Of a stretch of 64,000 bases of DNA, positions 1 to 64,000 are shown one piece after another (the stretch's first letter is position 1; every line of letters begins with the position of its first letter). Source of the stretch: Leidyana gryllorum EB-2025a (taxonomy: Eukaryota > Protista > Apicomplexa); NCBI GenBank assembly GCA_048772705.1, contig JBLWGC010000035.1:62001-126000 (forward strand). Direction: 5' to 3'. Position numbers and translations under genes: made by a program. The notes beneath the pieces are model-generated. The model made no database searches, was not told where the DNA came from, and was given only the letters and a program-made list of their open reading frames with translations.

Positions 1-237
1 AAGTTGAAGAAGATGCAGGAATTGTTTGGCGAGGAGGATTGCGACACTGTGGCGGCTGGTTTGGAGTCGATAAGGCTATTGACGGGTGTGGAGTTCCCGG
101 ACGAGTGGTTGGAGGGTGAGTGGGAAGTGGCCGAATGGGACTTGAAGGCAGAGAAAGAAGCGGGAAGTGGAGGAAGAAAGCAATTAAAAAGCGCTGCCCC
201 TACAGGTGACCCAGGAGTGTCGGAGGTCCCAAACTGA
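1..237 (+). CDS. 3' end of an unknown protein running in from the window edge
   Basis: Open frame from the edge to TGA at 235-237; acidic, protein-like sequence; no recognisable motif. Confidence 0.55.
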   Translation, partial: KLKKMQELFGEEDCDTVAAGLESIRLLTGVEFPDEWLEGEWEVAEWDLKAEKEAGSGGRKQLKSAAPTGDPGVSEVPN

Positions 238-242
238 GAGAC

Positions 243-1655
243 ATGGCGCCTTTCGTGTGCATGGCCAGTTCGCCTGGGCAGGGGCATATCAACCCGTTAC
301 TGTGTTTGGCGGAGCGGTGCGCGGAAAGGTGGCCAGTGGTGGTGATCATACCTCTGAACAAGAATCTGACAGTACCGACAGTGACGAATGAAGCCATTAG
401 AGTGGTGAAATTGGAGCTCCCAGAACCCCGTTCAGCGGACGATGTGGTTGCCGCGTTCCGATGGCCGTTTGTCGAGAGGAAGCGTTTGGCCCCATTGCTC
501 GCTGAGGAGATTAAACAGTGTATGCCTGCTGGAACTCCATTTTGCGGTATCTTTGACATGTTTGCTTCGTGGTTCACGGACGTTTGCGACTTGCTCGAGA
601 TTCCCTCGTTGATCTCCCATCCGTCACCAGCTTTCTTTGCATTGGCGCAACTGAACTACTGCAAATGGTCACAGCTCAGCGAGGCTCCGGCCGCTCTGGC
701 GAAACAAGTCAGTGGCCTCAACGAAGCCAAATCCGCGGACTTGCCTTGGGAGTTTATTCGCAACGCAGATTATCGAGCTGTGACTGCAGACTCTGTCAGT
801 GAATGGCACAAAGCCTCAGGAATTCTCATCAATGACATCGACGATTGGTACGATGAGGCAGTTTTAAAGGAGATGCAGACCCTCGCCCCGCCCGATCACC
901 CCCATCCCGATAAATGGCGGGGGCTGCTGGTGGGACCTCTCGTCTTAGAGAAGAAGGCGCTGGTCACAGCCCCCCCCGCAACAGCGGGGCTCATCGGAGC
1001 GCTCACTGAGAGTCGCGATCCGGTACTGATGTGGTTGGATGAGTTTTCGCCTGGATCGGTTATATACATCTCCTTCGGAACTATCTTCATGCTCCCACCA
1101 AAGAAGCTGCACGTTCTGGCTAGAGCCCTACAGGAACTAGGCAGACCTTTTCTGTGGTCCTACAAACCCCGCTACGGGCAGATGATGATCAGTGTCGACG
1201 AGAATGGATGCGATATCGACGACTGTGCACCCGATGGTTTGCCTACGGATTTTCGGAAGAACGTAGCTGGTTTTGGACGAATCGAACCATGGGTCAATCA
1301 GAAAGCCGTCTTGCGCCATCCCTCCCTCGCTCTCTTCGTTTCACACGCTGGCTGGAACTCATCATTGGAGGCCATCGCAGGGGCCCTCCCAGTGGTTACT
1401 ATCCCCTTCGATGCTGATCAACGTATGATCGCTCACTTTTTGGAGGCGCATACCAAATCGAGTGTGCGCCTCTGCAACCGCGCACTGGACCCCGACCCGA
1501 CCTTCGACGTTCAATTTCTCAAACTGAGGATAACAGAAGCCCTCAAACACCCTACTTTGCGTTCAGCCGCTCTCACAGCACAGGATAAACTGCAAAGCGC
1601 TATGCAAAGAGGCCATCAGGACTTCCTCGCCTTTCTCAACACCTTTGCCCCTTAG
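243..1655 (+). CDS. UDP-glycosyltransferase, GT1 family, plant-like PSPG box; intronless, 470 aa
   Basis: N-terminal GQGHINP catalytic His, IFDMF Asp, and 44-aa PSPG motif WVNQKAVLRHPSLALFVSHAGWNSSLEAIAGALPVVTIPFDADQ. Confidence 0.93.
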   Translation: MAPFVCMASSPGQGHINPLLCLAERCAERWPVVVIIPLNKNLTVPTVTNEAIRVVKLELPEPRSADDVVAAFRWPFVERKRLAPLLAEEIKQCMPAGTPFCGIFDMFASWFTDVCDLLEIPSLISHPSPAFFALAQLNYCKWSQLSEAPAALAKQVSGLNEAKSADLPWEFIRNADYRAVTADSVSEWHKASGILINDIDDWYDEAVLKEMQTLAPPDHPHPDKWRGLLVGPLVLEKKALVTAPPATAGLIGALTESRDPVLMWLDEFSPGSVIYISFGTIFMLPPKKLHVLARALQELGRPFLWSYKPRYGQMMISVDENGCDIDDCAPDGLPTDFRKNVAGFGRIEPWVNQKAVLRHPSLALFVSHAGWNSSLEAIAGALPVVTIPFDADQRMIAHFLEAHTKSSVRLCNRALDPDPTFDVQFLKLRITEALKHPTLRSAALTAQDKLQSAMQRGHQDFLAFLNTFAP

Positions 1656-1683
1656 ATTTTCAATCCTGACCCCAAAAAAATAA

Positions 1684-2672
1684 ATGAAGGGCCCTCTCCG
1701 AGCCGATGGAGCTGAGGCTCTCAAACACGCCCAAACCGTATTGAAGAAACGCGATAGAGACCTCGAGGCGCAAGCGGCTCGTTCTCGAAAGCTTAAGCAG
1801 GCAAAACAACTCGCCCGTAAAGAAGTTCAGGTCAAAGCTCCAGTCTCCCTCGAGTCATTAGTCAAGAAGGCTATATGGACCAAGATTGACCGCAAAAGGT
1901 AGGGAATTACAACACTCGCCACCCGAACCATATACTCATTGCGCTCCCGCCCTCTCAGAACCTTGAGAACCTCCAACATCAAAGCCGCTAAGCAGGCCCG
2001 AAAATCTAATGAAGCCGGCTGCGTCATAGCCATTCGCAATACCGAGAAGCACAAAGCGAAAGATACCAAAGAGATCCTATCGGTAAGGCCTTCGTCCCAA
2101 CAATTCAGATATAAACCCTATTCTGGCAGTCCCTCAAGCTTCAACGGTTTTACTCCGGAGCTTTCATCCGCAATACTCGTGAGAATCTGGCTCTTCTCAA
2201 GCGAGTGGAGAAGTTTGTCTTTTGGGGCTTCGCCTCTGCTGACTTGATTCGTCAAGTACTCAAGACTCAGGGTGCCGTTCGTCCCGGTCAGGATTTAGAC
2301 GAGGAAGATGCCAAGGCTAGCTCCAAGCCGGAAGTCAAATCCGAGAAAAAGCCCACCAAAAACATAAAGGGTGCTGAGTCTGATGATGACGAAGAAGACC
2401 AAGAGGATGACATGATGATGGAACCCAAACAGTCAAGCTCTGCCAAATTGCTCAACAACTTGGTCGTCGAGGAGGCTTTTGGGAAGTACGGGCTGTTAAG
2501 TGTAGAAGATGTGGTGGATCAGCTCTTCAGGGGAGGGGATCACTTTGATCACATTCAGTCCAAATTAGCTCCACTGCAGTTTGAAAGTTTGAGAAAAGCT
2601 GAAGGTATCAATCCTGACATTCGCAGGGGATATCAAAGTGCCTTCGAAACTGTTGTTGCCAAAATCGTTTGA
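1684..2672 (+). CDS. Ribosomal protein L7-like (uL30 family, RLP7/RPL7L1-type) ribosome biogenesis protein; introns 1899-1958 and 2083-2129
   Basis: Spliced product has ...VIAIRN...ILSSLKLQRFYSGAFIRNTRENLALLKRVEKFVFWG... and NNLVVEEAFGKYGLLSVEDVV, typical of L7/L30. Confidence 0.82.
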
Positions 2673-2920
2673 TCTGTCTCCCCATCATCCGTTCATTCCC
2701 CGCACACGCGTGTGCGCTTCGGTACAAACAGACATTGCCCGATGGATAATTACGATACCACATTGACCACGTCCGTTCTGGACCCACAGAGAGTAACTAA
2801 GGTCGATGAACGAGTAAAATGTAAAGCTGCGATTATTTCTGGGGTTGGACTTCCTCTCGGCCAGGGGGTTGCTGGGCTGATGTACGTGTGTGTATTGCTG
2901 CTAGTCATCACACCGCCACC

Positions 2921-3904
2921 ATGATGACAATGGTGTTTATGCATCTCATCATCCTTTTATTGAGCTTTATGGGTCGAGTCCTAGGTACCACAAGGAGCGA
3001 CAAACCCGACCATGCACCCACATCCGGCACTCTGTGTCTTAGGGCCGAGGGGCGCCTTGAGACCCTTTCATCCTCCATGATGGCCTTCTTCGAGAAATCA
3101 GGATGGATCAACACCGTGGCTGGGTTCTTCTTCCCGTTCATACCGTCACATAGCAACGTTCCGCGAGCTATCTGCGAAAGCCGAGAGTGTATCAGTCAGC
3201 AACTCAGGACATTGGCAGATATGATTGATCAGATTGATATCAATGTATTGCTTGCTGTCCATTTCCCGGCCCAATTCGAGCGCAAGATATGGGAGATAGC
3301 AGGTTAGCCCGGAAAATCATTCTCTCACTCCAATGTTTCACCGATCACAGAATGGAATGGTTACACGCAGGGAGATGTGCAGAGAGCCAAAACTCCCTGG
3401 GAGGAGCGACTGAAGGCCATGAGGGCGATCTCGACCCGCGAACCACCCGCCACTACCACAGAAACCGGTCCTCCTGACGCTGAAGACACGGTAACTGGCA
3501 GCACGACCTCTCCGTTACCCCCTCAGGCCTCCAGAAGCCCAGTTGATGATTGGCTGCGGAACCCAATGAGCAATCGGCTCGCAGCAGCGTTAGAGCGCCA
3601 TAAGACTGGTTCTTTCTGGCCGGCTATCCGATTTGGTATCTTATTCACTTTGGTCATTTACGGTGCAGGTTTCTTATTTTTGACGGCGCACAAAGCTCGG
3701 GAAATGCTATCATCGTCTCCACAACATTCTCCCAAGCAGACCGGCGGGACACAAGCGATGCCGGCCTCCTCCCCGGACGCAGCTCCACCTGACGACGGCC
3801 AGCCCTCACCCTCACCTCCAGATGATCCAGAAGAGCTGGTAAAGCCCGTCGTTGATGATGATGAATTGGACAAGAAGACATCCTTGCATTCCTTAGACCC
3901 GTGA
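2921..3904 (+). CDS. Hypothetical membrane protein (signal peptide plus one TM); intron 3303-3350
   Basis: Hydrophobic N-terminus MMTMVFMHLIILLLSFMGRVLG; a 48-nt GT-AG intron joins two same-frame ORFs; TM FGILFTLVIYGAGFLFL. Confidence 0.6.
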
Positions 3905-3929
3905 GTGAAAGTATGTCGCTTCATGCAGC

Positions 3930-5519
3930 TTAAGTAGCCACCATCAAATTCTCCGCTCGGAACACATTGAACCCATCAGCAGCAGTACTGATCACCATAT
4001 GCTGAATCTGCTTATGCCATAAGGCCGCCGCCACCTGATCCTGACCCTGATGGGTGAACATCAGCTGCTTTGGGTAAAAGTCAATGCCCTCAGCCTCCAT
4101 GTTGCTCTGCCCTTCTGCTTTCTGCTCAACGGCTTCTACGTCCATTGACCAAATAGATAGACAGTTGTCGTAACTCGAAGCCAAAAACATTGAATTGTCA
4201 GTAGGATGCCAATCCAGTACCTGAGTAAATAGTGTGTTCGGGGGAGACACACTCATGTTTGTGACTTACGTTGATCGCATCCCGGTGCCATCTCTGTTTG
4301 AAAAGGGTGAATTCCGGTACTCGGATATCGCGCAAACAGATCACGCCATCGTCACCACCACTAAGTATGTGGTTGGTTTCCTCCAAGGGCCGGAACGCGA
4401 CGACGTTCACATCTCCGTTGTGAGCATTGGGAATCTGCAAGGATAGAAATATGACTTGAATACCTTCAAAACTCATAAACTCACCGTAGCTACGCATTTG
4501 TTCACTCTTAGATCCCAGACTCTGATAGAGTTGTCAGCCGAAGCACTGGCGAAGATGTGAGGCGCGTCTTTTTGCCAAGACAAACCCTCGACGCTACCAG
4601 TGTGGCCCTCGAAGGTATGCTGGCATGTGGCTCCCGAGGCGGATATTTCCCACAACCTGACTGTCTGATCCCTAGCGCCGGTGATGAGTTGCTTTGAGTT
4701 CCCTGGGTTCCAGGCCATTGCAAAACCTTCTGAGCGATGGTCCTTCATCTCACAGAAGGCCGCCTGGCGAACGTCCGCGAATTTAGAGGGCTGTTCCAGA
4801 ACCTGGCGGTGCGCACTGATATTATAAATACGAACAGCCGCATCATCTCCAAAGGTGGCCACAATATCGGGCAGATCTGGATTCACTTTCAGGGTATTGC
4901 AGCTGTAGTTGGTTTTGATGTGGGAGTGGTTCAGTACAGGATTGCCGGCTCCACCCTCTTCATCATCACTGTCATCGGACTCGTCGTCTTCCTCTAATTT
5001 CCACGTTCTTCGGATATTCGAGCATTTCGCAACATAGATAGCATTCTCAGATGCCGTTTCAGCGGCTGTGCCGGCCACAATGTGGAAGGTGTGGGGACCT
5101 TCAATCTTCAATGCCCCATCTTTGCTCGGCAGAATGTCCATAGCCATGCAGCTGTGGCCCAAACCGAACTTATAGTACGTGTCGTATGTACTGGGGTCGA
5201 AGACCAGTTCTTCATCTTCCGCCATAGTGTCTATACCCGGGCGGTAGATTCGCATGGGTCCACTCATTTCGTCGTCCCCAGCATTGAGTGCAGCATTTGC
5301 TTCCGCTTCGCCGTCAGCGTCGTCCTCGTCCTCCATGACTTCCTCTTCATCGTCTCCATCGGAAACTAAGAGCTCGTCCTCCTCCTCGGCCGCCACCCGC
5401 TCATCGCGCATCTCCAGGTCGTCAGCATCTGCGACTGTGGGAGTAGTCGGCTGATTGGGGCGACGTTTGGAAGGCGAGGGGTTGTTGACCTCAAGACGTC
5501 GTTTAGTGGGAGATGACAT
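3930..5519 (-). CDS. GRWD1: Glutamate-rich WD40 ribosome assembly protein (GRWD1/Rrb1); introns 4435-4484 and 4221-4269
   Basis: Acidic N-terminus, EELVFDPSTYD, WD repeats (GHTGSVEGLSW, AHNGDVNVVAF) and C-terminal PKQLMFTHQGQ...WHKQI...STAADGFNVF. Confidence 0.9.
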
Positions 5520-5574
5520 ATCCCAGTAAAAACCGTCAACAGGAAAAAAAACTATCTAAGCGAAGGTCAGAGAC

Positions 5575-8500
5575 TTAAGGCTTGCTGGCACCCGAACATT
5601 GAGCTAGACGAGTCGGACTAGTGTACTTGGGCGTGCCATCCACTGACCGCCTCGGCTTCTCCACCTCCATTGCCGGAGGAGCTCCATTGTGAAGCTCCTC
5701 GCTTCTCGAGACCATCAACTTGGGCCTGGCAGGAGTTGTCTGCGGACGAGCCGGGGTCGTCTGAGTCATGCTGCGAGTCGCGGCCAGCACCTCTGCCGTG
5801 GGCGTACTGGGAGGGGCTGGAGCTTTAGGGGGCCTCTTGCTGGCTGTAGGCGGCGGAACCGGTGGTAACGGTGCCGAGGTCGCAGCCGTGGTGGCCGGGG
5901 TGGATCCTGAAGCTGATGTTATAGTAATTATTTGAGGGGCTGCGGCAGCAGTAGTCGTCGCCCCGATGTCTGCCGGTTCACTGCAGGGCTCCAACCCAAC
6001 ACCGACCTCACTCCTCCTGGACACTGGAGTGTTGTTCTTGCTTCCACCGATAGGCTGAGGGGGAGCAGCAGCAGTGGCTCGAGGAATACCGCCGGCCGCC
6101 GCCGAAGTCGCAGCCGCCGCCTCTACCTGTGGTGGAGGAGGACGAGGGGGAAGTTGAGGTTGAGACTTCCCTATAGTCTCCGTTCGTAACAAAAGTGGCG
6201 CAGCAGCTGCCACTTCTTCTTCATCCGTACCCGTGCGAATCAGCAACCTCCGTGTGTTATTGCAGCTGGTCGAGTCGCCGCCGCCTCCGGATGTTGTCAC
6301 TGCTGTCTCAGATTCCAGTCCGGATTGCTGTTTACTGCCAGCAGCGGCAGTAGTCTCGTTAGGGTTACTATTGGAGGAGGCACCGCCTCCAGCAGCGGCT
6401 GCAAGACTTCTAGAGGCCGAAGACGCAGCAGCGCCACCAACACCACCAGAAGCAGTCCCGCCGCTGTCTGCACGTGGAGTAAAGTCCGACGACCCCGTTT
6501 GCATCGTCACATCCTTCAACACGGCAGTCGGATTCTTTATCCAGATGTGTGACGAAGCTTCTGTGGCCGTCAAACGCTTTCGAGGATCGATCTGCAACAA
6601 CTTGCAAATGAAGTCCTGCGCAGATCTCGAAACGTTCTTCCACGCTGAACCTTCGAATTTGGGGGTATAGAACTTCTGCAAAGACAAATGTGCTCCCACA
6701 AAGACTCACTCAGTAACTCACCTCGCGCTCGGTCAGAACCGAGAGACCCGAAGCTCTGATCATGGGAAAGGGTAACTTGCCGCATAAAAGTAGATACACG
6801 ATGACACCAAGTGACCACAAGTCCACCTGATGGTTGTACCCCTGCAGTGTCAGTACCTCAGGCGCGACATACACCAGGGTACCACACGGCTGGTACAACT
6901 TTTCCAGCGGCCCACAAATACACGATAGTCCGAAATCTGTCATCAAGAAGAGTCTGTTGTTACGCTCACGCACTCACCAGCGATCTTAATGTCCGCCTGG
7001 TCGACATTTCGAGAGGTTAACAAAATGTTCTCTGGTTTCAGATCTCGATGGACAATGCCTGACTTGTGGAGATATACCAGCGTGCGAATCAGTTGCGCTG
7101 TCAATCTATTCACAGTCATCTCATTCAGTCGTGTACGGGTGGATATGGCGTCGAACAGTTCCCCACCCGGAACAAGTTCCATAACAATGTGCATAACCTC
7201 CTTTGACGCTACGAGCGACTAACAAAGATGTGTTAAAACCTTCAACGAACTTCCAGCGAGTCACCTTTAGGTATATCACATGTGGATGTCGCAGTAGACG
7301 CAGGATGGCCATCTCAGAGCGCAACAACTCCTTCTCGTGGGAGTTCATTCGTGATTTATTGATTACTTTCACTGCGTACTCTTGTTGAGTGCTCTTTTCC
7401 GTAGCTCTGTACACAACGGAGAATTTCCCCTGACCGATAATTTCATGCAGCACAAACAAATGCTCGATTGGCTGCTGATTCAGAGTTGATCGCAATGCCG
7501 AAACCCAGCGGTCTCGGGTCTTCTCATCCGCTGCATATAAATCTCTTCGACCAAAACTTCCTCCTGCGTGAATGATGCAGAAGCCAAAGAGACCCGCAGA
7601 TCCTGGGCCTCCTTCTTTTCCCTCTGCCAAATTGGCTGGCGTCGCCACAGGATCCACGAAACAGCCTTCCAAGAACACAAAGCCCTTGGGAATATTGTCA
7701 TCCTATATGTGTTCAATCCATTCTGGAAAGCCCACTAGCCTTGCAACACTTACCGGCTTGGCATAATAATACAGCAGCTTGTCCACTAATACAAAGTGGC
7801 GACACACCCAACGCTGGGTGTGCTTCCCGATCTTCCACAAAGTGCCTTCCATGATGGCGTCGTGTCGGTCAATCAAATCAATAGCCTATCGTGGGGAGAC
7901 ACTCATCATCCACAGCGTCCTCGGGCACATCGCGTTCACTTACTTTCGCGAAAGGCCACTGACATATCCAGCAAGCTGTGAATTGTTTAGGTTGTCCATC
8001 GAGACAATGAACACATTCTACACACAATCTTTGTGATTCCGGTTCAAAGCGTAGTACCGGGAACCTTCTTGCGCATTTCGGGCATCTGAAAATACATACA
8101 GCCCGTCACATTCAGTACTTATCAATCAGCCACACACGTGTGTGTGTCTCCACACCACATTTTACGACAGACCACGAAACGGAAGGAGGAGGCTTACACA
8201 AGAAGGGGGGACAGGCACTGTGGACAGCTGAGGGCGTCTTTGCGCTCCTGCCACAGACTAGCGCTTTCAGCCTCGGCTGGCGCTGATGTTACCGGCAACG
8301 AGGGGTCGGTCGGCACGGCTGGGGCCGCCGCCTCCGGCTCTTCCTCGTCGCAAACTAGCTGTCCTAGGGAGACTTCCAGAAAGTCTAGAACCTCGCGCGA
8401 GCCTGAAGAGAATCGGGTGACGTCTGGATGGCCGAGTTCAGGTCGGTCACCTGCATATCGGCTATGGCGAGTATATACAGGATCAGGATTTATGGGTACA

Positions 8501-10550
8501 TTATCTTCTTGTTGGTCCGATTGAGGGGGAGGGTTGAGCCCTGGTCGTTGAGTTGAGGCATAAGACTGTTGCCTCGGGGCTGCTTGGTTGAACAGTTGTT
8601 GTAACTGCCCAGGTTGAGGATGATGGACTCTATATAGTCTCTATGGGCGGCACTCACCTTGATCCAACGCTCCAATTGGATCATATCACCCGTCTCGACC
8701 TTGGACTTGTCTGGTCCAGGAACGCAGTGGGTTGAAGATCCGGTCCGCCTTTGATGAGGATGGTTGAGAAGGTGGCGTCAGGGGCACTTACCCCTGATTA
8801 AGGTCGTTGACGTCTGGGGCACGTCCCGATATAACACTGGCGGGGCGAGTAGGACGCGCACTGGGCAGCAATGAGCTGGGGCCACCTTGTCTTTGAGGTC
8901 GGTATAGTGCGTGTCCATGGAGGCCCCACACTTCCTCTTGGAGGCACTCGGCAAAAAGTCGAAGCAATCCGGAGTAATGTTCCATGAAAGAACGAAACTC
9001 ATCCAAAGACAAACCGCTATCGTCTGATGCATTGTACGTCTCCATGATAAAGTTGACGATGCCTTCCAGATCAACGGCCGCGGCCTCCTGCTGCAAAAAG
9101 CGTCATCCAGTTCCCGCCCTCTGAGTCTTACCTGAGCCTCAGCCAAGAGTTCAGCAATCATTGGGCTCGGCCCCGCACCCAAGACATACCGCTCTTCTTC
9201 CTCCTCAGGCGGGGGATAGTCATCAGCTCGCGCTATCGATCGGATTGTTGTGTGTGTGCGAACTCAATTTGTTGGTAACACTCACGAACGTGTTCAGACT
9301 GCCGAGCGCGAGGACTGTTGCGGGACGAGGGGGCTTCAGACAGGGACGTACGCCAACTCGTGGTACTGCAAAATCGAGGGACCTGTGCGATGTGGTTTGG
9401 AGATTGGAAGGATCGGAGTTGTTTCATACTTGAGGGAGGGTCGAGGGGGGCAGGGTATGGCACTCTATGGGTCTCTTGTTAGAAGCGGAGGGTTCCACTG
9501 GAGCTCCTCTGATCCACGCTCTCATTTGACTGCTCAGAGATGAGGCATATGAACTGGAGGAATCTTCCGAGTCGGAGCCTCTGCGGCGGCCACGACCCTT
9601 CCAGTACAGTTCTTCCAACGCGGCGCCGGCCGGTTCGCTCTGTGCCGCCGCCTGACTGGAATCGGTGGCATTCCCGGCTGTCGGTTGAGAGTCTGGGACC
9701 GGTAGGTGGGAGTCTACTGTGGTTCCAGGCAGCTGGGACTCCAGAACAGATTTGCTGTTGGCGCGCGATAACAATCCCACGTTCCCACGACTCAAATACT
9801 GTTCCACTGAGGGGACATTGGAAAGAAACAAGGCCAACTCTTCGCGACTGATTCGTTCATCTCCGTCCAAATCGAACATCTGCAAATCGGTCACAGTCGA
9901 CGACGAAGGAGCTGACTGACTGACAGACAGACAACTCACGCTGAAGAGAATTTTGATGCGTTCCGTCTTAGTGCCACGACAACAGGCAGCCAGTCCTCGC
10001 ATCAGCGCCTCATAGTTTATCCGGCCCAGTTTCTGACGCGAAAGCGAAACTCAATGATCAATTGTGAAGACTTTATACCTTGTAATCGAAGAAAATGAAG
10101 AGACGCTCGCCCCAAAGCACCGGCAAAGGGAAGTACTCGAGGAAGGTCGCTTTGTCCAATCCTTCGGCAGGAGATCGGGTGTTGAGCTCCTTATAGATCT
10201 TCCGAAGGCAACTCAGTTCGTCAGCATCGAATTTACTCGTCACGCTCGTAGGCAGAGAGAAGGATTCCTATTCATAATAAATGTCGGCTGGCTACTCACT
10301 CCACAAATACCTCGGGTTGAGTCTTATCTTCCTCGGGACTGGAGAGTGCGACAGATTCAGCATTATTATCTCGTATAGCTTCTGTGTGTTTGTCACCGAT
10401 TAGTTTGGCCAACTTGGCAGCGAGACTCCGCAGACCTCGCCGTTGCTGTGGCAGCGCAGCCACAGTTGGTGGAGGAGGGGCAGTTTGTTTGAGAACCGCT
10501 TTCAGTGAGGGGGTCTTGGGGCTGGCTAGGGTATCACTTGTTGGTTTCAT
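5575..10550 (-). CDS. CDPK7: Calcium-dependent protein kinase of CDPK7 type (N-terminal EF-hands, PH domain, kinase, low-complexity tail); multi-exon
   Basis: Spliced N-terminus [17 protein letters not shown]...[21 protein letters not shown]...[26 protein letters not shown]; PH segment (FLEGCFV...[18 protein letters not shown]); kinase motifs [30 protein letters not shown]. Introns include 10268-10310, 10033-10078, 9880-9939 and 7219-7264. Confidence 0.85.
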
Positions 10551-10635
10551 GTTCAAAATCCATACAGGCCCCAATCCACTGTCTTAGCACATTTTCATTC
10601 TTCTTCCATCGCCCAATTCTCATAATTTCTTAGCG

Positions 10636-12160
10636 TCAAATACCTAGCAAAGCTCGAATACCATTCCGAACCACAAAGTGCCCCACTACTCCAAGTCTCC
10701 CTAATCTCAATCCCCATGACCACCGCGATGGACTCTCAGCTGCATAACGCTCATCACCTGCCCCATCAGCCACCTCCACCTCCGCCAGCCACAACTCTTT
10801 GATCACACCTTCCCCATCTGGCAGGAAACATGAGGCTGGCGACCAACCGCTTTGCCTTGTGTCCGGCAGCCCTTTCAGCACTTCCTCCGGAACTACTTGC
10901 AGAAATCGGGGAACGGTTGACGGCACCTCCCGCGGCCTCCGCCCTTTTTGGCGCACCTTCTCGGCCATGTCGCTTAGAAGTCGTTCATTTGTCTTCAATA
11001 GAGGGACCAGTGTTTCGGTTATCATCAGTTGTGGTGATTCAACCAATGGCGCTAGATTCCACTCTGCTTGCTCCTCCGCTGATTCATACCTTGACAACAT
11101 GTAGTTCTCAATCACCAACTTCCAGTCATCCCCCAACAAGTGAAAGAACGATGCCATGTTTGACACAAAATACTGTGCGCACCAACGAATGACCAAGAAT
11201 ACGTCTATGAGAGTCACTCACAGTGCTCACACTAGCCCACTCAAATGGGGCCAGACTTCGAACCATTGGGATATGATCAAACACTGAGAACCGTAAAACT
11301 TGCTCATACCAAGTGGGTTCCCGGCCCAGTAAAGTGTACGCTAGCTCACTATTTCTGTGAGCGTTGTTCGGCGAGAAGCGAATGATCAAGCTCAGCATAT
11401 AAGCCGATAATAGGACGAAACATGCGCGCTGCAGACGGAGATGTAAACATTAGTGAGCACCACACACGTGTGGTGGTCGGTCGAAAGACTGCTCACCTCG
11501 ATGTAACCCCGGAAGCTTGCCCCCATCAGCTTCCCAATTAAGCCTCCAACAACGCAGGAGAAGGCAAAGTTCGGTATCGAACGTATAAGGGATGTCACGA
11601 AATACATGATGGTCTCGCTCTCGCTCAACTTGGTGACTGATGAATGTCATCGTTTCTGTGATCCTAATCAATTCACAGGAGAAGCCCACCTGTTTTCAGA
11701 TCAATGACGTCGCCAAGGCGATCATATGTATCTTTGCGGGCTGAATCTTTCAGTATATCGGCAGCCCATCCAACTTGATGGTGCATGAACTTTGCCTCAG
11801 GTCCGCTATTCCTGTCCTGGATGTGATAGTATAGGTGATTTACCGCGAGTCGAGCTGCTCACTGGATGGTATTGAGCCAGTCCGCGACGACGTGCGCGCT
11901 GGACTTCAGCTATATCCGAGTTGGGTGTCAGATTCAGAATCACATATGGTTGGGTCCAAAACCTATCAGGACTTATGATGCCCTTGTAGGTAGTGTAGAC
12001 TTCGATAGCGAGGAGCAGCGCAGTGCCCAATAGGAGTCCTGATCGAAAACCATCAATCAGCGGATCCGAGTCCCATCAGCCTACGTTTGAAATTCCGGCC
12101 ATCCTTCTTGCCCACGACAGCTCGTAAACCGAACACCAGTACGAGCAAATGCAATAACAT
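10636..12160 (-). CDS. Membrane DnaJ (J-domain) protein, probably secretory pathway; multi-exon
   Basis: Hydrophobic N-terminus MLLHLLVLVFGLRAVVG; J domain PYVILNLTPNSDIAEVQRARRRGLAQYHP|DRNSG...ILKDSARKDTYDRLGD with HPD split by an intron; further TM segments. Confidence 0.72.
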
Positions 12161-12187
12161 GACCCATAAAAAATCACTGTGTCACTC

Positions 12188-14216
12188 ATGTCCAGTGCAA
12201 GTGCCGGAGTCGAGCCAGAAATCAAGAAACGGCGACTCGATGAGAGGGCAGAGGGGTCCAGAGATGGAGTGGAGCCTCATACATTGCCAGAGGGCGAGAA
12301 AGATACTGACAATAAAGGTCAACCCGAGGCTGAAGTCCCAGCTGAGGAGCCACAATTAGTAAACAGAGTGGGGAAGGCGAAGAAGAGCAAAAGTTGTCCC
12401 TATCTGGGTACTATCAATCGTCATCTACTGGACTTTGATTTTGAGAAAGTCTGCTCCATATCACTGACTAATCAGCACGTGTACTGCTGTCTGGTGTGCG
12501 GACGCTATCTGCAAGGTGAGCCCACGAAAAAGATGAGTCCATCCGTATCACCCGCAAACACCGCAGGTCGAGGGCCTAATACTCATGCGTATGCTCATGC
12601 CCTTCAGGAGAACCATTTCGTTTTCATCGACTTGGGGAGTGGACGAGTGTATTGTTTGCCGGATAACTATGAGGTGGACGACGCCAGTTTGTCCGATATA
12701 AAGTTCAATCTGCATCCGGACTTCACTCCTAGCGAAGTTAAAGCGTTGGAGCACCAAATAATCCACGCACACACGTTGGATGGACAGCAGTTCAACCCAG
12801 GGCTTGTAGGCCTGAATCGTATCAATGAGGCCACCGATTACGCTAACGTCGTGGTTCAGCTGCTATGCGTCATAACCCCTCTCCGCAACTTTATGCTTCT
12901 ACTGGACGCACGCAACAAACAGCGCCCCGACCCCGTAGTCGTGGCAGCGTCCGATTTGTTGAAGAAGATCTTCAATTCCCGCAATTTCAAAGGAATTGTG
13001 TGCCCCCATGAGTTCCTGCAGGCCATCGCACAGGCATCACACAAGGAGTTCGGCTTGATGAAACGAGCTAATGCGTTCGACTTCCTCAGCTGGCTGGTCA
13101 ATCACCTCCACGCGAAACTGCGCAGAGGCAAGAAGGATCCCGCCATCCAGCAGCTCCCCCTTCGCGAACAACGTAAGTGTATATGTTGAGTGTATTTGAA
13201 TTACCTTCTGACCTATGCTGAACTCTGTCTATCTGTTTGGCGCAGCTTCGATAATCAACGACACCCTAAGTGGTGAGGTTCGGATGTGGTCCAGCGAAAC
13301 GAGAAGCACAACGACGGTTCCAATGTTCACTGTAACTTTGGACGTCCCCCCGGCGCCTATATTCAAAGCTAGTGAAACAGAGACGATCATTCCTGAAGTT
13401 CACATATTCGATTTACTGTCTAAGTTCAGTGGCCACTTGATCCCGGGAAAAAAACCGGGTAGTCAACGTCGGCTTACATTATGGAAGTTGCCGAGGTATC
13501 TAATCGTCCACCTCAAGCGCTTCAGCAGAAACTCATTCTTCATGGAGAAGAATCCGACTATTGTCAAGTTTCCGGTCAAGGATCTAGATTTGGCCGAATG
13601 TAAGCCTTGCAATCGACTTGATTATGCGGCGTATATGTGCTTCTTGACCCGTTGCTATGGTGTTCTGGCTTCTCATGGTTTGCGAAAACAATCCCTTCAG
13701 ATGTTGACGGAGAGAACATCGACAACAATCCGTGTACCAAATACGACCTGGTTGGAAACGTGGTTCATATGGGGAACCCCACAGATGGCCATTACAAAGT
13801 GCAAGTCCATCATCAGGTGAGTTGTCAGCAGCTGCTGACTCCGCTATCGTATGTGCGCGCTTGTTTGTGTGCGTGTGCGTGTGGCGTCTCCATGTGTGCG
13901 TGAACGTGTGTCTCTGTGTTTGTGAATGGGGTGATGCATTCCATCTGATTGACGGCGTACATCTTCACATGTTGATCTACTTGGATGTGATTTTTTGGAC
14001 TGGATGATCAATCTTTTTGATGGACGACTTTTTATCGCAGGCCACAGACACGTGGTACGACTTGGAGGATCTGTTAGTAACTCAAACTTCTGGTCATGCG
14101 GTGACGAACTCAGGTAACAATTTTCCTCTTTGATGGACAATACAGAAATTTGGTCGCAACGACTTTTTTGATCAGCCTCATACATTCAAATCTATCGCCG
14201 TCAAGATGTCGAATAG
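12188..14216 (+). CDS. USP39: U4/U6.U5 tri-snRNP-associated inactive deubiquitinase USP39/Sad1; multi-exon
   Basis: CPYLGTINRHLLDFDFEKVCSISLTNQHVYCCLVCGRYLQG zinc finger, YCLPDNYEV, HLKRFSRNSFFMEKNPTIVKFP. Confidence 0.95.
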
Positions 14217-14965
14217 TCGCGCTTCTTCATCATCATGTCTTCCGCTAGGTTACAACAAAATCCGAGTCAACTCGATAATATATGTATGGCATAGTTGACT
14301 GGTGGCATAGGCATTTATATTCTCCAATGGCGACAGCCACAGAGCTGGCGAAGAACAGTCTGTGCAAACTGCCGGATCAGTCACGGCGCGCGACTGGTTC
14401 GCTTTTCAAAGGAAGAAAATCACCGCTTTTTCTGAGTGTGAACGCAATAATTGTGACCATCATACTGGCGTCACGACTCCAACCCTCTTCCCTGCGCGAG
14501 TTTGGCAAGTAAGCGAGCGAGTTAGGGAGCGAGCGATCGATCGAGTCCGTGGTCTCCCACATCATGTCGACCAGACCCGCGTTTTTACGACTCAATTTAG
14601 CAGGGAGAGGGTCGGCGACAACGGCAGAAGTAGCCAAGTGTGCCATGAATAAGCCATTGCACAGAAACCGGCGGACAGGCAGGCGGAGAGACAGACAGCG
14701 CAGAACGGACGATGAATGAACCGACGGGACAGCTTGATAGACGCCTCAGGGGGGGCGACGCTGCTCGACCATTACTAATGCGTGCGGTTCGCCGAGCAAA
14801 GTGAGCAAAAAGTATCAATAAGAGATAGCGTAATACAACAATCGATCCCGTACATGGTCAGGAACGACGGGCAGACAGACAAATAGAACAGAGAGAGAGC
14901 ACAGTCAGCGAGCCAAATAAGTCATATCAAGAAATTAGCGAAGCAGTTGGTAGGGGAAGTACGGT

Positions 14966-15120
14966 AACACAGAGAGAAAGAGAGAGAGAAGAGAGGAAGA
15001 GAGAGAGCGGCAGACAAGCAAGAGAGAGAGAGAAAAGAGAAAAAAGCGAATGCAGAGGGGGAGAGGGGTAGCTAGAGAGAGAGTGAGAGAGAGAGTGAGA
15101 GAGCAAAGAAAGAAGAGAAT
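14966..15120. repeat. Imperfect (GA)n polypurine tract
   Basis: Runs such as agagagaaagagagagagaagagaggaagagagagag. Confidence 0.8.
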
Positions 15121-16345
15121 TGTTTAAGCCACCCGAGGCATAGTGACCAGGGTGGGAAAATAGGTAAAAATGAACAAACAGAATAATACCAGCGCACAAT
15201 GAGTTCGCCCCACAGAGAAGTGTGTGTAGACGCAACTGTATTGAGACATCGTACGCTGTCCACATTTCCAATCGCCAGATAACGGCTGTATACGGCCCAA
15301 AGTCCCTGAGCTCAACAAGATGTACAAACAATATCAGTGATCTATAACATGTCGTCCGTCTTCTTGCGAAGAGATACAGGTTCACACACCGACTCGAGAA
15401 ATGGTCAGTGTTTGCCAAGTCATATTAGTGCTTTGCAAGGGATGCTCGATGTATCAGTGCAATGGTAAAGCTGAGTATGCGGGATAGTCCGGTGTTAGGA
15501 TGGATCCTTTTCTTGGAGTGTTGTAGATCGGCCAGAAAGGAGTGAGAAGTTATGGTTTAATGTGGTGGCATTTTATGACAATATGGCAATATAGCCTTTG
15601 AGATAAAGACGGAGTGGACTGGGTATCGATAGATTGAGCCTTGCGAATCCATGCGGACCATTGGACATTCGATGGCCGTTCGGGCATTCGCACATTGTTA
15701 GAGATTGGGGGGTTTGTTTCCCTTTTCAGTGATGTATTTGCGATCGATGGAGCAAGTAAAGAGAGTCCATTGCCACGGCAGAGACTTTTTCCCTCTGCCT
15801 ATATAGACGTCGGACAGTGAGATCAAATTCGCACTTGGCGTGTGTAATGATTAGAGGAATCTTCTACTGGAGGAGGCGGCGCCGCTCATCATGTACCAAA
15901 ACGCGCGCTGCCAACGCGCCGACACGCGAGACGGCAAAAGACACGTGCTAGATGATTAGACACAAGATAAACGAGAGGGGACAGGACGCGTCCATGGCAA
16001 AAGATACAATGCCGTAAGCCTAGGTCGAAGTCGCGCTCGAAATCGCAATCGCCGTCGCCCATCCTTTCACCGTCAACTGTGTGGTGGAAGAGGTCGACTC
16101 GGTCAAGTTATGACGAGCCTGGCATGAGTGAGCGCATGTGGAACACCCTAAAGCCGACACCTCCACACCATGTGGGGGGGTGTAACTCAAAGGGTGCGTA
16201 AACTGTGTGTTTGTGTGTGTGTGTGTGTGATCGTCTGGTAGTGTGCAGCTGCTCTTTTGCCTGGGCAACGACAGTAGTTGGGGTTAGTTAAGACGTGTTG
16301 ATAGTGTTAGTGTGCGGGCGTGATGGTGGGAAGGTCTGTAAATGG

Positions 16346-16371
16346 GTTAGTCAGTCAGTCAGTCAGTCAGT
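16346..16371. repeat. (AGTC)n tetranucleotide microsatellite
   Basis: ttagtcagtcagtcagtcagtcagt. Confidence 0.8.
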
Positions 16372-16677
16372 TTGTCGGAAGTCCGCATTGTAGTGTGGTG
16401 AATATATGTGATCTCAATATGTCAGATGCCGTATAGTGATGATTTCGCGATTTATGCTACCAGTAGAGCCGCCGGACGGGCAAATCCGAATGAGAAATAG
16501 ATCTCTCATTTGCTGAGTGGTACAGGGGGTTGTGAGCAGTCTCCCTCATATTTATTTCCATTGTGGTGCTTTCCGCCTCCTCCATCTGTGATATTGTGCC
16601 ATTTGTTTCAGGCAGTGGTCTGAACGCCAATATTGTGCAATAGAGCCTCTTTGTTCCATTTTACGCGCTCCCAAGCT

Positions 16678-17304
16678 TCATGCCTCGAGACTTGGCATGA
16701 AAATTAACTGTTGGTCCGAAGACGAATCTTGCCCGAAATCGAGCCCTATCCTGCTCAATTCGAGCACCACAGCTTTGTCGAAAACTGCTTTTGGTTCAAC
16801 AATAGCGGCATCATCTGTAAAAGGGTACTCAGACAGAGAACGCAGGGTCTGAGGTGCTTCCAAATCATACTCATCCGCTCCAGAGTACGGCCAGCTACGA
16901 GTGCGCGGACCTACTGGACTCTCCAAAGACTTAAAGCTCTGATAACCCGACTCCGGCTGTGCAGAAAATACCCTTCTGCCCGCCTTTCCGTCGCCGCCCG
17001 GATCAACCGGACTTATCATCACCGAAGTCTTCCACTTGGACAGAAGCACGGATCGCACAACAATACCGATTACGATCAATCCACCCAAAATACCCACAAA
17101 CCAAATCGCTGGAGCCAGGGTTGTACCCATACTTTCCAACGGGCACGTTTGCATATCGCTTCCTGGCGACGTCTCGGGATGAGCTGATACTCCACCAGTC
17201 TCAGTCCCTGATCTAAGCTTACCATTGCAATACGATTCATCTCGATCCCAAACACACCCGGCCGCAAAGCAGGTGAGGCACGAATTATACTGATTACATG
17301 ACAT
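16678..17304 (-). CDS. Single-pass membrane protein with N-terminal PSI-like Cys motif, no signal peptide
   Basis: MSCNQYNSCLTCFAAGCVWDRDESYC...; TM AIWFVGILGGLIVIGIVV; ATG at 17304. Confidence 0.65.
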   Translation of the reverse strand: MSCNQYNSCLTCFAAGCVWDRDESYCNGKLRSGTETGGVSAHPETSPGSDMQTCPLESMGTTLAPAIWFVGILGGLIVIGIVVRSVLLSKWKTSVMISPVDPGGDGKAGRRVFSAQPESGYQSFKSLESPVGPRTRSWPYSGADEYDLEAPQTLRSLSEYPFTDDAAIVEPKAVFDKAVVLELSRIGLDFGQDSSSDQQLIFMPSLEA

Positions 17305-17351
17305 TCCAGACCAAATCCAAGTCCGCAAATTCTTTTTCCTCCCCAAATGAT

Positions 17352-18776
17352 ATGACACCAGACCTCGACGACCCACTCCTTCACTCCCCCAAGCGACAAT
17401 CCGAAGCTGCAACAGACCAAATCAAAACGGAAGTCAAAAGGGAGGCAGAAGATGTGAAGGAGCAACCGCCCACCGAACCAATCCAATTCGATACCTCTAA
17501 TAACAACCCAACTCTGGAAAGTGAGACTAAAACGGAACAGGAAGATGACCAGAAAGATGGCCACCCAGCTGCAAACGACCACTCTGCTGATACAGAAGAA
17601 AATGTCAAAGAAAGTAGCCACAACTCTCCGCCAGAGGACATCGACTTTGATTCTTTCCTGAATGAAGTGCATAGCCTACCCACACGAGGGCCGCCCCCCA
17701 AGTCTTCAGGTCTCATTCGTGAACCAACCGAAGCAGAAAAGCAGGCTGCTTTGATGGCCGCCTTTGAAATCCGGGACGTTGAGGTTGAATGGGGCACTGG
17801 CGTGGAGCAGGTGGAACGTATCATGAAGCTCAAAGGCAAAGATTCCCCTTTTGAGGTCTTCCTCTTGCCTCCATATGCTCATGAAGACCTCATCAAGAAG
17901 CACTACAAGAAGCTCAGTCTGCTGGTGCATCCGGACAAGTGTAACCACCCGGATGTCGAGGATGCTTTCCATATCGTGTCCAAAGCGTACGAGGAGCTTC
18001 TGAAACCAGAGTATCGCGGCAAGTACATCGAGGTACTGGATGAGGCCAAGAACCAGGTGATCAAGGAACGGCGAGAGGAGAACAAACGTCGCAAGGCCAG
18101 AGGGGAGGAACTCCTTGCTATGGATGAAAACTCAATACGGGAAGCCACCATTGCCCAGTGTGATGAACTCGTCAAAAAGCGCGAGGAAATGGTTAAGTAT
18201 GCTGAAGATACCAAAAGGCAGAACGAACTGCGAACGCAAAGGGTAAGTGCATGTGCTGCCAGCTGAACTCGTTTAACAATCCAACGCCTTGCTTCATATA
18301 CTTCTGCCATGAATATGTTTGGCTATGTGTTTGTTGTTGCGCGCGTCTCCGAGCCGGTCATCGAAGGGTGTGCTTCACCGCCATCGCTTGACCACTTCGT
18401 GAAATTAATCATTGTTGTTCATCTTGCGTAGTCTTCAGTGATATTCATTCATCAATCAAACTTGGCTTTGGCAAGTTTGATTCTATGATGTTGCTAGATT
18501 GATTGATCGATCGATTGATTGGATCATTTTGCCAATCCATCGTTGCAGATGGAGGAGGAAAAGCAGGCAGATGAGTATAAGAAGCAGATTGAAAGGAAGC
18601 GTTGGGTGCAGGGTCGGGATGCACGAGTGGAGCATTGGCGTGATTCACGGGTGAGTGCTGGCTCCATATATGGAGTGAAAACCGTTACAAACGAACCGCA
18701 GGGTGATGTTGAGAAAAAGCGACGTATGATGAAACCGGAAATGCCAACGGAAGCCTACAAGCGAAGTTGGCGTTGA
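17352..18776 (+). CDS. DNAJC8: DnaJ subfamily C member 8-like (Spf31) J-domain protein; introns 18243-18548 and probably 18651-18701
   Basis: FDSFLNEV, PFEVFLL...IKKHYKKLSLLVHPDKC, C-terminal WVQGRDARVEHWR. Start taken at the second Met; 17298 is an alternative. Confidence 0.82.
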
Positions 18777-18858
18777 CCCAGTAATACCTGACTTGGTGAA
18801 ACTTGATTTAGTTTCGACCTCCTTAGAGGGTTGGATGAGAGTAGGGTTGTTCCACACA

Positions 18859-19887
18859 TCATTCTTTGCCGTTCTGAACGACTTTAGTCAGCCATTCGAC
18901 GCGATCGCGCAGCTCTCTGTTGCGTCTGCGTTCCTCGTCCAGATCGGCTGCCAGTATCTGGCTGTTCGACTCGAATCTGGGGGAGGCGGGAGCGGCTGCT
19001 GGGGTTTCAACGGCGGCAATAGGTGCCGGTTGCGCCGGGCCGAGGGTAGGGCTTTGTACAACGGGCGCAGCGGGTGCCAATACGGGGCTTTGGATTAATG
19101 GTTGTGCTTGGAACGGAGCAGGTGTAGGGCCAAAAGCCGGGCTTTGAACCAATGTATAGGTTTGGGGGGCGGCTGCGTTAGGTTGCAGTACGGGACTGCG
19201 TGCAGCGGCGGGAACGGGTACCGGTCTGCACACGTTCGCAGGCTGAAGCGCGAAAATCTGCTGTTGCTGGCCCGGTTGAGCGACTGCAACGAGCTGGGGC
19301 GAAAGAGGTCTCGGTGCAGTGCGCGGGGAGGCCTGAACATAGACCGGGATGACAACGGTTCCTTGCTGCTGTTGAGCGGCAGCGTTCATCTGCGCGACAG
19401 CGTTTCTGTTTTTCGCATTATTAACGATAACCGCATTATTGTACATAGCCGTGGTCATTTGTTGTTGGGCGCGTTTGTTTGCTTTCTTCTTCGCTCTGAA
19501 TAGAGTGATACAACAGTAGCAGAATGTGAGAATGAAGACAGTAAAGCAGGTAACTGAAATTATGATAGCCCAGGCACTGAGAACAGGGAAGACAGATTCG
19601 TAGTCGGAATCTCCTTCTCCTCCTCCAACGGTGGGAGGAGCGAGGCAAACGGCTCCGTTGTTGTGCTGGAAGAGTCCCAGGTCACAGATGCCCTGATTGT
19701 CTTCATTGTTTGAGCAGTCATAACAACGGCCGTCGACGGCGTCCACTGTGAAAGGACAGAAGCGATATATCTAGATCAAGTTACACAGACCGTGGAGAGA
19801 CTCACCAGCGCACCAATCGTCGGTACCGCACCAGTAGCAACCTGCGTTGATGCAGTCCATGCAGTTTGGTTGCTCAGAACACAACAT
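18859..19887 (-). CDS. Single-pass membrane protein with N-terminal PSI-like Cys motif and Pro/Gln-rich tail; intron 19746-19805
   Basis: Exon 1 MLCSEQPNCMDCINAGCYWCGTDDWCA splices in frame onto the 295-aa ORF; TM ending CYCC; C-terminal coiled coil. Confidence 0.72.
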
Positions 19888-19988
19888 GGTCAAAAAGGTT
19901 CTAGAAATTATATCTAGTGGTAAGAAAGGGTCTGTCTGACTTTTCGTTCACCGCAACGGAAGTGTATGAAGTTAGTAGTCCCAGTCAG

Positions 19989-20396
19989 TCAACCGGGCTC
20001 TGGATATGCCTGGTGACAATCATAGCTCATCATTGATTCCTGTCCCGTCCCGTATGTAAGGGTGTACATGTCGGACGGCTCCATAGACTCAGCAGAGGTA
20101 AAATCGTCGTGTTGAGTAGTTACGATCCCACTCGTTATTTGGTGATTGGGCTCCGTGTCCGCGAAGCGATGCAAATCAACACCACTCACCTGGAACTCAA
20201 AATCTAGCATAGGAGTAATGTTCCCTCCAACTTGATATTCTCGTCCGTTCACTGGCCCCCCATCGTCAGGTTTCCGTTTGATCCCTCGCCAATTGCGACT
20301 CAATCGCCAGATCAACAGTACCACCGTCACGAAAACGGCCAATCCGAATCCAAAGCCGATAGTCACCCAATCGGACAAAGGGCTGTCGTCACTCAT
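19989..20396 (-). CDS. Small protein with an N-terminal TM anchor, 135 aa
   Basis: WVTIGFGFGLAVFVTVVLLIW followed by basic RLSRNWRGIKRK. Confidence 0.55.
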   Translation of the reverse strand: MSDDSPLSDWVTIGFGFGLAVFVTVVLLIWRLSRNWRGIKRKPDDGGPVNGREYQVGGNITPMLDFEFQVSGVDLHRFADTEPNHQITSGIVTTQHDDFTSAESMEPSDMYTLTYGTGQESMMSYDCHQAYPEPG

Positions 20397-20471
20397 CTAA
20401 ACATATTATATCTCCAGAGATCCATAGCCGCCTAACTACTCTCACAAACGCCCGCCAAACCAAATCTGCCA

Positions 20472-23220
20472 CTACTCCAGCGCCTTCGCCTGCTGAACCT
20501 TATCTCGCCCAGCCAAACGACGACAGATCACAACGCCCTCCAAAACTGGACTCAAAGGATACCAATCATCACTACCCATCTGAGCTCGCTCGTCATATGC
20601 CAATAATACCGGGGTGTTGTGGGTACGGAAGCCGGTTATCTTCTTCGGCTGACCAGCCAAACCAGCCACATCCAACGCCTGACCAACACGAACCTGTACT
20701 GCTATCGGTGTCAACTCTTCATCCACCGTCACCAACCACCGTGGGTGGATGGCTGGTACCAAATGGTACACGTTCAAATGCTGATTGCTGCACAACAAAT
20801 CACACTCGATGAACAATCAACCTATACTCCGAACTCACTCTTGACACAATGTCTCCTCTGTATACAACGCCTGTACACTGAACGCCAGTAAACCAGCCAA
20901 TGCCGACTTGTTGATCAGCTTCCGGTCCGAATGCAGAGGTGACAAGGACACCAGACCCTTGCCACAGTACAGCAGTCCCTGACTCATTCGCGATAAGAAA
21001 ATGGCGTGCGGCTCAGCACCGTAATATATCGCCAATTGACGCAACAATTGTCCCACTCGTGCATTGTTGGTTCCTGCCCCAGCCATTCCCAGACCCACTA
21101 TAGCTTGAAGAGCTGTATCGGCATCAGGGTCGTGGGACAACTTGCTCAACAGATCGACAATGTGTGGACGGGGATTAGAAGCAGCTTGGAGTCCAACAGC
21201 GATGGGCACCGCCCGCTTCACAAATAGCCCATCGAATTGCAAGAGATGATTCATCAACCGCTGAATCATGTCCAAACCTGATTCAAAAACACACACGTGT
21301 GCTCGTGTCTCTGAAGGGCTCAGTACTTACCAATCTCGTCCCGAAGGGTTACAAGGGCTACTGCCAGAACACAGGCACCTGGGCATCCTGTCAAAAACAT
21401 ATCCTTAACTTTGGCGAGCTGTTCTTGAGCAGCGGTTGTCTCAGGGGTAGTGGTTTCAGCCGGAGCGGGCGGGCTGGATGCAGGCAAGGCGGACTCATTC
21501 TTGGTACCTTCTGCTTTGTCCTCTTCCTTGTCTTTATTCTCGGCCTCGCCGGGTGCTGGAGTTTCAGCACAAGCCTCTTCAGTGCGCTTGATACAGTTAT
21601 GGATGATTTCTTGCACTTTTACAACATCGCCAGTTCCGGCGTAGGCAGCTCCTTCTACGAGGATCCGAGTGAACTCTCCGATTGGATGGTCGATGGCACT
21701 CAGCAGGGCCATGCAGGCGTCAGCACCGGTTGTCCTTTCGAGATATAGGAGGGCGAGAGCTATGCTGAAGTTGAATGCCTGAAGGTTGTCGATCAAACCA
21801 GAATCAGCACGTTCCAGAATAGTTTGGACGATTGCTTCAGCTATGTTCTCGTCACCAGTGCCAACGAAAACCATTCCAAGTGCCAATGCTGCAGCAGCAG
21901 ATACGACCAAACCACCTGGAGTTTCAAGATCCAGGACTATTGGGACGAGCATTTCAGTAAGCTCTGCTCTGGCTCGTCCAACATAGGCGTATGCCAGAGC
22001 CAAGATTGCGCCTTGACGTTCGAGAGGGTTTGGCGCTTTGAGCGCGTCCTGTACCAGGTTGAGAACCGGGTCACATTCATTTGCCACATTGCAGCTATTG
22101 AGTCCAAATGCCAAGAGTGCTCCGGCTCTGGTGTGGGGCTCAGTCGAGTACTGAAACTTATCGATCTGACTGAGCCCTTCTTCAATGTTCCAAAGACAAA
22201 TGAGCCCGAGTGCTCCGGTGCTACCCGTGACCCCAAGTCCGCGAGCTTTATTGATGGACACGCTTTCGTCTTTGAGCAGAAGAGCATCCATATTGAAGCC
22301 GGCATGGACGAAACCTGAGACGTATGCTGCTGCGAGTGCCACTTTGGCTGCTTCCATTCCGAGTGTGGGTCGAACTCGGCGTCGAGTGTCTTCGAGGTCG
22401 TTTTTGTATATTTCCTCGGGAATGCGGGGCTCGACGACCTCGAGTTCACTGGCGAGATACTGGAAGAGGTCTGAGAGATGTTCCCGTCTCAATATTCTTT
22501 TGAGTTCATCGACTCCAGCGACGTCCATTTGGTCTGTTATGTTTTCGAGGAGGCGATCTTCATCGAGTCGGATTTCGTGTCTGGAAAGAGTGTAGCATAA
22601 TTGAATAAGCATTAGTCTTCTCAGTTTGGTTTCTGCCGCGATTTTGGCAGAGTCTGTGGGCTCAATATTGTAGGTGAGACGGACAGACTCGGGCCAAGCG
22701 TCAGAGTCCAATACTTTGGTTTGTCTGGCTTCAGGGACTTTGTTATCTCCAGATTTGCAGAGGTCAAAGATCTCATAGATGCGTTGTGAGTCTTCGAGTA
22801 AGAGAGCGAGATGCAGAGCTGTGATGACGTCCCCATGGGAAAGAGAGAGGTCATAGCTGAGTGGGGTCGGAGATCGATTAATCGATGATTTTGGAGACTC
22901 ACCAAACTTCTAACAGGTCACGTTTCTCATCGATGTTGGGTGTTAAAGCGGCAACAGAGCTCAGATATAGAACAAGACGGGTTCCGTCCAGGCTCTCCAG
23001 AGGATACTGTTGGAGGGTTGAGAGTTGAGAAAAGGGCTGTTTGGGTCACCTTGCGGATCTCTGATATTCTCTTCTTCTCACTGAGAAAGTCCACAGCCTC
23101 AACATGTGCTCCTTTGGCCCATAATTGGTCTACATCGATTTCGTCATCAGCCACGCCTCTGAGGACCACTCCTCCCTGAACAGTGTTGACAACTTTGGGC
23201 TGTTCATCGACTTGAGCCAT
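20472..23220 (-). CDS. RPN1: 26S proteasome regulatory subunit RPN1/PSMD2, N-terminally shortened; multi-exon
   Basis: PC repeats, LSKLSHDPD...[65 protein letters not shown]. Confidence 0.93.
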
Positions 23221-23278
23221 CCTTGAAATTTCTGATACTGAGCAACTTGACAAGGCTCGCCGCCTCAAAAATTTGGTT

Positions 23279-24064
23279 ATGTCGTCCAATGTGGTGAGAG
23301 TTCCTCGGAGTTTCAAGCTCCTGGATGAACTGGAGAAGGGCGAGAAAGGTAACGCCTGTGAAGGATGTAGTTGGGGACTCGAAACGCCTGATGACATTAC
23401 CCTCTCTCGCTGGAGCTGTACCATCTTTGGTCCGTGCAATGTAGGTTTGAGCACTTAAGGACTGTACTGCACAAATAACACACACACTCTCTCAGACTCC
23501 TTATGAAGGGCGAATCTACTGCCTGTCGGTCGTTTGTGGCGAGAAGTACCCTGATGAAGCACCCCATGTGCGCTTTCTCACAAAGATCAAAATGAACGGC
23601 GTCGACGGTTTGGGCGTGGTAAGTCTGATGAACGCCCTCCTTGAATGTGTGTGTGTGGGCGTGTGTTGCTGTGTGTGTGTGAGGGTGTGTCGCTGTGGGG
23701 GTGTGTGGGTGTGTTGCTGTGGGGGTGTGGGTGTGTTGCTGTGGGGGTGTGTTGCCGTGTGTGTGAGGGCGTGTTGCCGTGTGTGAGGGTGTTTGATGGG
23801 TGTGTGACGTTTGTGGTGGGCATCTGATGGGTGATCTGTTTGTGTGGCTACGTGGAGAGACTCGGTGTGTGGCGACCTTTTCTTCTTTGGCGAAATGATT
23901 GGTTTGTTGGCACATCGCAGGTGGACCCGAAGGCTTTCTACGTCTTGACAAACTGGAAGCCGACTGATAGCATCGAGACGGTTTTGTATCACCTGAGACA
24001 AGCGATGGCGAGTGCGGCCAATCGACGGTTACCGCAGCCGAGCGAAGGAGACATCTATAGTTAA
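23279..24064 (+). CDS. MMS2: Ubiquitin-conjugating enzyme variant MMS2/UEV1; introns ~23441-23495 and ~23619-23920
   Basis: [17 protein letters not shown]...CSWGL...[29 protein letters not shown], ending [13 protein letters not shown]. Confidence 0.93.
23645..23815. repeat. TG-rich minisatellite (about 18-20 nt unit, gtgtgttgctgtggggg-like) inside UEV intron 2
   Basis: Repeated gtgtgttgctgtgggggtgtgg units; source of the spurious His/Thr and Cys/Val ORFs. Confidence 0.8.
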
Positions 24065-24089
24065 TCAGTCTTTTTGGCCTCGTCGGAAA

Positions 24090-24352
24090 ATGTCGTCGTC
24101 GAATGTGCCACCATATGTGCGTGAAGTTCTCAACGTAGGCTACCTGTGCAAGGTCGTCATTGTTTTTAGGCTATCCAAGGGTTGTTTGCTGACGCTGGCA
24201 GGCCGATGCCCAGGCACGTGTTACGGTTATCAATGCAGTTACTGGAGAGTGGACTTCCAGCGCAAGATCTGTGCAAAATACTCGACGATCTGAGCCTGGA
24301 ACTCGCCAAGGTGCGATCCATTGAAAGGAATCACTTAGCTCCCCACCTTTAG
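24090..24352 (+). CDS. MOZART1/MZT1-like gamma-tubulin complex microprotein, about 75 aa; intron 24135-24169
   Basis: Spliced MSSSNVPPYVREVLN|AIQGLFADAGRPMPRHVLRLSMQLLESGLPAQDLCKILDDLSLELAKV aligns without gaps to the MZT1 core as I recall it. Confidence 0.6.
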
Positions 24353-24386
24353 CTTAGTCACATTTTTCGCCGAAAAAAAATAGTCC

Positions 24387-27300
24387 ATGGCTGGCATCTT
24401 CGAATGGGCATCGAGCTCTCTGGGGGCACTGAAGGATTCCGTCTTCAACGTGAGATCAACCTTCTCTCCTCCTCCCGTCCAACACCCTCCAGACTATCAT
24501 TCCGCAACCGGAACCTGTTCCGGTCCCGCAGCTTAGTTCCAAGCGACCCCCCAACAAGGCTGGGGGCAAACAGAACAAGAAGAAGAAGAAACCCGCCCGA
24601 AAAGCCGGTCGCCCTAACCAGGGAGACAATGAAAGCTCTGATCAAGACAACACCATAGCTTCCCCCAAGGCCGTCGACGCACAGGCCGCTTCCGCTGGAG
24701 ATAAACCCACCGCCGAGGAGTCGCCCGCCAAGAAGCAGCCCGTCGAAGCGTCCGCCTCCGAGGAGGAGGAAGACGGAGAGGGATCAGAGCAGGACACCGC
24801 CCCATCTCCCGCTGAGATTGCGCGTCAAGAAAAGTCGCGCAAGCTGGCTGCTGCCCGCAAAGAGAAGCTCAAAGCCAAGAAGGCCCTTCTGGCGACCTCT
24901 GTGGTAAGTGTTAAATCACCAACCCAGGCCTCCACACAAACCTCATCTCCAGGTGCGTGAGATGCCCACGGACCCGCTCGAAGCTGATCGCAAGAAGATG
25001 TACGCTGAGCTCCAAGTTCAGTTCAAAGCCGTGCCTACCTTGGACACTTCCAACCCGGCCGCTGTTCGGATGCACTTCCAGGAAGTCCAGAAAGCTTTGG
25101 AAACTTTCGCCGCCAGCGTGGAAGGAACACTCAAAGACTTTGGTCGTAAGGTACCCAAATGCGACGTCCGCGAGAAGTCTGCCGCCCAACTGCGTCAAGA
25201 CATCCAGAAAATCGAGTTCTCGGAGAATCGCGACGATCTATTGATGGCTAGAAAGATAGAAGAATTGACGGCGCTGATTTGTCAAGAGAACCACAGAGTA
25301 TTCGCCCAAAGACTCAACAAGATGAAAGACGAAGCCGAAAACCGCATGAACACCAACCGTCAAGTGCTCGCCAAGGCTGCCGACTCAGAAAATAGAGACC
25401 GCGTTGTCGTCAGACTCCGTACTCTATACGAGATGGCACACTCAGAAGACGAAGTAGAGGCCGCAGATCTCGTTCAACGCACATTGGACCTCTCTGCTGC
25501 CTCAGGATCCGCTCTGTTCCAGCCTTTCAACCTCTTGCGCAAACTCGAACGCAAGTTTTTGGTCATCGGAGAGCAACCCAACCGTCAAGCAGCTCCCGAG
25601 AGACGTGGACCCTCCCGCAGCATCACCATTTGGGGCACAGAGGCCAACGTGGAGAAGGCAGTTGAATATATTCAAAAAGTTGATGCTGCTGGACTCCAGA
25701 AGAGAAACTTTGATCGCAAGCTTTTTGGAGCGATCATCGGACGTGGCGGAGCCGGACTGCTCCGTCTCGAAGAACTCTCGGGCTGTTTCTTGGCCGTTGA
25801 CGGGCAGTAAGTCGAAGATTGAGCCGTCCTCTCTTCAAACGCATCTCTTCTTAGAACGGAAGCTCAAGTGGTCGCATATGGCCCACCCGACGCTTGCGAA
25901 GTTGCATTCGAAGCGATAGAAAAGCTAAAGACGGAGGCGCCCACAGAGGCCGCGGCTGTGGTAACAGATTTGCCCATCGATCCAGTCGTCGGCCGCGCTC
26001 TCCAAGCTTTGCATCGCGCCAAAGTACAGAATGTCGAAATGGACACCAAGTCCCGTTTGACTATCTTAGTTAACCCCTCGGATGGCACATCTCGTAAGTG
26101 CTATTCTGGTCGCAGACTCACCTCTCCACCTCAGCGCGTATTCTCATCCGGACTCGTGCTGAATTAATGGACAAGGCTCGGGCTATGGTCAAATCGGAGT
26201 TGATTGATGGATACGTCCATTTGACTTTCGATGGACCTCAAAGAGCTGTAATTCGGCTCTTGGTGCCGCCTCGGAATGCAAGCGAGACTGCGCAATCGCG
26301 TATTTTGCATAATGAATTCCGCGCTCTGAGAGACGCCCTAGCTTTGTTCGTTGACCGTATAGGTGGCCGTCCGCAACGCGGGGAAGATGGAAACCTTCCT
26401 CCCATTAGTGATGACGGTCCATCCGGACTTGAGGTAGTCTGTCATAAGATGGATGAGGAGCAGGTCAAAACTAAAGTCCCCGACCTCCTCCAGAGAGCGT
26501 CTTACAATATTGCACGCATTCCAATTGAGCGTGAACAGCTCCGCATATTCGTAAGTCACTCATCGAACGGCACCAGCCTGAAAATCTATTTTTGCCAGAC
26601 CCCCGACAACCGTGCCTTGATCGAGGCCTCATCACAGTGCCGGTTGGCTGTAAACGCCTCTCAACAAGGCGCATTCCTCAATCTGATGGGTCTTGATGAA
26701 GCAATTGAAGCAGGAAAGAAGGTCGTCAGCGAGATTTTAGAGAGAGAAGGCAAGGTCGTTCGTCATCCAATCGAGGACCCCGAAGTAATCAACCAGCTCC
26801 TGCGCGACCGGGCTGCTAAGCTGCGAGCAATCGAGCAAGAGTACAATGTTTCTATCTCGATCTTCCGGGAGACCAACGACGCTAGTTTGGTGGGAGATGA
26901 AGAATCTCTCAGATTGGCTATCGAAGCCATCCAGACTATGGTCGATGAACGTAAAGCCCGCAAGGCGAACACCGAAACTTTGGAAATGGTTGTCGGTAAG
27001 TCTAAGCTTCTTCTTTGCTGTGTTGTGCGTGTGTCTCCCGATCGTGTCTTTCCACACACACTTTTGTTGTGATGTGCGATCTTGTTGAAATGGAATCTAT
27101 GACCTTTTGCAGAGGCGTCCAAACTGCCGAGAATTATCGGCCGCCAAGGCGCGACTATCAACGACATTCGTAGAACTTCGGAGGTCGATAATATCCACAT
27201 CCCGCAAAGGGACAGGAACAATCCTAATGATGATGAGGATGTCACCATTACCATCACAGGCTTGAAGGACAGTGTACAGGTCGCCCAGAAGATGATCGAG

Positions 27301-27796
27301 AGAATCTTAAACATCGTAAGTAGTCGTTGGGATAGTTATCGAGCATATTCGTGATTCGGCAGTCTCGTCCCGAACGGAGTCCCCGTGGTGGCAACCAGGA
27401 CGACGAGCAGCAAGATGTGTCTTCCCCGAGAGTGGAGAGCGGAGGTCCACCATCGCGCAGACAACGTGGCCGTGGTCGTGCCATGGCCCCTCGTGATGAG
27501 ATGCCAGGTGCTCCTCCTGCGCCAAGTCGTGCAGCCTATGGAGGACGTATGAGGCAGAATCCAGCTGATTTTGCCAAGTACGACGATACAGACTTCCCCA
27601 CTATTGAGGCCGGTGAGTGAGATTGCTTGTGGGGTTGTGTAGAATCGGACTTTTTGTTTCAGCTTCCGGGATGAAGACACCGGCTGTACCTCTAGGTGCC
27701 CAGCAGCAGTTCGAGGATGCCCCTGCTGCTGTGGACAGACTGGACGACGAGGACATAGACAAGGAGGAAGTAGAGATCCAAGCGTTCGAGGACTGA
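24387..27796 (+). CDS. Multi-KH-domain RNA-binding protein (vigilin-like); multi-exon
   Basis: KH GxxG motifs FGAIIGRGGAGL and PRIIGRQGATINDI; degenerate KH LLRDRAAKLRAIEQEYNVSI; coiled-coil N-terminus. Confidence 0.8.
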
Positions 27797-27906
27797 GTGA
27801 GGGTTCTTCCTGTGTTTTTGTCAGGTTTTTGTTTACACGATAAACAACCCCTCTCCCCCGCGATCACTCACTCATTCACTTACTCAATCACTGGATCAGG
27901 TCGCTA

Positions 27907-28644
27907 ATGCTTCCACTGTTTATTGGCCTTGTAGCGGCGGCTAGTGGTGCTGCCGTGTTGGAGAGCCAGGCAGACTTCTCTTTACTTGAGCACTTCCGAG
28001 CTTACCAACAACGCCAGCTGCCCTCTTATCATAGTACACCGATCGATCTGAATGGCGCTGCCTCTCCCATTATTCCGGGTTCGGGCGCTAACGCTGGCGC
28101 CGCGGCTGCTGCCGCAGTGGTTCTCAGTGAAGACAAAGACAAAGACAAGGACAAGGACGGTGTTCCGGATGTAAATGACTCTGCCGATGATGACGAGGAA
28201 GAGGAGGCCGAAGCCAACTGGGCCGAGCGGAATCAAAGCACGGGTGAGTGGATTGGAGCGGCGTGAGAGTCTGTTTTGCAGTGATAGCAGCCGCGGTGGC
28301 GGTACCGTTAGCCTTGTTGGGAATGGCTGGTCTGTCTGCCTACGTTCAACGAAGCAGGTACGGTTTGTATGTCTGAGAGGCTATGTGACTGACTAACTGC
28401 TTGATCGGGGTAGAACGGTAGACGAAGACTCAGAATCGATTGATAGCGCCTTTGGGATGCGTCGGACTATTGATGACGAAGACGAAAGTTCTGTAGGAGG
28501 TCTCACTGAAGGTGGGCTCTTTGTCTAGGATAGGCTGTGTGGGTCAACGAAGCTGGCCGGTGCTCAGACGGTTTCCAGAGCAAGTTTGAGGTCGGTAACG
28601 ATGCAGCAATGTGGGCAAAGCAGGCGGACTTCTCCGCCTTCTAG
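27907..28644 (+). CDS. Type I membrane protein with TRAP/MIC2-like TM and acidic Trp-containing tail; introns 28244-28281, 28358-28413, 28512-28567
   Basis: Signal peptide MLPLFIGLVAAASG; TM VIAAAVAVPLALLGMAGLSAY; tail ...DDEDESSVGGLTEDGFQSKFEVGNDAAMWAKQADFSAF; intron 2 has an ACTAAC branch site. Confidence 0.68.
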
Positions 28645-28950
28645 GTGCTTTGTGACACACTGACTGGAGGTTCCCGCGGCCGGAATCATATAGTACCCTC
28701 CTCTTTTGTCGGTCCAGGAAGAGAAGTATGTCTTCGCCCTAATCTTCATTATTCCAGGTAGCCTGCCAATTCGCATCCTTCGTTTTGCGGCTAATGTTCT
28801 CCCCATCCCGTCCCTATCTTCTATTAACCATATCAGTGAGATCGACACTCTTTGCCAGTGAGAAGATCTTTGATCTTTGCAGCCCTTATTGCGCCTTCTC
28901 ACAACCACCGGCACCCCGAACCCTCCTATATTAGCTATTCTACCGCTTGA

Positions 28951-30623
28951 ATATGATGTCAATTGTTCCTTGTGCACTCTTGTGATCCGTCTACGGGCGC
29001 GTTATGCTCTTTTTCAAGTGGCTGTAGTCGATGAACAACGAACGACGGACCAGCAGCAAGAATTGGCGCTCCCGCTGGACGCAGCAGGTATTGAGAGAAG
29101 AAGAGTCTCTCCACGCACCTTAAATCGTTGCTTCAGTGTTATCGGCGATTGTCAACCTTTCAGCCGACGGAAAATGCGTATGCTGGGCAGCCGACCCGAC
29201 GGCTTCGGCTCACCTATTTGGTACGGAGCACACACTTTCTCTTATTGCGGGAATCTGCACTGCTTGACCAGTTCGATACGATTTTCGAGTTGGGGGTTCG
29301 GACAAGTGTCTGTATCTACAGGCCAAATCTACAGGCGACACTGGCGTCATCAAGCCAGAACATCCTGGAATTCAACTAGCGCTCTCGGTCCACTACACCC
29401 CAGCCGATGTCCCAGCAGTCGCTCTCTGGAGCTCCGCCCACCAAGTGTTGAACGCTGGCGCTGCCGACAGGCCGGCCTGGAGAGTGCTGATTCCAGCCTC
29501 ATGGCAACTCCGTCTGGATCGTCAGGCAGCTCCAGTGGGTATTCTGGAAGAGAATATCAAGCAATCGTCTCCAAGAAGCAAATCAGGTGGTAAGGATCGA
29601 CTAGTTATTCGTCTAGAAGACTATGCGGACGAGATGGAATCTGTCAAGGTGATGCAAGTCGCAATTCTACACTCCGGATTTTTCGTTCCTCTAACATTCT
29701 CGATATTACAAATCTACGATTCGATCATCTCCCGACTTCGAGAAATAACTGATTTACTCGGATTCACTGTCGGATACCCGCTGGCAGCCGAGGCAAACTT
29801 TTCAGAACTCGGTGTTCCGGTGCTCTCGGCGACAGTCGCCTCCCGCCATCAACTCAACTGGAAGTTTGAGGAAAAGTGGAACCTGCTAACCGTACTTTAC
29901 AGCATAAGTGACACGAATCTCCACTCATTGGACTCTGGGCTCATAGTGGAGCGCATAGTCGAAGGCCTGCTGAAATTTGCAGAAAGGATCCAAAGCGAGG
30001 GCCTTCGGCTGCTCTGTGGCCAGGAACTACAACGCCGAGATGAACTGCAGCGTATATATGCTCCAATCCTCGGTCAAAGCTTATCATCAATATCACGCAG
30101 AGTACAAAACCTACTCCCCGAAGACATATATGATGCGTGCCAAAGCGAGGACACTCTACAGGGAGTCTTTCTCGATGTTATTGATATTACAATTCCGGAT
30201 CCTATCGCGCGTAGATTGGATAATATGATACCACCAACTACAAAACTTCTCAGACTGGAGGACCCGCACACCGATTGTGATCAGCAATCCTTCGACACTT
30301 CTACTGCCATATTGATGGGAGCAGAACGACTCTGCGTGATCACTGGATATAAGTCTGCAGACAGCTCCTTGGAACTGACGTCGCCCAGCCCCGATGGCCA
30401 CTCCGTCAATGAACCCACAAATCAATGTGTGCCAGGGGCCATCCATAGTAGTAGCTCATCCGCGATAGTATCCCGGGAAAGAAGCGCAAGTGCATCATCA
30501 ATGTCTGCGACTGAGTTCGGATATAATAAGACCTTGACTCCTCATGTGTTGGGAACTGCCTTCTCAGCATTGCAACAATATGGTGATCACCATGTTATGA
30601 ATACGGACATTGAATCGTCATAA
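28951..30623 (+). CDS. Hypothetical protein; 5' exons and start uncertain
   Basis: 392-aa ORF extends upstream in frame through a GT-AG intron at 29221-29271 and another near 29088-29137; no recognised domain. Confidence 0.5.
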
Positions 30624-30650
30624 TTGTTACGATGTCTCGTCTGTATATTC

Positions 30651-31184
30651 TCAAGCCCCGGAAGTCATCAAGAACCCACCTTCACCGATAAAATCAAGGT
30701 CAGCATGAGCAAGCGGACGGTGAACAAAGGAAGATACATCTGATGGATCTGGTAGGTCTGTCATGCGATGAAAAGTCAAAGGCGCTATTCTGAGCTTGGA
30801 GAACGGCTTGTGCACACGAACGACATCTCGATGATGGACTTCATCGCGCCACCCAAAGTCACGCAGCACACGCATCACACGTGTGCGATCAGACACTGCG
30901 TCTGGTTTGTACTCTGGCTGGGGTGGGAAGGCGGCCAATTGGACCCGGCGCTGGGGGTTGAGCGCTGTCGCTAGACTCCAGAAGCCTCCTTGGCCTATCA
31001 TTCGACGTGCACCCTCACTATCAGGAAATGTCAACAACGGTCGGGCTTCACGTAGCAATGGCATTATTTGCTCAAAAAAATCCCGTACCAAGACGTACTC
31101 CCTTGAAATCAGGCTGGAAGGCTGGGCCATGGAAAGGTGAAAGAACAGTACGTGCACATAGATCCAAATAGATGCTACTCTCAT
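30651..31184 (-). CDS. Putative secreted protein, 177 aa, intronless
   Basis: Signal peptide MRVASIWIYVHVLFFHLSMA. Confidence 0.62.
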   Translation of the reverse strand: MRVASIWIYVHVLFFHLSMAQPSSLISREYVLVRDFFEQIMPLLREARPLLTFPDSEGARRMIGQGGFWSLATALNPQRRVQLAAFPPQPEYKPDAVSDRTRVMRVLRDFGWRDEVHHRDVVRVHKPFSKLRIAPLTFHRMTDLPDPSDVSSFVHRPLAHADLDFIGEGGFLMTSGA

Positions 31185-31242
31185 ACTAAATCAGTCCGGT
31201 GACACTCAGAAAATAGATTCACAATCACCGAAAAACTCGCTA

Positions 31243-34200
31243 CTAATAAAAGTCGACACCTTGCAACATCGATGCTATATGTTTCAGAGTTGAAGCAGCA
31301 TCTGCAACGCTTGACGTGGTCGCCGGAGGGCTATTCTTGGCTATGGCCACGGTGGTTTCGGAGGTGGTACCCGCTGGTGTTGTCGTAGGATCAGCCACGG
31401 TAGTGGTGGACCCATCAGAAGGTGCCACTGTCGTCATGGCTGCCTGTTTAGTAGTTGGCGCGATGGTAGTACCCTGGAGTAAGTCGGCCGCGTCCGTGAT
31501 GAGAGGCTGCGACTTCACATCTGCAACTGCTGAAGGTGTTGTGGAGGAGGTCTGAACGGGTTTGGGGGGCGGCGTCGCAGCTATGTCTACCGCTTCGGTC
31601 GTGGTATCATGCCGAGTCTCGCTGGTTGTGTCTTGTAAGACCGTTTCAGTTTTGGTGTCGGCCTTGGCTGGGGGCGGGCTAGTGCTCAGCGCTTCGGCTG
31701 TGGAGGTAGTGGTTGGGGATGTGGTCTGTAAGACCAGTCGTGGCGGAGTAGAGGTACTGGTGCTGGTGGTGCCTTCACTGACGCTTTGGCTCGTCTTGGT
31801 ATCCTCCGAAGAGGACGTGTTGCTCGGGGCGGCCATGAGATCGTCCATCTGTCCAGCCGTGTCCGGATGATCCGCCTGCGGACGGGAGAGTCCGGAAGCG
31901 GAAGCCTCAGGAGAGAGATCGGGAGTGGACGTCTGAGGAGCGGACGCCTGAGAGGAGAGTAACGGAGCGGGAGCGGCGGGAGGGGAGAGTCCAGGTTGGC
32001 CGGACCCGGCGTCGCCTATCGGTGGCAGTATGCTCATGGGGGCAGGAGGACCGTTGGTGTCTGGTCCCACGAGCGGATCTCCGATCCCTGCTCCTGCTGT
32101 CTCTGTTACGGGTCTTCCACAGCCGCTGGAAGGAGCGCTGGCCAGGTCTGGGCCCTGGCCGCCCTGGGCAGTCTTCTCAGCTGGGAGTGCTGCGTCGGCA
32201 GGAGCGGCTGGCGGGAGAGGCTGGACTCGCTGCGGCTGGGGAGGGGACCAGGCTTGGAGCTGTCCGATAGCGGCTGGTGCCGTGTTGAATGTGCCCTGAA
32301 GGCTGAGGGCTGCTTGTTCTACGGGCACTACAACCATAGCTAGGAGGTTGCCGATCTGTTCTCGCAGTTGTTCTCCGGCTTGCGCCAAGGAAGCGCAAAG
32401 TTCTCCACAACCCGCTGTAGCTAAAGAGGCTAAGATCATATTGATTTGATGGAGGAAGGCGTCTAAAGCGGTTATAGGTATCTGGAGGACACTAGCGATT
32501 TGAGCCACAGCAGTACTGTAGGGGTCAGCTTGAAGTGAAACGTCCGAAACTGAAGTGGGAACCCGAACTGGAGCAATCTGTGGAGGTTGAGCGACCGACC
32601 ACGGCATACTCAGCCAGGATTCCAGAGCGTTCCCCCAAACTTTGAGGGATTCCCGCATGTGAGGTAACCACACGTCAGCTGGATGAGAGATTGTCACTCG
32701 ATTGGTCGACGAACTGGGGTCAATGAAACCCTGATTGAACTGAAAATTCACTGGACTCGATACGGCCTGAGTCGTCACCGAAGGCGATGATCTATCGTAC
32801 GTGGCACTCAGAGGTCCCATTATCATCGAAACGGGAGAACTGCTCCCGCCACCTCCAGCAGACTGTGTGCTCACACTCCCGCCACCTCCAGCAGACTGTG
32901 TGCTCACACTCCCGCCACCTCCAGCAGACTGTGTGCTCACACTGCTGCCATCACCCCCACTACCGACCGCCTGAACTGTGTCGGCTCCGGAGGAGGCCGC
33001 TGGGTCTGCTGTTGTTGCACCACCACCGATGCTGCTGACACCTCCCTGTTCCAACTGTTCTGTGTATAAATCGTACTGTTCCTCTGTAGTCACAGTGGTC
33101 CACTCCCCACTGTTCGTCACCACCACAGTCGCTGGCAGGTTGCCGGTGAGGGTATACCCGCCTGTGGTCGAATACGAACTCGGCTCAGCCACAGGCACAC
33201 CTCCCTGACTTTCCAGAATAGCATTGCCAGACCCCGGGTCTCCATTGAAGTGACCGTCCAAACGACTGGGAGAGCCCGCGGGAGGATACCCACTGTCGTG
33301 TTCATACACCGGAACCGTCACCCCGCCGCCCGGAGCTGTTGCATCCGGCGCAGAGTTGTTCCCATCCGGCGCGGTGGCCGCACTCTGAGCTGAGTTGAAG
33401 GTCCCTCCGCCGCCGCTGGTGCCTGATGGATCAGCGGCTGCCAACAATGATGGGTCAAATCCAGCAGAACTGGCGCTCATGGTGCTTGGCGGCCCAGGGA
33501 ACGCTGCAAAGTCAGTAATGTAAGGGGTGACTCTGCCCGGGCTCTCGAATTGGTACGTCCAGCCCCCGTGGGGCCTCTGGACGGGGGTGTGAAGTGACTG
33601 AATGTTTCTATTGTCCGGTCCGTTGCCCAGATAGAATCCTCCAGCCGGTGTGATCCGGCCTCGTCCAACAAACTTTCGTCTCCCAAGTTGAGACTGAGGG
33701 GTGTAAGCGCTCGCTTCCCCCACAGATCGACTTCGAGACACAGGCCCGCCGCCGTACCCATTTGCTCCACTCGGGCCGCCACCAACACTTTGGGTTGTCA
33801 CCTGACCACCAGCGGACTGTGGACTGGATGCTTGAGGTGATACCCTTCCACCAAAGAAGCCTCGGGCTGTTTCCAGGTCCAACGGCCGCTGAGTGATGAC
33901 TGCCCCCGAGTTGGCAGCAGGAGTCAGAATATATTGCATATGAGCCGACTGCGACTGTTGCGGTTGAGATATAGATTGGGTAGAGGGCGCAGATGCGGCT
34001 GCAGGCCGTAAGTTTGGAGTTGGTGGAGAGGTCGCTGGTGCGCTTCCGCCGCCTGAAGCGTCACTTATCGGTTTGGTAAACATATCAATTAGTGCCTGGA
34101 AGTGCAGTTGACGCATTCGGTCGTGAAGTTGAGTAGTCATCTCCGCAAGTCCGGCACGATCAAAGTCATCTTCGAACATCCATTCCTCAATACCGCCATT

Positions 34201-34251
34201 GTGGGGCTCTGCGATACAAAGTACGAAGCAAACAGCGAAGAAGAGTCTCAT
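31243..34251 (-). CDS. Large secreted low-complexity, mucin-like (S/T/G/P-rich) protein, about 1000 aa
   Basis: Signal peptide MRLFFAVCFVLCIA at 34251; uninterrupted ORF; Thr-rich C-terminus. Confidence 0.75.
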   Translation of the reverse strand: MRLFFAVCFVLCIAEPHNGGIEEWMFEDDFDRAGLAEMTTQLHDRMRQLHFQALIDMFTKPISDASGGGSAPATSPPTPNLRPAAASAPSTQSISQPQQSQSAHMQYILTPAANSGAVITQRPLDLETARGFFGGRVSPQASSPQSAGGQVTTQSVGGGPSGANGYGGGPVSRSRSVGEASAYTPQSQLGRRKFVGRGRITPAGGFYLGNGPDNRNIQSLHTPVQRPHGGWTYQFESPGRVTPYITDFAAFPGPPSTMSASSAGFDPSLLAAADPSGTSGGGGTFNSAQSAATAPDGNNSAPDATAPGGGVTVPVYEHDSGYPPAGSPSRLDGHFNGDPGSGNAILESQGGVPVAEPSSYSTTGGYTLTGNLPATVVVTNSGEWTTVTTEEQYDLYTEQLEQGGVSSIGGGATTADPAASSGADTVQAVGSGGDGSSVSTQSAGGGGSVSTQSAGGGGSVSTQSAGGGGSSSPVSMIMGPLSATYDRSSPSVTTQAVSSPVNFQFNQGFIDPSSSTNRVTISHPADVWLPHMRESLKVWGNALESWLSMPWSVAQPPQIAPVRVPTSVSDVSLQADPYSTAVAQIASVLQIPITALDAFLHQINMILASLATAGCGELCASLAQAGEQLREQIGNLLAMVVVPVEQAALSLQGTFNTAPAAIGQLQAWSPPQPQRVQPLPPAAPADAALPAEKTAQGGQGPDLASAPSSGCGRPVTETAGAGIGDPLVGPDTNGPPAPMSILPPIGDAGSGQPGLSPPAAPAPLLSSQASAPQTSTPDLSPEASASGLSRPQADHPDTAGQMDDLMAAPSNTSSSEDTKTSQSVSEGTTSTSTSTPPRLVLQTTSPTTTSTAEALSTSPPPAKADTKTETVLQDTTSETRHDTTTEAVDIAATPPPKPVQTSSTTPSAVADVKSQPLITDAADLLQGTTIAPTTKQAAMTTVAPSDGSTTTVADPTTTPAGTTSETTVAIAKNSPPATTSSVADAASTLKHIASMLQGVDFY
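32843..32941. repeat. Three perfect 33-bp coding tandem repeats encoding SVSTQSAGGGG
   Basis: ctcccgccacctccagcagactgtgtgctcaca at 32843, 32876 and 32909. Confidence 0.92.
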
Positions 34252-34297
34252 TATCCTCGTCAGTTCAGACGCGGAAAACCCGATTATTTTTTCCGCC

Positions 34298-36230
34298 ATG
34301 GACCGAGCTGTGTTGTTACAGTACCCACTCCCAGTCCCCAGCTTGGTGCGTGAGGGAGAATGCCGAGAGACCGGTGGAGTATGTGTAGCATTACCCCTCG
34401 TTGTCGGAGAGGGATTCACTCTGGGGCATAGCTGCTATTTCGCTGTTGTAAAGGGGGCTGTGGAAGTGTTTGGAGCGCGTGTTGAAGGTGGAGCTTCCCC
34501 CCACTTCCATGAATATCTAAAGGCCAGCGATGAAGTAACACCCATCACAGTCACAGTAGTGCCTCCAATCACAGACCATTCGCAAGCGACCTGCAAACGA
34601 TGCGGCTCGCACTGCGGAAGCTCCGCCACACTGTGTGACTTGGCTCGCTTATCTGACGCCGTCATAATCTTGAGGAAGCATCCCAATACCTCTCGCACTC
34701 CCGTAAAGGGGCTGCTACCGGTCGATATGGGCCTCACAGTACCTCCAGAATGGGACGCAATTGCCACATCTTGGCTGGGCACCGCTACCTCTGCCGTCAA
34801 AGCAGAAGAACAATTCAACCCACCAAGTTTTGTTATCGCCGGAGGGACTGGAACCGGAAAGTCAACCTTCACACTCTGGATGGCCCACCGCTGTCTCCAA
34901 CATAAGCTCCTCCCTGCTGTCCTCGATCTCGACCCGGGGCAGCCAATGTTCGGAGTCCCGGGTTGTCTCACACTCAGTCTGGTAAGCCTCCTCCCCGCGC
35001 TTATGTAATCACTTCCACCCTATTGTTCCCTGCTGCCTTCCCTTTCAATGCCACTGCTGATACTGCCATTTCTTTGCAGCTTGTTGAGCCCTGCTTCTCC
35101 CTCAATGTGGCTCGTCCAAGCAAGGCTCCACTGCGAGTGCGGAGCATCTACTTTGGGCACACCAGCCCGGAAGGGGCTGTTCTCACCTTCCTCGAGTACA
35201 CCCACCTCTTATTGTCCACCTATCGAAGACTGCTTGTGGCTCACAAGACTCTCACGACAGACAGTGACGGACAGAAGGCCACTCCAGTGCTACTCATTAA
35301 TACCCCGGGGTGGATAGCTGGTACTGGTTGGCAACTGGTCGATGCCATCGGCTCGATGGCACAAGCGACGCAGATGCTGGTCATAACTCCCCCTGGAACC
35401 GAAGGAGATGATGGAACTGAGAACATTTGGGCTCCTCGCAATATTCAAGGACTGCCACCTACATTTGCTCAATTTCTGTTGAGCAAGAACCAAGCATACG
35501 TGACTCCGTGGTTTGCCCACTCGGCAAGTGATCGACAGATCCGAGAGATACAAACGGTGGTCAATAGTCCCCTCGGAGGCACTGCCCGTGGCAGAGCGCG
35601 ACGGGCGAGAATACTGCAGCACCTGTTTGATTTCGTCGACGAAGCTCCCAATGACTATGAGAACTGTAGATCGGCGGAATTGCGGACCATTCCCCGACGA
35701 GTTGAGCTGAATCTGGCCGAATGTGAGTTCAGAACGCCTGGGGCTGATTCAAGTGCATGGAGGCATGGAGAGTTGTCGAAATACAATGTAAGAAAATCGA
35801 GAGGTTCTCCAGCTCAAACTCTTCTTAGTTGAACGCCATGTTTGATAAATCGATGGTGGCTTTGGAGTATCGGAGCCAGGGCGACTACGAATTTCTGTGC
35901 CTCGGAATGGTGTGCAGCATCAATTGGACAAAGCAAACGGTAAGACGGCGCGTGTGTGTCCAGCACACACTATACCATTTTAATGATCAGCTGATCGTGG
36001 CTGTCGCTCGAAGTTGCACTGGACCCTTGCCGCGCACACTGCGTTTGACACTAGCGTAAGGCACAATGGAAGGATATCTGCAACGATGTACACAGGTCCT
36101 CCATGCTACCGCCTCCGGTTTTACAGCTCGCTTCCGAATGGGCGGAAGGGATCAGTGGGTTAGGTAAAGGGCTACGCCGGAAAGACGTCGGAGTATTGGG
36201 GAAAAGCTCCAAGGTAAGACTGATGGTTTA
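34298..36230 (+). CDS. Clp1/NOL9/Grc3-family polynucleotide 5'-kinase; multi-exon, 3' end approximate
   Basis: P-loop IAGGTGTGKST, LDLDPGQPMFGVPGCLTL, YFGHTSP, LINTPGWIAGTG. Confidence 0.85.
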
Positions 36231-36368
36231 ATCTGATGTTGAAAGGTCTACTTTAGTTGCGAAGTCGTCGGATCGGTCGGCGCGTTCGAGTTTGACTGGT
36301 CATGTGTGTAGTTGACATTTTCACGGTTGGGACCGAGTGGCCGACGAGGACTTGTGAAGACTCCGACG

Positions 36369-37235
36369 ATGCTAGGGTGGAAATGGATTTTACTGCTGAC
36401 GGTTGTGGCTGGCAGTGCGGAGAAGCCTGCCATTGGGCAACGGCCCGACTTCCAGCCTGTGGCAGCCCCAGAAAGTGGTGGTGTGGAGCGTTTGGAGGAG
36501 AAAGTTGATGAAATATTCGCGAAGCTCCGGTATCTGCAGACAGCCCGCAAGCCAGTTGTCCCTGCAGCGATAACTGGTCGACGTTTGCAGGCAGCTCCGA
36601 CTAATGAAGTTCAATTGGACATCGCCGGACAAGATGTCGCCCAATACCTCCAGTACATAATAAGGGCAGCGGTGCGATTCGTGGCTTCCTTCATCCAGAC
36701 GCCTCTGGCTATGGTGACAGAAGGCGTGCAGACCGGAGAGAATCTGGTTAGCCGATTCCCGCCGTTCCTGCCCCCGTTGGCGGGTACCGTTATGTCGGTG
36801 GCGGACCCGGCCGAGCTGCTGAGGGAAGTGGAAAAGGCCTTGGACGATCTGATCAAGTTTCTTGATGGACTTATCACTCCCTTAGCGGACATCTTCACCA
36901 CATCGACCACGGCGCCGACGATCATTCAGATGAAGGAATCCGTTTCCGTGCAGAGCAAGGACGGTATAATCACCTCTCAACATAGCGTGTCAGCTCATGT
37001 GAAAAAAGGCGACAAAGAGTTCGACATGACCACTGATCCCCAGCAGGAGACGTTGAATGCAGCACCTACCATCAATACCGAGCTGCGTACCTCAACTGGC
37101 CCACAAGTGATGGGCGTGGGAGCTGATGGAGGCTGGAGTGCTGCCATGGCGGCCGGTCAGACCTCTGTACAAAATACACTCATTCAGCCGCACGTGGAGT
37201 CCAATTCAGAGCAGACAGCCGTAATGATTGTCTAA
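36369..37235 (+). CDS. Putative secreted protein with short coiled coil and RRLQ motif
   Basis: Signal peptide MLGWKWILLLTVVAGSA; VERLEEKVDEIFAKL; intronless. Confidence 0.68.
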   Translation: MLGWKWILLLTVVAGSAEKPAIGQRPDFQPVAAPESGGVERLEEKVDEIFAKLRYLQTARKPVVPAAITGRRLQAAPTNEVQLDIAGQDVAQYLQYIIRAAVRFVASFIQTPLAMVTEGVQTGENLVSRFPPFLPPLAGTVMSVADPAELLREVEKALDDLIKFLDGLITPLADIFTTSTTAPTIIQMKESVSVQSKDGIITSQHSVSAHVKKGDKEFDMTTDPQQETLNAAPTINTELRTSTGPQVMGVGADGGWSAAMAAGQTSVQNTLIQPHVESNSEQTAVMIV

Positions 37236-37536
37236 GAGCCTCTTCCTCAGAGACGTGATGAGATTGTGTACTCACTTACTCGACGACCACGACGACCTCT
37301 CATCTGTTATTAGAGTACACATGTATCGCGAGCGAAGCGCTGCTGGTTCCCAATCGAGGAGCAGCGCTGCAGATTTTTTCGTGTTCTTTCAATCCATCCA
37401 TCACCAATCGATCGTACAACAGCCAAATTGTTTCTCTAATACTACTTGTAGCCAGACGCCTGACAGGATTTCTCATTTAGACAAAATGACTCGCTGCTGA
37501 CCGCTAGCTCAAGACAGACGGTCAGAATGAAACTAC

Positions 37537-38082
37537 TCAATACTTCTCCTCCTTCAGGCCAAGGCGGACATACACCATACGAGGAGCGGCTTCCTCACCC
37601 TTCCAGTAGCCGAAGATGGGGATGGAGTCGCGAGAGTCATCGAGAGAATCGGCAGCCTCAAGAGTGTAAACAGTACCATCGTCGAAGTTGCTGTTAATGG
37701 CTTTGAACAAAGCAGCCAGACCAGTCTTGGCCTCAGCGAGCTTGTCCTCGGGAATGGAGGGCACAACAACGTTCTTGACGTAATGTTGGAAGTGGGTCTT
37801 GAATGTGGCCTTATCGTAAGCTCCCTCGCGGTACTTGAAGTCAGTGACGAGGTTGTTGACCTTCTCAACAGCGTCGTCGCCACCTTCGCCAGCCACACCA
37901 GCCTCGGCATCCTCATCAGCGTTAGTGGCGATGCCAAAGTCCTCACCACCCTTAGTGACGATGGAAGACTGGACTTCGAAACCAACAGCCTTCAGCTCTT
38001 CGATGCCGAAAGGGGCAAGATGAGGGTACGCATCACTGACTACCTCAGCTCCGGATTTCCTGTCAGTGAAGACGTTCACCAT
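37537..38082 (-). CDS. TCTP: Translationally controlled tumour protein (TCTP)
   Basis: MVNVFTD...EVVSDAY, DFGIATNADED, KVNNLV, ending GLKEEKY; codon usage typical of a highly expressed gene. Confidence 0.92.
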   Translation of the reverse strand: MVNVFTDRKSGAEVVSDAYPHLAPFGIEELKAVGFEVQSSIVTKGGEDFGIATNADEDAEAGVAGEGGDDAVEKVNNLVTDFKYREGAYDKATFKTHFQHYVKNVVVPSIPEDKLAEAKTGLAALFKAINSNFDDGTVYTLEAADSLDDSRDSIPIFGYWKGEEAAPRMVYVRLGLKEEKY

Positions 38083-38544
38083 TTTGAATGCGAAGGCAGT
38101 ACAGTGATGCAAAAAAAATTGCGAATTCTTGCAACAACTACTAGGCGATTGGGCCGCACACACGTGTGTTTCTCTCCTTTACAATCACATTTTGTTTGTT
38201 TTGGTGCTATCCGCTAATTCGAATCCATTTTGGGGGAGCATTATGAATATTGTTTGACATGTTTTGTGCCAGGCGACGCGCTGGCGACTGACTGCTACTT
38301 GAGTCGTTCAGAAATAGGCAGAACGTGTTTGGGGTGATCTAGCGTGGGTCCACGACAGTGCCTATACGCTTCAAGGGTGAATTCTTCGACTATTCACGAA
38401 GTCTCAGTGTCGAAGGCCTTTGTCCTCTGTTATCTATGTCGCCGAGTAATATCGTGGCAGACTCTGTGACATGTTCGTTGTATGGGCTGTGTCAATGTGG
38501 ATGTCCGTGAGGAACGATAGCCCATCCAAGACGCTCGTTCGCGC

Positions 38545-41067
38545 TCAGACTTCTGTTTCCGCTGTTAGATACCTGTAAAAGGCCTCCTTTCGAGCGATAG
38601 CTCGCTCCAGAGCGTCCCTGCCGGCCCACCCATAAAGGACTCTGGCCATTTGGTCGGCCGACCAGCCTGCACGAAGGTATTGATAACAGGGGAACTCTTG
38701 CTCCCATGGTAGGTCTCTCGAATAAAGAAGTACCTCTTGCTTAACACCGGGTGGTGTGGATGGGCGCTGGAGCTTCTCAACACATTCAGAGAAGTCTGTT
38801 GCTGTTGTTGACTGCGCTGCCGAGCCGGAGTATTCGAATGCTGACCAATAAGGCATTTTGGTCTGACGTCTAGGAGTACGCTGTTGCCATTTGTTTGATT
38901 GAGTCAAATGTGTCAAGTCCGTGAGTGGTGGGTGTCGACTGCCGGTGGCGAGCTGAGTAGCTTCAAGCTGTTGTTTTCTGCGGCATTCGATGTATTCGGC
39001 GTTTGTGGTGTGTGGTAAGGGTCTGATCTGTCCCAGTTTCTTGAGTCGGTCAGAGAGTCCATCTGAGAATTTGTAAGTCTCACTGCCTGCGAAAAGGTCT
39101 GAGATGGGAATGACCTTTTCCCCGGCGAATTTCCTGAACTTCTTTTGGGCTTTGTCGACGCTGCCTTGTCGATCTGGCACCTCGTTTGGCTCCGCTTTGA
39201 AAGCTCTGAGGATGAGTCGATCGTAACCATCCAGTTCGAGCTCTCCGCTGTCTACTTGGTCGATCCTGATAACCAGATTTGGACGATCGGGATCTGAAAT
39301 ATCATAGGATGTTGAGTCGTCTCGCCTGGGCAGCAGGTACCACAAGTTGAGCAGCAGAGATCTCCACCAACTGGTGCGATATTCGGGAAAGGGTTTTTTC
39401 TCGATGATCGACCGTAAGGCTTCCTTCAAGTCTTCGCTGTAGGTGCTGAAATCGATGACCCGTTTCCCGACCGTAGGTGCGTGCCGCGCGACGCCAAAGA
39501 GCCGACGGTCAAGTGTGTCGACCACCATCAGGCGCTCTGTGCCATGCCAGACGGGTGCGTAACGCTTCTCGCCATCTGCAAGAAACCCATCTCTTGGAGG
39601 TTCCTCTGCCGGCCATTTAATGGAGACTGGGACGACCGGCGGGAGATACGGTGGTTTGCTGTCTCGCAATGGCCGGTACCCCTCTGTCATCCATTCCGGG
39701 AGAGACAGGTCGTTCCCCTCGGGGAGGAGGTGCATAGCGTCAGCGAGAGGAATAGGAGGTGGGACATCACCGTCTCCCGAGACAGCAAAGTCGGGGGGGT
39801 CGAAGCGGAACGGCGCGACTTCCAACTGGTCATCCCCGAGCCACTCCTTCTCGTAGTATCCGGAACTGATGCGATCTCTCAGGGCTTCCACTTCAACCTC
39901 AGAAATGCGGTCCACAATGTTCCATGGGTATCGGCAAAGGCTATGCATCTCCTCATTAAGACGATATGTCCGGTACGATTGGATGAGATAGTGCCGGTAA
40001 ACGAGTTTGTCGTACAGTTCTCGCACTCCTGCCTGCCATTTTCGAAGAGCTGTCTCCCTCGCCACACGGAGCCGGAAAATATGAATCATTATGTCCTGGT
40101 AGTATGGGATGGCCTTCCAGTTGGCGTACAGATCAGAGTGGATGTATCCGACAGCAGGGAACCGACCCGTTTCCAAAGTCTTACCCGCGTCTCCCTGACT
40201 GTAGTGTATTTTAGGGAACCGAATGTAACCCGGGCGCCCTGATCCAAAATCGGTGAACACGCCATGGTAGTTCGGCTTCGTTTCAACACTGTTGGACCGA
40301 ACATAGGAGAAGTGAACCCCTTCAACAGGCTCAGTCTTCAACGGAGGGTGAGCGGGCCTGGTCGCGTCACCCAGGGACTGAGCTCCGTCACTCAACAGCG
40401 GTTTGAGCAGCTTCTGAACGGCTTTCCCCATACCACGCAGTGACGCTCTTGCCTTTCGGACAACTCGCTCCCTCCTCGTCCTCTTCGGCGGCGGCTTCCA
40501 CTTCATACCCGGTCCTTGCAGCCAATCAAGCCGCTCAGAACAGCGAGACTGGAAGAAACCGTCGAACAGTGAAGGACACGCTGAATACAGCGGCACTAAC
40601 GACACCGGGCGCCAGTACGCATTCCTCTTCACAACCACTTTATGGGCAGAGATGTAGTCGTCGGAATCTTCACTCTCACCTCCGTCTGGAATGGGCAAAC
40701 CACCCAACACTTCACACACCCATTGACTCAGCTGTTGTGGTCCCATGCCATACTCCAGGTTGACGCCCGTACCAAGTGGGACTGCTTCGACCACCTCTTC
40801 TCCGGGCCCCCAAGGGCCTGGAAATCCATTAGCAGCTGCAAAGTGAACATAGAACTCATGACGTTGTCTATTCGGTAAAGCTTTCCATTTTGAATAAATC
40901 TCAGGCCACTCGTTCACCAAACCACACTCATACACACGACCGTAAAGTTTCATGGCTGCCTCATCTGTTTGATTCAGATCATCTGGCATCTGCTTCACAG
41001 CGTCATCGCACAGATAAACACTCCCTGTATATTTCATACGCTCCTCCCTGAAATCAAGTAGCGTCAT
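38545..41067 (-). CDS. Large intronless orphan protein, about 840 aa
   Basis: Uninterrupted ORF from ATG 41067; W/Y/P/R-rich; basic NLS-like KWKPPPKRTRRERVVRK; no family recognised. Confidence 0.7.
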   Translation of the reverse strand: MTLLDFREERMKYTGSVYLCDDAVKQMPDDLNQTDEAAMKLYGRVYECGLVNEWPEIYSKWKALPNRQRHEFYVHFAAANGFPGPWGPGEEVVEAVPLGTGVNLEYGMGPQQLSQWVCEVLGGLPIPDGGESEDSDDYISAHKVVVKRNAYWRPVSLVPLYSACPSLFDGFFQSRCSERLDWLQGPGMKWKPPPKRTRRERVVRKARASLRGMGKAVQKLLKPLLSDGAQSLGDATRPAHPPLKTEPVEGVHFSYVRSNSVETKPNYHGVFTDFGSGRPGYIRFPKIHYSQGDAGKTLETGRFPAVGYIHSDLYANWKAIPYYQDIMIHIFRLRVARETALRKWQAGVRELYDKLVYRHYLIQSYRTYRLNEEMHSLCRYPWNIVDRISEVEVEALRDRISSGYYEKEWLGDDQLEVAPFRFDPPDFAVSGDGDVPPPIPLADAMHLLPEGNDLSLPEWMTEGYRPLRDSKPPYLPPVVPVSIKWPAEEPPRDGFLADGEKRYAPVWHGTERLMVVDTLDRRLFGVARHAPTVGKRVIDFSTYSEDLKEALRSIIEKKPFPEYRTSWWRSLLLNLWYLLPRRDDSTSYDISDPDRPNLVIRIDQVDSGELELDGYDRLILRAFKAEPNEVPDRQGSVDKAQKKFRKFAGEKVIPISDLFAGSETYKFSDGLSDRLKKLGQIRPLPHTTNAEYIECRRKQQLEATQLATGSRHPPLTDLTHLTQSNKWQQRTPRRQTKMPYWSAFEYSGSAAQSTTATDFSECVEKLQRPSTPPGVKQEVLLYSRDLPWEQEFPCYQYLRAGWSADQMARVLYGWAGRDALERAIARKEAFYRYLTAETEV

Positions 41068-41426
41068 AATGAACCGCAATACGGGAGTCCTGCGCGGGCG
41101 GAGTCGTCTGGGGCAATTGACTTCCAGATCATCTTTTCTCGCCACACACACGCGACTCCAAGTCGCGCACGGGAGCAGCACAAGGGGAGTCGCAAGCACA
41201 TATGCTGTCTACAGAAACACAATGTACACACAGCATGACTTTAGTTCACTGTGTTAGATTGATTATCAGAGCTTCTTAGAGGGTTGTTTTGCGTACAGCG
41301 CTCTCCGAAAGAGCTTACGAACAGAGTGAAATCATCATATGAGCCACGACAATGAAACACGTAAGAATAAAGTGCTGTAAGCAAATTGCTGGTTCTTCGT
41401 TTGTCGTTTGTGTGTGCGCCGTCAGA

Positions 41427-42223
41427 TCACTCGGAGACAGGACGCTTCGAGCGCGGTCGCTCACTATCTGGGGGTGGAACCAAACGATGTGGAGCTGCAA
41501 TAGCACTCAGATTATGGATGAGTTGTTTATTTCGAGCTGGCTGTAGAATGACGACCCAAGCCGAACTGGGGGAAGTCTATAGGGAAGGGAAAGTTTCGAC
41601 AACTCCAATTTTCTGTTACCTGTTGGTTCAAGTCGATGCTGCCGAGCTCCTTGTTCACCTCCACTAGCATACCTACATTAGACACCGTCCTCAAAACCCA
41701 AGTCGACAGGCATCACTCACCTGCGATCCCCGCCACAACTGATATCTTGGTTCCGTCCACCAAAGTGATCACAGCCATCTGAGTGTCGGATCGCACTTTG
41801 CTTTTGGCCTTGTTCCCGCAAGTATCAGGGTGACACTGCATTCTGGGCACCACCTCCACCCCCGCCACTTTTGGGGAGTCTGAGCGGAAGATGCGATGAT
41901 GTGGTGACAGGGAAACCACCATCAGACTGGCAAAGCGGCAGGATATTTCACAAGGATCATCGTCAGGAGGCTCACCCATTTTTATATCGTGAGAGGCGTT
42001 GCCAGTCTCCAGGTACAGTCACGTCCAAGTTGGACGGGTCACTGGCATCAAAGTCAAATGTAGACACTTCAAAGGGCAAAACTCCAGTGAAGGTTCCAGT
42101 TGTATGGTACTCTTGAGCCCATCTTGGTATTGGATCGATGTTCGACTTCTCTAAGAGTCCACGGGCTTCTGAAAGGTAGTTAGTCCACTGACTCTCTTCG
42201 TCAGACCCCAAGAGACTGGTCAT
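41427..42223 (-). CDS. Abitram/FAM206A (Simiate)-like protein, glycine-cleavage-H-like fold; multi-exon
   Basis: Spliced VVSLSPHH...GNKAK...ITLVDGTKISVVAGIAG|MLVEVNKEL...SSAWVVILQP. Confidence 0.65.
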
Positions 42224-42250
42224 TGAGAATACAAAAAAGTGCTAGCCACC

Positions 42251-43405
42251 ATGGACCTCTGGATACCGTTAGTGGGCGCGGCTAGCGCTGGAGGAATATC
42301 AGTGGTCTACAGTGCGGCAATTGCTGCTGTTGGTAAAGGTATAGGCAGTCCTTTCTGGGCTGTCCCCCTCGCTTACGCCCAGTCGGTACCTATCCTGCTC
42401 TTATGTGAACTTCTGCGCCCTCGGCCCGCGCCGCTATCGGCGTCGGAAGGTTGCCGAAAGGTGTTCGCACACATCCGTCAGAAACCACTACGACGATGGG
42501 TAATACTCTTTGGTGGAGTATTGGGAAGCTTGATCGGGCTGGCGGCTGCTTATGTGACACCGAGAGTGGGAATGGGTCATTTCTTTGTTTTGTTCGTTGC
42601 CGGACAGGTGCTGGCGGGATATGCAATGGATCTTTTACAACTCCTTATGGCAAAGGAAGACTATGTGGCTTCGAGTAGTTTGGGAGGAGCCCTGTTGGTG
42701 ATCATCGGATGTGTATTATTCCAATGGGAAGCGCTTAAGACAGTCCATACAACTTTGGATGCATATGAATCATTCAAATGTTCACTCATTTCATTGGCTG
42801 CCGGATTGTGTGCTGTGCTACAAGGAGGCGTGAACGGTCGGCTCCAAGATGTATCTACAAGCCACAATCGAGCTGCTATATGGTCCTTGACATCCGGGTT
42901 TGTGGTGATGTCAGCTTTGGCATGGGCTTGTGATCCGGTACCGCACTTTGAAACTTTCTTCGCCTCAATACAATGGCCCCAAGATGCTTGGCGGGCACTT
43001 GGAGGTATTCTCAGTATCAATACTTTAGTCGCCATTATGGTGCTCCCCAAATACTTGGGCTATGCTTTAACTGTTTGTTGGATGGTGGCTGGCGAGCTTG
43101 TGGTGTCATTGATTTTAGATCACTTTGGTTGGCTGGATATGCAGAAGCGGCCCGTGTCTACGGCACGGGCAGCTGGTCTGTTGGTCGTCCTAACAGGGGT
43201 CGTATTGGCGCAGTATGCGGATCGAGCCGACCGAAAGCGGCGGAAAAGTTCTGCCTGGTCAACGAAACCTCTGGTCAACGACCTTCCGTCATCACTGGAT
43301 TACGCTGTAGCTAGTAACTTGGAAAGCAATTGTCCACATTGCTGTGCCGGTCACAAGAATGTTTTAACTGAACCGTTGATTCAGGATTCCGCGGCCGTCC
43401 ACTAG
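42251..43405 (+). CDS. DMT-superfamily transporter with two YdcZ/DUF606-type repeats; intronless
   Basis: PRVGMGHFFVLFVAGQVLAGYAMD; AGLCAVLQGGVNGRL; PKYLG...VAGELVVSLILDHFGWL...RPVSTARAAGLLVVLTGVVL. Confidence 0.85.
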   Translation: MDLWIPLVGAASAGGISVVYSAAIAAVGKGIGSPFWAVPLAYAQSVPILLLCELLRPRPAPLSASEGCRKVFAHIRQKPLRRWVILFGGVLGSLIGLAAAYVTPRVGMGHFFVLFVAGQVLAGYAMDLLQLLMAKEDYVASSSLGGALLVIIGCVLFQWEALKTVHTTLDAYESFKCSLISLAAGLCAVLQGGVNGRLQDVSTSHNRAAIWSLTSGFVVMSALAWACDPVPHFETFFASIQWPQDAWRALGGILSINTLVAIMVLPKYLGYALTVCWMVAGELVVSLILDHFGWLDMQKRPVSTARAAGLLVVLTGVVLAQYADRADRKRRKSSAWSTKPLVNDLPSSLDYAVASNLESNCPHCCAGHKNVLTEPLIQDSAAVH

Positions 43406-44413
43406 AAATCTGCGGAGGGCCTCGCGCGAACAGAAAAAGAAAGGGAGCATGCGCGACGAACATGTCGTACGCGATCCAATCTTACGGAAATGTGCTGGAA
43501 ATGGAGTTCGATACGCTCTTTTACAACCCCCCGCCATCATTGCCATCGATCACTCTACAACTCGAGGATAATCGACGAAACCCGGTTGCGCCGTCCGTCG
43601 GACACACGCCGTCTGAGTTCCGGCACCTAGGATGCACTGGCGGTATAGGATTGGATTGAAGTTTTCGTACATTGTTTGTCCCATGGACCTCAATAACCAA
43701 TGCGCTTTTGTTGCTTTTGTTGCCTGTCACGCCCGTGTTAGCCAACGGCCTTCGCAAGGATTCGTTCTGCGTCCACCACGGTTCTAATAGATCAGCAAGC
43801 GCACACGTGCGAAGGTTCGAGCTTCCAGAAGCACTGGCTTCCCCGTAACGTTTTTCCCTAAGAACAGGCGAGACCGCAGTTATCAGTACTGTATTAGGCG
43901 GTATTGGTTGGTGGTGAAAAGTCTGTGTTAATCAATGGAGGGAGGCGGTATTTCGTATACGCACAACATAGTCATTTTAGCTTTGTAATTGACACACAAT
44001 GCACGCTGGTGTATGTGTTGGATGGCTGAACGTGGAGCGGCTGCTTTTAATATTTCACGAGCGAACGATTGATGTCTTGTCATGGTTGTCGTCGTGGTGA
44101 AGATTGAATCGGTGGCACGATTTGAGATACACTGGTCGCATGGGACAGTCAGCTACTATGATGGGGGCGAAAAATGGCTCATTTGAGCTCGGTTGACAAC
44201 AGTCGGCAGCCCGTTCTCAAGCACAATAAACGGCCGCGAGAGGCGTTGAATGAGCATGGTAGGAGAGGTATGTAATCGAAGGTGTGCGGATTGCATTACA
44301 GGGTAGCGATATGTATATATAAACTTCCCACAAGCGATATCGAGGAAAGCGAAAGTGTTGCGTGGATGAACGCGAGTACTTTCATTTTATATGTAGAGGT
44401 GCTAAACTATCGA

Positions 44414-45133
44414 TCAATTGATGGTGGTGGTGGTAAGGGCGGGTGGGCTGAAAGTGAATCCTGGCGGTGCCCATTTGTCAACGTTCGCAAGCTTTTCAGC
44501 CTCAGCTTTCTTAGCTTTCCGCGTGACGCGTCGCACGCTATCGCAGAGCGCTTTATATTTGCGTTGGAGTGCGTCGACCCTGTCAACGAATTCGCAAAAT
44601 GCCTCATGAGAAGACGTGCTGTCGCGTTGTAAATCTGCCAAACTGGACCACCTCCGTTGCTCCACCTCCTGCCAAGCCTGAACTGCTTCAAGCATTCTTT
44701 GTACTAAAGAAGTCCGGGCTTGCAGTAGCCTCTCCAGAGTGCACCGACAATCACGGTCCGCGACTCCCTTGAGCGTCAGCTCGTCCGAAACAGCCGCACC
44801 AGATCGCCAAAGCATATATGCAGCGTAACATTCTTCAGCATTGTGCACCAATTTATCGCGAAAGTTAAGATAACTTCGAAGACCCGCCTCCTCCGAGGGT
44901 ATCACGGGGTACATTGAATCGTCATAATACTGACGCAGATACTGACGCCAATCGAGATCCCACGACTCGAGGGCTTTGATAAACGGATTGGACTGTCCCT
45001 GTTCGCGGCGAGCAAGACGAGACAAAGGCCTCATATTGGAGGCAGAAGGCCGAACTCGAACTTTGACATCCGGTCGGAAATGTACTTGCTTACGTTGACG
45101 GAGGATAACCGATCCGTTAGAGGAGCCCCACAT
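44414..45133 (-). CDS. Hypothetical coiled-coil protein, 239 aa
   Basis: Intronless ATG-initiated ORF; helical C-terminal half; RKQVHF (RVxF-like) near the N-terminus. Confidence 0.62.
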   Translation of the reverse strand: MWGSSNGSVILRQRKQVHFRPDVKVRVRPSASNMRPLSRLARREQGQSNPFIKALESWDLDWRQYLRQYYDDSMYPVIPSEEAGLRSYLNFRDKLVHNAEECYAAYMLWRSGAAVSDELTLKGVADRDCRCTLERLLQARTSLVQRMLEAVQAWQEVEQRRWSSLADLQRDSTSSHEAFCEFVDRVDALQRKYKALCDSVRRVTRKAKKAEAEKLANVDKWAPPGFTFSPPALTTTTIN

Positions 45134-45390
45134 GACGCAGTTGTATAATTATTGGAGGAAGGATGAGAAAGTAAGGGAGGAGGATGAGTTTTTGTGGGAT
45201 TAAAAAAAAATTGCTTCGCGATCAATTAGGAGACGCTGTCGTCCTCCCTTTCGGAGTTGAACAACGTTTTTCTGGAACAGCCATCCTTTCGCATCCATCG
45301 CCCCAGCTGTGGAACCTATTCCTTCTCTCTGTGTCCGATCCATCATCAAATCTGAATCTGGACAACAAAGAGCCCACTTCCCATTGCCTA

Positions 45391-46234
45391 TCAATCTTCA
45401 TCAGACGCCACGGTAATTTCGCCCGGTGCCCGGGTGGGGATCATGTGAACCAACGGAGTCTCCACACGGAACCCAACCCAAGCAGATCGGACTCTGCCGG
45501 CGATCAGTTCCTCCCAGGATTGCGGGGAGTAGTGCTCCCACCACCCCGCTTCCTGAGGGTCTTTCATGAAGTTGCCAGGCAAATGCGTCAACTGCTTCTC
45601 CATGGCGTAGGCCTGAGTCCAGGTGTTTTCAATGCTTTCGCCGACATATTCGGATCGACTGTGCAATCCGCCCAATCTATGACCAATCTGTGTAAAGGCC
45701 GATCAGCAGAGTCAGAGAAGGAGTCTATCAATGGACTTACATCAATTTCCGACGTGATCATAGCCGGGGTGTGATCTGGGATCCAGATACATGCCAAATA
45801 GTCAACGTCCCCCAGAGCGTTGGTGAAGGGTTTGTCAAGATGGACGCCCATCGCTAGAGGACGATCAAACCGATCTACCTCGATAATGTTGCCCAATTGT
45901 TGCCACCTGCATTGTTGATGTGCTTAGTACGTCCGTGTGTGTGTGACTGTGTGTGCGAACGAGCACGGATGCGGGTTCGGACTCGGTCTAGTGCCAGATG
46001 GTTATAGGTTCTACTCACTCTCGCAGTTTTTCGAAGGTTTTGAACGCCTGGACGCCGAAAGGTCCGTGGTAGTGTGCACAGGCCACACGGCGAGGGGCAA
46101 GATCATCCACCTCAATCACCATGGGTTTATCTGATAGCAACGAAAAAGGGTGTCCTATGGTTCTAAGATTCCAGCTAGAACATACTTTGGTTGAAGATGC
46201 TGGCGAGAACGAGGGCTGCGCGAGAGATATGCAT
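45391..46234 (-). CDS. GyrI-like (SbmC/AraC effector-binding) small-molecule-binding protein with possible signal peptide; introns 46131-46185, 45907-46018, 45688-45740
   Basis: Spliced MVIEVDDLAPRRVACAHYHGPFGVQAFKTFEKLREW...MGVHLDKPF...YLACIWIP...LGGLHSRSEYVGESIENTW...WWEHY fits the duplicated beta-alpha-beta-beta GyrI pattern. Confidence 0.7.
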
Positions 46235-46412
46235 GGTTCTGGGGTTAAAAGTAGAAGTGCTGTCTGCGTTGTGCTCGTTGGAAAACACACAGTACTTTTC
46301 GCTGAATAGAACAAGTTGTGTTACTTTCCCGCCGATTTGGGAAATTACTGGTGATCGTGCCATAGAGGTTGGAATGACTGGTCGACAGGTTAATGATCAT
46401 TCAAAAAGACAA

Positions 46413-48026
46413 TCAAAAGACGGGCAATGGAACAGGTAGGGCCGGAGTAGTCGGGGTCACCGCAAAAGTACCCACAGCACCAGCAGCAGGCGGCTGGCAT
46501 TCAGTACCGCTGGCATGGTCACACTCGTAAGTAACAGAGAAGACACAGTCAGCCGGCTCACGAAGGACCTGAATACAGCTATCACCTTGCTGGGCGTAAC
46601 CCGCAGGGCAAACAGGGCGAGCTTGAGCGATGCGAACACATCCGTCCATCTGCTCGTCGAACCCGGATGGACAACTGGTCAGGAAGGCAGCAGCTTCCAA
46701 GGCGACACATTCGCAGGGTCGGCCAGGGAGGCACTCCTTGGTGTAGTCGGGGGGGCACTCTTGGAGAGGAGGGACACGTTGGCGCGCGTAACAGAAAGCG
46801 GCATCTCCTTCTGCGTGGCAGACAGGGATAGGAGCAACTTGTTGGCGCACCAAACATCTATTGCCTTGGAGGGTACCCTCATCACAAGCGAAAATAAGTG
46901 CCGTTGAGGTCACACGAGTGCAGGTCTTCTGGACACTGATAGTAGTCTTGGTTGGTTGGGTAATAACCTTGGGAGCAACAGCGGTAACCTCAGCTTCACA
47001 GGGCAAAGCGCGAGCAGCCACACAAGGCGGGCAGGGCTGCACAGTGCAGGTGACAGAGCAGGCCGTTGCAGCAGCAGTGGCAGCAGCTCCACAATCCTTA
47101 GTGGCAGTCAACTGACGCTTGTGACCGTGAGCGTGGCCATGACCGAAACCGACATGACCTATGTGGCCGTGATGACCGACATCAGTGGCAACCAAAGGCG
47201 CGGCAAGAGCCACAGTCTGAGGTGCAACGGAGAAGGGCGCAAGCTTGGGGAGTTCAGGTAGCATCGGGGTGTGTGAAGTGCAGTCATAAACCTCTTCTTG
47301 CAGGCAGGCACCATCAACAAAAGTGAAACCTTCAGGACAGAAAGCACGAGCTTCAGCGAAAGCTTGAACGGTACAACTGCCTGTACGCGCGTCATACGTT
47401 CCCTCGGGACAAGTAGGGGTCAGAGGATGGGGGACTTGACGGATACACTCGGTATCGCTGGCAGCAAACGTGCCATCCGGACAACGGTTCACAAATGCAG
47501 CGCTGATAATCTTGGCACAGTTACCGTCGCGACGACTGTAACCCAAAGGACAACTCTGCAAGAAAGCTGCTCTCCGTTGACATGAACCTTCAAAGGTCTC
47601 AAATCCGCCAGGACACAGGAACCGAGCTGGCTCCACCAAAGTCTGAACACAAGTCTGACCCTCCAATACAAAACCTGGACGCTTGCAGAAGTACTGAGGG
47701 GCGGTTTGATCCACCACCTTTCCCATACGAGCTGAAGCAACCTTGAACTCTGAACGAGTGGCCATCACAGAAGGAGCCACTGCCACTTGTTGAGTTGCAG
47801 GAAGCTGTACTTGAATCAAGCCATGCTTGTGCAACAGGGGCTTGGGCGCAATCAGAGGTTGAGTGGGGAGAAATTGAGGAATCACAACCTGCTGCGGGAT
47901 ACTCACAGCCCGGGCGACATTTCCGCACGCGGCGCCATGTTTGCAGGACCCACCAAGTCCTCCGTGGTGGTGAAAGGTAGCATCACAAATGGATGTAGTG
48001 ATCAAGATTCCCAAAGCAAGCCTCAT
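46413..48026 (-). CDS. Oocyst wall protein-like secreted Cys-repeat protein, 537 aa
   Basis: Signal peptide; regularly spaced CPxGY/F...C repeats and His-rich segments as in COWP/TgOWP proteins. Confidence 0.82.
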   Translation of the reverse strand: MRLALGILITTSICDATFHHHGGLGGSCKHGAACGNVARAVSIPQQVVIPQFLPTQPLIAPKPLLHKHGLIQVQLPATQQVAVAPSVMATRSEFKVASARMGKVVDQTAPQYFCKRPGFVLEGQTCVQTLVEPARFLCPGGFETFEGSCQRRAAFLQSCPLGYSRRDGNCAKIISAAFVNRCPDGTFAASDTECIRQVPHPLTPTCPEGTYDARTGSCTVQAFAEARAFCPEGFTFVDGACLQEEVYDCTSHTPMLPELPKLAPFSVAPQTVALAAPLVATDVGHHGHIGHVGFGHGHAHGHKRQLTATKDCGAAATAAATACSVTCTVQPCPPCVAARALPCEAEVTAVAPKVITQPTKTTISVQKTCTRVTSTALIFACDEGTLQGNRCLVRQQVAPIPVCHAEGDAAFCYARQRVPPLQECPPDYTKECLPGRPCECVALEAAAFLTSCPSGFDEQMDGCVRIAQARPVCPAGYAQQGDSCIQVLREPADCVFSVTYECDHASGTECQPPAAGAVGTFAVTPTTPALPVPLPVF

Positions 48027-48220
48027 TCTAAGTGATCTGCAATCTCCTCCACTAAGACTTCAAAGACTTGACAAACTCGCGTGGTTCGCTTTTCCCCAGA
48101 AAAAGCTCTACTTACACTCGATGCAAATGCACATGCCTGCAACGCGGTTTTCAAAGAAGAAATAACGCGATATTGCGCGACTCATACACCAAACCGAACA
48201 AACAAACACCATTTTACAAA

Positions 48221-48245
48221 GACACACACACACACACACGTGTGT
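48221..48245. repeat. (CA)n tract ending in an ACACACGTGTGT palindrome, upstream of the OWP-like gene
   Basis: gacacacacacacacacacgtgtgt. Confidence 0.75.
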
Positions 48246-48406
48246 TTAATCGACCAGCGTACATTACATCAATGCATAGTCAAACATGAAATCGAAAGGG
48301 TCAAAGATGTAACCACTTCTGACTTCGCACTTCGAGTACGTCAAAGTGCAACAGTGTACAATTACACTCGTAACACACACCGACTCTGACGTCAACCATT
48401 GACGAC

Positions 48407-49891
48407 TTACGGTTTCAGTCGATTAGAGAGCTCAAGCAACGCTTGACCAAGATGTCCCACCAAGGCTGGTCTTTCGGTTCTGGCAATGGCCTCGACAAAA
48501 TATGTTCCAGGAAACATCTCTTCGTTCATATAGCGTGTCTACATACCCATAAGTAAGGTTGTAACAGCCTTCTAGACCTCTTAGGCTCACCGGATAGAAT
48601 CTTTTGACAGCTACCATGATGTGCCGATTGGTACCCGCATCAATATGATAAATTTGGCCTTTGACATAAATGTCGTTCGGTGGTGCTCGCTGGAAACCCA
48701 TTCCGTCGATGATAGTGACAATACTTGGCGACACTGTGGCTTCTTTGACGCGCCGAGCGTTCGCTGGGAAGCCATTGGGTGCAGCCAAATGCTCAGCACT
48801 GTATATGCGAAGTGCGCTGCAGAGAGGAATCAAAGATATCTGGGGATCCATCGAACTTACAATATGTTCCGCAAGTGTTCGGGTAATAGATATCGACGAA
48901 TCCAAAGCTCCTTTGCCGATTTTGAGTGCGACTGGAGGAAAGAATCTGCAACAGAGAGCATAGTGGGAATCAAAAAACAGCATGCTGTCGCTCACCCTGC
49001 GCTGTGGAGTCAATTCGCCAACACTCGTCCTTCCAGAGTCCTCTTTGGCACACATCACACAGCGACTGTAGCAATTTTAGCAATGCTTGGAGCGCTCGGG
49101 GGCATTCGTTGACATTGACAACGCCCATCATTGTGCACTCTGTATATAAGTATTCTTGGGTGGGCGGCAAGGCTACCCCTCCCATTCTGTAGCTCTCCGC
49201 ACCTCCAAACCGCATATTCCCCTGCATCTGACTACCACAGCTTAGGGGGGACGGTATCGGATCGACGGTTTGCCAGATATCTGTGGCTCCACCCATTCCG
49301 TGGCCTTGTGTCAAAGCGAAGTCCGCCTCGAGCAAACTGATACCCGCGATCAGCCTGGCCGATAAGGGAACGTCCCAGAATGTCTTCTCCTCGTTCTCTA
49401 AGGGTCGCTTGCGACTCTTTTCGTACTCAGCTTCATTTCCAAGGTTCTTCTCCTTCTCGGCCTTCAGCTTCTCCATTAGCTGGTGGAAGTACTGGTTTGG
49501 ACCGCTGCCGGGTGGGCGAGTCGGATGTCCTTGGGGAGGCATGCCACCCTGTGGACTCGGCATTGGGGCTCCTCGAGGGTTCCAACCCGCCCGCGGTGGC
49601 ATAGATTGTGGGCGTTGGAAAAAGGCGGCAGCGTCCGGCCTCACGGGCATATCAGGGGGACGCTTCGCCATTGCTCCTTGTGGACCCCCTTGAGGCCCCA
49701 TAGGACGGAAGTGCTGCGAATTGACGTCCGTTCGAGGCGGTCCTCGAAGAACTGCGGCTCCCTGTTGCTGTGCAGCCGCCTGTTTTGCCATAGCGGCCCT
49801 AATATGGGCAGCTTGATCGTACTGTCCCGGGCGCACAGGCATCGACTGACCCATCGCGGGGGGACCTCCTTGACTGCTGGGACGCATGCCT

Positions 49892-49923
<32 letters not shown>

Positions 49924-50544
49924 CTGTTGCCGCATCATCATGGCAGCGTACTGCTGCTGAGTCATCTGGCCTCCTTCAGGGGGTCGGTGAGGAGGATTGC
50001 CCGGTTGCTGTGACGACAAATATTGGCACGGCTGCTGCTGCGCTGGTTGTGAACTCACCTGTTGCGGCACATTGGGCATATTCTGACCCATTATCTGCGG
50101 GTGTGGGAGGTTTCCACCACTTTGTTGAGCACCCTGTAGATGAGGCGTGTAGTGTGACACCTTTCGCTTTCATTACCGGTGGAGCGCGGCCTCCGAATCC
50201 GGGCTGTTGTATCGAATTGCCTCCCATGGGTGGTCTGTGTGCCGTTGGTGGCGCTCTGTGGGGATTCATCATTTGATGCACCCGCCGCGGATCCATATCC
50301 ATCGGCAAATACTGCTGCTGCGCAGCCGCCTGCCGATATTGTTGGGAAGCTTGAGCTTGTTGCATCTCCTGACCAGTCACCACTGTGTACCGCGGCAGCA
50401 TGATTTACCAGTAACTATCTTATGTGCCTTACCATTCCCAGGACGAGGTTGCTGCTGTTGTTGTTGTTGCTGCTGTTGCTGCTGTTGCTGCTGTTGTTGC
50501 TGCATAGCGAACATCCGCATCTGGGCAGCCTCCCGACTCTCCAT
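48407..50544 (-). CDS. MED18: Mediator subunit MED18-like domain fused to a long polyQ/Pro/Gly/Met-rich N-terminus; introns 50383-50432, 50134-50176, 48946-48995, 48817-48860, 48539-48590; a further short 3' exon is possible
   Basis: Spliced C-terminus ECTMMGVV...LLKLLQSLCD...ELWIRRYL...FALRIYS...ARRVKEATVSPSIVTIIDGMGFQ...YVKGQIYH...IMVAVKRFY...YFVEAIA...LSNRLKP is colinear with Med18 motifs as I recall them. Confidence 0.72.
50449..50500. repeat. CAG/CAA polyglutamine tract (17 Q); a second tract lies at 49891-49929
   Basis: Mixed ttg/ctg triplets on the + strand. Confidence 0.9.
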
Positions 50545-50573
50545 GGTGGTGGAGTCAACAAATTTTGTTTCGC

Positions 50574-52004
50574 TCAATGTTTCTCTGCCAAGTCCAAGCC
50601 CTCAATCAAAGAAGCACTACCATCATTGATCCTTATGTAACTAGGTCGACCACGAATAAGTCTAGGAGGGATAATAGAACTGATGTCATTCGTGAATAGC
50701 GGAAATCCCGGCAACCGTAGCTGGTTGATATATCTTGCAAAGTCTTGCCAAGTCTTCTGATGCTTTATGGGCGAAGAGCGGGCCATCATGGCTTCCGCCA
50801 TCTGCCAGCTACAAACGTCCGATTTGATTGATGCGCTCATTGTACACATCTCCAAGGCCAATGGCCCAGCCACCTTGATGGACGACAAACTACCAACTGG
50901 CCAGCTACTCTCAATGTACTCCACAGCATCGATTCGCATGATCGAACCTTCTTTAAATTCCTGCATGTACAGAATGAGCTGTTTGATGAGCTGATTCTGA
51001 TCCTCATCGTTCGTATTGATTACGTGGACTTTCGAAATGCGCGCGATTGGGTATTCCAATGATCGCACACGTCTGCCTGGAACGACGTTGATGTGCGTTA
51101 AGTAGGCCAGGACGCCAAACAGACGGACACACGCGTCAAGAGGGATCCCGTCAGGAGCTTCGATGCAGTCAGCAGCACCTTTGAGGGCGTGCACCGCATC
51201 GTAGGTATGATATGCGTATCGCTCGCGTGTGTGGTGCGCGCAGACATCGCAGGTTGGTATCTGGATGATCCGTGTGGCGGGTCCGGCGCCTTGTAGTTTG
51301 AGTAGCTCGTGTCTTCGTTTGAGCAGGTTGATCGGGAGTCTGATTTCTCTGAGCTTGGGAAACTTGTGTTGAGCAGGTGGCGAGAAGAAGTACTCTACGA
51401 CCCCTAGTTCTCGATTGCAAACGAAAGGTGTTTCTTTGCGTGGATTATAGGTCGGTCGCTCCAGGTATTTGATGGTGAACGTCTGTAGATTGGGGTACTT
51501 GGTATCCCAGCACCTGAGGGAAGCACCTTGTTGTTCGAGTGCTTGCTGTATGAGTTTACGATGATCATTGTTTCTAGAGGTGCACCCGATCCCTGAGACG
51601 GTGACGTTGAAGGAGGTGATAGTGGGCGCTGCTGTTTGTACAATGGCGAGGGCGTCTAGCAGGGAGATTGGTCTTGGTCTTGTAGCGGCATATTTGGTGG
51701 TTTCGTCTCTGAGTACTTGAGAAAGTAGTCGTTTGTCAACGAAGGATGCCCTGGAGTGGTGATGATGTATGTGGCTTTCTTGATGTTCGAATGTGTGTAA
51801 ATAAGGTAGTGACTTTTGAATGACGGTTTGTATTTGTTGGCTTCCGCTTCTCAATATGCCTCTCCATATGAACGGGTTGGTGGTGAGATGTCGAATGATG
51901 ACATTGGAGGCTAATTGATGGCAGTTTCGATTGAGGCGTCGTAGTTTGAGCCAGGTATCGAAGCCATTACCGAAGTCTACTATGAGCTGCAGCCATGTTA
52001 CCAT
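50574..52004 (-). CDS. Hypothetical protein with F-box-like N-terminus and degenerate LRR-like segments; intronless
   Basis: WLQLIVDF...WLKLRRLNRNCHQLA; YPNLQTFTI, FPKLREIRL. Confidence 0.55.
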   Translation of the reverse strand: MVTWLQLIVDFGNGFDTWLKLRRLNRNCHQLASNVIIRHLTTNPFIWRGILRSGSQQIQTVIQKSLPYLHTFEHQESHIHHHHSRASFVDKRLLSQVLRDETTKYAATRPRPISLLDALAIVQTAAPTITSFNVTVSGIGCTSRNNDHRKLIQQALEQQGASLRCWDTKYPNLQTFTIKYLERPTYNPRKETPFVCNRELGVVEYFFSPPAQHKFPKLREIRLPINLLKRRHELLKLQGAGPATRIIQIPTCDVCAHHTRERYAYHTYDAVHALKGAADCIEAPDGIPLDACVRLFGVLAYLTHINVVPGRRVRSLEYPIARISKVHVINTNDEDQNQLIKQLILYMQEFKEGSIMRIDAVEYIESSWPVGSLSSIKVAGPLALEMCTMSASIKSDVCSWQMAEAMMARSSPIKHQKTWQDFARYINQLRLPGFPLFTNDISSIIPPRLIRGRPSYIRINDGSASLIEGLDLAEKH

Positions 52005-52043
52005 TGCATTTTTTGTTTAAGTGTTTGCCACTAGGTGCACCTC

Positions 52044-54395
52044 ATGGCGAAGCGGGGCTATATAACGCCCTTTGGCCTTAACAGGCACATTCTTCTGATA
52101 TGGTACGCCTTTGTTGTCTGGATATCGGGCTATTTTGTCGGCGGTGTGGATGCGATGCGTCGGGTTTTGACAATCAACAACACGGCGGCCCAAGCAACGG
52201 AGAGTTCATTTGATCAAAAGGTGGCCATCGAGAGCATAGTCAATGTTGGATTCGGTGTCGCGACCGCGGCTTCGTGGTTTGTGGCTCGTTACGCCAGTCA
52301 TCGTGATATCAAAAGAACGGCCATTGTGAGCACGGTGCTCTTCGCTGCTGGTCTTCTTCTTTTGATAATGGGTGATCTTCTGCCGCTCAACTACCTGGGA
52401 ATAATGATCGTCGCTTCCACCTTTTCGGCCTCGTTCAATGCACACGTATCTATTGCTCCTCTGTTTCCGGACCGATCGGAGCTCGTCTTTGATGTGATTG
52501 GCGCTGCGCCGGACGGATCCGCGCTCATCCCTCTGGCCTGGATCTATCTGGTGGACTATGTTGAAGCCGAGGCCCCGATGCAGGCCATAGTTCAGGGGTA
52601 CGCGTTCATTGTGATTGTGGCTGCGGTACTTCAAATGGTTCTGATGCCTCGCACTCCCTATTCCGATTTGGTCAGCAAGAAATACCGCGCACGAATGGAG
52701 GAGATGCCCAAGAGGCAGCACCGCTTCACCCGGCCGCTTGCTCGCCTGCCCGGTCTTCGTCGTCTGACTCGTCTGCTCCAGCGAGAAGAACAAGAGGACG
52801 TGGTTCTGGGTGACTTGACTGTTGTGCAACAGGTCATGAGTCCTCTGTTTACCACCACAACAATCTTCTTTGTGGTCAATCTGTTCCGGAAGTACCATCT
52901 GATGTCCACTTTCCGTTATACTGTGATGCAGTATGCCGAATATGACGGCACAGACTCCGGCACGGCTGAAATGATTATTGAGGCTTTGAACATTGCTGCA
53001 GGTCTCAGCTGGATCCCCACTGCCTTCCTGACCCGTCTGACCAACCAGACTGGCGCCATTACCAGCACAGTGATCAACTATGTTCTCATGTTGATCACCT
53101 TTGTGTGCTACGCTATTCCGAGTGTGCCTCTTCAATGGGTCACTGTTGGTACCTTTGCCATCTGGAGCAGCTTTATGTTCAGCAATCTGTTTGGTGTTTT
53201 GACAGAGTACTTTGGATCGCGCTACGTGGCTAATCTTCAGGGACTTCAAATGATCATCGGCGGTCTGGCTGTGGTCGCGCACCCACCCATTATGGATCTG
53301 CTCGGCCAACCATTCATCATTGGGAACACTAACTCTACGGAATACGGCGGCCCCGAAGCTGTTTTCTACGGTATCCCTCTGTTCAATACCATTCACATCC
53401 TCGTGGCGGCCATTAGTCTCATTACGCTCTTCACCGTTGTCTACGAGGCCAGAGTCACCATTCCCCACTACTACAAACTCAGACAGCTCCGCGACGCCAA
53501 ACGCGAGGAGGAACGGAAAGAAATGCAGCTACAGATCCTGCAGACTGCCACTCGCGCAGCCCCGGCGGCGGCCGGCAATGCGCCTTCCCAAGCTGCCCAA
53601 AAGCCTTCGATCACTCAGCAACAACAAGAAGAGCTTTTCCGACTTTTGGATATGTTCAACAAAGGTCCATCCGACCCGTCCATCACAGAAGAAAAAATGG
53701 CTTCAATGATCTTCAGCCAAATGAGCAGTATGGGACTCGATCCCAATATGCTCTTTGAGCAGGATGAAGAGTCTATGGGCAGTGACGGGGATATCGATCT
53801 CCAGTTTGAGGCTCAAGGCGTACGCCGACTCTCCGTTAGACCAGATGGAACTTCTCGACGCTCCTCCAGCATCGTTTCTCGCATCGTTCCCACACAAAAC
53901 CGCAGAACCAGTATCAACAAGATACAGACCATCGGCACCGGAGCCGCCTTCCTCGATGAAAAAGCTGTCGCCGAACTCGCTGGCCAACTCCTCGCAGAAG
54001 AGGCTGCCAAACGATACCCTCGCAGGGTCTCAGCTGGACACGACGACGACCGATACCTCTCCAGCAGCGAGACCAGTGAAGTGATGTACTACGACGCCTC
54101 AAACAATATGCCCAGAAATAACTCTTCCGGACGCTCGTCATCACTCGAAGAGGAGGTCAGACGCCTCTTACCCAACGACGAAGACAATGCCGCCGGGAGA
54201 CACTCCTCACCGGGTGCCGTATCGGACTCGGGCGCTGGGGACTTTGAGGACTCACATCGAGTACCCGTCACCATGGCCAGTACCTACGGCCGTGATGTTG
54301 GAGAGGTCAGCTCCATTGCCATCCCACCACCGGAGGGACGCAGTGGGTCAGCACTCCTTCATCACGACACTTCACAACCCATTGTCTCTCCCTGA
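52044..54395 (+). CDS. MFS transporter, SLC43/LAT3 or apicomplexan ApiAT-like, with long cytosolic tail
   Basis: About 12 hydrophobic helices in a 6+6 arrangement; APLFPDRSELV, PSVPLQWVT, EYFGSRYVANLQGL. Confidence 0.78.
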   Translation: MAKRGYITPFGLNRHILLIWYAFVVWISGYFVGGVDAMRRVLTINNTAAQATESSFDQKVAIESIVNVGFGVATAASWFVARYASHRDIKRTAIVSTVLFAAGLLLLIMGDLLPLNYLGIMIVASTFSASFNAHVSIAPLFPDRSELVFDVIGAAPDGSALIPLAWIYLVDYVEAEAPMQAIVQGYAFIVIVAAVLQMVLMPRTPYSDLVSKKYRARMEEMPKRQHRFTRPLARLPGLRRLTRLLQREEQEDVVLGDLTVVQQVMSPLFTTTTIFFVVNLFRKYHLMSTFRYTVMQYAEYDGTDSGTAEMIIEALNIAAGLSWIPTAFLTRLTNQTGAITSTVINYVLMLITFVCYAIPSVPLQWVTVGTFAIWSSFMFSNLFGVLTEYFGSRYVANLQGLQMIIGGLAVVAHPPIMDLLGQPFIIGNTNSTEYGGPEAVFYGIPLFNTIHILVAAISLITLFTVVYEARVTIPHYYKLRQLRDAKREEERKEMQLQILQTATRAAPAAAGNAPSQAAQKPSITQQQQEELFRLLDMFNKGPSDPSITEEKMASMIFSQMSSMGLDPNMLFEQDEESMGSDGDIDLQFEAQGVRRLSVRPDGTSRRSSSIVSRIVPTQNRRTSINKIQTIGTGAAFLDEKAVAELAGQLLAEEAAKRYPRRVSAGHDDDRYLSSSETSEVMYYDASNNMPRNNSSGRSSSLEEEVRRLLPNDEDNAAGRHSSPGAVSDSGAGDFEDSHRVPVTMASTYGRDVGEVSSIAIPPPEGRSGSALLHHDTSQPIVSP

Positions 54396-54559
54396 TCAAA
54401 GGTGCCCAGGTGAAGAGTGCGTGGTATTGCCATTTCCGCCCCACGGACAACTTTTTTCCGACAACGACACCCTTACAGTGGCTGTGATTGCAGCATAATG
54501 TGTATTAATCGTAGGCCCTCAAAAGCAGTGAGTGTACCCCACTTGAAGTGCTTTGCCCC

Positions 54560-56156
54560 TCAATCCAACGCCTCTTTGTACCGAGCGTCGGCGAGCTGTG
54601 TAAAATTGTGATCGCTCCCGTAGATAGCGCGACACCCTTCCAGGACAGTCTTATACACTCTCCTCGCACGCGAACGATCTTCGACTTGGAGTAATAAATC
54701 GGCATAAGTAAACAGCTGCAGAATACGTAACGGATGATTCGGGATGTGCCAATATAGAAATGTCTGCATCAACACCAATCGCTGTACCAACTTGAGAGCC
54801 ACATCGTCCTGACCCAACTCGAGTGCAATAGAATACGCCTCCGCTTGCATTGAGTAAATGCTGAGATTCAACGGGTGAAACTTTGTTGACAGAACGGCCA
54901 AACTCTGTAAATGTGCGTTCAATACTCGTTGTGCATCGCCCCCACTCGATTTCGCAATCTGATCAATCCGACCACATTGCCGCTTCAGCTCCTCCTGCAG
55001 AAACTGATTGATAATCTCACCCTCATATCCCTCCAAGTCGGGCTCCACAACCAGCACTCCTTCAATGTCCCTCGCCAAACAGTCATCCGGCTCCACAAAA
55101 CCGCTCTCTCCTCCGTTGTCTCCCTGCGACCGCCTCTCTATCTCCGCCATCTCCCACAAACACTGGTCTTCTTGAACAATGGCCTTCACTTCTTCCATAG
55201 CTTCTCTCAACGGCACGCGCCGCTTTGAAGCGTCGCTGCAATAATGACACCCGCACTCGAAACTGTAATCCTTTTGCAGCAATACCCGTCGCTCTCGAGT
55301 TGATCGGGCCAAATCGACGTAACTGTGCACCAACTCCTCGCCCGGCACTATTGGACGCAGTGCGCGGAACACCAACACTCTTCTGTCCTCCACAAAGGTT
55401 GCCGCAACGTTTGGGACACAGCTGTGATTCAGCAGAGACCCCAGCGTGAACACCCCAGCCGCTACCGGAGTAAACAGCTCATCTGATATATAGAAACTGT
55501 TCATTTGAAACCTCAGCAATATATCAGTGGCACACTCGAATGAACAATTTGGGGTCAGCAGTTTGGAGTCCTTCAACAACTCGATCGTACGTCTCAGCCT
55601 CTCCTCTGAAAAAGTCCGTAGCACCCCGTGATGGCATTGCTGAATGAATTGAAGACTCGTCGGCTCCCAGACACCGCACTGCCACTCCGCCGGAGCCATC
55701 TCCACCGTCGGGTCATCAGGGTAGTTGCTCATCTTCAACAGACCATCTTCCTCGAGTCTCCGGGCTGATCGACACAACAACAGTGCCATAGTGCACTGAT
55801 GTTTGTTCAAATCATTCTTCACTGCTGCCAGGCCGAAATCAGCCAATCCTCGACACTGACCCACAAATGTCAAACACCCCGAAATCCCATCCCAAGCTCA
55901 CCTCGCTTTTGTGCTTTCCTTTCTCCCAATCCGCTCGTTGGCACTCTCGAGAGCAATAGCCCGTCTGACATCGTTGACACCGCGAAGTCGAAGGCTGTAA
56001 ACAGTGATTACAGATACGACCCCGCTTTTCCCAAAGAACAGCCGTCGCGTAAGCTCTGTTCGGACACAGTGGCTCTCCAGTACTAATAGGCCGCTCAGCG
56101 ATCACTCCGCGCCCACGTTGTGGCAGAGTTGTAACTCTGAGACCCGAAAAATCCAT
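54560..56156 (-). CDS. SMYD-family SET and MYND domain lysine methyltransferase; one intron near 55855-55900
   Basis: RGRGVIAERPISTGE, MYND CNHC...CQRCQTGYCSRECQRADW, LLNHSCVPN, GEELVHSY, FECGCHYC. Confidence 0.93.
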
Positions 56157-56159
56157 AGT

Positions 56160-57829
56160 ATGAGTTTGATAGCACTCGATTTGGGGGCAGCGTAAGAGTG
56201 ACCTTCACTGGCAATCGTTCCCTCACCGAACCCAGATTTCTGCGGGTTGGACAGGCCTCACCTGCCATCCTCCAACACCCGAGTATCCCCACCACCATTC
56301 TGCCACAATGCATTTTAAAGTGCGTTCCCATGGCCCTCCTGGCCGCTTAATGATGACCGCTCTTGTCCTTGAAGGTGCCATGATGGTTCTCGCATGTATG
56401 GATCCGATATCCCAATGAGTCTAATAGGCTGCACATTGCACCAGCAAATACCTGTTGAGAAAGGATTGGGGCTGCCCGACCTCACCACACCGTTATCATT
56501 CAAAGACCTCATGGGTCGGAATTGTACCATGACTCTTCCAGTCGCTTCAGATAATGTTGTGGACTGGCCTTCCTATCGATTGATGATGCGCGAAGCTTTC
56601 CGAGTGAGCCGCACGTTGGGAGCCTCAATCTCATCGCCCTGTGTCTAGCGAGAAGCTATCAGGCCGGAAAGCCACTTGGCTTTCGCTGAGTCCATCATGA
56701 CGCCAACAAATACTAGTGCCCGGCTCCTCGAAGTCATGCTGGAAGAGCTCGAACCGGCCGCCGTCACTATGGTGGCCTCCCCCGTAGCCGTGCTGGCCAG
56801 CTATGGTACAACTACAGGTGAGGAAAGGGCGACCTATCTAAAAGGAATCTCTGATCAATCAAGGCAGGTCTCGTGTTGGAGTCCGGTGAGGTCAAGACGC
56901 AAGTGGCAGTTATATTGGAGGGCGCGCTGGCAAGGGGAACTTTCAGACGCACAAACCTGGCAGGCCGATGGGTCACCAAGTGAGCTTGTTCCATATTGAA
57001 CAGACAGGCAGTGGTCCTCAGCCGTTTGCTATCATTGTTGCAAACTTCAAATGAATGTCATTTCCCTCCAGCCCTGTCATACTTTGTTGGTACAAGTTTG
57101 AAGCATCGATACGCCTTCGTATCGCCCGATCCCGAGGTCACAAAGAAATTGGCGAAGGAAACGTTCACATTTCTACGCCACACACGTGTCCAACTACCTG
57201 ATGGCACTCGAATGAGTATAGAAGATGAGGCATTCCGATGCTGCGAGGGGTTGGTAACCTTGGAAAAGAACGACCAAGTGGACGGGGTGCGTGATTTAGG
57301 TCTAATACGCTGCTGTCCAAATCCGTGTGTTGCAGCACACACACGCGTTTCCACATTTGATCAAGGGGAGTCTGATGGCGTTGGACACTGATGCTCGATC
57401 GCATGTTTTGGATCACTTGGTGATCGCTGGAGGGAATTCGAGGCTTGCCAATCTGTTACATAGAATGAACCGCGAATTGCCTCGAGTCTATTACACCCCA
57501 AGCCCCGGTCAGTTGACTGTGGACACAGGCGGGATTGGATCACGGAAGTGAGTTGAATGGGAGATGTATGGCAGCATTGACGGTTCAGAATTGAGTTATC
57601 CACACCTAATATGCCAGAGCATAGTATTTGGCGTGGAACCATGGTGCTCGGTAGGTGAACAGTGAGAGTTGAGATCGGCTGATTGTATATAGCCGAGCTG
57701 ACACGTCGAGGTGCTCATGAGAGCAACAGGACTGGGGACGCGTGGGGCAGACTTTGGCGAACCCGAGCAGAGTGTGATGAGGAAGGTTACGCACGTGTAA
57801 TTGAAGGGATGCGGGCGACTTTTGTCTAA
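56160..57829 (+). CDS. Divergent actin-related protein (ARP6/ALP-like); multi-exon
   Basis: IALDLGAA|FLRVG, LPDGTRMSIEDEAFRCCEGL, LVIAGGNSRLANLLHRM, PSP|EHSIWRG, LWRTRAECDEEG. Confidence 0.8.
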
Positions 57830-57856
57830 TTCGAAATGTGGATGTGTTGATGCATC

Positions 57857-58992
57857 TCAGGAGGAGAAATTGTGCGCCCGTTTGGCCCGGAAAGTCTTGA
57901 TATGGAAGAAAGCGGCCGAGTTCTCCAGAAGTCGACAGAGGACGTCCCTCTGCTTGACGTCCTCGAAGACGAAAACTAAGGATGTACGGGGTGCGCTCTT
58001 TTTCTTTCCCTGAAGCTTATCTTTCAAAGCTCTCAGTGTGGATGTGCGTCGTTCGCTTCCCTCTTTCTCCTTGTTGAAAGCCGCAGTGGTCCATACCACC
58101 ATGTGGGGTAAGGTATCTAACTCAGCGACCTATTTTATGTGCGACAGTGAGTGAAGGGGTCGCTTGACGATAATACTTACAGTCGTTCTCAACGCGTCAT
58201 CAGTGGTGTTCTTTGTGAGATAATTGAGGCCTCCGGTTTGGCAGTCTATTTCTCTGCGGGAAGGGAACATCGAAGGTAATCATTATGGCGGAGCTTATAC
58301 TCACTCAAAGTACTCTAAATGGATGTACAGCGAGTGCAATTGATCGTCACGGCGTCGGACTATAAAGAGCCGTCCCAAAAGTGGATGGTAGAACAGCATT
58401 ATCGGTTTCAACATTCCACCATTGGCCTAAAGGAAGAGTCCATTGCTCAAGTATTGATTCGATTGCCCTTAAAATACCTTGACAAAAGCGTAGGCGGTCA
58501 CACCTTCACCGTATAATTTAATAAGGGAGCCATCCAATCTCAAAGCTTTGCTCGCCTTGGCAACCTCCTCATCATTGAGTTTGAACCGACCGATCTCTGA
58601 GGCTTTGGCAATCACTGGTTCAGTGGTCTGAGCTGGCGGGGCTGGAGTATCTCCCTTCTGCAAATCAGCAGCCACAGAGGCCTCTTCTTCCTCTTCTTCT
58701 TCCTCGTCTTCGTCGTCAGCCTCGTCTTCCTCGTCCTCATCTTCGCCGGCGTCACCCTCTGAGTCCTCCTCTTGATCTTCCTGCTCCTCCTCCTCTTCAG
58801 ACACATCCTCCACATCTTCGGCAGGATGTGCTTTCTGATTACAGCTGTGTGTCGCGGGGCCGGATCACATTTCTGGTCACTTACGGGTTCCGCTGTCACG
58901 AAAGTGGTCTCTTTGGCAGCATTCCCGGTGGTCACTTTCTCCCAATCATCGAACCTTTTTGCGAGTTCCTTCACACGATTAATGTTCGACAT
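57857..58992 (-). CDS. Ribosomal L1 domain-containing nucleolar protein (RSL1D1/Cic1/Utp30-like); multi-exon
   Basis: Acidic N-terminal tract, then fragments such as MVVWTT...LLENSAAFFHIKT; exon joins only partly resolved. Confidence 0.5.
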
Positions 58993-59197
58993 AATTGTGT
59001 GTGTGGACAGGACATGCAAAACACGCTATAGAGCCAAGTATCTATCAATGATCAAAGTAAAATATAACATCGTCAATAGCGATGCTGTTTGCTGTCAGTG
59101 ATTGTCAATGCTCTGATTTATGTGGAATTATTGGGGCACACACGTTTGTAGACTCCATGTATTACTACCGAGCATTTGTGCACACACCCGCACTTCA

Positions 59198-59790
59198 ATG
59201 ACTCCCTGGAGCTTCTTCCGTTCGCGTACTGCCTCCAAGACCATTGCTTGCAAAACGCAAGTGATGGCCTGCAGTGAAGCGGACTTTGCCTCCTCACCGA
59301 GCTTGAGAAAGCTCAAGCAAGTGGAGCAGAACTATGTCTCTAGATCTCTCCACGCCCAACCGCCATTGGATCCGTCAGCCAGCTTTCTGGTGAGTGTTTG
59401 AACTGGGGAGACGACACATTCTATCTTCTCCCACAGGCCAGCGATCCGTTCAAATTGAACGGCGCAATGCCACCTCGCGACTTGGCGAAGATCACGGAAA
59501 TGGTGGCCACCGACCTGGCCAAGGAAGCAAAGGCTGCCTCCACAGAGTTGAGATCTATGAATTACGAGTATCTCAAACAGCTGGAGATTTGGGAGCGTCA
59601 ACAGTACCTGACGGCCCTCAATGTCAAGGAGGAACCGCGTGTTCGCCACGTTGGTGTCTCCTGCCTCTCGCCCAAATCTTCTTTCCGCGTCCGAAAGCGA
59701 GCTGATATCGTTCAAAGCTTCAAACTCGCTGCCTTGAGTACCATGGATTCGGAGACACTGTCCGCCTGGACGGAAACCATCTTGGATTGA
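59198..59790 (+). CDS. Hypothetical helical protein; intron ~59389-59437
   Basis: gtgagt...ccacag intron joins ORFs 59120-59401 and 59398-59790. Confidence 0.55.
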
Positions 59791-60258
59791 TCTTTTAGAC
59801 CCTTTGTGCTGAGCGGTTACAGTCAGTCCAGAGGTCCCAGCGATGTCGCTACCCTCAAAACTGGGTGATCCCTTACTGCAGTCGCTTGGTACCACCTCTG
59901 GATGCTGACACGCTCTTTTTTTGTGCTCCGTGCCACGGTCTCGCCATACTAACAATCGATTCTTAATTCCTACATATTCGATCTCCCTGCGATAATCCAT
60001 CAGATTATCGAGCTTTCTACCAGCCTGTGACGATACAGACTATTGCCAACAGTGTAATTGCACTCGGCTGCTGGAGTGCAGAACGGGTCGCTGCCCATCC
60101 GTGGAGGCATATACCGAGATTGTAGCACACACGTGTGTTGTGTTCGACTGCACGTCTTTTTTGGTAGTGTCATTCATTCTTTCACATCCATGCAGTCCCA
60201 AGCTACTTATCGCTCCCCCACACGATTCAGCTCACAGAAGGAGGTCGGTGCCTCACTT

Positions 60259-60699
60259 TCAGGCCTCCGGAGTGACCATCAGATCTAACTGGTTTCTCAG
60301 TGCAGAAGTATGGATTCCCACAACGGTGGAGGTAACGGTGCCATTCTCGATGAACAAGAAGGTCGGCATGGCAGTAATGTGAGCCTCCTCAGCCCTGTGG
60401 TGAAAAGTGGATCATTTGATGGTTGATCGGCCATTATGGTGGCACTTACACGTCCTCGAGCTCGTCAACGTCGACCTTCAGGAATCTGACACCTTTGTAT
60501 CTGTCTTCGTTGGACATGGCTTCAAATTCAGGCCCGATTTTCTTGCAGGGTCCACACCATGTTGCCCAGAAGTCAACTGCGACCTTAGTGTTATCCTTCA
60601 ACAACTGCTGGTACTCTGTTCGGGGCGGTCGTATAGATACGATAGTGTGTTTAGGGTTGTGTACTCACCAGCCTTGGATTTGACAGCATGGACTGGCAT
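60259..60699 (-). CDS. TRX: Thioredoxin; two introns, not shown by the ORF track
   Basis: Spliced MPVHAVKSKAEYQQLLKDNTKVAVDFWATWCGPCKKIGPEF...FLKVDVDELEDVAEEAHITAMPTFLF. Confidence 0.95.
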
Positions 60700-60844
60700 C
60701 TTTTGATTGGTGATAGACCGAAATTTATAGTTGACGAGTTTTCGGGACCGTTTTTTGGTAAGTGGAGAGTGAGAGTGCCGGTCCAAGGAAAATAATGGTG
60801 GCGTGGACGGGTTTTGGGCTAAAAAGAGCCGAAAAAAAAGGGAG

Positions 60845-62492
60845 ATGAAGAGGGCATTGGGAGTCAAAGCCCACAAAGGGCCTAAGAAAGTTCGTAAACT
60901 TCCTCCCAAACCCCAAGTGGTAGAGCCAGAGTCTGAGTCGGAACCCGAGTCCGAAGTCGAAGTTGAAAAAGAGGATGAAGAAGTAGAATCGCCTCAAAAC
61001 CTCAGTGACTTAGACGACAGTACCACTGAGAGTGACGCTGACTCTGATGATGATGAAGAAGAAGACGATTCCGGGTCATCTGACGGGGAAGATCAATTAA
61101 AGACTGCTCAGCCGGAGGATAGTGAGGGGTCCGAGTCTGATGATGATGAGGAGGATGATATGGAGACTCAAGGACTGGCCGAGTTGAGTGCCCATCAGGA
61201 CGATGAGGGAGACATGTTCACTTCTCTGCCCAACGATCGGGAAGTACTCAAGTCCATGTTGGACCGGTGCCAGGAGTTGACTTCAAAGGGTGCTGACCCC
61301 AAAGCGCGCAAAGGGATGTCCCGCTCTGATGTTTTACAACAGATGGTCGTCATTGCTGCCAAGTACTACGGTTATAATACTCAGCTCGCAGAGTACTTCA
61401 TCAACTTGTTCGGTCCCAAGGAGGCCATTGAATTCTTCGAAGCCAATGATGCTCAAAGACCCGTCACTTTACGTGTGAACGGACTCAAAACTAGACGTCG
61501 TGACCTCGCCCAAGTCCTCATCATGCGTGGAGCAAATGTTGACCCTCTTGGAGACTGGACTAAGGTCGGTCTTTGCGTCAAGGACTCCAACATCCCAGTT
61601 GGTGCCACCCCCGAGTACTTGGCCGGCCACTATATGTTGCAAGCTGCCAGTTCCTTCCTCCCTGTGATCGCTCTCGCTCCCAAACCCGACGAAAGGATTC
61701 TCGATATGGCCGCCGCCCCTGGTGGAAAGAGTACATATCTCGCTCAGATGATGAGAAATTCGGGTGTTCTATATGCCAACGACGCCAGCAAAACCCGTGC
61801 CTACGCTCTGATCGCAAATCTTCATCGATTGGGCATCCGCAATTCAATCGTCCTCAACGAAGATGGCAGAGAGTAAGCCCTTACACACATTCACACTCTC
61901 ATCCATTGCTTTCAATCGCAGACTGGGAAAGTACTTATCCAAACTCGATCGCGTCCTGCTAGATGCTCCATGCACGGGATCCGGAGTCATCGCCAAAGAT
62001 CCAGCTGTCAAAGTCAAGAGAACACCCGAAGATTTTGAGAAGATCTCAGGTCTTCAACGTGAACTCTTGAGAACGGCTGTTGATCTGGTCGATGCTGACT
62101 CAAAAACTGGGGGCTATATCGTCTATTCTACCTGCTCTGTGGCCGTAGAAGAGAACGAATGTGTCATCGTAAGTTGCCAAACACTGCCCACACATATACC
62201 ATTATCTCAGGACTATATTCTCAAAATGCGCAATGTCAAACTCGTTGAATCCGGTATCACCTGCAAGTTCAGAGAGGGACTCTCCACCTACCGAAATTAC
62301 CGATTTGATCCCTCCATGAAGCTCTGCCGACGCTTCTATCCTCACGACCACGATGTCGATGGCTTTTTTGTAGCTAAGCTCAAGAAACTCTCCAATGACA
62401 TCCCACAGGTAGCCAAAAGGGATCGTACACCCACCAATGTCCATGTTCGCGATGCTGGCGAGCCAAAGAAAAAGCTCACCAAAAAGAAGTAA
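60845..62492 (+). CDS. NOP2: 25S rRNA cytosine-C5 methyltransferase NOP2/NSUN1; introns ~61872-61921 and 62169-62210
   Basis: GATPEYLAGHYMLQ, LDMAAAPGGKS, DRVLLDAPCTGSG, VYSTCSV, DGFFVAKLKK. Confidence 0.96.
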
Positions 62493-63158
62493 CTCACACA
62501 TCAGCACTTGACTATTCGGTTCGGGGTAATACAGTCAGTAGACATCAAACGACACCAACCTTCAACAGCCCACTACCTCACTTAAAATTGCCACATGACA
62601 CTCAGCGCTCGATCAAGATGGACCACCCGAGATCATCACCGCGACGTCCGTAGTAAAGGCACTCGATAATGATCATCCATCCTGAGAGCAGCACATGACA
62701 TGCGCATCATGTCCCTTGTCGCTTGTATACCGATTCTCCTCAACCTCAGACCTCCTGCCCGTTGTGACCTCGCGAAAGCCACACAAAGAGGAGAAATCCT
62801 CACGCTGAATTCGGGCATGTCACGTAGACCGCCCATCAACATAGCTGAGGGCCCTTACGAACACGGCTGCTTCAGCACTTCGATCGACCATATCATGCGC
62901 TTTTGGAATTGCGCGTATCATCCTCGTAGAATGTTGCCTCCGCTTCGCTATTGCTCAGGCTGCGAAGCGTTCGTGTACACACACTTTCACCAGGGCATCA
63001 ATAACCGTCACTCGAGCATTTGAGGAGGCTCCGGTCGCAACGGATTAACCCATTTCGCCCTGCCCTCCCTCGAGGATCACATAGCACAATTGTAAATGAC
63101 ACTGCTGTTCTCGAAAAAATAGCTTCATATGCTCGCACACTAATCACACTCAGGTCAA

Positions 63159-64000
63159 TCAGATTGTACAAACTCCATCTTCTTCGGAAGACGAACTTAT
63201 AGTAACAGCCACAACTGGTCCAGATCCTCTTTGATAATTTCTCCATCTTCTTCTTGCCACTATCCAAGCTGCTATGCTCAAACCACTTAACATACTTGCT
63301 CCAACGGTATATAGAGTGAGATCAGGCTTCTCCTTAATCCTTCTGCCTCCGTCTTGGATCAGTGTCCAGGTCTTCCCCAGCAGTTGCTGGGCGGAGTTAA
63401 ACAGATCTTGGACAGGACGCGACGTCCTGGTCCCAACGTCCTCCACACTCTGTCCTTCGAATTTGCTTTGAAAAGATCCAAACTTGTCAGTCAGTAACTG
63501 AACAGCTTTATCAGAATTCTTGCGGGCCTCCATGGATATTAAACGTGGATCAGTTCCTGCCAAAGTGGGCCAAGAACCCCTTCCTTCATGCTCGACTTCG
63601 CCTACTCTTCTTGGAGAACTCTCGATACCGATTCTACCGCTTTTGAACAGATCCCCCACTCCTTTGAAATTCCACTTCAGCTCGACTCCCGCTTCTCGCA
63701 CTAGCGAACTCTGTGTAGCGGGAACAAGGCTGGCATCGTCCGAGTCGAAATTATTATCAGCAAGAGCACTGCCGAATTGAGGGTAGCGCGGGGTGACAGC
63801 CCGGCGATTTGAAGAGATGTCATCGGTGGGTGACACGCCTACAATCTCAATACCATCGTCTGGGATCGCATCGACTGGGGCAATCCACAGAGGTTCGTCA
63901 TTGTCGCCAGCAGGAGTCGGCCACGAGCGTCTTTTGCCCTGAGCTGAGGGTGGAGGTAAAGTGCTTGTGACTCGAACTTCCACCGGTATGCGACCTTTGG
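63159..64000 (-). CDS. 3' part of a protein with a C-terminal TM, running off the window edge
   Basis: Frame open to the edge; TM LYTVGASMLSGLSIAAWIVA followed by RRRWR. Confidence 0.6.
   Translation of the reverse strand, partial: KGRIPVEVRVTSTLPPPSAQGKRRSWPTPAGDNDEPLWIAPVDAIPDDGIEIVGVSPTDDISSNRRAVTPRYPQFGSALADNNFDSDDASLVPATQSSLVREAGVELKWNFKGVGDLFKSGRIGIESSPRRVGEVEHEGRGSWPTLAGTDPRLISMEARKNSDKAVQLLTDKFGSFQSKFEGQSVEDVGTRTSRPVQDLFNSAQQLLGKTWTLIQDGGRRIKEKPDLTLYTVGASMLSGLSIAAWIVARRRWRNYQRGSGPVVAVTISSSSEEDGVCTI

Follow-up and report, generated by a model that had tools for sequence, protein, structure and literature searches.

A probable Med18 ortholog with a Q/P-rich N-terminal extension in the eugregarine Leidyana gryllorum

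Introduction

Med18 (Srb5) is a subunit of the Mediator head module (Pfam PF09637) that has been solved in structures 2HZM/2HZS, 3C0T, 7EMF, and others, and it is normally compact and ordered. Across animals, plants, and fungi it is reported to be among the least disordered of the Mediator subunits (PMC4770211). Mediator subunits have been predicted in apicomplexans (Bourbon, 2008; PMC2475620), and the Plasmodium falciparum protein PfMed18 (PF3D7_1213200), predicted computationally, was recovered by co-immunoprecipitation with PfMed31 (PMC9088918; PMC2475620). These reports contradict the initial annotation of the locus described here, which had regarded Mediator as hard to detect in apicomplexans. 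An apicomplexan Med18 is already known and retention of the subunit is therefore expected; the new part is an N-terminal extension. Our reading is that the locus most probably represents a single-copy eugregarine Med18 ortholog of seven exons, in which a Q/P-rich region and a linker precede the Med18 fold.

Gene structure

The locus is a real spliced gene, probably of seven exons encoding ~639 residues in three parts. A script run on the window (the whole 64-kb stretch of L. gryllorum DNA that was analysed) recovered a minus-strand open frame from 50544 to 48407, composed of six exons joined by five introns of 50, 43, 50, 44, and 52 nt; all five introns are GT-AG with compatible phases, and the joined frame comprises 632 codons with no internal stops. 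Exons 1 to 5 of that model have the borders listed below, and the sixth extends from 48538 to 48407. Only 29 nt separate the stop of the upstream ORF from the ATG. The five introns and single joined frame of the initial annotation are upheld, while its stop is not: the TAA at 48409-48407 sits on a splice donor, GTAAGT. The features of the gene are as follows.

50433-50544, minus strand: exon 1 (predicted), with the ATG at 50544 and ending in phase 1
50502-50449, minus strand: polyQ tract 1 in exon 1, 18 residues
50383-50432, minus strand: intron 1, 50 nt, GTAAGG...CACAG
50177-50382, minus strand: exon 2, 206 nt, Q/P/M-rich, a prediction based solely on reading frame and splice sites
50134-50176, minus strand: intron 2, 43 nt, GT...AG
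48996-50133, minus strand: exon 3, 1138 nt, one open frame carrying Q/P/G/A/M-rich disordered sequence, then the linker, then the opening ~55 residues of the Med18 domain
49891-49929, minus strand: polyQ tract 2, 13 residues
49609-49641, minus strand: conserved island RPDAAAFFQRP within the disordered region, also in P0001, P0002, and P0003
49174-49509, minus strand: linker of ~110 residues, predicted helical, core KRPLENEEK.FW..PL.ARL.AG..LLEAD
48112-49152, minus strand: Med18-type domain, from the end of exon 3 through exons 4-7, assigned from ortholog structure, profile, and ESM features
48946-48995, minus strand: intron 3, 50 nt, GT...AG, its junction gap-free in the spliced ortholog P0002
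48861-48945, minus strand: exon 4 (SFLQS...ELWIRRYLLPEHLRNI), 78% identity to P0002
48817-48860, minus strand: intron 4, 44 nt, GT...AG
48591-48816, minus strand: exon 5, with the DGMGF and KGQIY motifs, 68% identity to P0002
48539-48590, minus strand: intron 5, 52 nt, GT...AG
48411-48538, minus strand: exon 6, YFVE...RLK and two bases of a Pro codon
48137-48410, minus strand: proposed intron 6 (inferred), 274 nt, GTAAGT...TTGCAG, with a GT/CA microsatellite
48112-48136, minus strand: proposed exon 7 (predicted), completing the Pro codon and adding HVHLHRV and a TAA stop

The closest proteins are from gregarines, namely P0002 of Blabericola migrator, P0005 of Gregarina sp., P0008 of Porospora, and P0007 of Trichotokara. 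Upstream of its ortholog, a relative's locus (L007) has a start resembling exon 1 (M..QMxM[YF]xMQQQQ), and Blabericola P0002 begins similarly. The similarity of exon 2 to relatives is limited to composition. Exon 3 is a single 379-codon frame without interruption and its orthologs are found as continuous frames (P0001, P0003) and as a spliced transcript protein (P0002).

At the 3' end, the locus L001 of a relative has an intron of 34 nt at the same donor position. Within the six frames of the 64-kb window HVHL occurs once, in exon 7, in the right phase and after an AG. Its counterparts are HVHLLKV-stop in L001 and HVHLMKL-stop in P0002 and P0005, and mammalian MED18 ends in LVHLEKI. Comparison of sequences thus makes it very likely that the 7-residue mini-exon at 48136-48112 is the true 3' end of the gene, and because relatives show the sixth intron, 48112 is the probable end of the coding sequence. 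No Rfam match was obtained inside the 274-nt intron. The initial annotation had missed this last intron and the mini-exon, as well as the ~110-residue linker.

The C-terminal domain

The Med18 motifs that had been named for this locus are all present in the window translations (ECTMMG, LQSLCD, DGMGF, KGQIY, YFVE, and RLKP), and the exon pieces share 60-78% identity with Blabericola P0002. Structure tests used this natural ortholog (P0002:265-487) as a stand-in for the window protein, on an alignment (A10) that is shallow, with 16 rows, many of them fragments. Of five AF2 models, one was confident (pLDDT 70.5, pTM 0.64) and the other four ranged from pLDDT 54 to 32. In a Foldseek search of the PDB with the ortholog model, ranks 1-20 were all Med18 (E 6.3e-9 to 1.5e-5), with Med20 from 2e-5 and CYTH/triphosphate tunnel metalloenzymes (TTM) from 1e-4. 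VIA-align against 48,161 chains aligned the model to human MED18 (7emf_R) over 173 residues with a Z of 16.9 and an rmsd of 2.5 A, and to S. pombe Med18 (5n9j_X) with a Z of 13.9. Searched by shape in the ESM Atlas, it retrieved a MED18 cluster first (TM 0.73/0.69). Language-model features pointed the same way: of the 30 named clusters closest by this measure, half were PF09637 Med18, which reached 0.92 with 189-193/256 features shared, compared with 0.83 for Med20.

Support from sequence searches was marginal. The A10 profile, compared with 177,635 PDB sequences, returned MED18 in three of its four matches at E <10; these are marginal (E 0.65-1.5), colinear over profile positions 115-220, extend to the exact C-terminus, and are the sole non-artificial matches. 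The Pfam Med18 model PF09637 gave no match at E <=10 in the window exons or in P0001, P0002, and P0005-P0009, and a six-frame scan of the genome with it was likewise negative; control genomes were silent too, so absence is not implied. A match to this model is a matter of detection and not of biology, and the family is very divergent. Comparison of P0002, P0006, and P0007 with the PDB by phmmer gave chance matches only, and a profile of alignment A9 gave none. An exhaustive search with a profile of alignment A2 (172 positions covering the linker and the start of the domain) found only the gregarine-like P0001 and P0003 and the repeat artefact P0004, a result that says nothing about the remainder of the domain. 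Taken as modelled, the ortholog supports assigning the C-terminal ~210 residues to a divergent Med18 fold, a CYTH-like barrel devoid of the CYTH catalytic signature.

Among other Mediator subunits, Med31 is clearly encoded, exceeding its cut-off in a Pfam scan of the genome (68.6 bits), and Med6 (26.3, cut-off 27) and Med10 (20.5, cut-off 23.3) were borderline. Nothing was matched in six-frame Pfam searches for Med20, Med7, Med8, Med17, Med22, and Med15_N; control genomes were silent as well, so this is uninformative.

The linker and the Q/P-rich region

By sequence alignment, no other part of the protein is as well conserved within the Gregarina/Blabericola clade as the linker, with 53 invariant columns and a mean column identity of 75% across four species (alignment A11). 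That it is best conserved at the protein level means that it is certainly translated. Its helices come solely from a low-confidence AF2 model of linker and domain (alignment A4, pLDDT 31.7, too low for the model to be used otherwise), and on this model the linker is probably helical. No relatives were found in Pfam, the PDB (profile search), or the ESM Atlas, and hhalign gave no match to the N-terminus of Porospora. A complex prediction of the linker with the Med18 domain scored 0.00, which counts neither for nor against binding.

The first part of the protein, ~310 residues rich in Q, P, G, A, and M and poor in hydrophobic residues, is almost certainly disordered. Its first 313 residues contain 21% Q, 13% P, 11.5% A, 10.5% G, 7% R, 7% S, and 6% M, with L, I, and V together below 5% and N at 3%. 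With P at 13%, R at 7%, and N at only 3%, the composition speaks against a prion domain of the classical Q/N type. The region holds the polyQ tracts of 18 and 13 residues, and (CAR) runs of >=6 occur nowhere else in the 64-kb window. PolyQ is rare in the L. gryllorum genome: as a lower bound, runs of >=10 occur at no fewer than six loci in 15.5 Mb, and two of these six are in the Med18 gene. The stretch around the RPDAAAFFQRP island is 52% identical to P0002 over 58 residues (BLASTP, E 1.5e-5). The residues preceding the linker number ~160 in P0002, ~290 in P0003, and ~310 in L. gryllorum.

Fusion of the Q/P-rich region with the domain

The initial annotation had placed the Q/P-rich region and the domain in one exon; exon 3 is indeed uninterrupted, and the fusion recurs in Blabericola and two further relatives. 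In the transcriptome-derived P0002, a single spliced ORF comprises the Q/P-rich N-terminus, linker, and domain, and its alignment has no gaps at the window exon junctions. The genomic frames P0001/L001 and P0003/L007 lead without a break from Q-rich sequence to the domain, and in four species the frame stays open across 275-400 low-complexity residues. Med18 is a single-copy gene in the L. gryllorum genome.

Database proteins of more distant gregarines are short (Porospora P0008, 266 aa; P0006, 241 aa). In Porospora, a Q/P-rich ORF lies in frame ahead of the annotated start, which may have been placed too far downstream. Among the database gene calls, P0001 and P0003 are truncated through read-through of unspliced introns and P0009 carries a retained intron. 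Together with escape from the Pfam model, such calls mean that gregarine Mediator inventories drawn from this annotation will miss or shorten Med18.

Alternative explanations

The domain could instead belong to a CYTH/triphosphate-tunnel enzyme, or to an inactive relative of such enzymes, fused to low-complexity sequence and unconnected with Mediator. The fold is CYTH-like: the class IV adenylyl cyclase 2fjt_A, the best CYTH match in VIA-align, has a Z of 13.2 and PH1012 (2dc4_B) a Z of 13.0, only about 4 Z units below Med18; many TTM enzymes appear in Foldseek at E 1e-4 to 1e-3; CYTH clusters in the Atlas reach TM 0.60; and the Pfam Med18 model is silent on window exons and orthologs alike. 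Nevertheless, Med18 comes first for the ortholog in Foldseek, VIA-align, the Atlas, and the ESM features, the comparison by which the initial annotation had proposed to separate Med18 from a catalytic CYTH enzyme. Its Foldseek E-values over ranks 1-20 are 4-5 orders of magnitude better, its feature score is 0.92 compared with 0.81, and MED18 supplies the only real PDB matches of the family profile, aligned to the very C-terminus. CYTH enzymes carry an ExExK signature in their N-terminal first strand, whereas that strand reads YTECTMMG, YSECSLKG, or FIELSLKA in alignment A10, with one Glu and neither the second Glu nor the Lys of ExExK conserved. The Pfam CYTH model PF01928 also gave no match at E <=10 in window exons and orthologs. 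We consider an enzyme identity extremely unlikely. Also very unlikely, if slightly less so, is that the Q/P-rich part and Med18 are separate in vivo, with an internal promoter or start yielding a Med18 of normal size and the upstream frame untranslated or made as a separate product. Exons 1-2 lack conservation beyond composition, the ATG follows only 29 nt after the upstream ORF, and the short proteins of distant gregarines would fit such an arrangement. On the other side, the Q-rich region, linker, and first strands of the fold share one exon, the frame persists through low-complexity sequence in the four species, the Blabericola spliced transcript ORF covers all three parts, the best-conserved segment lies directly upstream of the domain, and Porospora too has its in-frame Q/P-rich ORF.

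A possibility that we take more seriously, while still doubting it, is that the fusion is real and the Q/P-rich region a neutral low-complexity expansion, only the linker and Med18 domain being of consequence. The length and sequence of the region vary widely among species, from ~160 to ~290 and ~310 residues, and the polyQ tracts are built on pure CAG/CAA repeats prone to slippage. Against neutrality, the Q/P-rich character is shared by at least four species and probably by Porospora, one island within the region is conserved, and the genome is not polyQ-prone, with a third of the six long tracts counted so far, itself a minimum, located here.

Proposed role

By analogy with yeast and human Med18, the C-terminal domain of the three-part ortholog would pair with Med20 and the Med8 C-terminal helix within the head module's mobile jaw. 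In that position the N-terminal extension would stand out from the head and offer an additional interaction surface of low affinity, its candidate partners being transcription factors, TBP/Pol II, or, through self-association, other copies of itself. Eugregarines may, like Plasmodium, lack the Med2/3/15 tail triad, and replacement of the tail module by the extension is speculation. The fuller proposal, in which the Q-rich region and helical module together give a Mediator lacking its tail a surface for contacting activators or forming condensates, we regard as unlikely. A Med18 with two of the six long genomic polyQ tracts counted and a strongly conserved orphan module is a concrete, testable candidate for the regulatory input of a reduced Mediator.

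Comparison with known systems

CYTH and triphosphate tunnel metalloenzymes (PF01928) share the same general barrel with the gregarine domain (Z up to 13.2), but their structural and feature scores fall below those of Med18 and the ExExK signature is missing. Med15 (Gal11), a tail subunit with polyQ tracts in its disordered activator-binding region, likewise combines a docking domain with a Q-rich region; it is, however, a different subunit, of another module and fold, no KIX domain was identified here (by the uninformative Med15_N scan), and the resemblance is one of analogy only. P. falciparum Med18 is the same subunit in the same phylum. In the ESM Atlas, the closest cluster made up of apicomplexan proteins has members about 225 residues long, which suggests that a long extension is absent outside gregarines. 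With known Med18 the gregarine protein shares the fold, Med18 being the best structural match of the ortholog model, and colinear motifs that run through the C-terminal half and end with the last strand, LKP.VHL.K[IVL]. It differs in being too divergent for the Pfam model and, set beside the solved Med18 chains of about 190-310 residues, in carrying ~420 extra residues at its N-terminus.

Gene Structure

The Med18-type gene lies on the minus strand, as established by script from the window sequence and its list of open reading frames. The five-intron, one-frame model proposed in the initial annotation holds up apart from its 3' end: all five introns are bounded by GT...AG with compatible phases, and the joined exons amount to 632 codons, free of internal stops. 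Exon 3 forms one unbroken frame of 379 codons, in which glutamine/proline-rich sequence leads into the start of the C-terminal domain, and the fusion of the two, which had been read from this one exon, is therefore independent of any predicted splice. The joined window protein was used for counts of length, stops and composition, and searches were made with exon references or natural database proteins.

Features of the Med18 locus, all on the minus strand
50544-50433, minus, exon 1, followed by intron 1 (50 nt)
50382-50177, minus, exon 2, followed by intron 2 (43 nt)
50133-48996, minus, exon 3, followed by intron 3 (50 nt)
49509-49174, minus, conserved linker
48945-48861, minus, exon 4, followed by intron 4 (44 nt)
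48816-48591, minus, exon 5, followed by intron 5 (52 nt)
48538-48407, minus, exon 6 as initially annotated
48410-48137, minus, intron 6 proposed from conservation (274 nt, containing a GT/CA microsatellite)
48136-48112, minus, proposed mini-exon

Upstream, a 476-codon open reading frame (50574-52004, minus) occupies the same strand in another frame and ends only 29 nt 5' of the Med18 start codon. Either the promoter and 5' UTR of Med18 therefore extend into the neighboring gene, or the two genes have overlapping transcripts.

A word search with the last part of exon 3 retrieved two relatives, P0002, a 487-residue protein from the Blabericola migrator transcriptome (EukProt), and P0001, a genomic gene call on a Logan contig (L001). 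Further searches added P0003, P0005 (Gregarina sp.), P0006, P0007 (Trichotokara), P0008 (Porospora cf. gigantea B, annotated "hypothetical protein") and P0009. Every named source is a eugregarine, indicating that the window genome (15.5 Mb, 237 contigs) is that of a eugregarine also. P0002 is a spliced open reading frame with the same three-part layout, and aligns without gaps across all window exon junctions; judged by this alignment, the predicted joins of exons 3 to 6 and the fusion have transcript-level support from a relative. L001 has the same exon structure, with an additional 36-nt intron after GIGF (1906-1941) that divides the equivalent of exon 5, and its introns measure 34-40 nt against 43-52 nt in the window gene. 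A Cys-repeat, His-rich protein is encoded downstream in both (window 46413-48026, minus; L001 2367-3857), and local gene order is thus conserved.

The 3' end of the initial model halts directly after RLKP, whereas P0002 and P0005 terminate in LEPHVHLMKL. Its TAA stop (48409-48407) sits inside the potential donor CC/GTAAGT; at the equivalent site L001 has CC/GTGAGG, after which come an intron of 34 nt and a mini-exon for HVHLLKV and a stop. The window has an acceptor (TTGCAG, AG at 48138-48137) directly before an in-phase HVHLHRV-stop at 48136-48112, the only occurrence of HVHL in six frames of the 64 kb. From the relatives' ends, the donor at the stop and this unique in-phase motif, we infer a sixth intron and a coding end at 48112, which would give a protein of about 639 residues. 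The proposed intron has no match in Rfam.

Gene calls in relatives falter at introns. P0001 (L001 445-1644) and P0003 (L007 3161-4717) continue past exon 3 into the intron that follows, where they are cut short, and P0009 retains an intron and has its C-terminus at the LKP position. These mis-spliced models indicate that automated annotation shortens or distorts the Med18 domain in other gregarine assemblies.

Identity of the C-terminal Domain

Sequence methods alone did not establish Med18 identity, since Pfam returned no match in the window exons or the scanned ortholog proteins, and single-sequence PDB searches with orthologs gave noise only. Addition of more distant gregarine proteins yielded a clean family alignment (A10). 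Its profile matched four of 177,635 distinct PDB sequences below E 10, three being mouse or human MED18 (E 0.65-1.5) and the other a designed coiled coil. The MED18 alignments are colinear from position 115 to the last residue, and pair MED18 MGF, KG, YLVE and LKPLVHLEKI with motifs of the gregarine family. The similarity suggested by the profile is marginal alone, although its rank is striking.

AlphaFold2 was run on A10 for P0002 residues 265-487, an ortholog domain 60-78% identical to the window exons; from this shallow alignment the best model reached pLDDT 70.5 and pTM 0.64, the other four being worse. In Foldseek searches of the PDB, Med18 took ranks 1-20 (E 6.3e-9 to 1.5e-5), with Med20 appearing from E 2e-5 and CYTH/TTM enzymes from E 1e-4. 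VIA-align against 48,161 representatives placed human MED18 (7emf_R) at Z 16.9 (rmsd 2.5 A over 173 residues), S. pombe Med18 (5n9j_X) at Z 13.9, the top CYTH/TTM enzyme (2fjt_A) at Z 13.2 and Med20 (2hzm_A) at Z 9.0. In the ESM Atlas, the MED18 cluster scored TM 0.73/0.69 by shape and CYTH/TTM about 0.60, Med20 not being listed; by language-model features Med18 reached 0.92 and supplied half of the 30 nearest named clusters, against 0.83 for Med20 and 0.81 for CYTH/TTM. The initial annotation had named a best match to a catalytic CYTH enzyme as an outcome that would refute Med18, and searches with the P0002 model favor Med18 instead. As Med18 and CYTH share a fold, the gap between them is moderate, at about 4 Z units. 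A catalytic CYTH enzyme is unlikely given that the first strand of the gregarine family has one Glu and lacks ExExK. The modeled structure, and marginally the profile, thus make Med18 the highly probable identity of the domain.

The N-terminal Extension and Linker

Of the first 313 residues, Q accounts for 21%, P for 13%, A for 11.5%, G for 10.5%, R and S for 7% each and M for 6%, and L, I and V are scarce, a composition typical of sequences predicted to be disordered. The label "prion-like" is not established for the extension, which is proline-rich and asparagine-poor. The sole conserved island in the disordered part comprises RPDAAAFFQRP and its surroundings. (CAR) runs of at least six occur within the 64-kb window in the Med18 gene only, and runs of at least ten were found genome-wide at no fewer than six loci, of which the Med18 gene contains two; polyQ is not a genome-wide habit of the species. 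The four other loci found (L008 2774-3382, L009 1721-4852, L010 2224-3189 and L011 2705-4036, on contigs C82, C140, C204 and C211 of the genome) lie in an FG-nucleoporin-like frame, a 1044-codon GYF-domain frame and two frames without a Pfam match.

In Porospora, the upstream gene is 540 nt from the Med18 homolog, leaving space for a short extension only. An in-frame Q/P-rich open reading frame with an earlier ATG precedes the annotated start of KVP17_001328 (L006 3716-4084; JAHYSF010000642.1), whose deposited model may lack its true N-terminus and ends in KLRP, the site of the intron that precedes the last mini-exon in relatives. This upstream frame suggests that the Q-rich character may be older than the Gregarina/Blabericola clade.

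A linker of about 110 residues, not singled out initially, separates the disordered region from the Med18 fold. Across four species, 53 of its positions are invariant and column identity averages 75%, compared with 56-60% identity to P0002 at the adjoining start of the Med18 domain. The linker was detected only in the window species and in P0001, P0002 and P0003, the three relatives closest to it, was not detectable in Porospora, and has no match in Pfam, the PDB or the ESM Atlas.

Comparison With Known Mediator

Med18 is single-copy in the window species' genome, where P0002 residues 160-487 match one locus. Six-frame Pfam searches clearly identified Med31 at C159:162821-163154, where two exon pieces exceed the cut-off (68.6 and 24.4 bits), and gave a borderline Med6 candidate (C36:180291-180599; 26.3 bits, cut-off 27) and a weak Med10 candidate (C51:16285-16461; 20.5 bits, cut-off 23.3). 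The other subunits scanned (Med7, Med8, Med15_N, Med17, Med18, Med20 and Med22) had no six-frame Pfam match, an uninformative result as control genomes were likewise silent.

The initial view that Mediator is hard to detect in apicomplexans is contradicted by the literature: Mediator subunits are conserved in apicomplexans, among other protists, with Med18 in the conserved 17-subunit framework (Bourbon, 2008; PMC2475620), and Plasmodium Med18 (PF3D7_1213200) was recovered with PfMed31 by co-immunoprecipitation and mass spectrometry (PMC9088918). The presence of Med18 is therefore expected rather than surprising. Conserved tail subunits were not detected in that work (PMC9088918). The initially suggested role of the extension, to stand in for a missing tail, is putative and improbable. 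Among the papers searched, none mentioned gregarines together with the Mediator complex. Across 146 animals, plants and fungi, Med18 is among the minimal-disorder subunits, in which group-specific disordered regions are occasional (Nagulapalli et al.; PMC4770211). The Med18 encoded in the window differs in that about two-thirds of its length is extension, which carries polyQ tracts and a conserved orphan module. Given the expected presence of Med18 and its minimal disorder elsewhere, it is a novel form of a known subunit, the novelty residing in the polyQ-bearing extension and the orphan module.
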